DNA of 47,244 nucleotides, counting the filler, from Catajapyx aquilonaris (Eukaryota): the NCBI GenBank assembly GCA_000934665.2. It is 2 parts of 2 records of this genome, joined end to end, with 100 filler letters (N's around TTAATTAATTAA, not from the genome) between each part and the next. Parts side by side here need not be neighbours in the genome. Positions count along the whole stretch, not along the records: positions 23,768 to 47,244 come from JYFJ02005675.1; 1 more part is not named here. The stretch is one strand, 5' to 3'. Of this stretch, positions 1 through 47,244 are shown piece after piece; position 1 is the stretch's first letter; every line of letters begins with the position of its first letter. The notes beneath the pieces are model-generated. The model was not told the DNA's origin, did no database searches, and was given only the letters and a program-made list of their open reading frames with translations. The translations under genes and the position numbers were made by a program.

Positions 1-271
1 CTCAGGATGGCCACCACGGCGCTGCCTGGCGTCAGCAGACAATCTACTCTGATAAACTCCCTGCTGTTTTTGCGGCAGTGTCGGCTGTCGGGCTGGATGT
101 GCCTTATTTGTTTGATGTTTGTGGGTTTGGAGGGAGGACATAATTATGTCATTAACATAATTTATGCTTGCAAGGGAATATCAGCCGAGTGTTCAGGTAA
201 AAGGTGACAACCAAGGGGTGTAATATAGTATGTCCGGTAGTATTCGTCGTACCTATGGTGTGCGTCAGAAG

Positions 272-570
272 CAGTGGCGTAGCCAGGATTCCGGTTCGGG
301 GGGGGGGGGGGGGGGGAATTAANAGTGGTACTCACTGGTACTCCTCAGGTACCTCACTCTCTATCACTCCTTGGTACTCCTTGAATTTGGTACTCCAGTG
401 TACACTTTTCAGTCGAGTGATTACCCCCTTGGGGGGGGGGCGCAATCGGGGGGAGGGGTATAAACCGAAAAGGGCGGGGAGGAGGGCGAAATTTTTTGGG
501 GGTTCAAGGTCACACGAGCTCAGGTGAAAGTGGGAGATTTGAATGCATGTGTATTTGATGAAATTGGGAC
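272..570 (+). mobile_element. 5' part of a non-autonomous DNA transposon (hAT-like CAGTGGCGTAGCCAGG terminus plus poly-G)
   Basis: Starts CAGTGGCGTAGCCAGG followed by a G-run. Segment 468-567 is closely similar to ~41450-41557 inside another hAT-like MITE. No right end or TSD found, and there is a single N at 323. Confidence 0.45.
325..432. repeat. Partial copy of the GGTACTCC-rich palindromic repeat family
   Basis: TGGTACTCCTTGAATTTGGTACTCC.GTGTACACTTTTCAGTCGAGTGATTACCC is shared with ~11531-11585, and a related segment lies at ~6477-6594. Confidence 0.8.
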
Positions 571-3037
571 TGAGTTCCAAAGGGTTTGGGGACGGAAACT
601 TTATAGGGTTGATTGCATAATAGGGCTGGACTGTCGGTGTCTCCCTGACCAAGAGGTATATAGTGTATAGCGCATAATGATTAAAACTACCGTACAGGTG
701 GAACTCTTGGGCCAATAGAGATGCCACTTTATTTGGGTCCGATTTGAGGGTCCGATTGAGATATCGCAATTGGTAGGCTATTGATCAAAGCAAAGAGATA
801 TCCTATGTCGCACATACAGCCTATAGGCCTACAACACGTTATCGCCTCGGGGACTGCTTTCGACACTTGAAGTGTTCGTAGCTTGATTAAAATTCAATTA
901 AAAATAAGTAATATGCAGGTCACCCAGAGTACTCATGCCTATACCAGGATATAAACATTAGACATTGTGTTTACCTACCTTCTCTTCCTACAATGGTCCT
1001 CTGCTGGTGCTCGCAAGGTCCCTATCCCAGTTTTTCTGTATCATTATCAAGTGCGCTCTCGTTTAAAAAAAATATAAAGTATATTTTAAACGGCTGTAGG
1101 AGCTCCTAACTCTGCACGAATAAGGAAGGATTTGGGATCGATCCGGGGACCTTTCTGTTCCTCTGCACAAACGTTTTCATTACGTCACTCCGAAAAGAAA
1201 ACATTCTTTCTGGTCACCGAAAAATGCATCAGTCCTTTTCTTTTGTGTGAGCATGCATTTGTGCAACCAGCCCGTCATAAAAAGGGTTATGAGTATAGAG
1301 TGTAGCATGCAACTTCCCCTGGTTGTTATGGTAGTAAACCCAATAATTTTGCGGGTTTAAATGGCCTCTACCTGCGACTGTACCTTGTGGAACACTTTGA
1401 TTTTTGAGACAGGTGCATAGTCCGCAGTAACATGCTTCATGGAAAGCTACGAATTTCTGCATATTATTTTTTGGCGTATACCATTCCAGGACACAATAAC
1501 TCGCTCAATTCGCAGATTTTGCCAGCAATATTGCAGAGTTACGTGACTTTTCCCTGACTGAGATGGCCAAGCAAGCCTCCAGGCGGTGAACTTACCCAGA
1601 AAGCCCAGAGACAATGGTTGTGGCATAATCTGACTTATCTACCGTCGTGGTTGACAAGCTCTCCCTCCTTCCTTTGTTCAAAGGTGGCATCGTTCCAATT
1701 CCATGCGTATAGAGCAAGATTTGAGAGGAAACGCCCTTCCACTCTGAATTTTCCATAGTTGCGAGCGTTTGTTAATGGTTCCGAGACAAATTAGAGAGCA
1801 GTCTGTCATCTTTCCTCATCTTCAACGTCGTCATGAAAGAGCAGGTCTGATCAAGTGGGGGTGGGTTCGTTCGTGTATAGTCATGAAGCGGGGAAGAAAA
1901 CTAGGCCGAAGGATTCTCCTCTGGTCTCTGTCGACTTCCTCCCTGCCCCATCCATATATTCACGGCAGCTTCCTACCCATCCACTCACCATCTCCAGCAT
2001 GCTTGCATATGCTGTATATTGTATACACAACATATGCATACCCATAGCCATCTCTTTCGATTACCACCTGCCATATCGTAATAAGCAAATAAGGCAACAA
2101 TTTGTGCGCTTATAAGGAAATGTGCGTTGGCAATTATTAAGTTGTAGAGTTTTGACTATTTAATGATTCAAAAGCAAGAGCAGAGGAGTGACTTGGAGTG
2201 ATGCGAGCTGAAAAGCTACTGGCGGGGGAGGGTCGGGTCGATAGAGCATTAACAGAATAGGCTGGTGAGATAGCAGATTCGTCTGATATGAGATAATCAG
2301 GTTAGCATCGGTTGTTGGTTGTCTTTATGCCAGACAACCAACCCTTATCTGTTGAAATTAACTGTATCTCATATTATCACTGCTCATGTCATAAAGTGAC
2401 TGTTATAACCGTTACAGCACAATACAGAATGCGCAAGCAACACAGATTCACCCCCACAGTCCTCCCCGTTACCCCTAATCCGTCATTTCCCATCACTGAA
2501 CAGTCTTGCCGGATTTGAAAACATTATTTGCGTTGAAGTAAGGGAAGTTCAGTAATAATTTCGAAACTACCGTAGGCCTATTCAAGGGGAATGCTCATGG
2601 TACTTACAGAAACAATCACAAGAAAATAACTGAATAAAATAGTTGTATAGATCCTCCTGAGACCCCTGGTACAGTATACTGTACCCTTTTTTTGCACCGT
2701 CGGTAATCGAGAGTGCGTGCTGGGGTCCCGAAGTACAGATCCGTGTACCTTTCCTCTCCCGCCATTAAAATTCGCGCGCGTCAGTATCGCCATACTACGA
2801 GGATAATTCAGTCTCAAGATGAAAGGAGAGGCCGAAAACGAAAAACGTCTCTAGACAAGGACACAACGGTACAATCGCCTGCGTGCCATTGTGCGGGAGG
2901 GTCGGGAAGCGCAGCGTATGCGCCGTTCCGTTCATCGCCGATCCAATCACTCCATCGGATAACTGTTACTGCGATTCCGCTATCCGCTATCCGCTATCCT
3001 TCTATCATATAATTATGGTTCTAGTCACATCCGTACG

Positions 3038-3155
3038 TAGGGCTGTATACGCTGACGATAGGGCTGTATGCGCTGACGATAGGGCTGTATACGTGAAGAT
3101 ATGGCTGTATCCGCAACGAGTGAAGGTTAGGTTAGGTTAGGTTGGGTTGGGTTAG
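3038..3155 (+). repeat. Four ~21-bp tandem units (TAGGGCTGTATACGCTGACGA) followed by (GGTTA/GGTTG)n
   Basis: Read directly: units begin at 3038, 3059, 3080 and 3100, then aggttaggttaggttaggttgggttgggttag. Confidence 0.9.
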
Positions 3156-3327
3156 TACATCATACCCCTACCCCCTGCCCACATCACATCAAGCAGTGAA
3201 AATTAATATTCCAGCACTGAAAATATCAACACGCTCGCCCCCTCCACGTCATTTAATAGTCATTTCACGGCGGCCTGACCTCTGCGCAGTATAAGAATCC
3301 CCATCGGAAGGAGCAATTCCAGCGATG

Positions 3328-3408
3328 GCTGCCGTAGCGTAATGGTTAGCGCGCTGGCCCATAGATCAGAAGGCTGCAGGTTCACGTCCGGGTGAGGCTG
3401 ATTTTTTT
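3328..3408 (+). pseudogene. tRNA-derived sequence (tRNA pseudogene or SINE head) with a CAT anticodon-like loop and T-run
   Basis: A-box TAGCGTAATGG, B-box-like GGTTCACGTCC, and GCGCGCTGGCCCATAG resembling initiator tRNA-Met. The acceptor stem does not pair. A T7 run follows. Confidence 0.6.
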
Positions 3409-4142
3409 CCCCTCCCTCTTTTTTTCGTCGTCTTTTCTTATGAGTCTTTTTTTCACTCCCTTCCTCCTTATTTTTATCCAGGAATTTATTTAGTACCGTA
3501 CAGTACCCTCCAGGAAGTATTGTCAGTCACGCGTCATTTTATGGCGAAAATGCAAAGATACCGAGTCGCAGAATAGCGCAATAGCTGTAGCGGCTGCTGA
3601 ATAGTAGCTACACAGCTCTGACCCCCCCCCCCCCTTCTCTCTACGACATCTGCGCAGGCGCAGGTACCGTTGTATCCCTGTCTGGAGACGTTTGTCGAAA
3701 ACGTCCATGGTCCCCCAATATTTTTTACGTATTTTTAAAAGTGATTGGATCACGGCCATTCTTGGCAGACAGGTGCATTAGGACCTCCTTATCTGAGTAA
3801 TGCTCCTGAAAAACTAATGACTGTTTTTTTTGACGAGTGTGGCTGTTGTAGTTTGCAAGGTTCACTTTCACTTTGTAGAGGGAATACTTTCAGATGGAGA
3901 CCTGAAGTACAGAATACTGTACCTCACATTTTGTGAAAACTACGTGTGAAAGTTTTGCATTTTTTAAAAAATTTCTTCGTGCATGAAATAGCAAGGAAAT
4001 CCAGGAGTCAATAATTGTTATTGGCTACAAAGCCGCCGGGTATACATGGAATGTCCGCATCGGTAAGCAGAAATGCTGCTTACTCGCCTTTCGCTTTGAG
4101 TGAAGTGTAACCGTCACAACATTGTTAAAAGGGGGTTATGAG

Positions 4143-4587
4143 GGGGAAAAAACTTTTTTTCCCTTTTACTTATTTTTTCTTTTTTTCTTTTTTTAATTTA
4201 GATATACCCCGTGCTAGGGCCCTAGGCCCTCTTAGGGGAGTGGATTACCACTATCGGTGCAGGGGACAGGGTAGGGATAGGGAGGGGGGGGGGGACACTG
4301 GTGCATGTGCAATGTCATCAAGTTGGGGGTCGTGTGCAGTCCTTCAGGCGGCCCGTTCGCCAAGATGACCCCCTAGATGCGAGTCTGACACCGCACCTCC
4401 TCCAGGGCAAGGAAAGGAAGGAAGCGGCTGTGGCCTATTTTTAGGTACGATCCCGGAAATTTTTCCTGGGGCGACCTTGGGAAACCACAGAAAACCAAGG
4501 TCAGGATCGCCGGCCTCCGGGATTCGAACCCAGGACCTCCCGATTAGCTATCGGACACCATATCCACTCCACCACTACTGCTTCGGT
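4143..4587 (-). mobile_element. tRNA-derived SINE, Talua-like body
   Basis: Minus strand has B-box GGTTCGAATCCC, body CCTGACCTTGGTTTTCTGTGGTTTCCC...AGGCCACAGCCGCTTCCTTCC and an A-rich tail. 10-bp TSD GGGTTATGAG at 4133-4142 and 4588-4597. Confidence 0.85.
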
Positions 4588-4793
4588 GGGTTATGAGAAT
4601 TATTGTGAGATAACTGTGCACCAAACAATAATTTACAGATTCGCCTGCTGATCAAATAGACCTCGGATATTGTAATCCGTTGTTTAAAAAGCATCCCAGA
4701 AAATAGTAGGGATACTGGTCAAAGTAAATATTATGATTCATCAAAATACAGCTCTCCACATAGACTAGTAAATGAGAGCTAAGGGAATTTATT

Positions 4794-5081
4794 ATTATTA
4801 ATAATAATTCATACCCCGTTATCAGCCATCGGCCCTTTAGGGGGGAAATTTGTTTTACCTGGAACTCTTTGCTTTTCATTTTACTGTGCTCTTTGGGATA
4901 GGACAGGGACGGAAGGAAGCGGCTGTGGCCTATTAATTACGGAAGCAACTCCGGAATTTTCCTGGCAGGACCGTGGGAAACCACAGAAAACCACGGTCAG
5001 AGTTGCCGGCCCCGGGATATGATCCCAGGACCTCCCGATTAGCAGTCGGACGCCTTATCCGCTATGCCAACCTGCTTCGGT
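4794..5081 (-). mobile_element. Second SINE of the same family with a shorter 3' region
   Basis: Same head and body as 4143-4587, with a (TAA)n-like tail. 14-bp TSD TAAGGGAATTTATT at 4780-4793 and 5082-5095. Confidence 0.85.
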
Positions 5082-6476
5082 TAAGGGAATTTATTTAAAT
5101 AGGCTTGGTGGCATGGGACTGCTAACAAGCCAAATGTTGTCCTCATTTCAGGACCTTTGCAGGACTGGGAAGCCGCTGAAACAGTAGTATGTTGCAAACT
5201 TTAAAAAAAAACAGTTCGAAGTCGAATTCACACATTCCCAGCCCTCCCTTTTTTGTCCACCCCCTTTCCCCTTCAAAGAGAGTGTTGCAATAAAATAATT
5301 AAGATTCAAGCCAAGGGCTTGTCTGAAGATTCGCTCGTCCTTTAGGCGAAATGGGGATTAGTCGTAGCCTGTGGCTTGGAGGAGCCTCCCACGAGTCTGG
5401 TGAACACAATAACACAAAGCAATTTGGAATTCCCCAGTTGAATAGGAAGCGCTGGGCGGCCATTCTGGCGACGAGGAAAAGGCATGTTTCCTGGATATTT
5501 GTATGGAGAAGGCGTAGAACGCAGAGCCCATGCGGATAACAACGACAAGAATTTCTTCCTCTCCTTCCACTTCTTTTTTCCCCCTGGCTCACCAGCTGCT
5601 TCCTTCTTTCGCGAAAACGGGCCAATGTTCGAGCTTTTCTCCACGTGCGGATTGAATAAATACCGATGCTGGAAGGCTTTTACCAGGGGCTCCTTCACTT
5701 CACTCTAAAGCCATCTCGGTCATTCGAAGGGATCAAGAGTCGTTAGTGGCGCTTTATTGACCACATACTGAGACAAAAGTGCGAATAAATTGAAAGAGAC
5801 TTTCTGCTAGAGTGCAAAAGTTTCCCAACATGATACTAACCGACGCGATGGTGTTGAAATCAAGACAAGGTGTGCTGCAGGCGTCATTGTATCTATTCCG
5901 AGTTGCTCAATTAATTAATACTGCAGCGTGTGTATTTCATCGAAGCTTCTAGTCTAAAATATTTTCTTCGTTGATTTATGTCATAGCCAAAGAAAAACCA
6001 ATCACCCATCATGTGTGTCTTTCCAAAACGGAATTTGTTGTTCACTAGGGCACTACGGTAATGATTACAATATTTTTTAGTTTCAATGAAATTAAAAATA
6101 AGGTATGCCATGTGCAGAACGAATTGCTTATTTTCTTGTTTATTATCATATTATCACTACTTACAAGAAGGCGATAAGTTCGCTTTCCCCGGGGCTGTCG
6201 AGAGACTCGAGACGGCAAGTGAAGGTCTTTATCAATATCTGGTACTCTTTTATTTCGGATATTTTTTTATCAATAATTATTCTTATCAATCACATTGTAT
6301 TCGATCGATATGACTAAAACAATGAGGTCAGAATGCTCCTGTCATTGATATTTATTGTTGAAAGCTATAATCAACACCAACAAAATCAGGTCGGATTTGT
6401 TATGCTCCATTTGGTGGTCCGCGCCTTTAGTAATTGTTTTCTTACAATCACGTAAGTTTGGGGAGGGGGAGTTCAA

Positions 6477-6594
6477 GGGGTTAACCACTTCGGTACTCCG
6501 GTGTACACCTGCAGTGGTACAGTACTCCCAGGTATTCCTTAGATACCTTACTCTTTGGTACTCCTTGGTACTCCAGTGTACACTTTACAGTCGG
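6477..6594. repeat. Copy of the GGTACTCC-rich repeat family
   Basis: CACTTCGGTACTCCGGTGTACACCTGC and GGTACTCCAGTGTACACTTT match the 11470-11599 copy. Confidence 0.75.
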
Positions 6595-6981
6595 TTGGAG
6601 GAGTTTCCAAGAGAAATGTTAGTTTTAAATATATATATATATATAGATAAAATGCACTCTTTAAACTGCAAACCCTTCTGCCTGAAATTCACTCCAGTGC
6701 AGTGTGACTGATGGTTCTGCATTTGATGTCTTCACTTGTTTTGTCACGTTTACGAATCATTGTGAGCACAATATCATGCAGGTTAATATTACCTCTTCAG
6801 CCATCTATTTCTGCAATCATTCCTAATTTACCTTACTGGACAGAGAAGGAGATCAGGCTTTCTGAAGGGGACCTGCCTTTGACTCCATTCAGAACAGGTT
6901 GTGGTCTGCCCAATGCAATGCAGGCATGTACGTAGGTGGGTTTCCATACTTGTCGGGATGGTCAATGCCAAGTAGCAGCCA

Positions 6982-7209
6982 CTCCCCCCTTTTTGTGCGA
7001 GCTTATCTCTTCTCTCCCACCAAGGGGGTTTGCCAAGGCGGCGCTAGTCTCGGCTCCTGTACTACTCCAGAAAATCGGAGTCGACCGAAATGGTTCAAAA
7101 ATTATGCCCGCTAGTGGCAGCGCCACCTATCTTCGGTACCGAGACTATAGCCGCCGCGCCGTGGCAAACCCCCCTTAGTGGGGGAGAAGAGCTAAGCTCA
7201 CAGGGGGAG
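6982..7209. mobile_element. MITE-like hairpin element (~70-bp imperfect arms)
   Basis: 6982-7052 (..CTCTTCTCTCCCACCAAGGGGGTTTGCCA..AGTCTCGG) is inverted at 7139-7209. Confidence 0.65.
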
Positions 7210-7439
7210 CAATGTATATGGTATACGAGTGACCGAGGGCTGGTCGATGTCAAAGGTCGACATCTCCTATATAGCACCTAGACATAGCGTCGACGGTCTT
7301 TCGGGCCCATGAGATGCCTTACCATACGCACCCCCATACTCCCCGTATCATGTTGGCAGACGAATTCGGGACCACCTTTCGCCTTTTAGGGAATCATCTT
7401 TTCAATCGTTTTAACAAAATAATTTTCCTGTGCTCCGAT

Positions 7440-7610
7440 GGGTTTTTGATTGTGGGAGGAAACAGGAGAGCCCCGAGGAAACCCACGCGAACACGGAGAT
7501 AACCCATCGAAACTCATCCACACAAGTATCCTCTGCTCAATCCGGGGACAGAACTCGGGACCTCAGAGGTGGAAAGCTGTGGCACTAACCACTACACCAC
7601 CTTGCCGCCC
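7440..7610 (-). mobile_element. V-SINE (tRNA head plus V central domain); 3' tail boundary not resolved
   Basis: Minus strand starts GGGCGGCAAGGTGGTGTAGTGGTTAG (A-box), then TGTGTGGATGAGTTT..CTCCGTGTTCGCGTGGGTTTCCTCGGGGCTCTCCTGTTTCCTCCCACAATCAAAAAC, matching the V-domain pattern as I recall it. Confidence 0.8.
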
Positions 7611-8379
7611 GTTTAATTTTCCGGTATATGATATGGTCTGGTTTGTTATCACCATGCAGCGCGCAGAGATGGGAACTTAATTAAACTTGCTAGCAACATT
7701 GAAACGAACTCATCATTCCAGGCTAGTGCTTAAAAAAGAGTGAGAAGAAACCAGGGTCTACAATTTCTTAACGTAATTAGACCTATGCCTTGCTGGCATA
7801 CATCTTCATTAAGGGGACATAAACTTTAATTGCATTGCACTTACACCACTCAAGTTTTTTCCCTCTATCCTTGGCCCATCACCTTCCTCCTTTCACCCCT
7901 CTCCTCCACTTCTCTGCTTTCCAGGCCTTGTAATAAATTACACTGAGCAAGTAAGAACTCTTTTTTGCATTTTCGTCCTTATCTGCAAAAAGAAAATTGT
8001 TCTCCTGAAAGACTTGAAAATTTCCTACTCTGCCCCAAAACTAACTCCTGTTTGGCTCTAAGAAAAAGATGAATTGATGAATTGCTGTGCAACTAAAACA
8101 GTGTATGGCTTTTATTTCCACTTGCTATACGTCCTCCTGATTCTCTGTCTGTGACGATCATGATATGCTATATCAAATTCAACTCCCTTTTCCGCCCTTG
8201 TACAGTACCTACTACTGGTCTCAACAGCAATGTGTTAGGCATGGACCAAATACTTGTAGGAAAAATTAATCCTTTTCAACACTTTAAGCAATATATTTGC
8301 ATCTAATGTTAAGGATTGAGCAATTTTTTGGTTGTAGGAACTTGCATTTTAAAGCCTGCGGGGGGGCTAGTGAAGCGGG

Positions 8380-8683
8380 CCTTACTTCGACCCTACGTCA
8401 TCGCACCCCTGGAACTGCCTGGAACCTCCCACTTTTCAAGTTTTCCATAGAAATGCCCTCACACAACAATATGAGTAAACAGTGTAAACATCGACAACCA
8501 CGAGCCAACGAACATAGAACCACAATAAATTTGAACACTCTTTACGTCCACGTTATACTCCTATTGTTGTGTGAGGGCATTTCCATGGAAAAAGGAAAAG
8601 TGGGAGGTTCCAGGGGTGCGTTTGGCAGATTTCCGTTGACTAGGAGTCTGTAAACAAAATGATGACCTAGGGTCGAAGTAAGG
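8380..8683. mobile_element. MITE with terminal and internal inverted repeats
   Basis: TIR CCTTACTTCGACCCTA.GTCATC / GATGAC.TAGGGTCGAAGTAAGG, flanked by GCGGG on both sides. Inner arms at ~8403-8483 and ~8549-8620. Confidence 0.8.
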
Positions 8684-10774
8684 GCGGGCCGCCTATAGAA
8701 AATCTCTTCATCAATCCTATCACATTAGTGTACTTCAATCGTTAATTCTTTAACTCGTGTTTTGTCCCGTGGACTCTGACCTCACTGTTTATACTCAAAA
8801 GATTTTTGTTATTGTTGTTATTATAATATTTTTATGTAGAGCCAGATTCAGGATGAATTCCATGGACTGCTGCAATATTCATTTCCAAAATCCAAGGGAC
8901 AGTGCATTTTTATTTTTATTTTGGGGAATCCACATAAAAGTGGATCCTGTTCTTTCCCAATTCCCTAGATTTGGATGAAAGTTGGTAAGTAATGAGAGAT
9001 CATAGAGTTATAACCAAAAGCTCAGTCAAGTACTATTTCAATAGAATATCCCTCCGAGCATGCGTGGAAGATTGGATATTTTACTCTCTCAGTGTTTGTG
9101 ATATTGTGATCCATAACTTTAATTTATTTATGAGACGTGTCTATAAAACGCATCGGTGGAAAGCGTCAGCAAAATCAATTACGTTTTATAAAATAATATT
9201 CGTGATTCTATGTCACAGAATGACGAGATACGAAGCTAGAAATCAACAAATACAAATAGAATTGATACGCGACATGGGAAAGAAGTTTTGCCTGAAAACT
9301 TGTGCTAGAACTCGAGCACCTTACTTTGTCTTAAGAAATATATTGGGGGTGATCCATGCGAGGAAAGCCCTAGGGCATGTTCGTGAGTTGGCGATTCAGC
9401 CCTGGGGTTGCTGCAATGAACCCCTTACGTATAGTTCCTAAAATATTTAATACATTATTTTGAGATACCGGTAGTCTTTGCGCGTGTAAAGGCGTGTAAT
9501 ATTATTTTGCAAAGTCATTCTTGTTATTACTACCAACAAAAACCGATTCCCCCCACCCTTCTCTGTTTGAGAAAGAAATAGCTAATTTTTATGTTCCTGT
9601 TTGCTCCAACCTACCTGGACGTCGTCATGGATTTTGAATGTCACTCTTTGTAACATAGTCCTCGAGTAATTGATGGACATGCGAGAGAAAGTTGTGCATG
9701 TAGTTTGAGGGAATCAATCCCGCATCAAGTGAGTCGAGCATTGGTATAACGTGGTAAATGAGCCGAGTTTCAATTTACAAGCTTCCACGGATCCTGAACC
9801 GGAAGAGCCCGAGGGTCCCGGTTCCAGATAGCATGGGAAGAGGGAGGGATGGAGAGAGGCAGGGAAGGGGGAGGCAGAAAGGGAGGAAGGGGGTTGAACC
9901 CCCAAGTTTTCTGCTGATGGATAGCGTGTGGGAAGGTAACGAATGTTTGCTCGTGTTCCAGGAGAATGAAATGTCAATTAAACTAGTGCTTTCCATTCCT
10001 CCCCGCTCACTGCAAGTGCTGGCTCCCTTTTTTTTCCACCACTCCTTTGGTCAGTTGGTCGTCGTTTCCTGGCTTACCTCTCCGAGGAATAACATTCCTG
10101 GCAATCAAGTGCAAAATCACATGGGACTTTCCCTCGCCCCTTGGACATCGAATGTGCCATTTAAACCATTTCATCAGAGGGTAATATAATAAGCTCGTCA
10201 TCTCATTCAAGTGGAAAGCCAGTTGTGGGAATTGAACAACTGCATGATACGAAGGCAGACTAGGCTTCCACGACAGGGCCAGCTGCAGTATCATGTAACC
10301 CAGGTTACTAGTCCCACTCGTGTGCTCCATTGCTCATCTCCCATTCTCTGCTTCGCAAGTGTCACTGTGTCTGCCTGATGGATTATCATGCCAGGCATGA
10401 AGCAATTCAAAGAAAGATGGGGCCAGGAGAGGGAAGGAAATATGGCAGCACAGGGACGGGGCAAGAGTGTAAGACTTGTCGGCCTCGATTTGGAAGGAAA
10501 TTGACTTTCGGTTTGGTGAAATCTCATTTTCATACGAAGCGGTGTTTGATGGGCGTCCAAGAGAGAACTATGATTACAAACGCCTGACAACATCTCTGTC
10601 TTCAACTACTATCATCGTTGCGTTGCGTAACATGCATAAACCAACTTTTGATATAAAGAAGATGCAGTGACATGGTGTAACAAGGCCAGGTCGCGACATA
10701 TTACCCACAGAATGATATCCATAAACACTATACACATCCATAGTAAATTCATTACGTCAGACGACGGGTATAAA

Positions 10775-11441
10775 CAGTGATGGCCCACATTCCATAAGGG
10801 GGTGGAGGCACGATGCCTCCACCTTGTCTCAGGGAGGAAAATTTATACTAGTTAATTTGAACTTCCGGGGGGGAATGGTAAACTTGAATATTTTTCAATC
10901 TTTGATCAGGATCCGGACCGTGACGCAATTTTTTCCGGACTGCTACAATATTAAGTACGTACTATGGGGTTCAAATTGTTTTGGCCACTTTATCCTGGTT
11001 TTGAAGCAAGTTTATCCTATGCTTGCGTGACCTTGAACCGAAATTATTTTTCGTCTGCGGCGCGCTTTTCCTGCCGTTCCCCTGGTGCAGTTCTAATCAT
11101 TCGTTCGAATGAGAGCTGCTTGCTGTTTGTAGTTCTACTCTGTACGGAAAACGAGAGAACGATCTGACGTCATCAAGGTTTTTATGGTCACAGAACAATA
11201 TGAGTAAACAGTGTCAACAAAAAGCAATAATGGAAGAAACGATGACGTCAGAAAGTTCTCTCGTTTTCCATAGGCCTACATTAGCCGTGATCATTGTGCC
11301 TTCCTATATATCAGCTATTCCATATCCTAAACATAAACCCCGGATAGTGTTGGCATAAAATGACAATTTATACTATATAAAATAAACTTTTTGTAGGGGG
11401 GGGGGATGCCTCCACGACTTAGGGGGGCATGGGGGCCACTG
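10775..11441. mobile_element. Degenerate hAT-like MITE containing nested repeats
   Basis: Ends CAGTGATGGCCC...GGGGCCACTG, with flanks GGTATAAA/GGCATACA (6 of 8 match). GATGCCTCCAC occurs near both ends. 10961-11010 matches the hairpin arm at ~43146-43195. Confidence 0.45.
11143..11272. mobile_element. Small MITE (~30-bp TIR)
   Basis: TACGGAAAACGAGAGAAC..TCTGACGTCATC is inverted as GATGACGTCAGA..GTTCTCTCGTTTTCCATA. Confidence 0.75.
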
Positions 11442-11469
11442 GGCATACATCCAAAATAATAGCGTTGAC

Positions 11470-11599
11470 TGGTTAACCCAAGGGGGTAATCACTTCGGTA
11501 CTCCGGTGGACACCTGCGAGTGGTACTCCCTGGTACTCCTTGAATTTGGTACTCCGGTGTACACTTTTCAGTCGAGTGATTACCCACTTGGGTTAACCA
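11470..11599. mobile_element. Most complete copy of the GGTACTCC-rich palindromic element
   Basis: TGGTTAACCCAAG.GGGTAATCACT is inverted as AGTGATTACCC.CTTGGGTTAACCA, enclosing four GGTACTCC motifs. Confidence 0.75.
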
Positions 11600-13099
11600 C
11601 TCGAGTAATCAGTGGCACTCTTTGTCGTGTAAACACGGGTATTGGCTCTAATGCGTCCTTGCACGGCCAAAGATTACGCACAATCACGAATAATCATGTG
11701 TCCATTTAGCCAGATGTAGAGCAATGTAGGTTTCTGAAGTACCCACCTGAATTCCTTGGAGTGTCTTTAATATCAATTAGTCTTGTCATGGCATTGGAAC
11801 GGTATTATGGCACCATAAATGTTGAGAGACCAGAGGAAAGGATTTGAATGGAACCATTGAATTTTCCATTACAATTTAGCAGGTGCTGAAACTGCTATGA
11901 TAATATTGCTGTCATACATTATACTGCAATAGAAAAGCATATGCGGAATACAAAATGTAGTAAGGATGCTCAAAATGAAGCGAAATAGACAAAAATTACT
12001 GACTCACATAAACTACCTCCAAATGTCCATGGTTTATGGCGATGCAAGAATGGAACTCGGGTAAATATGTGTGCCTAACTTACAAAGGGGGGGGGGGACA
12101 TGAAGTGGACTCTGTCAGATTTGCATGAAAGTTGCACAGTATGTGTATGACAGGCCTACAATTTCACTGGCATGGGCCATTATCTGCTACGGCCAGCCGT
12201 TGTCGATCTAGGAGGGACAATAGATCCGCATGGGTGCGTTCAGGAGAGTAAGGTGAGGGGACGGGAAGCATTAGGAAAGCGGGCTGTTCGGTTTCCAGGG
12301 ACACGTGGCTAGTAAACAACAAGGTAACCAACAGCGCAATTCTCCAGGGAGGGTTCGAATCATCTTCAGGACCAATTTTTTATGTTTGCTTTTTTTCTGT
12401 CTCGCATTACCTTTACCCTGTACGCATAATGCCAATGCACGGTTCCCTTCATTTATGTGACCCATGTTGCACGCATCTTATCGACGTGAAACAATAACCA
12501 CAACTTTCGACGCAAATCAGGAACAAAACAGAGAGGGTAGCTGCTTCGAGAAACTGATGTACGCTTTCGTGCAGACATCTTCCGAAACCATCACCCAGAA
12601 AACAACTCGAAACCTTCTCGAATTCGAGAGAAGCCAACCAAAACCAGCGCAGCGGTTTCGGGAAACCAGCATACACTTTCACCCCCTCACCCTTTGAAAT
12701 TAGGAAAACTCTTTTGCCAATACATCAACACTCTTGCGGAGAAAATTTCAAAAGATGTCGATCACCAGCTAGGCCACGAGCTAGGCGATATTGGGCAGGT
12801 GAACACATGTGTAAAATATACATCCCTGGGCGACTGTATACAACCATCCAGAACCTCAGCTCTAAGTCGAACACTTTTTTCCGATCAGTTGTTCTAATGC
12901 ACTTGTGGCCTTCTATTTTCCTCGAAATCTTTCGGGCAATACATTTTGTATTGCTCCACCAGAAGTCGGAACTGAAGAAATATTTTTGAAACTGGCACAT
13001 TGGAAAGGGCTCTCCATTGTGAAATACAAATCAACGAGTGAAGGCATGACAAGGAGGGGGAAAAATTTATTCGTCGCTATTCTTTGGCTGAAAAAAATT

Positions 13100-13437
13100 C
13101 GTTCTTCCTAGTCCCGCCAGGAGGCAGGAGAGGAAAACAGGGTTAGCGATAATACTACAATTTCAAAGTTCTTGCCGTGAAGTGGCATGGCCGCCCGATG
13201 ACCGCCATTTTGCTTCAAAGATGTCCGACCTTTACGGCCTCTACCCTATTCTACCTCGTTGCTCAGAGGGTGGCGTTGCCACCTGCGCCGAGCCCGTTTG
13301 AGCGCGGTTTTCTAACGACACAATTCCAGCTTTCGCCCTGGCCTTACCGTTCGTCTCTCAGAAAAACTGCTCGGAATAAGGATTTTTTGCCCGATTTTTA
13401 GAGCCCAACTTGTATTTTGAGTGGAGTGTCCCTTTAA
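13100..13437. mobile_element. Right end of a Kolobok-like non-autonomous DNA transposon (left boundary approximate)
   Basis: Ends TTTTGAGTGGAGTGTCCCT+TTAA, which is TTAA-AGGGACACT on the minus strand. No matching left end found. Confidence 0.35.
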
Positions 13438-15558
13438 GCTCAAGGACACCAACCTCAACAAGACAATGACAGCAACAACAATCACCATCATGTCCAACAC
13501 CCTCCTCCTAACACAATAAAACACCAAATAATACCGAAACCTAAATGTTGTGATATCTTGGGGTTCGATGAAACACTAGTAAAGACGTGGAGTTGTCGTT
13601 CTATGCTTTTCGAAAGTATCATATGCAAAACAGGACTACTCCGTCGAAGTTATCGCATTTAGGTTTGGGTAGTGGTGGCATTTAAAATAATAAGACTGTA
13701 GAAGGGACTGACTTAAAACCATGTACAGTACGATCTATCCCCTTTAGATTGTTACCGGTACTGTAAAAATTGCGAGGACAATAAGATAAAACGAACTAAA
13801 ATTGTTTCAGATCATTTAAGACATTGTACTGTGCATTGAAAAGCCTACTGGTCCAAAGCAAGATAACTGGTCTTCAATTATTAATGTGTACACTGTACAA
13901 CATTACCGTAGATCTGAATACCTAATTGGTCGTATATTTTCCCAAGATAATAATATGGAAGAATGTTATTTAGAATTTCGGAGTGAGTCCTCATTAAATT
14001 TTCAGTGCATGTTGAGCGAGGAAAAGGCAGGAAGATGTCAGGAATTTTCTGGAGCGTAATTTACAATCTCCTGAAGATGGCAGTCTGGTTAGAACGTATA
14101 TAAAGGCCCAGCTATATCTCATCGAACTTTGGAGCCTTTCATTGCCGCACAATTGCGGGGAGGAAAAGCCGAGGAAGAGAAAGACATGAAATAAAGGGCG
14201 GTCTGTAATCCAAGACAGGCTTAAAAACGACCAATCTCGTCTCGCCAATCTTTCCCGGTCTTGAAAGAATGTAATACAATATTATAGCCAACCTTGGTAG
14301 GCGATATTTTATCTCTTTTGCGCCCTATAATATATTGTATTTCTCTTCCTAATAAGAAGAATTCCAGACCCGGGACGTAATTAGAATAATTATTCTTCTT
14401 TTAGGGAAGTCAACAGGAAAAGGGTCAGAATGGGCTGGGGTGGGCGGTCTGATCTCGGCAACATTGCGCCCCACCAAAGTTCAAGTTAATTGTGACTGAA
14501 GTGAGAAAGGGTTAGGATAGCCTTAGAGTTGGCAAGGGCGCTTTGCACTGCATCTCTCTTGCTCTGAACCGGGGCAGCTCTCTCTCTCGTCGTGTTTGGC
14601 GCAGTTAGTTCTAAACAAGTGCAGCACGTTCTACATCCTGCAAGTCACGTCCAGGGACAGCGACGTTATCGTGTGTCGCAGTTCCGTTTTTTCCCCCTTC
14701 CCTCTCCCGCTCCCCGGTCCCGTTAAGTCAACGCCATAAATCTATCCGAAACAAGGCGAGGAAAGTAATTAGCCGCTTGAAAAATTCAATGTTGCCTCTA
14801 GCAACTTGTTTATATCAAGAACAAGGAAACGAATTGGTGTCCGACTTGAAAATTGCCGTTCTTGTAATGTAGCATAACCCCCTCTCTCCTCCCCTACTGG
14901 CAATATCTGCTACACATTGATAAAGCGATTGTGTAAATTACTTGTCTGGAAGGGATGCCAGGCAGGCAGGGGAGGAGAGAGTCTCAGCAGTTGCCAAGGG
15001 GGGGGGGGGGTGCGGAAAAGGGGTTATAATAATTAATCGTACTCTTTCAATAAAACTGCCATCGGCTTTTCTTTCTGCCGTCCCCGCACCCAACCTCCAC
15101 ATAGTCCGTATAGTCATTTATTTACCCCGTCGTGTCGCCAGAAGGAGAGGATATAGAGATTGTTTACACTCCTGAATGAAAGGAAATCCTCACTGTAAGC
15201 AGCATTGCACAGCTTCATATCGTCGCCTCATAGTGTGCGTGCAGTTACGAGAAAAAAGATGGGGATGGACCATGGTCCGAAGCTTCATCGAGTTCACTGT
15301 ACCACCGCGGTGCACCGGCGGTGTCTCTGTTCTAACCAGTGAACGTCATAATACAATAGCGTTGCAGCGGTGCTTAGAACAGAGACACTACGAGTGGTCC
15401 AGTGAACTCGATAGCACCCATCTTTTTATTGGCAATTCTACGTATATCTTTAGGCACTATTACACTTCTTTTCCATTGAAAAGTGGAAAAAATGAGCATT
15501 CTCTGCCTCTAATTTAAATGGAACGATACGCGAAAATAAACGCATAAACGAGGCTTAA

Positions 15559-16000
15559 CCCTTAACAACGTCGGTGGAGCCTGAGAGGCTCCAAGCACTA
15601 TTTAAACGCATGTAACTTTTTCATTGAATTTTATTTTCCACTCTCCTTCCGTGACTTTGTCAGAAAAACCTTCCTAAGCATGAAAAGGGAAGAAAATTTT
15701 TTTAGTCCCTATTCTTTGGTTTTAAAAAATTCGTAACGAGGAACAGGTCCCTCTAACCACTCAGGCTATCCCTATGCAGGTGAAGCCAGAGCGGCTCAAA
15801 GTTGTTGATGTAACCTTTTAATTAAAAAATTTTCCCTGTCAGAATATGCTGACTCAGCGTGTGATTTTTACGTTTTCGGAAGCCTAATGATCTGAACTGC
15901 ACTTTCTGTATGTGAAAAGTCCAATATAACAATTTAGTTGATAAGCATAAATTTAAATATACCGTTGGAGCCTCTCAGGCTCCACCTACGTAGTTAAGGG
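15559..16000. mobile_element. piggyBac-type MITE
   Basis: TTAA-CCCTTAACAACGTCGGTGGAGCCTGAGAGGCTCCAA is inverted as TTGGAGCCTCTCAGGCTCCACCTACGTAGTTAAGGG. The right TTAA is degraded to TTGC. Confidence 0.75.
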
Positions 16001-16220
16001 TTGCGGAAAATGCTACTTCCTTCCGCTTAAATAATGGGAAGAACATTTTAAATTATTGAGCTTATTTTATTGAACATTTATAGACAATATTATATTTAAA
16101 CAAATTGAATCGCGTTGGCTTCAGATTTGAGCCCACATCCATGTAGATGAAAATGTTGAATACACCCACACAAGTCCAGTTGGCACCTAGAGGGAGAGCG
16201 GCGAGGGAGAGAGGTACTTT

Positions 16221-16222
<2 letters not shown>

Positions 16223-16291
<69 letters not shown>
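16223..16291. repeat. (AAT)n microsatellite
   Basis: Read directly. Confidence 0.97.
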
Positions 16292-16295
<4 letters not shown>

Positions 16296-19200
16296 CTCGG
16301 TCATTTGTATCACATATGAACTCTTACAAAGCTCTTCATATGTTGCAGTTAGTGTAATAACGAATAACAAAAATTAATAATAATACTATATGTGCTGTGG
16401 GTTTGTTCACGGCGGTATGCCAAGCGATCGATTTGAATTTAGGTTGTTTGGAGCTGGTTTGCGCAATATTTCCCCGCAGGATAAAATGGCACGAAGTTTA
16501 GCAACAGGCTGGGTTACAATTTGGGCAAGTGATGTTATCGCAACAACATGGCATGGACCCTTGGAATGTGAGCATTCTTGGCGGCCAACAAGCCCTGAAT
16601 ATTTTCAAAAGGCGCAGCTATAAGACTGTATAATCCGACTTGTGAAGTCGAAAATGCCTTCGTTCTGCTATCGATCTTCTGGAACAATAATATCAGAGGA
16701 AGCATACACAAGGGTTTACTTTGCGATATTGCCTACCACGACCCACTTTTGATGTCTCCTTTCGCTTATACTGGGAAAGCTTGATTGGGCCCACCTCACA
16801 ACATAGCAACCCATACTCATCCTCTGCACCTCTCCTAAAATAAATATAAAGGATGGAATTTTCGTCGTACTACTACGCTATACTGAACCAAGAGCATGAA
16901 ATGTTCTCACTGCAAAAATGCTGACTCTTTTATTGATACTTGCAAGTTAAAAATTCGTGTCAAACAGGTTCCAAATTAACAAGACTAAATCTTGTTTCTG
17001 TTACATGCAATACATCTGAATGTGATGAAATATACCAGTACATGCCAAAAGACTTTCTTTGGTGCACTCTAAGTTTTGATTCTTCAAGTCATATTATTTG
17101 CACTCGCAAATATGAAGTGATGGGGGATTGTGTGTGTGTCTACGTATGTTAGTAGTCGTATTGCGTGCGACCATGTTGTAGCCTATTCCTACGTAGTCTA
17201 ACTCTGTAGCTTTACCTTATTGATGTACATTAATTGCTGATAGAATAATAAAGTGCAGGTGTGAAAAGGGTCACAAATCAGTCTGATTCCTTCAGATCCT
17301 CCTTAATGCTTAAGGTCAAAAGACCTACATACTGTACCTTCGAGCAGAGTCGTCGCTTCTTGCCATTTGGAAGCTTGAAACTGAAAACACGGACATAAAC
17401 CAGAGAAAAGTCACACCTGTTTCTGTTACCCAAGATTTACACTTGTGTTTTCCTCGGATGATCGATTTTTATTACAGCCTTTACCGGAAGTTACAAAAAT
17501 TTCCGTTGACAATATTATTAGGATGACAACTTTCTTTCATCGTTATTACAGCTGTTGACGGCATCATTGCCGTTGACAAGCTTGTTTGATGAGATTAAAT
17601 GCGTGACAGTACTATATGCGCATTTGTGGCAATAAGGATGATGGGCCCAAAAAACAATTGGCCATTAGTGTCGCACGTGCAGCAGATTGCGCGACATGTA
17701 ATGGTTTTTGGTTTGTTTGTTTGTTATTGTTGGTATTTTTCTCACCTCATCGCTTTGTTTACAGGTACAGACCTCAGACAATGATCGACGATATCCCTCT
17801 AGTCTTGCATTTCCCAATAAGCAGTATTGTCCTGAACATTTCGATTGTTCGGAAACAATATCGAATACAGATCGAATGACTTCCATTTTTGTCTGTCCCT
17901 TTGTTTTATGACGAGTAATCTTTACTGAGAAAGCATAGTTCGTCAGTAAGTAAGAGAATGAGAAAGTTGCATTTTTGTAAACGGTATAGTTGTTGCAAAA
18001 GCTAAGGATTATGAATGTCGCTCCCCCCTTCCCCCATCGCAATTATTCATCAGTAGTGTACAAAATGCAGCGGTTTATACTGCTAGGGTACATGTAGATC
18101 CAATTATGTACATTTTGTCCGGTTATAAACTGTAGTTGTAGTTCCGCTTTATTGGGACATTTTGGAACATTTTGAGGTCCAACAAAGTTCACACAGTAGC
18201 CGATGGATATTACAGTGTATTTGTTCTAAACCTACTGTAGAAGATATTTATACGGTTGCCATATTCGAAAAATCTTGGTCTTCTTTGCGCACAAGGTGAT
18301 CTGAGGTAGTTGACGCCCTTGTTCCTTTGGTTACTTTTGTTACACTGTGTCAAGTGCCTTGGTCTCATTATGTTTCAGAAATATAAATAACAGCCGAAAC
18401 TATTCCTTGGCTTAGACAATATTGCCTGTTCTGATTCTGTGCGTGTTGTACGAGTCAAATGGTTGAACCACTTTTGGGGCGGATTCAAAATTACAGAATG
18501 CTTACAATTTTCCCCTGTACTTGGCTCGCTCCAAAACTGTTACCGGTACATTTTCTTAGAAACATGAAAAGTACTGGTAGGCAATCGACAACTCGAATGT
18601 ATGTGAAAAATAACATTCCCAAATTTGTTTCTCGCAAATAGGACAAGTATAGTATAGACTACGCCTTGCAAGAGGCAGTCTCGGCGGAGTTTATTCGCAC
18701 CTGATACAATAAGAGACTCCGCAGCACTAATATGATGTAAATTCAATTGTCACGAATCAATGCTTAGCGACAGTTGTACTGCAGCATGTAGGCCTACCTG
18801 GACGACAGAACGTGATTTTCTGTAATTGGTGCAATAACTTCTTGTCCAGCGAGCGGGAACTTGATTACCTCCGTTTGTTCTGCACATTGCAGTCCGCAGG
18901 AATTTGTTCTGTAAATACATTGTAAAAGTAGCAAAGCAGAAAGGCGGCTGTATCGCACTTGATTACCACCCACCTCTTCCCTCTCTCCCAACAACTGCTT
19001 CTTTTCTCCTCTGGACAACGAACCAAGTTTCTTCATAGGGACAGAATATCGAACAGAAATTATTGGCATCAGTCGCTGACAGATCGACAAATAGACGCCA
19101 GTCCATGTTAATCAAAGGCGGAGTAGGGAAGGGGAGTAAATCATATTGTGGCACAACTACCCGCCAGGTCGAAGAGTCCGTTGCATGCACAAGATTGGAC

Positions 19201-19623
19201 GAGAGTTGTTTTTTTTGCTCTTTTATATATATAAAATCATCTTTCACTTCCCAACTGTTCGAATGTACTGCCAATGAGAGTGCTTCCTTTGTCTTTTTCT
19301 TCACAAGTACGACACCCGCAAACCCGACACACACCTCGCACTCCTGATCAGTCTTGCCCATTACTTTCTAACAGACACGTCTTACTCCACAGTACACAAA
19401 AAACGTCTTTGTCAACTGAACTCGACGGGGCTCAATTTATCAGAGCCATTTTTTTTGTATTTTTTCAGTTTTTAGTTTTTTTAGATCATGAATATCGAGT
19501 ACAAAGAAGCGCAGACATGCACACTCGCACGTAAAACACACGTAAACCAGTACCAACCAGTTTTTTTTTCTTTTGACGGTAAGAACATGATTAATGGGTT
19601 TGTGGTCAGGGACTTATTTTATA

Positions 19624-19627
<4 letters not shown>

Positions 19628-19656
<29 letters not shown>
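19628..19656. repeat. (CT)n microsatellite
   Basis: Read directly. Confidence 0.95.
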
Positions 19657-19659
<3 letters not shown>

Positions 19660-19892
19660 ATACATACACACCCATTCACTCTCTCCTCTTGAAGTTATGA
19701 TTTGGTTACTGATCATTTATAAATGGAAGGTCGAAGGAATGAGCACAGAATATGCAGGGTCGCCATGAGTGTTGCGACTCCTGCTCCGCTCATATATGCT
19801 GCCCGGAAGTTGAAGGGACAAGTCATGGGGGTTGAGGAGAGTTCTGCATCTGCAGAGGAAGTGGAGAGGGTTGGGAGTAGATCTCACTGGCA

Positions 19893-20087
19893 CTATACAC
19901 AGCTCTCCTGTTGATTGCTGATGAGCGGAGTCCTCACAGTCACGATCTCGCGCGTTTGTTCGGTCGGCGGAACCCGTCGATTGTGATCGATCTGGGCGTA
20001 GATGATTGGGTCGTCCCGTCGGATAGGAATCGAGGATGGCTGGGAAGCTCGCCCCAGCGATAACTCGGCGTATGTCACTTCCTCTAC
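19893..20087 (-). CDS. Terminal coding exon: cytoplasmic tail of a probable Ig-superfamily receptor (sidestep/nephrin-like)
   Basis: Acceptor TTTTTCAG at phase 0. Encodes VEEVTYAELSL...DDPIIYAQIDH...REIVTVRTPLISNQQESCV*, with two YxxL/I motifs and a class-I PDZ-binding end. The family guess is from recalled resemblance only. Confidence 0.75.
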   Translation of the reverse strand, partial: VEEVTYAELSLGRASQPSSIPIRRDDPIIYAQIDHNRRVPPTEQTREIVTVRTPLISNQQESCV

Positions 20088-20474
20088 CTGAAAAATTACC
20101 AGGAATCATGTTGCTACTCACTGCGTCGCTCACTACTCATTGTCCATTATGAGTGTACTGGCTAATATTTGCATACTACCATATGCTGTGTAGGGAATGC
20201 AGCCTGTTGGAAATATTTTAGTGTGCAAATAGAGCATTGTCGTTGATTCTAAAATAAATTTTGTACACTTTCTCTGAGCTTTACGGCGACGTAAAATTCA
20301 CGTATAGTTATTGGCGTTCATAAGACCCTCACTGTATCTCTCTAGTCAAGTGCGTTTCCCCCGATATTGGTAAGCCAATAACTTTTTCAGCCAAATAGCG
20401 ACTTGACATTTGCGACCCACATTGATGGAAACACTGTATACCTATTTCTGGAAGAGTGCGGAGGAAATACTCAC

Positions 20475-20626
20475 ATCATTAGCCGGGAATCTCCGATTTT
20501 TATAGTTCTCATGGATATCGCCATTCCTTGTGACGTTGTTGGCTTTATGGAAGTCTTCGTACCTTCTCTCGCCCTGATTATTCAGGAAGGGCTTCTGGGA
20601 TTCTGAGACAAGTTGGTAATCTGCAT
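20475..20626 (-). CDS. Penultimate coding exon of the same gene
   Basis: Acceptor CTCCCTCTTTCAG (phase 1), open frame (D)ADYQLVSESQKPF...RRFPAND, donor GTGAGT at phase 0. Splices in frame to the 20087 exon across a 387-nt intron. Confidence 0.7.
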
Positions 20627-21585
20627 CTGAAAGAGGGAGACGAAAGAAAGTTTCTTGTAGCCTCGTCGCACTGGGAGTAACTTGATCAACATGGAGCACC
20701 TACATTTTCACCCAGTAATATTGTGTCGGATAGGCTACAAGAAGGCAATCGACCGACATGAGAAAGAAATAGGTCGTCCAGTGGACACGACTCAAAGTTT
20801 AAAAGTTACGAACCCTTTTCCTTTAATAAAAGCTGGTCTGTCAGTCATTTGTGCGAGGCAGAAGTTATGTTTTCATCGAAGCGAGACGCTGAATTGGATA
20901 GCAGGGAAGGCAATTTGCTCTTTGAGCCACACTTTTTTTTTGCCTTTCATTCCTGTGCAGAAAAGATCTCCTTACCTTCCACTCCCCCTCTCCCACCTCC
21001 CTCAACCTGGCGCACAAGTGAATAAATTCCAGTTCCGTAACCTTCTCGTTGTAATCTAGTAGGAATGAGAGTGAAACCAGCAAGAGTAGGCAAACAAGTT
21101 GGTCCTTTGATGTCTTATGACCAGGGAAATAGTACGGGATCAAGATGGTATCCGGAAGCTGCTGTAGTTGGGATTATTTTCTTGCGGAGGAAGGAAATTT
21201 TGACGGAGAATTGCAAATCCTGCACTACAGAGACTCGTTTAGTCGAGTGGCGAGAATGGAAACAATACACGCTATTAAATGTAGCCTACATCTTAAAAAG
21301 AAATCTTCAGATGACACCTTTATAGAAGGTTTTCGGGCTAAATAAAGGGCTGAGAAACAAAAATTGTTAAGTCATGTTTATTGCAAAAAAGAGATACTGG
21401 CTGTTATAGGCATCATTCATACACACCTATCAATGGGTGAAAAGAGGCAAAATACTGTCGGCTTCAAATAGCGATAAGTCATTAAAACAGGGCCTCGCCA
21501 TTCACGGGACCGCTACCATTTTTGAGAATCAGACATTGATAAAGTCACTAGAGAACACCCCCTATTTCTCTGGACTGCCCTTAGA

Positions 21586-21587
<2 letters not shown>

Positions 21588-21647
<60 letters not shown>
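21588..21647. repeat. (AT)n microsatellite
   Basis: Read directly. Confidence 0.97.
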
Positions 21648-21649
<2 letters not shown>

Positions 21650-21843
21650 TGAATTGAGCACTTGTAGTGTGTGCAATAAAAACTCCCATATGTGCTCTTT
21701 CGTTCTATGTCTGTCTTGTCATTGCACACCGCAACTACTGTAATAGAAGTTAAGCAACTTTCAAAAGTTGACAATCATTTAGGGACACCATGTATATGGT
21801 CTAAGGGACTGCCATAGCGATCGTCATTTGTTTGTAATCCAAA

Positions 21844-22567
21844 ATGGAGGAGGAACAAGAAACTGGTGCAATGGTGGGAGATTTATCGGATTTTTCTTGT
21901 AGTAGTGGCTCAGAATACGTCCCTTCTGGGGACGGGACTTCATCCACGAATGAGAAGGAATCTTCTGACCACGATGGCAATAATATCGTGAGTCTGAGTG
22001 AAACAGCCGGGGTCAGTGTTGCATCACATAATGTAGAAAGCGGCCCATCTACATTATGCACAACCAAGGCCGTACGCAGGATTTTTGTTTGGGGGGGGGG
22101 GGGGGGGTCGTTACCNGCCGCAGGCGAAATTTTTTTTCTGTTAATGTACAAGTACAGTTGAATTTTTTTTGTCTGCGAGACATATTGACATTTTTTCGTA
22201 GGCTACTTTTATTTATAACTTTATTTTTTGCCGATGCGCGGATAATCCGCACCCGGATAATCGGGAGTGCAGTGTAGATCTAGGATTTCGGGGGGGGGTT
22301 TGAACCCCCCAACCCCCCCTGCGTACGGCCCTGTGCACAACCGACAGCAGATCTTCAGGTAGTTCAAAATCATTCTTGCGAAGAGGCGTGAGATACGAGG
22401 TTCTGAACAACGCTATGGTAACTGCCAATCACATTCCAAAGAAACTCTCCATTGTGATGACAAGACTAGTGATGGACCAGGGGATTTGGAGGATGTGTAA
22501 AGACAGACTAGTCAGCGAGCATAAAGTCATCAGTCCTCATTACTGGGAGCATTTTTTGCAGACATAA
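21844..22567 (+). pseudogene. Acidic/Ser-rich ORF interrupted by a MITE, possibly a transposase N-terminal relic
   Basis: Removing the MITE and one TSD copy (277 nt) joins ORFs 21844 and 22376 into 447 nt: 148 codons plus stop. Confidence 0.4.
22065..22333. mobile_element. hAT-type MITE with perfect 8-bp TSD
   Basis: TIR CAAGGCCGTACGCAGG / CCTGCGTACGGCCCTG. TSD TGCACAAC at 22057-22064 and 22334-22341. Contains a pogo/Tigger-like end fragment CGGATAATCGGGAGTGCAGTGTA. Confidence 0.9.
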
Positions 22568-23667
22568 GTTATACTGAGCTGTAATATTTGGATTAGCCTA
22601 TAAGGTATTATGAATCCTATTATATAGCTGTGGCCTACGTAACTACTCTTGTTTCAAATGACTCAGGTGTAGGTTAAGTGTGTAAGACTTTGTTTCCTGT
22701 ATGAAGTATTCCTGGAGTAGGCTATATTATTATTTTAGCATTATAGCCTATAAGATTAAACTATTCTTGTTGTGATTCAATCGAGATAGCTAAATATGGA
22801 ACATACAAGCATTTTTGTAACATCTGTTTGGCCGAACATAGGTAATGACAATAAAGTTCCTCTTCAAAAAAGAATAACTCAATGCATTTTGCTTTCACGG
22901 GCGCCAAAATCATTACATCAAATATTTCAAGAGTTGAGGCGCTTAGAACAAAAGTGGCCCAAGTCCAAAAAGCTCACCTGAAAGTTTGGAAGGTCATAGA
23001 AAAAGTGAAACCATATTGTCAGATTGGCCATCATTACAGTGCCGTCTCAAACTGGAATCTTCCATAACTGGATTTTTTTTTCCGGTCGCATGGAGATTCG
23101 ACTTGTAGAAGTTTTACTGTAAGTCAATGAATTGTAAAATATTCTCGTGGCCAAATTTCTTTGGTGATTGGGCTGATATTATTTCCTATTCACATATGAG
23201 GTTCAAAATAATGTATTCAGGAAAAATATTTCACGAGTATTGAAATCGTCCTTCCTATTTCAACCCTTACTGAATGATTTAAAAAGGCTCTCCTGTAAAG
23301 TTACGCTAATATGACTTAGCAAATTCTGTTTCTCAGACCTTCTATTTAAAAAGCGCGTGGGCAACAGGGAACCAACGGTTCTATTTTCGGAAGTACGCTC
23401 CCTCCGATTTTACAAGGTGAGGTGGTGAAACGGTTTTAATAGCTGTGCAAAAACCAATAGCCCAAATTAATCGCGCTTTGAAGGAGTAAGAGAGGAATAC
23501 TTTTGCCATCGCTGACCGTATAGAGATGTATTTCCCATTTTTCAAAAACTCCTCCCTTTGTAGATCTCTCAATGGGGAACTAGCCTTCATTTTGGAAACT
23601 ACATAATAAATTCGCCCATATTTTTTAGATTTTTTTGGCATATTCCGTTTTAAGATATCAGTTCCCG

Positions 23668-23767
23668 NNNNNNNNNNNNNNNNNNNNNNNNNNNNNNNNN
23701 NNNNNNNNNNNTTAATTAATTAANNNNNNNNNNNNNNNNNNNNNNNNNNNNNNNNNNNNNNNNNNNN
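23668..23767. other. Artificial contig linker / assembly gap
   Basis: 44 N + TTAATTAATTAA (stops in all six frames) + 44 N, exactly 100 nt. Confidence 0.97.
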
Positions 23768-24098
23768 TATATCAGCAGACCCCCCCTCCCCCCAAAACGG
23801 TCACGTGGTATTTGGACGACCCCACACAAAATAGGCTACATATCCGTTTCATAACACAAGGACCTAAAAAATCGTAGTTTTATAGAACCCAAAATTGCCC
23901 ATTTCAGGCATTGGGACCTAGATGGCCCATTAGCACCTATTTCCATCTTTTTGACACCGTTCTGTAAGATTTTTGAGCGTTTTGCTGGTTTTACGATCAA
24001 GGCATCCTTTCTGCTTCAACCTGTGAAGGGCCAAGAAGCTGTAGGCATGCCGGATGAACTGGTTGTAGAGGGACTAACCAACAAAATATGGAACTATT

Positions 24099-24318
24099 AC
24101 TATAGATCGGTCAACATAAGAACGCAACCGAGTGTGCATTGCCATGGCACACAGGATGCAATACTGGAATGAGAAGTGATCTTTATGGCCATGCCAGTGT
24201 CAGAAATAAGTGTAACCTACAACAGATCATATCTTGATACGCACAGATCACTTCTCATTCCAGGATTGCATCCTGTGCGGCACACTCGGTTGTGTTCTTA
24301 TGTTGATCAATCTATAGT
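24099..24318. mobile_element. Hairpin MITE (~75-85-bp arms)
   Basis: ACTATAGAT.G.TCAACATAAGAAC.CAACCGAGTGTGC...CACAGGATGCAAT.CTGGAATGAGAAGTGATCT is inverted at ~24245-24318. Confidence 0.75.
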
Positions 24319-25260
24319 TTGTTACCGTGCTATATAATCCCATGGCCAAGAGTACGCAGGCTCTAATGTTGCATAGGAATGAAAATTAATTAGGAGAGTC
24401 TACTGATTTTTACTGCCTATTTAAAAGCCTATTTTGGTTGTTTTCAGGACCTAAATGCCTACCTATTTGAGGGTTTTTTAGAACCTAAAAATCTTTTCTT
24501 TAACGATGACTATCCTGACAAGTATGGTTACCCCAGTGCATGCTTGAATTGCTGGTTGCCGGGGTCAGGGACTCGCACTCCCAGACAGTTGCTCAACCGC
24601 CTGACTCTGGCACTTAGCAATGCAGGGATCCATGGGGGTATTCATACTTGTCAAGATACACATCATTGATGTCGAAGTTCGACATCTCCTAGAAGTAGTG
24701 TCGACGGCCTTTATGGCTCCATAACATGGATTTACCATACGCACCAACTACCATCCGTTTCACATTTTGTCTGACGAATTAGAGAACAAGCTGTGGGCTA
24801 TGTTTAGTAAAAAGGAGAAAATTCTGCCATGTTGTTGGGATCACATATCGATGAGAATCAGAAGTTTGACGGATTAGGGATCGTTTGAGTTAGAAGCCGA
24901 AGTATTTTACAACAATGTACTTTCAGTGTCTTTTAACAGTATGCTGGGAAAATCGTGGTAATATTTTCATTTACAACCACATGAATCGCAAATTTGAAAA
25001 AGCAAGTAAATGACAGTAACAAAACTTTTCAGGAAGCAAGAAAAACTATCTACCCCAGACCCCTCTGTGTTAGAAAAGTGGAATTTTACGGAGTAGACAT
25101 CATAACCATCCCAAAGAGATCCGTGATATTTTTATTTAGGTAACTCAATTACAGTTGCAAAACAAAAAAGAAAAAAAGAAAAACAGACTTAACTTTCCTC
25201 TTACAACTTTTCTGAATTATACACCAGAAAATAATGTAAGTTAAACAAATCGATTTTTTA

Positions 25261-25389
25261 CAGCATATATGTACTATATCGCTCAAAAACACAGAGACGA
25301 TTTTGTATTTGACTCAAGTGCATCCTGCACTTGAATCAAATGCAAAATCGTCTCTATGTTTTTGAGCGATATAGTACTTCACTATGCTG
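25261..25389. repeat. Near-perfect palindrome (52-bp core arms, 3-nt loop)
   Basis: 25271-25322 versus 25326-25377 shows 3 mismatches, all transitions. Outer CAGCATA/TATGCTG extends it. Confidence 0.9.
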
Positions 25390-27872
25390 CATTACTTTGC
25401 ATTATTAATCATCCTCTTATTCCTCTACAGTCCATGCGAGAATGTCATTGTAAACTCTGTGGTTTTCAAGGTCGTACTGGAGTAGATGCTGTATGTACAA
25501 CAATTTTTGCTCTGGAATTGGCATGGAACTCCACATCGATGCAATGGCTAATCTGACTTGCACCTTTCTTGCATGTTTTCATGTGTCATGGGGTGGAGAA
25601 TCTTATGGTGCCAATAATCTATTCAAAATCGCCAAAATCGTGACTTACCCCCCTTTGCAAATGTGCGATTCACATAATTATCTGATCCTTTAAGACATAC
25701 TGGTACATCAAAAGGATGATATTCTGGATTCAGACCGGCAGTCAATAATAGCAGGGGTCGAAATATTCGGATCACGCAAAGGTGCAATTTGCACTCCAAA
25801 ATTGTCATCTGCACTCCATACTGAGCCTTGGAGTGCAAAGCTTGCACTACAGTTGATCCTGATTTTTGATGTGCGAACTTGCAAATGCACTGTACTCCCA
25901 ATTGTCTGGGTGTGGATTATCAGTGCATTGCCAAAAATTAAAATTAAAAATAGCAGTCTGAAAACATGGCTGTTAGGTGATAGCCCCGAAAACGGCCATT
26001 GAGCGAAATGCCATTTTAAAAACGGGCATATCACGAAATTCTTCGTAAAACTGGTATACGGTATATACATGGTAAAGTGGCTAATAAACAGGGTCATTAG
26101 ATGTCAAGTATTTCACCCACTTGCCAAACAACAATAGGGTGATTTATTTCCAGCATCTATGTGGCTTATAGTTGGGCACAAGAAACTGCCACAAAGCGTT
26201 ATGGGCCTTTTCTGAACCAGCCACAACATAAAATTTGCTCCTGACATTTTTGTTTAGTCCAGAAAAGTGCTCTGGCTGTTTTGAAAACAACCATTTTGCT
26301 ATCTGGCTGTTTAAAAATGAGCATTTCACCAAATTAATGGTTTGAAAGGGAGCATTTTGCGATGTCTGTTTTGAGAAGAGCATTCCCCGAAATGGTTGCT
26401 TTTTTCCCCGCTCAATGACTGTTTTTGGGGTTTGAGCCTAACATCTATTATGTCTTGCAAACGAAGAAATCTAACCGACTTTTTCCAGAAGACAAACTAA
26501 AAATTTATGGTATATTTTAGTATTCTGATTAAACCTAATTTAAAGAAGCACACAGTATGTACAGTCATTAATTAAAAACCTGTGAATAGCTCATTTTTGC
26601 GGTATCTAGGACCATTTTCGGATTATCCGTGTTTTCGGATTATCCGGCGACACCTGTGCATTCATTAGCTCGGATAAATATATAATCAGTAGTACAGTGT
26701 ATGCCAAGCTTTTGTTCTTTTTTCTGGCAGAATGTGTCAGTCTTTTTATGTTTTGCTGTGCCAAAAACATGCTTTTCTACTCTTACCAATCCAACACCAA
26801 TATTTTCGATTATTTTACTTTCATTTCTCTTATCTCAAGCTGATATTTTAATAAACTCAGAGCATAGCAACCAAGAGGTTGTACAGCACTTCTGTGCTTT
26901 TTAGGCTTTTCATGCTTTTCCGTTGCCTTAATATTGTGGCCATGGTGTAACATACTATCAGCGCAGGGCCCTGGTTCGAATGTATAGTATAATTTGACGG
27001 GACCCCAATGGCCACATGAGGGCCCCCTTCTCTTTCAACTAATACCCTTCTACAAATTTTTCTACCTCCATCATTGCGACATATTCCTTCTTTGACTTCC
27101 CCTTGTAGAATTTTAGGTGATTATTAACATCTTTAATGCTTTTCAGCTGTTAGGGGTCCTCCTAATTATGGTACCTAGTTCGGCTGAACCACTAGAACTA
27201 GGCCTACCATAGTTCCGCCACTCCCTTACGGCCGTATACAGCACGATACCTAAATGTGTACGTGTAGATTGATACCAAATGGAAATGATCAAGGGAATGA
27301 ACGGGGCCCTTATTGCCTTCATGCTTACTCAGAGAGATCTCTCTCTCTTTTCTCCCTCTCTCTGTTCCTGGATGGGGGAGCCCATCAGCTGGGGGCGCCC
27401 TGTGGGGCAGACGCCCCACCTGAGGGATAGGATCGGCGCCACTGCTTATCAGGGTGAAATGGCCACCTTCAGTCAAATTTCCATCCTTTCTAATATTCGA
27501 ATGAATCAAGAGATAATGGCATTGCTGACCACATTGGTTAAACTGGAGGGTGCTGGGGACGGGAAAATGCTAGTCCAGGAGACGGTTTCTTAGAACACCT
27601 AGTCAATGGAATTCCTAATCCATCATTGAACTGCGAGCTGACCAAAAAGTTGACCCAATTTTTAGACATCTCCGTGCGGACTTCGTTTCTGGCAGGACCA
27701 TCATTGTGTATTATCTTTTAATATATTCTTGCTGACTGGTGAGCTAGAGCTCCCCTTAAAAAGTCTTAAGACACTCAAAATAAAAAAAATAACTTTTTTT
27801 TCCAATCAAGCATGAGACTGGTTACCATACCAGACTATCTCATTGACCTTGCACTCCTTCGACGCAACTTAC

Positions 27873-27959
27873 ATCCTGACGGCTCCGCAAAGTACTCCTC
27901 TTCGGACGTAGCAAGACGTCTTTGAAGTCCAGCTTCACATCGTTCACCAAGTTCGGCAT
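27873..27959 (-). CDS. GMPR: GMP reductase, first coding exon
   Basis: Not in the ORF track (too short). The minus strand translates to MPNLVNDVKLDFKDVLLRPKRSTLRSRQD followed by a GTAAGT donor, matching the animal GMPR N-terminus (..DVKLDFKDVLLRPKRSTL.SR). Confidence 0.93.
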
Positions 27960-28014
27960 GGAGCTATCTTATGAAGGCACCTTTTCTCCAACCGTGAAAA
28001 AGTCGATACCCAGA

Positions 28015-28045
28015 CCAAACTAATGGGAAGCCACACACACGTGGA
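28015..28045 (-). promoter_or_regulatory. Candidate GMPR core promoter
   Basis: E-box CACGTG at 28038-28043 and Inr-like ATTAGTT on the minus strand ~60 nt upstream of the ATG. Short motifs only. Confidence 0.3.
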
Positions 28046-28268
28046 TCAAGTAGAAGTTCCAGGTGAAGAATCACAGTCTATTTCTAAATTTCAATTCATT
28101 TATTGCACGTCTAAGCTCTCCGTCTCTCATATAACCCTAAAAGCTTAAATATCACTTCACTTATATTCTAAAAATGGTTTCAAGCAATTTCTTTTGAAAA
28201 AAATCGCCGGCGCCGGCAGAGGCAGGCGGTGGCAGTGGCCAAAGCGGGCCAAAGTATATAGAAGACTA

Positions 28269-30026
28269 CAGGTAGGGCCGTAAGCGGCCTGGCCAATCAG
28301 CGCGAAGCAACCGCGTGACGTCACCCAGATGACAAAATCTCCCGCTTATTATGAAAACAGGCGCTCTGCATTGGGGAAACGGGCCTTGTGCCTGCGATTT
28401 GAGACGGATTACTCGAGTTACGTGCCAGTGCACGGTGGATTCTGGGGGAGGGGGATGTGCCCAGTACTCACACATCACTGTCGCCCACCATCGGAGTGCA
28501 AACGCCCGGGTTGGACCCACTTCCTTGGCGCGCCTCACACCGCCACTTATTATTGCCTGTCCTTCTAATCCGACATTATTTTTTTGGCGGAATTATACAC
28601 TTCGAGCCTAAATCGATTTTTTACCATGTTTTGGGCACCTTATAGAGTTTTTCCACGGTTAGACCAACCACCAAAAGTTTAGGATAATTTTTGTACAGCC
28701 ACGGAAAGTTGTAAAAACGGCGTAAGTGAAAATCGCATGTAGTTTGCGGCGTATCTGATGGGGTGCAGTAGTCATTGCGGTGTCACTTCCTAAATTATCA
28801 TGGTCGACGAACTAATTTATGACATTTCCAAATCCCTCGGTGGTCAAGTTTCGGTGTGCGGAATGCATGAGTTCCGATCGGAGCTGGCTGTCGTCTCTAC
28901 CGCCATCCACGTCTTCTGCGATGATGATGAAATTAAGATGTTTGCACATTTTACAGAGTTATGATGTTTCAATGACCTCATCTGGAGTAAATGAAACAGT
29001 AACTGACCATTCCCTATCGTATTGCATGCTGTTGGAATTGCCCCACTTGCTGGGAAAAATGGTTACAATGTTTTCTCTGCTATTTTCCTTTTAACATAAA
29101 ATAAGTAACGAGCTGAAAAAAGAAGAGCTTCTTCCTTATCCGGGTGCGGGTACTGTATGTAATTTTTAGATTCCATTTTGTACAGTTTTGTTGCACTATA
29201 TCAGAAATGACATAAGTTTCTATTATTTGTTCGTTGGAATACTCCATTTTACCCAAGTAATTTTTATAAACGCTGTACTGGATACTCCTAAGTTTACAAA
29301 TATTCCTTATGATAGAGAGACACAATAGATTCAAAAAAACATCAGTGACATGATGACATCAGTGACATAGCAAAAGAGGCGGATGGTGGATGGCGGTAGA
29401 CGATGACTGCCAGCTCCGATCGGAACCCATGCATTTCGTACAACGAAAGGGTTTAGGAAATGTCAGATTTGAGTTCCTCGACCCTGAAACTCGCTGAAAC
29501 TTAGGAAATGACCCCGAAATGACTACCGCCTCCCATCATGCAGATATGCCGCACTACACCGTTTTTACAACTTTGCGTGGCTGTACAAAAATTATCCGAA
29601 ACTTTTGGTAGTGGTCTAACCCTGGAAACACTGCATAAGGTGCCCAAACACGTGGTAAAAAATCGATTTAGGCTCGAAGTGCATAATTCCGCAAAAAAAA
29701 AATAATGTCGGACTAGATGAAGGACAGGCAATAAGTGGCGGGTGGCGGTGTGAGGCGCGCCAAGGAAGTGGGTCCAACCCAGGCGTTTGCACTCCGATGG
29801 TGGGCGACAGTGATGTGTGAGTACTGGGCACATCCCCCTCCCCCAGCACCCACCGTGAACAGGTGAACTGGCACGCAACTCGAGTAATCCGTCTCAAATC
29901 GCAGGCACAAGGCCCGTTTCCCCATGCAGAGCGCCTGTGTTCATAATAAGCGGAAGATTTCGTCTTCTGGGTGACGTCTCATAATGCTGCGCGATAATTG
30001 GCCAAGCCCCTTACGGGCTTACCCTG
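28269..30026. repeat. Large inverted repeat / foldback structure (~640-bp arms, ~470-bp AT-rich spacer)
   Basis: 28269-~28911 is the reverse complement of ~29386-30026 with substitutions and indels. The ORF track shows mirrored peptides on opposite strands. No TSD seen. Confidence 0.93.
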
Positions 30027-30119
30027 GCTGCCTGGCAAGTGGCAAGTACCCTTCCTTCTATTTACCCTGGCGGTGCCGTTGTGCGAGGGGGCTTTGGGCG
30101 CACCATATTATATTTGAAT

Positions 30120-30541
30120 CATCCGCACCGCAGCCGCAACGGCCACGGCCAGTCGGCGAGTCGGGAATCGGCCATGGGATAGGACGAGTAATGAGAAGAA
30201 AGATCTAGACTAGAGAGCGACCGTCAAGCCCATCCACACGAGCCGACGAGCGAGTGTTCCTTCCAAACTTCCAATCCCCCAGACCCAGTGTCACGCGATT
30301 TGCCTGGAGAGTGGAGTCCACGGGTCCACGAGAAAAGTTGAGCCAGCCTCAACGCGAGAGCAGGTAGGTAGTGCAAATGGCCGTTCTCGCCTTTCTGTCT
30401 CGTTCTAACGCATGATTTTTGCAGTCATTGTAGGAACACCTGCAGAACTAAACCATGTTGAAGAAGTCATGGTGGGAATCACTCCAGCCGCTCCAGCACT
30501 AAACCAAGAGCATAAGATGGATGTGGTGGAATAGAAGGTTG
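30120..30541 (+). other. Probable 5' non-coding exons of a transcript divergent from GMPR (start approximate)
   Basis: GC/CpG-rich segment ending CAG|GTAGGT at 30363, then a 61-nt intron with CTAAC branch point and TTTTTGCAG acceptor, exon 30425-30541, and donor GTAAGA. No continuous ORF. Confidence 0.5.
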
Positions 30542-31086
30542 GTAAGATGTGTTGGTGAAAATGAATGCATCAATCAGGGGCTAGGTACTGGGTTGTAACA
30601 GTCCCAGTCACAGCAAAAAGGAGAGACAGTTAATACTGGTGTTGTGATAAGAGGGAATAAATGTAAAAATGTCAATATTGGAATTCAGAGAATTTACATG
30701 TATTATTGGCACAGTATTAACATGGACACTCACCCTCAGAAAAGCATGTGAAGGTGTCTGGAATAATATTGGGCAACGCTTTCGCTTCGGGATATTCAGC
30801 AATTTTATGTACCTTTCTAGGCTTGTATCTGCTGAAAGATAGGTGCAAGGATAGGTGTGTATCCGCATAGGCACTTCGTCGAAGAGTGCTGAATTACTCT
30901 AGTGAATGAATTACTCTTGTTGTACTAGCTGTAATAACATTGCAAAATTCGACACCTATCCGATCATTCTTAAGCCCGCAATTGCAAGTTTGGACTTATA
31001 TACGCACTGTTTGCGCAAAATAAGTCCACGTAGCCTAAACCTTCCGCGGACAACCTTTGCAGGTGGTAGTGAGGTGGCAGGTGGCA

Positions 31087-31855
31087 GTGACCTTATGACC
31101 TCCTGCATGTTACCAATCGTCTGAGCGACCTCGAATTATGCGGAAATGGCACCAACAAGGCAATTTGGAATTTCAAAAAATCTATGACTTTTTTTCCAAA
31201 ATGGTCCCCATTTTGACCCCTCAAGGTCAAGGGTCAGGGTGCTGCTGGTCAATTTGATCGCCTTAGTCTATTGAACGTATGTGCAAAGTGGCTTGCTTTC
31301 TGTAGGAATTTGCAGCATTTTATACCGTTTTTCCAAGTGTACGGCTCAGATTAGCAGGATGGCACTATCACTATTAAATATTTTGACAGTTTTTTAACAG
31401 ATGATCGCACAAATATGCGAGTGATATCGTTGCAAAGGTGGGAATGCAAGGAAACCTTTTCCGTCCTACACATTTTGTCGAGTCAGCTGTGCGTAACGGA
31501 TTATTTTCATGTTTTCAAAAGAGCAAGGAGAAAATTCAAACTTGGCGGGCGTTTTCACGGTGACCTTGACCAGCAGGTGGTATGATGACCTGACATTCAC
31601 GTTGCACATCCAATTGTAAACATTTTAAGAGGAATCCGAGCAATATCGGACGAGTAGCTTCGTTTTTATAGCCAATTCCAAGGCGAGTGTCACTTATGTA
31701 CTTCTTGAGCCAATAAAAACATGACGCGCACATGGGATTTTTCGGGACTTTCAGTATGTTGCTCAGGACACTGGGACCCATGTGCCAATTTTCAGCTTGA
31801 CATTATTTTTTATCGGGTTGACGCTATATTTCGTCTAAAACTCCTGGGCTACAAG
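31087..31855. mobile_element. Non-autonomous DNA transposon remnant (possibly Academ-like terminus)
   Basis: 31087-31447 is repeated directly at 45211-45597. The right end reads TAGCCCAGGAGTTTTAGACGAAA..CAAGCTGAAAATTGGCACA on the minus strand. Confidence 0.5.
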
Positions 31856-32351
31856 GTATCGACGATCTTGTAAGCTACTACCATGGCGTCTGATAAAAAT
31901 ATGGAAAAAGACTCACATATGCATTCATTCAATTATACCTGATGATTTTTAAAAATCCCAATGGAAACGTGATACCTTTGCCAGTCAGTAAATCCTAAGC
32001 TATCCCCCTCACAGCTTGCACCAGGAGGCCCTATTATCTTGCTTGTTACCCCAGACCTCCTTATCAATAAAGCAGGCCAGATGGGTGAGAGGAGTAATAT
32101 GAATCCTCCAGGGGAAGGAAGAGTATTTGCAACATTAGCACATACTATATGCGAGGACCAGCTTGCTGTCAAACTTACAATATATTTATGGTTATGTGGA
32201 ATCACACATAAGACTAGTCATTGTACTAATTTTTCCTCTCGAAACTTGTGGTATCAGATTTTACCAGTTCTGAGGCCAGAGGCATGGTGATCTGACATGT
32301 CTTTGCTGAGCTCCTCTAGTGTGTGTTAGTGACAAACGTGCACCATAATAT

Positions 32352-33230
32352 GAGGCGCCTTCTTCCAAAACCCGATAAATCCAAGATAAATGGTTCCGAG
32401 ATAATTGAGAAATAGCTGCGGTGCCGAAGCTAATTAATATTACAAGACCGGCCCAAGTCCATCTGCTACATATGTGGATGTTGCATATGATGAGCTTTCA
32501 CAAGAAAATGATCAACATCATCAAGTCGTAGTTTAAGGAATAGTCGTTGTGGATATTTCGATTTTTGCTGCAAAGAGAGTGGATTTGGCGGTTTTTGCAA
32601 CATTTAGGAAATTTGGAAACCCAATGGTGACTCCAATACAGGAACATCAGCTTCAGGGTCGTGACTGAAAGTGGTGTGAAGCGGAGTCGGAGTGATTGTG
32701 ATAATCATTGTGAATATTTCAGTCACGTATCATAACAGCATTACCAGCATAACTGGTATTTTTATGTATAGAGTCTTCATTTACCTGGGTTCCGCCACGG
32801 GTTCGTCCGGCACGTCCATCTTGGAGCAGGAACCTATGTAGTCTGACTGCCAGATGACTGCCTTGACAAAGAACGCGTACGGGAGCAAGCATGACTCACT
32901 GTGGTGCCATGTGTAGCTTAGAGATAAATTTGTCTGCGTACGAAAGATATCCCATGCCAACTAGAGCTGTTCACGCTGCATTTGTCGGGTTATGGATGAT
33001 TCGGTGGATTTGTCGGTTTTAGAAACATAGAATATGAACTTCCTGCCTGCATTTGTCGGGTTTTGCATGATCGTCCACTTTTCTTCGGGCCATTACAGCC
33101 GCATTTGTCGATGTTTGCTGAATATTTTGTCGTTACGTGATGAAACACATCTTGATATAAGAACATATTTCCACCCTTAACTCATTTTTTTTGGAAATTG
33201 GATTTGTCGGGTTTTGGAAGAAGGTGCCTC
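32352..33230. mobile_element. Sola2-like non-autonomous DNA transposon
   Basis: 33-bp TIR GAGGC(G/A)CCTTCTTCCAAAACCCGA(T/C)AAATCCAA, 4-bp TSD ATAT on both sides, and repeated internal ATTTGTCGG motifs. Confidence 0.75.
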
Positions 33231-33300
33231 ATATACTCTGTAAATTCATCGAATAAGTGGTTGAAAACATATTCATCCTGGCGAGAACAGAGTGATTCTA

Positions 33301-33570
33301 TATGTCAGAAACGTAGCCACAGTTATTCAGTGTTATGTTTCGTGTGTTTACGAAGGCGTACTTTGGATAGGTGCTATTTCAGATATATCCTCTGAATTTG
33401 GAGATTACCAAAAATAAAGATGCTCCATCCAAGTGGTTGTGCCCAAGTATATCGATGGCCTGAACCGGAGGATACCTGCTGGGTCTCGGCTGATGACATT
33501 TTGTCTCTTGTGCACAGTGTGTTCGATGCATTAGTCGGAGCCTACAAACTTAGTCAGGATGAGGCAAAAA
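33301..33570 (+). pseudogene. C-terminal remnant of a Sola-type transposase
   Basis: YVSCVYEGVLWIGAISDISSEFGDY, then a frameshift in the A-run near 33410, then IKMLHPSGCAQVYRWPEPEDTCWVSADDIL. This resembles the YV.C.Y...W.IG...HP.G....WP..ED.CWV....IL tail I associate with Sola transposases. Confidence 0.5.
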
Positions 33571-33942
33571 AAAAATGCGAGCCTTGTTTTCTGGACGACA
33601 ACCACTGTGACGATGAATGCAGGTTGTTGCATATCAGGGCATCATAACTTTTCATGAAGAGATCCATATACATTAATTATGGTGCGGTGCGCACAATACA
33701 ATACTTTCCAATTTGGCCATTTTGTTACAGATTGTTTGACAGTAACTGCAGCATTAATGTTATTTTACTCAACAGTATTTAATTAGTCACATGACTTTCA
33801 CATTTCAGTTGTCACAATCTTGACTTATGTGTATAATATAGTCCTAGGTGGGCGAAAGCTACAAGTAAAACGTATTAACATGTATTATAAAGTAATTATT
33901 ATTAAGTAATCAGACAGCTGTCAGCTTCCGAGCAGGAAGGTC

Positions 33943-35055
33943 GTGTGGGGTTGGGGCTGTACACGTGCGCTAGAAGGGCCGGATAAGTTTCCCCAGTTTA
34001 CTGGCACTAGTGTCTACCTGGTACTAGTGTGCACCCATCTACGAGTGGGGACCGCAACACTCTCGCAAATCGGTGAGTTGCTGGACGCTTTCAAGGCGGA
34101 CTTTCTGTCCAGGATGGACGCTGCCATGCTGAATCTGCGTGCCTCCATGGAGGAATCCAACCGTCAAATTTTGGAGCAATTGGAGGGTCAAAAGGAGGCA
34201 ACGAAAATCCTGCGGGCAGAAAACGACCAGCTGTGGACCGAAAACACGCAGCTAAAGTCACGTATGGAGACACTAGAAAATCAATCCCGTAGAAACAACG
34301 TCATACTTCGGGGGGTGCAGGAACGTGAGGGCGAAACCTGGGCGGATGCCGAAAGCCTTTTCCGCAAAACAGTGTCGGACTATCGACTACACTCGGCGCC
34401 CGGTCAGATTGAGATCCAACGAGCGCACCGACTGGGTCCCAGGCAACAGGGACGAAACCGCCCCATTATTGCTGCACTCCTACGCTTCAAGGATAAAGAC
34501 GAGATAATCTCCAATGGAAGGAACCTCAAGGACTCTACGATTAGTCTGGCGGAGGACTTTTCGTCATTGACACGAGACAAGAGGCGACAGCTGACACCCT
34601 ACCTAAAGGAAGCCAAGATGAAGGGCAACAAAGCACGACTCAGGGTGGACAAGCTGATTGTGAACGGGACGCAATATGAATTGACGGAGGACGGCCGCGA
34701 CATCCAGATGTCCTACCGCAACTACGGGAGGCAGTTCACGGATCGCAGCTCTGACGTCACCGAGGCGGCTCCGTATGGAAAAAGGCCTCCACAATCCCCG
34801 ATGAATGTGGACAACACAGCAAAGAAACCAGATACAACGAATACCAGCCCACAGCAACAACATGAAGCTGGAGATGACCATGACCTCGTGCATGATCAAG
34901 CGGCTGCCGACCTGAGTGAACCGCCCATTGACGACGGGGAAGATTTCGTCGAGAACCAGGCGCAGTCGCACACGCTGCCCGTTGCAGCCAAGCTAAGTAA
35001 ATTTAAGCGTAACCAGCCGAAAGGGAAAGAGCCCCAGCAAGCTCCTGAGAACTAA
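33943..35055 (+). CDS. LINE ORF1 protein (coiled coil plus L1-type RRM/CTD, Transposase_22-like)
   Basis: LENQSRRNNVILRGVQE, IQRAHRLG..RPII and ISLAEDFS..TRDKRRQL motifs. First in-frame ATG is at 34114. Confidence 0.9.
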   Translation: MWGWGCTRALEGPDKFPQFTGTSVYLVLVCTHLRVGTATLSQIGELLDAFKADFLSRMDAAMLNLRASMEESNRQILEQLEGQKEATKILRAENDQLWTENTQLKSRMETLENQSRRNNVILRGVQEREGETWADAESLFRKTVSDYRLHSAPGQIEIQRAHRLGPRQQGRNRPIIAALLRFKDKDEIISNGRNLKDSTISLAEDFSSLTRDKRRQLTPYLKEAKMKGNKARLRVDKLIVNGTQYELTEDGRDIQMSYRNYGRQFTDRSSDVTEAAPYGKRPPQSPMNVDNTAKKPDTTNTSPQQQHEAGDDHDLVHDQAAADLSEPPIDDGEDFVENQAQSHTLPVAAKLSKFKRNQPKGKEPQQAPEN

Positions 35056-38000
35056 CAACTAAAATGTGTCAGTGACTCTCAGATACTCTCAACAAGTTCG
35101 CAGATAGCTTGTTGGAATATCGCGGGTACCTCGATTTTTGATCGAGCTTCTGATATTCTCAACGGGCAATCAAACTGTATAGTGCTAGGTCTGTTGGAAA
35201 CATGGTGCGCGATACCTGTGTCACTACCTTCCCTCGAGTGTCGATATTCTTTTTTTCAAATTCCGGCAGTGAAACTACACAAAGTTGGCCGGCCGGCAGG
35301 CGGAATGGTGTTACTAATTGCAAAAGCATGGGCTACCACTGTGGTGCGGTCCTCTGAGTGGTTTATTGCAGTCAAATTGAGTCTCGGTACTGTTTCCTTT
35401 GTGGTTATTCTTGTCTATTGTGTGCCAAGTGGCGATTTTGCTGACATGCTGAATGAACTTGCTTTGATGATCAATGATGTGTATGATGATGGTGACCCTG
35501 TTTTGCTGATGGGCGACTTTAACGCCCGGCTGGGCAATTATTTCTCTCAGATCAACCCTAGCATTAGTGGCCCCAACCAGTTGCTGGTTAGGGCATCCAG
35601 AGACAGTGTATTAAACCGCAGGGGCAAACTTTTTTGGAACTTTGCGTAGGATTTATCTCTTACGATAGTAAATGGTACCACCAGGTCAGATGCGAAAGGG
35701 GAATACACGTTCGTTTCACACCAAGGCTGTTCAGCAATTGACGTCATTGGAGTGTCCGAGTTGGCGTATAGCTGAACTCAGGACTTCCAAGTTCTAAATC
35801 AAATTGGATCCGACCATTTCCCAGTAGTCTTGTCCCTCACCCTTCCCATCTACCACGTTGCGGCGTATCGATCTACTCCTATAATGAAACTAACTCCTAC
35901 TTGGTCGCCGCTTGACCATCTGGCAGACAAAATAGAGGAATGGGACTTATTGGAACTTCCTAACCAGATGACCCCGGGCAATGACATTCAGGCGACATTG
36001 GATAGTTCGGCGATATCTTTCCAAGAAAACGCACAGGCTCTTTTGCGTGACCAAGGCTTACTCTACGAATTTAGACCACCCAGCCCTAATAACATTCGAA
36101 TAAACACAGCAAGATGGTACGACTCGGAACTTAGGTATAGGAAAAAACAGGTGCTTGCCAAATTAGAACTATGGCGGAAACAGCCGTCGCCGCAACTTCG
36201 CTGGAATATAGGTCAATGAATTCAGAATACAAAAACCTAAAGAAAGCTAAAGCAAAACGATATACAGCTGAAAGGCTGAAATTATTAACAGAGACAAAGG
36301 AGGCCAAAACTTTTTGGCGCATAATCAAGGAAACCGAGAGCAATAGGAACCGTGCCTCCATACCAGATGGGAATTGGTGGGAATACATAAACGCGGCTTT
36401 CGGTTCAGGTTGCTGATTCGACATGCCCTTGGAGCCAAGGCCGACGTGTAATACGAGATCGGACTTAATCCTTCTGAAATATATTTCTCAGGACGAGTTA
36501 TTGGCACAAATCAAGAAGTTGAACGGCAATAAATCAGTGGGACCCGACTTCGTATCAAATTCATTCCTAAAGATTGAATCGAAACCGTTGGTTGACTACT
36601 TGCTGGGTCTTTTCAATATGTGCCTTGACACGGCTTCGGTCCCCTCAAATTGGCCTAAAGCTCATGTGATACCGATTTACAAAAAAGGTGATCCGGATTT
36701 GCCTGCAAACTATCGACCAATAACGTTATTTAACAATATTTTTAAGCTTTACACTTCCGTTCTGGTCAAGAGACTACAAACCTGGCTTGAAACAAATGAC
36801 ACCCTCCCGGACAGCCAAGCGGCCTTTAGGCAGGGGCGTTGCTGCCAGGACCAAATCTATATACTAACTACATTGATACAGTCACGCTTGAGGAGACCGA
36901 AAGGGAAACTCTTTGCGCTATTCGTGGACTTATCGCGCGCTTTTGACAGTGTAGATCATGCCGCTTTGTGGAGGCAGTTAATTTCGGTTGGCTTACCTTG
37001 GAAATTTGTCACAACTATTAAGGACATATACTCCAAAGTTCGCCTAGTCCCGAAGTGCGCGCAAAGCGAGGAGTTAGCAGTTGCGATAGGGGTCCCGCAG
37101 GGCGAACCTCTTTCTCCTACACTATTTAATATCTTCATATCAGACATTGAGGAATACTTTACGAATAATGGCGCTCCAGGGATATCGATAGCTACAAATT
37201 GTCCGGACGTGCACCTTCTTGCCTACGCTGATGATCTGGTTCTTTTGTCAGACAATCCAGTATATTTCGAGAAGAACATAACCATTCTTCACAACTACTT
37301 TAAAACTAAAAATTTGACGATTAATTTGGGAAAGACGAAGGTAATGGTTTTCTCGAACGCCGGAAGAATGCACAGCCGGACTTTCTATTTGGACGCGGTG
37401 CCGCTGCAACAAGTTAAAGAATACACATATTTGGGTGTGCCTTTCTACAACAACGGAAATTTTAAACGTTCCTTGCAGTTCTTCACAGGGAAAGCGAAAG
37501 TGGCAATTCACGCGCTCTGGGCCACTCTATTGAAACTCAAGATAAGAGCTCTCAAGATGGCTCTCAGACTCTTCTACTCGAAGATTTTTCCGATACTGAC
37601 CTACGCGGCGCCGGTCTGGTCCTTGGGCTATTTTGAAGAGTTAGAAGCAATTTATAACCTATATATAAAGAAGTTTTTCGCACTGCCGAAAACTACCGCC
37701 GGATATTTTTTGCGACTCGAACTTAACTTAAAACCCATTCGACCGCGTTTGATCAAATTGCTCATACGGTTTCTTCTAAAATTGGGCAGAGCTGGAAGAG
37801 ACTCGCTGCTTCACAGAGCATTTACGTGCAGCCAAAGAACAGTATCGGGGCACAAGAAGTCAAAATGCTGGATAGAAAGGGCGAGGGTACACCTAGCGGA
37901 AGCGGATGCTGCTCTTGAATGCCTCGAGGATACTGATATGGCTGCATCCCTCGCTAAGCTGACCGAAAACTGTCACCGGGACGACTTGCTGAGACTTAAC

Positions 38001-38393
38001 TCAACTACACGATATGTAAACTATCTGGATGCTTGGCAAGACATCCTGAACATACCACCTTATTTGGACGGGTCTTTGCCACTTCCTATATCAAGGCTTA
38101 TTATCAATATTAAAAATAATTCACCATATATTCGGATAAAAGATCAGACTTTGAACTTAAACAATGATGAATACTGCGAATACTGCAATTTGGATGAGCC
38201 TTTCACTTTATATCATATAATTTACAGTTGCCCTATATTTGCAACCCCTAGACAAATTTTCCTAAATGATTTTCCGTCGGCCCCTGGTTTTAATTTAGTT
38301 CGAATGACCAATAACCTGACTCGCGAGGATCACTACAGCCTTTTTAACTTCACCTCGAATGTGCTCAGAAGAGTAACATTCTGTGCATATTGA
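35056..38393 (+). pseudogene. LINE ORF2 (AP endonuclease, reverse transcriptase, C-terminal CCHC), disrupted
   Basis: APE motifs WNI, ETW, GDFNA, SDHFP. RT motifs YRPI, DLSRAFDSV, GVPQG.PLSP.LFN, YADD, YLG. CEYC..H....CP at the end. Stops at 35647, 35773 and 36414, and one frameshift near 36195. Confidence 0.93.
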
Positions 38394-39399
38394 AGAAACG
38401 AGCAGTGAAATTCTTTTCCGCTTTCGCATGCGACATGCCGCTTCCCCAATTTCTTGGGCCCAGGTTATATACTGTATTTGTGAACTCTACAAGTGTTTTG
38501 GCCTTGTTTACCTGCTTTTTGTTAACTGATAACCCACACAGGCACCTCATGCTTCTTTCCTCGCCCCACCCTCCTTGAAATTAAGTTTGTATGGATGTCT
38601 CCCCCTAATGGCTTATGCCCAACGGGGTAAATTAAATATTTTTAAAAAAAATTATTAAGTAATCATATTGCTGTGCTTGTACTATTGGGATGTCGATCGA
38701 AGCAATTACATAAAAAGTGAGTTCCTACGCAATGGTTGTACTGGGGACCCAACTGCAGCCGCGGCCACCCCCGCACCATCGCAGCGGGGGCAGAGGCAAT
38801 TAGTTTCTGTAACTAGCTTCTGTGCAATGGTTGTACTGCTGCAGGAGGTTTTGCTTTTGATATGGTTCTTTGGTTGACTTAAAAATTGCAAGTGTTTCGG
38901 GTTTAGAGGTCTGATTTAAACGTGATCTCTCCGGAGACGTTATAGAGACAAAGTTCTGCCGACTATTATGAAAATCCTACTCAATGTTATGTTTCAAATT
39001 TTGTCTACTGACAAAGGTATCAATTTCCACTAGGGATTTTTGTCATAAGGGTATTGAATGAATATGTTAGAATTTTTTTGGATTTTTATCAGAGGTCATG
39101 CAAGATGGCCACTTTGCAGGAGACGTGAGTGGGGAAGGAGAAGGATCCTTCTCCTTCCCATTCATCCGAAGCGTAATCCATTCATGTCATCCACAACAAC
39201 AAGCTATTCTCTGCGCTGTTATAACCTTCGGGCCAAGAAGTAGCTGTAGCTATTTCCACCCCGCCCTCGCCACCCCCTCCACCTCGTCCACCCCAGACAC
39301 CGCCTGAACCATCTGACAACAGCGCGGGAAGGGGTGGGGGCGGGGCTAGAGACAGAGTTATCCAGGCATTCCAGCCTGTTCCAGCTTCGAGACGTTCGA

Positions 39400-39550
39400 G
39401 ACCGACACATTTTCAGTGCAGACCAACGCCCGTTTTCGGGACGGGACCGACAGGCATTTTCAGGCTCGGATCGACACACATTTCCCGCCCCGACCAACAG
39501 ACATTCGCATGCGCCACGCCCGTTTCCGCCTAGACCGACGCACTTTTACA
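39400..39550 (+). repeat. Degenerate ~21-24-bp tandem array (ACCGACA..ATTTTC....G)
   Basis: About six diverged units, giving RDRHIFS/DRQAFS/DRHTFP periodicity in the ORF track. Confidence 0.7.
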
Positions 39551-41190
39551 AGAAAGAATATTTTCCCCTTTTTAGCGCCATAAGGTGGGACGCATCTTTC
39601 ACCCGTCGGCGCGTCGGGATTCTTCTTCCCTGCTGGACCCCCTCTCTCGTCCTGTCTTTGCGCCTTGCTACCCGCCGTGAGTCCACACTGCAACTCAGAG
39701 TGAGACAGCTGCAGGACACTTCTTTATATTGTTAGCCTCCTCTTGTGGTTTGCAGGCAGATCAACTGAACGGGTTGGAGGAAAGGAGAGGCCTGCTACTC
39801 ATAGTTGCTGTGCTAATCTGGTGGCTAGTGTGGACTGGAAGTGACTGGTGAGTGTGTGCCCCGAGGAGGTGGCTTACTTCAGGTAATTTGCGCCTGCACC
39901 GTTGCTTTATTGACAACCATTGTGGAGTGGCGCAGGACGAGCAAGCCACTCGCTTTGCTCGCTTTTTTCTAGGCCTGTGACCTGGGGTGGTGGAAGCCGT
40001 ATTTGTAATCCCTTCGGACTTACTGCCACTGATGAGACCATCCCCCAATCATATTCACCACCCCCAGCTGTTCCTCCGTTTTAAAGTGCATTGGCATAAC
40101 TGTGATTCCGTATTAGAATAAGCCGTTCCAAATTCGACCACAATTTGTGATGAAGAGAATAGTAACAATTATGGTAGGCTGCATTTATCGCAATTTCCTA
40201 ATTTGGGGTGCAAACTGAGTCACTATATTTCCCCCTAACAGTTGAGTAGAAAACGCCTATCCCCTGCGATAGTCCCATGATACTAAGTAAGTAATTTTTT
40301 GGTTCTCTCGCCCATATCTAGCAACACATTCCTAAGCAACCGGCAATAAATTGCATGCATTTTGATCTGATATTTTATGAGCTTAAACTAAAGAAATGTG
40401 CTGCCTTCAGCGACGGATTTACAAACCCGTATCTTCCGTATAGGCCTATTCCCCATGCACATCCTCTACTCACATGGACTTGCATACGTGCCTGTATCTA
40501 AATCATCAGCGCACTTTCCGAGCAGGTTTTTCCACCTGCTCATGATCCCCCGCTTTATTTTAAACGTCCATGGAACTTCGCAGTGTTTGTATTAGATGAT
40601 AAAAAACTGGTTTCATTCTCCCCGACCCTTTCTTTTGACGTATTCGGCCTATCCCCGGGTTCAGTTTGAAATTCCGCACCCAATCCTGCTTACCGACTCG
40701 TCCTGCCAGGGCCGCTGGGGTCGTGCCAGTAAGGAACTCGTTTTGAAAAAGAAAAAAAAAGTGAGATGCTGTGTTTTACTTTGTTTTGTTCATGTTTTGT
40801 TCATGTTTATGAACGTCCACGGAGTCGGCACCACTGATCAACAACAAATTTGGTTATTGCGTCCATGTTCCAATCATCCTCCCTCCCTCCCTCCTACGCC
40901 CTTGATGTGTGGTCACCGGGGTTTAGAACACGACCGCCTTGACGTGGTGGAGCTGAGGGGACAGGGTAGGTCGTTGATGGAGCAGCGGGGAGGGGTCATG
41001 TTCGAGGTGTTTGCGGAAGAGGCGATGTTAACTCCTCGCCCTCCAACATGCAACTGAGGAGTTCCACCACCCATTGCTCATGCGTAGAGCGGAGGCCAAT
41101 CGGAAGCTTCAGGGTAACAATATGTCGCAGCAACAATAGACGTAGACCAATTGCAGGGGTGGTGGAAACAAGGATTTTAATATGATATAT

Positions 41191-41694
41191 CAGGGCTATT
41201 CAACCAGTTTATGACAAGGTCCAGTATTTACCTTACCTGGGCCATTGGAGGTCTTGACACAGACACACCCCGGTACAGATATGGGTTTTATATGGTACCA
41301 CAGGGTTCATTTTTGAAAATAGAAATATTTGCAATAGGGGTAGTAGGGCCTATCAAGAGTTCAAGACAGGACATATTAAGCCTTATCGCCCTTTGGCGCG
41401 TAGAGGCAGGATCGGGCCCCATTTCATAAGCACAATGTGAACAAGCCGTAAAGGGCGGGGAGGATGCCTGCCGCAGGTGGGAATTTTTTTGGGTTCAAGG
41501 TCACACGAGCTTAGGTGAGTGTGAGAGATTTGAATTGGTGTGTATTTGATGAAATTGATAGCATTTCCCCCCCCCAAAATCATGAATTATTAATTTCTAA
41601 CGCTATTTCAAACTGTCCTGTATGTCGTCGTGGTCCGGACAAAATTGCGGTGCGGTCTGGATCCGGACCACGGTCCGCCAATTGAATAGCCCTG
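41191..41694. mobile_element. hAT (Charlie-like) MITE
   Basis: TIR CAGGGCTATTCAA / TTGAATAGCCCTG. 8-bp TSD TGATATAT / TGATAGAT with central TA. Confidence 0.85.
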
Positions 41695-41925
41695 TGATAG
41701 ATGCTCTGATCCTGCAAAGGACACAACTGACCAGGCACACACCATGTTGGATTGGCTTCTGTGGCGGGCGAGGTATGCGTGCTCAGCCTCTTGCCTATGC
41801 ATTTAGGAGGTAGTGATACTCTCTTCCTGTGGTGGATGTTTCAAGCCCCAGAGTTCAACAGAATCCTCTCCAGATGCCACGAATGGGCGTCATTTGCGAT
41901 TTGCTTCACCTGAATACATATTAAT

Positions 41926-42273
41926 TTGCGCTACCTTTCCGTTGTATGCGGGACTGGACTTACTTCCGGTGACTGGTCCGCATTCTTCTCCAGCCTCACT
42001 TTTAAGCTGGAGAAACTGGAGTTGGTGAACACCGTTCACTTTAAGGACGAATTCTTGTTGGCCATTACGTCCAACTGTCACCATCTGACTGATCTGACCC
42101 TAGAGAGCTGTCCTGGGATCACCATAGACGGACTGATAGACCTAGTCACTCACTGCAGGTCACTCCGATCCCTGACGGTCAACTATTGCTTTCACATCGA
42201 GGAAGGCGTTTCCTTCCGCAAGTTGCACACATGCAATACCGGTCTCCACATTCAATTGAATCAGTTGTGCTAG
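41926..42273 (+). CDS. Leucine-rich-repeat (FBXL/RNI-like) C-terminal coding fragment: terminal exon or pseudogene
   Basis: KLEKLELVN, NCHHLTDLTLESCPGITIDGL and HCRSLRSLTVNYCFHI are cysteine-containing LRR units. Possible acceptor TTCTTCTCCAG at 41993. In-frame TGA upstream at 41911. Confidence 0.6.
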   Translation: MRYLSVVCGTGLTSGDWSAFFSSLTFKLEKLELVNTVHFKDEFLLAITSNCHHLTDLTLESCPGITIDGLIDLVTHCRSLRSLTVNYCFHIEEGVSFRKLHTCNTGLHIQLNQLC

Positions 42274-42955
42274 CGATGAACTTTTCATTATGATGCGGTG
42301 CACACAATGTAACATACTATTCTGGGGGGGAAAAAAAAATTCGAACCGAAATTCATCTCAATTTTTTGCGGTGCAGTGCACATGATGTAATATGTGAAGC
42401 TGTACATAACATACTAGACCGCTTGAAAAGAACGAGCCAAAGTTCGTCATTTTATAGAGCGATATTTTTCCATATATGCCGGAACTATGAAGCCTCAACA
42501 AGACCGGTATTTTATGTTTTATTAATAATATTCCTAGTACTTTATAAATCACTATTTTGTTTATTAAAAGTATATTTTTGTGTCATTGATAGAGCCATAT
42601 TTTCATACAAGATAATATGACAGCGAACAGCAGCGTTTCTGGAATGAACCATTTTTCCAATATTAAAGGTGCGTTTACATGGTGAGTGATATGATCCTGC
42701 AATGTTGCCGAGCGATGAATCCAATTGTTTGGAGCGAAAGTAACAGTCATGATAACAATATAGATTTTCACCCCAAACTCGGCGATGACATTGCGCTCTC
42801 AGATCATTCGCATGTAAACCGTCACCTGGGAGCATATACTAGTATATGTAGTATATGTAGAACGGTATATGCTCCCTGTCTCTACTGTCTGATTTATTTC
42901 ACTCCCAACAGACATCACCAAGCCCCCGCCTTCAGAAGGCGTGGGCTTGGTGATG

Positions 42956-43195
42956 GCCTGTGCGAAGGGTTGCTTCAAGACCATATAGGTACAGTCCATG
43001 GAAGGGTGGACAGGTGGAGAAGGAGAATCTCCTTCTCCACCTGTCCACCCTTCCATGGACTCAAATTGTTTTGGACACTTTATCCTGGTCTTGAAGCAAC
43101 CCTTTGCACAGGCCCCATGGTGAAGAGGTGTGTGTGTCTGAAGGGTTGCTTCAAAACCATGATAAAGGGGCCAAAACAATTTGAGCCCCATAGTA
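42956..43195. repeat. Nested palindromes, including a perfect 34-bp inverted repeat
   Basis: 42993-43026 and 43028-43061 pair perfectly with a 1-nt loop. 42956-42983 pairs with 43086-43114. ~43056-43104 pairs with ~43141-43190. Confidence 0.9.
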
Positions 43196-43746
43196 CTTGT
43201 TACCACTCACACAAGTGGTATCACAAACATGGTGATCTCTGTGTGATAGTCATTTTTGGTAACGAACCTGAGACATCTGGAAACGTTGGTTCGTTACCGG
43301 AAATAGCAAAAAATTCTCTTACGCACCCTATACCAATGATTTGGTCGTCACACTTGCAGACTTCCGTGGGAGTGATGCACAAAAGCAGTGTGCAAAGATT
43401 CAGCCCAATCTGGCCCAATACAACACCTTCATGTATTTATTTGGACGGTAACGACGAACCAGCGCATCCACCTTGCTGTCGAGCGCACTCACTCGCTCCG
43501 ATCTCGGCTTCCATCAGCTCACGACAGCGACATCCACAGTAGTCCAGAATCGTGAAAATGCGATTGTAAATAATAGCGTCTTAATTAAACTGCTCTTGAA
43601 GTATGTAAGAATTAGGTTTGGAATGTTTTTTTGGGTCCCTGATTTATATTTTGAGGCTACTGCTAACCCAGGCCTACAAAATGTATCGAAAGCTTTGCTT
43701 CTCATTGGGGAGGTGTAGGAAGAGGGTCAATAAGCAAGACGGGGTG

Positions 43747-43851
43747 GAATTTTCGCCCCACTGCTAGTTACTGCTAAGGTATAGCAGTCCCAGTGCCAAC
43801 ACTTGTAGGCTACTGCTAAGTTAGCAGTAACTAACAGTGAGACGAAAATTC
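43747..43851. mobile_element. Small hairpin MITE
   Basis: GAATTTTCGCCCCACTGCTAGTTACTGCTAA is inverted as TTAGCAGTAACTAACAGTGAGACGAAAATTC. Confidence 0.7.
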
Positions 43852-44224
43852 GACTCTCAGGGACATTAGTTCGTCGCTAATATGACAAGGACGAATTCAA
43901 CATTTTTTTCTTCTTCCAATATGGAGTTATGGTCACTGCCAGCACCGTCAAGTGTTGCGTCGCATTTTGACAAAACGGGAAACTCATATATGGGACAAGA
44001 CACTGACGTCAGAGTTGGATCCAGAAATCAAAACGTCATACAGCATCACGAAGAATCTGAATCTTACAAAAAATGACGAATACGATAGAAAGTATTATCA
44101 TCTCTTCAATACAGAGTAGTCAATGATGTTATTTCCGAGACTACATTTTTCAATGGAGATGTCCGTCAGAGCCAGCCCCTGGACACCGCTGGACACTTAT
44201 ACTACATTCTGATCTTATCGCCTC

Positions 44225-44509
44225 CCGGGGCGTTTTGCAGGAGGTGCTCAACTGAGAGCGCCATGAGACCTTTCAGAGCACTGGTATGTGGCGACCCTAC
44301 CGGACTACGCTGAACTTTATAGGTACAAAAGGGAAGCGCTATGCGGGCCCAACATGGCATCGGCGACCATGGTGGGTCCCCCAATGCAGCCCTTCCCTTT
44401 TGTACCTATAAGTTCGGCGTAGTCCGGTAGGGTCGCCACATACCAGTGCTCTGAAAGGTCTCATGGGTCATGGCGCCCTCAGGTGAGCACCTCATGCAAA
44501 ACGCCCCGG
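44225..44509. mobile_element. Hairpin / MITE with ~115-bp high-identity arms
   Basis: CCGGGGCGTTTTGCA...GTACAAAAGGGAAG is inverted at ~44392-44509. Confidence 0.85.
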
Positions 44510-45210
44510 CATGGGGTAGGTGGGGTGGGAGTGACCAGACCTGAGTATTCTAAGATCATGGTCAGAGCTCTACTTGTTCAGAGTGACTTGTTCCCCACTG
44601 TAACTCGCATTACAGTACAAATTCGTGAAAATAATCCATGCCGATCATCTGCCTTGTTCAGAGCAGCGTCACTTTCTTCATCCTGTAGGCTACAAGTCGG
44701 GTAGGGGTAGGCCTATCGAGTGAAATAAGTTCTGAGCCCCTTATCCTGAAAGGATTTTTTGCTTGAAGTAAACTTTACTCAAAGCCAAACTTCTCGAGGA
44801 AGGAACTTTGGAAAGAATAAGGGTATACTGTTCATGACGACTCTTTTAGCGGTGGGTACCTTGAAATTCAGTCAGGAGGCGACTGACCCCAGGACCCAAC
44901 TAACGAATCCCTGGGAACCTGAAAGAGACCACAAGGTATGCGGTAAGGACACCAGAAAGCACGTCTACTACTCATTTACGGGTGCATATCCCCATCTAAG
45001 GGCTTCAGTTGCAATCAAATCTGGCGCTGCTCTCTGGTCTCAGAATGCCCGATTCGAGATTTTTAGTGTCGGTTTCAGTGACAGCATATACTCGCATATT
45101 ATAACTGATCTAAACGATACCTCACATGCCACCCATTAGGCGAAAATACCATTAGACATAGCCCAGTATGGTAATTTCAAAACGGCGGTCATAGGTCACA
45201 TAACTAAACT

Positions 45211-45597
45211 AGTGACCTTATGACCTCCTGCATGTTACCTATCGTCTTAGCGGGCATCTTAGAGACCTCGAATTGTGCGGAAAGGACACCAAAATTGCCA
45301 TGGAGAGGCAATTTGGAATTTTCTAAAAAAAATATGACCTTTTTTCCAAAATGGACACTATTTTGACCCCACAAGGTCAAGGGTCAGGGTGCTGCGGGTC
45401 AAATTGATCGTCTTACTCTATGGAACGTATATGTGCAAACTGGCTTGCTTTCTGCAAGAATTTGCAGCATTTTACCGTTTTTCCAAGTGTACCGCTTATA
45501 TACCAGCACAATGGCACCGCGCTATCAAATATTTTGAGTTTCTTAACAGATGATCGCACAAATATGCCAGGGATATCGTTGTAAAGATGAGAATGTG
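45211..45597. mobile_element. Second copy of the 31087-31447 DNA-transposon-like repeat
   Basis: Direct repeat AGTGACCTTATGACCTCCTGCATGTTACC...AACAGATGATCGCACAAATATGC. Confidence 0.8.
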
Positions 45598-46409
45598 CGG
45601 ATAACAAAGCTCCGTGTGAAACAGAACCTTCGGTTTAAATTATTCCGAATAAAAAAATCTAAAGTTACTGGACTACGACTGTAACCAATGAGAATATGCA
45701 TAAACGTAGGGGTAAGCTCCAGTGGCTGCTGTGCTGATTAGCACACACCCGAGCACACACAACGGGACACACATTGATGGATCTATTCACACAACAAATC
45801 AATAAAAAATGTTGATTTAAAATATTCAGTTATTTTGGTAGAATATTAGAAGATTGTAAAACTTTCCACTTATTGCAAGCAATCTATAATATTAAATTCA
45901 CACGTTGTTTGACCGAGCTCTCTGATTGGTCCGCCGCATATTGTTGTTACCGCCGCTTCCTATAGCCTCTGATCCACGCATGCGCCATGGGGTGTAAACT
46001 ACGTCTCTACCTGGCTGGACTCTGTCCCAGTCTTCGTGGCAATATTTGCTTGTGAAATTGCGGCGCATACCGTGCATCGCATTTTTTTTTTTTTTAAAAA
46101 AAAGAGACCTGTAGTGTCCTGGCAACTAGGTTGTGTTGTCTGTTGCCCTTGTTACCAGGACACTGACGTTGTTGATTTGAATGGAATGTTAGTTCTTGTT
46201 CGATCGTCCTCCTGGACGGATGTGTTGTTATTCGAGTCCCGAATAGAGTGCCATAGTGGCTCGTAAACCTTGCCCGTGTGTTCCTGAGTTATTATTTTGT
46301 GGTGTCTCTGACGGATTCATCGTGGGGCACTACAGACCGAAAAATGCAGCAAGGTCACATTTTTGCAAGTGTACGATGATAATGAATTTTGTGGTTTTGA
46401 ATTTACCAT

Positions 46410-46553
46410 CATCAAGTAGTAGTGGTAGTCGTTGTCTAGTAGTAGTAGTAGTTGTTGTTGTTGTAGTGGTAGTAATACAGTAGTAATAATCACATGCACA
46501 TATCATCATTCCCTCGTTATTTTCTGGCACTCATCTTCTGGGTTATGCTGTGA

Positions 46554-46591
<38 letters not shown>

Positions 46592-46855
46592 AACCTATTA
46601 CATCACCCAGAAAATGCCAGCAAGTAAAGAGTTAAAGCTTTATTATCATCATCATTATTGTCATTGTCATCATCATTATGGAACAGACCAATCGCAATAA
46701 ATGTAATTCAAACCTGTTTATTATGTAAATGTGTTATTAATATTAATGCTATGTAAATATGTTGCATTTTATTAACTCGTTCAAATGGCTTTTTAACACT
46801 TCTCATCCTATTAATATATGTAATGACTAATGAATAACAGCTTTGTTGGTTAATA

Positions 46856-46890
<35 letters not shown>

Positions 46891-46943
46891 ACATAATATA
46901 TTGTATATTATTATTGTTATTGGGAAAATACTATGAAGAAGAA

Positions 46944-46994
<51 letters not shown>

Positions 46995-47030
46995 CAACAA
47001 CAACAACAAGAATGATAATGATAATTTTAA
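46410..47030. repeat. Trinucleotide microsatellite cluster (TAG/TTG, GAT, CAT, AAT, AAC)
   Basis: Read directly, e.g. (GAT)n at ~46557-46591 and ~46858-46890, (AAT)n at ~46945-46990. Confidence 0.95.
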
Positions 47031-47244
47031 GGGCGACAGCCCTTAAGTAAGACCGTAGCATAGATTTCAACAATGTTTCAACAATGAATTTTTCCTACTT
47101 GTTGCTCTTGTTCTTGTTCTTGTTACGTTTTTTTTATTCGCCCTAACTCAAGTTCTGCTGTAGGTAGAGCTTCCAAATTTTGAACACAGATCCCCACCGT
47201 CGTGACTTGATTTCCTACCATTTACACTTTTACTTAATTCCTCT

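Follow-up and report, generated by a model that had tools for sequence, protein, structure and literature searches.

An in-frame TAA between ORF1 and ORF2 of a Catajapyx aquilonaris LINE as a candidate site of programmed stop codon readthrough

In a window of 47,244 nucleotides from Catajapyx aquilonaris (the whole stretch of DNA that was analysed, filler included; assembly GCA_000934665.2), the two ORFs of a LINE lie in one frame with a single TAA between them, and programmed readthrough of this TAA, giving an ORF1p-ORF2p fusion, is judged from sequence to be the probable mode of ORF2 expression. The case is made from the anatomy of the junction, the presence of its stop in other copies, and a pattern in relatives of one frame, one stop and leaky context. 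How the second ORF of LINEs is translated is a long-standing question, and the tested cases, human L1 and silkworm SART1, both produce ORF2 through reinitiation, as excerpts of the sources have it. In the portions of the literature on LINE readthrough that were available, the one mention found is a single line suggesting it for Paramecium group 3, and the accessible sections of PMC2861651 (on Hebe) and PMC11203168 (on gastropod LINEs) hold nothing on junction readthrough.

The element is a single decayed member of a family with few copies, other versions of which are present in the sample. An APE endonuclease followed by a reverse transcriptase (RT) in one ORF, a target-site duplication, an A-rich 3′ end and the lack of LTRs (no long direct repeat was found within 33500-39000) are those of an APE-type LINE. 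Its main parts are as follows.

33898-33912, plus strand: left target-site duplication, 15 bp, identical to 38651-38665
33913-38650, plus strand: full-length non-LTR retrotransposon (LINE), 4738 bp, bounded by the duplication and with APE and RT domains
34114-35055, plus strand: ORF1, 313 codons from the first ATG, the frame being open from 33910
35056-38393, plus strand: ORF2, about 1110 codons, with the APE endonuclease, the RT and a C-terminal Cys/His motif
35113-35205, plus strand: endonuclease motifs WNI (35113) and ETW (35197), upstream of the first in-frame ATG
36681-37442, plus strand: reverse transcriptase domain (Pfam RVT_1, E 1.4e-38, residues 89-342 of a 658-aa frame)
38394-38650, plus strand: 3′ UTR, with ATTAAA at 38631-38636 and an A7 tail
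38651-38665, plus strand: right target-site duplication, matching 33898-33912

Both proteins resemble those of human L1, which like silkworm SART1 is also a two-ORF LINE. ORF1 has an L1-type coiled coil-RRM-CTD core and then a polar low-complexity tail. Searched alone against Pfam, the ORF1 protein gave no L1 match; a profile of its homologues (21 rows), in which the coiled coil, RRM and C-terminal domain of a LINE-1-like ORF1 are all found, matches human LINE-1 ORF1p (2ykp, E 1.8e-14; 2yko, 7e-14) and also 2ldy and 2w7a. The Pfam Exo_endo_phos(_2) match of ORF2 is weak (E 3e-4, below cut-off), and the match of the family profile to L1 ORF2p spans endonuclease and RT (E 1.5e-66). E-T-W is invariant in all 17 rows of alignment A1, as is W-N in alignment A3. 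The RT and post-RT motifs look RTEX-like, and the element may be related to the RTEX clade, which likewise has an ORF1 and an APE-RT with a C-terminal Cys/His motif. Some RTEX members are described as having an esterase ORF1 (PMC3905857, in part), in distinction to the L1-type ORF1 here.

The in-frame junction described in the earlier note is real, with 35041-35075 reading GCT CCT GAG AAC TAA CAA CTA AAA TGT GTC AGT GA, and past the TAA the ORF1 frame runs on as QLKCVSDSQILSTSSQIACWNIAG. Four features stand at or shortly after it.

35053-35055, plus strand: TAA, the sole stop between ORF1 and ORF2 and the proposed readthrough codon; the same in the majority contig
35056-35061, plus strand: CAA CTA, a CARYYA hexamer, the leaky context of tobacco mosaic virus type (motif according to the relevant part of PMC4132726)
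35064-35075, plus strand: out-of-frame ATG with a 3-codon mini-ORF, 8 nt past the stop, overlooked in the earlier note
35066-35175, plus strand: predicted RNA structure beginning 10 nt past the stop (z -2.8), its pairing varying with the window folded

WNI, previously put at some 20 codons past the stop, starts 19 codons after the TAA, and the reported lack of an in-frame ATG ahead of it or of ETW was borne out, the first being at 35305 (codon 84), so that an ORF2 begun there would lose both WN and ETW. Neither the L1 arrangement (a 63-nt spacer and then an AUG that opens ORF2 before the endonuclease begins) nor that given for SART1 (an overlapping UAAUG that includes the ORF2 AUG) is found, in so far as the sources describe them; the studied element has no AUG and no spacer stop, and its nearest ATG is outside the ORF2 frame. 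By chance alone ORF1 and ORF2 would share one frame one time in three. CARYYA occurs at 15 of 4738 positions in the element and 5 of 1344 in-frame codon pairs, and its chance after one given stop is 0.0023 by composition, a figure uncorrected for the number of junctions that a scan views. In both the studied copy and the majority contig the hexamer is 3′ of an in-frame stop, and the tobacco mosaic virus signal likewise has CAA-CUA directly after an in-frame stop ahead of the polymerase (PMC4132726, PMC3159437, as excerpted). However, the tobamovirus motif is given as xxA-UAG-CAA-UUA (PMC3159437), whereas here the stop is UAA, the preceding codon ends in C (AAC TAA), and the host is a LINE.

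A caveat raised earlier was that the TAA might be a lesion of this one copy, which does carry the three other nonsense codons reported and, as a fourth lesion that had been overlooked, a frameshift near 36196.

35647-35649, plus strand: TAG, copy-specific nonsense lesion; a sense codon in 4/4 runs
35773-35775, plus strand: TGA, copy-specific nonsense lesion; a sense codon in 4/4 runs
36190-36200, plus strand: frameshift lesion of the studied copy; the deeper contig is unshifted in 4/4 runs
36414-36416, plus strand: TGA, nonsense lesion; a sense codon in 1/4 runs (X3), the other three contigs showing no difference

The comparison is with sequencing runs X1-X4, which are one sample, probably the source of the studied DNA, and whose contigs lose rare variants. 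The junction is spanned by a 903-bp contig (34946-35848) in X1-X3 and by one of 784 bp in X4. That of X1 has 22 differences from the studied copy and none between 35049 and 35086. The caveat falls with the majority contig, which retains TAA and reads sense at 35647 and 35773; in the majority form the site holds no sense codon, no in-frame ATG is present and ORF2 is in no other frame. Among codons changed between versions, 20 of 38 are synonymous where 23-30% would be expected (p 7e-5 to 0.003), an excess indicating that the versions diverged partly under selection and so are not simply heirs of one dead ancestor. The associated proposal, that TAA arose by nonsense mutation (from CAA, for instance) in what in the active form is a single fused ORF, is largely refuted and retains only a slim probability. 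Its attractions are the four other lesions, the frequency of CAA in the element (30/1424 codons) and three database proteins in which a complete ORF1 core and a complete endonuclease share a chain, but besides the majority contig and the synonymous excess there is against it a stop at the same place in relatives. Of 268 stored proteins, 12 match both ORF1 and endonuclease profiles, nine lacking the first endonuclease motif; the three complete ones are from annotated records, two of them named arthropod genome proteins, and predicted introns can skip a stop. Fusion proteins of this kind were not counted in favor of readthrough either, since the three complete ones may owe their form to splicing in gene models. 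When long forms were sought with only the endonuclease as query, 1056 candidates yielded no match at E <= 0.001, which is weak evidence.

The relatives are metagenomic families at a distance of about 22-34% endonuclease identity. Where ORF1 is HMM-defined, a single stop separates two ORFs of the same frame in 15 of 17 families (p about 4e-6 against one-third, the families not being fully independent); where a long open frame was the only basis for the ORF1 call, 5 of 16 are in frame, the chance level. The stop is placed as in the studied element, with 13 different distances to the motif (18-195 nt) among the in-frame relatives, which fall in five separate parts of a FastTree tree whose long branches permit coarse use only. 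In the clade of the studied element, 8 of 9 families are of the in-frame, one-stop type, all with TGA. An in-frame ATG before the motif is absent from 15 of the 20 in-frame families and present in five, four of these among the eight of that clade; in one relative family the residue is Met in two of the five members and Val in the other three, and many database ORF2 proteins start with Met directly ahead of the WN motif. Viral contigs that were searched yielded two RT-only loci and no junction.

Stop identity and context in these families differ from those of control stops. TAG is followed by G in 9 of 11 cases, like the MuLV UAG class, and TGA by C in 5 of 9, both contexts being known viral readthrough classes (PMC4132726; PMC3159437, in the parts available). 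One or other of these contexts is present at 14 of 20 junctions, against one of the nine stops that end ORF2 (p 0.005) and 10 of the 64 stops of other long ORFs (p 1e-5). None of the 20 junctions uses TAA, which is the stop in 4 of 9 and 26 of 64 cases in those two sets. The hexamer does not share in this: CARYYA follows the stop in 0/20 in-frame families, CARNBA in 1/20 and CAR in 3/20, and within the family its stop and six bases, nine in all, are unchanged at 2.4% divergence, as chance predicts, which leaves it without conservation support. Of the conservation earlier proposed as a check, then, stop and frame are kept both within the family and in relatives and CARYYA is absent from the 20 in-frame families outside it; what is conserved is a frame kept across a leaky stop, rather than the hexamer.

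A separately initiated ORF2, of the sort suggested for mammalian L1, is unlikely. It would arise by termination-reinitiation or by internal non-AUG initiation soon after the TAA (at the ATA of 35083 or that of 35104, or at a non-cognate codon), with frame and hexamer incidental or only slowing termination. For L1, ORF2 is described as being initiated unconventionally and without need of its AUG (PMC5009743; PMC5972666, both as excerpted), non-AUG starts are reported to be tolerated in caliciviral reinitiation, termination at UAA is efficient, and two in-frame ATA codons precede WNI. SART1 coupling, in the account available, needs structure 3′ of the ORF1 stop, and such a structure is predicted in the studied element. 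However, reinitiation does not require one frame, yet 15/17 families keep it across many spacer lengths, and neither the preference for TAG-G and TGA-C nor the absence of TAA is predicted by it; starts by reinitiation after long ORFs are described as mostly out of frame (PMC10275272, in part). In addition, the ATG closest to the stop (35064) lies in another frame and opens only three codons, a mini-ORF that would be expected to trap scanning ribosomes that reinitiate, there is no stop-start overlap, and the TURBS core UGGGA is absent from the 100 nt upstream of the TAA (it is present in 4/20 relatives). A +1 shift from the mini-ORF was considered and dropped, there being no re-pairing codon and the relatives being left unexplained.

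Removal of the stop by splicing is very unlikely. The branch point would be the CTAAC over the stop and the in-frame acceptor CAG at 35080-82 or 35101-03, with TAG-G of the relatives itself an acceptor; CTAAC and TGAC fit the branch-point core, and TAG-G fits AG/G. Yet over 34930-36450, where spliced copies that had been retrotransposed could be visible, none of the four runs showed a joint, a loose end or a contig aligned in part (rare forms would escape), the first AG after the stop in relatives is in mixed phases, TAG-G junctions are mostly without a pyrimidine tract, a branch motif is missing at 8-40 nt upstream in all 11 TAG families, and under splicing the ORF1 stop need not share the ORF2 frame. 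Conversion of the stop by RNA editing, or host decoding of TAA as an amino acid, is extremely improbable. In other systems a stop can be edited to a Trp codon, but three different stops are used among relatives, and TAA occurs once in 1424 codons where Gln is encoded by CAA or CAG 61 times, from which it follows that TAA is not a sense codon.

With readthrough, as favored here, a single element mRNA would be translated from the ORF1 ATG, the majority of ribosomes terminating at TAA 35053 to free the 313-aa ORF1 protein, and a minority (probably about 1% or less) decoding TAA via a near-cognate tRNA. The product would be a fusion of about 1430 aa carrying endonuclease and RT, presumably as the working enzyme, with the ORF1 tail and 19 post-stop codons as its linker. 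The earlier suggestion of such a fusion at low ratio gains from the native stop and from the one-frame leaky contexts of relatives. The CAA-CUA hexamer may assist decoding, as possibly may the 3′ structure. The 120 nt after TAA give the best fold of 77 element windows (lowest z -3.5/-3.0), and with the letters of the majority contig z is -2.3; a 3′ structure shared by relatives was not found at 80 or 120 nt (z <= -2 in 0/20, versus 4/40 controls). UAA is reported to be the weakest readthrough codon and, when CARYYA follows, to be much weaker in human cells than either UGA or UAG (PMC4132726; PMC13517186, in part), and the case of Tca2 shows that a gag-UGA-pol junction need not give readthrough when placed in a reporter (PMC2194720, as excerpted). 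Precedents described in PMC3159437, in part, are UAA-CAA-UUA in broad bean necrosis virus and UAA with 3′ structure in Drosophila headcase. As proposed here, MuLV gag-UAG-pol and gag-stop-pol LTR elements such as Tca2 have the structural protein in excess and the enzyme as a rare C-terminal extension; unlike them, the relatives lack a structure signal and the domain search of ORF2 found no protease, which means that an ORF1p-ORF2p fusion would probably remain uncut. For Paramecium tetraurelia non-LTR group 3 readthrough was also suggested from sequence (PMC5405496, in part). That group is described there as a ciliate-specific clade, whereas the nearest named relatives of the studied element are arthropod proteins, its ORF1 is of L1 type, and the claim made here rests on 20 families and stop-context statistics.

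A broader reading, offered tentatively and with somewhat less than even confidence, is that readthrough is normal for ORF2 in LINEs whose ORF1 is of L1 type, a wide and ancient group found in animals and in other eukaryotes, lineages swapping the three viral classes of signal (UAG-G, UGA-C and, in the studied element, UAA-CARYYA with a hairpin) while one frame is kept. The fusion might join ORF1p trimers on its own RNA, setting enzyme ratio and a Gag-Pol-like cis-preference, which would be a route to particle assembly unlike that of human L1. If readthrough is confirmed, the 20 junctions would offer a set of naturally occurring readthrough signals, a rare UAA case among them, and ORF2 proteins of such families would be mis-annotated, either N-terminally cut or joined via false introns; repeat curators should then neither regard the stop of ORF1 as an interruption nor seek an AUG. 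It would also mean a third strategy for second-ORF translation, in common with retroviruses and widespread among LINEs.

The LINE of the window has its two reading frames in one frame, divided by a stop codon in the sequence GAG AAC TAA CAA CTA, as had been noticed earlier from the DNA. Its features are:

33913-38650: full-length LINE, flanked by 15-bp target duplications, with a 3′ end of ATTAAA and A7
34114 (ATG) to 35053-35055 (TAA): ORF1, 313 codons
35064: out-of-frame ATG, opening three codons
Beyond the TAA: ORF2, in ORF1's frame with no spacer stop, encoding an APE endonuclease and RT

The earlier note was also right that the endonuclease motif WNI follows about 20 codons after the stop (19 by our count) with no in-frame ATG before it or before the ETW motif at 35197, the earliest being ORF2's codon 84, and that this copy has three further nonsense mutations (TAG 35647, TGA 35773, TGA 36414); there is besides a frameshift near 36196, and the copy is thus a decayed one. 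A profile built from ORF1 homologues matches human LINE-1 ORF1p, and the closest named protein relatives belong to a springtail and a psyllid. Its motifs suggest that the clade may be RTEX-like. No stop interrupts the ORF1 frame in the 68 codons 5′ of its first ATG (33910-34113), which span the entire 5′ UTR, and a start at a non-AUG codon upstream of 34114 is possible. Four database homologues of ORF1 (P0120, P0125, P0131, P0157) have an NPGP motif of the 2A (StopGo) kind N-terminal to the coiled coil, a motif missing from the window's ORF1.

Elsewhere in the window, a weak tRNA match on the minus strand (5004-5075; 30.9 bits, cut-off 29) may mark the head of a tRNA-derived SINE, and a 119-codon frame at 41914-42270 with weak leucine-rich-repeat matches (E 3.5e-4) is probably a host-gene exon. 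No Pfam family matches the 291-codon frame at 42667-43542. Tandem arrays lie at 3038-3114, 16223-16291, 21588-21647 and 46415-47025, the types being a 21-nt repeat (3.7 copies), a long (TAA)n, an (AT)n and a mixed trinucleotide.

Whether the TAA is native can be judged from a single sample that is probably the source of the window: four DNA runs of it contain 50-62% of the element's words. Contigs, which are majority paths, were compared with the window over 34930-36450. In each run one deeper contig spans the junction (903 bp long in three runs and 784 bp in the fourth); that of run X1 has 22 differences, all listed, and none within 35049-35086. In all four runs 35647 and 35773 are sense codons there and the frameshift near 36196 is absent, with 36414 sense in one. 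Shallower pieces identical to the window are present alongside, and around 36140 three versions can be told apart, of which one carries a new stop. Several copies therefore exist, though depth gives no copy number; a nonsense codon at 36142 is private to another copy, so the others are not all intact. The codon test used 39 of 40 listed differences (one single-run difference being excluded, and 11 further ones lying outside the listing). Synonymous changes make up 20/38 of the altered codons, where 23-30% would be expected (p 7e-5 to 0.003), and the versions therefore diverged partly under selection. That excess, and the sharing of TAA CAA CTA by both diverged versions when 35647 and 35773 are sense in the majority contig, make it extremely unlikely that the TAA is a lesion. 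The TAA junction is a real feature, native to the LINE family. Nine unchanged bases at 2.4% divergence are uninformative on selection for the hexamer.

Searching metagenome contigs with the endonuclease alignment gave at least 135 confirmed loci, of which the best 80 were analysed. Exclusion of 27, where the first motif could not be placed or the reading of the endonuclease was interrupted within 120 codons (in-frame junction in L079; out-of-frame in L008, L037 and L044), left 53 loci in 42 families at 55% identity. The ORF1 profile, searched in all three frames, found ORF1 in 17 families; in 16 it was called solely as a long ORF, an unreliable call, and nine had no call. With profile-defined ORF1, 15/17 families have ORF1 and ORF2 in one frame with one stop between them and two are out (p 4e-6 against one third, kin not being independent), and with long ORFs only, five of 16 are in frame with one stop, one with several and ten out, which is chance level. 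Among the 20 in-frame families the stop-to-motif distance takes 13 different values (18-195 nt). In 15 of them the motif is preceded by no in-frame ATG, and members of one family have either Met or Val at that position. Their junction stops are TAG (11) or TGA (9), never TAA, with G following TAG in 9/11 and C following TGA in 5/9. Control stops of the same loci have such contexts in 1/9 cases where they end ORF2 (the window's counted among them) and in 10/64 cases where they end other long ORFs, and are TAA in 4/9 and 26/64. A FastTree tree places the window inside a 19-row clade (support 99) where 8/9 metagenomic families have an in-frame TGA junction, four of these with an ATG, and in-frame families occur in four further parts of the tree. 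The window junction is part of a wide pattern among related LINEs. The expectation that stop, frame and CARYYA (the TMV-type leaky hexamer, here CAA CTA at 35056-35061) would be conserved while other stops are copy-specific stood, within the family, for the TAA, for 35647 and 35773, and in one run for 36414. Among the relatives, CARYYA is found in none of the 20 in-frame families.

Other arrangements were met with. In a neighbouring LINE group (L017:915-960, L038:730-775 and L074, one family; also L044) ORF1 ends ATT TTT TAA and ORF2 lies in the -1 frame without a shared ATG, which makes the junction a candidate for -1 frameshifting. Near-identical copies L021 and L022 differ in frame some 320 nt upstream of the endonuclease motif, one being fused to ORF1 without a stop and the other having TAG-AG-ATG, a close stop-start pair. 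On a 236-kb viral contig (L001:5001-5996) is a LINE-type RT relative (32% identity) with no detectable endonuclease.

As judged from sequence, ORF2 is probably made by readthrough of the TAA, which would yield an ORF1p-ORF2p fusion. Readthrough is favoured because it predicts, as reinitiation does not, that one frame is kept through many spacer lengths with a single stop, that AUG is dispensable, that the tightest stop is avoided and that viral-type contexts are enriched; PMC4132726 and PMC3159437 give UAG-CARYYA, UGA-CUA/CGG and UAG-G as viral readthrough contexts. Doubt comes from UAA being a poor readthrough codon even with CARYYA (PMC4132726, PMC13517186, in part), and from the quarter of in-frame families in which an ATG is kept and either route may operate. 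AUG-independent reinitiation making ORF2 leaves frame retention, the single stop and the stop-context bias unexplained and is unlikely. Splicing that removes the stop is highly unlikely, and editing or a code change least likely of all.

Of 77 segments tiled over the element, the 120 nt 3′ of the TAA give the lowest folding z-score (-3.5), the grid happening to have one starting at 35056; the score is -3.0 on re-shuffling and -2.3 with majority letters, and the predicted pairing shifts with the length folded. The first predicted helix begins 10 nt past the stop, resembling the 7-12 nt spacers of viral readthrough signals (PMC3159437, in part), and no similar 3′ structure was found in the 20 in-frame families. 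The predicted structure fits the idea of UAA needing extra help. It leaves the mechanism undecided because SART1 reinitiation likewise employs 3′ structure (parts of PMC5972666, PMC10275272).

Reinitiation is the reviews' account for L1 and SART1 (PMC5972666, PMC5009743 and PMC10275272), in agreement with the earlier note. Paramecium group 3 LINE consensus sequences 'suggest' readthrough (PMC5405496, in part); no other statement of LINE readthrough was found in the literature searched, and subscription papers or Repbase reports may hold earlier ones. What these sequence patterns would probably add is viral-type readthrough in a LINE.
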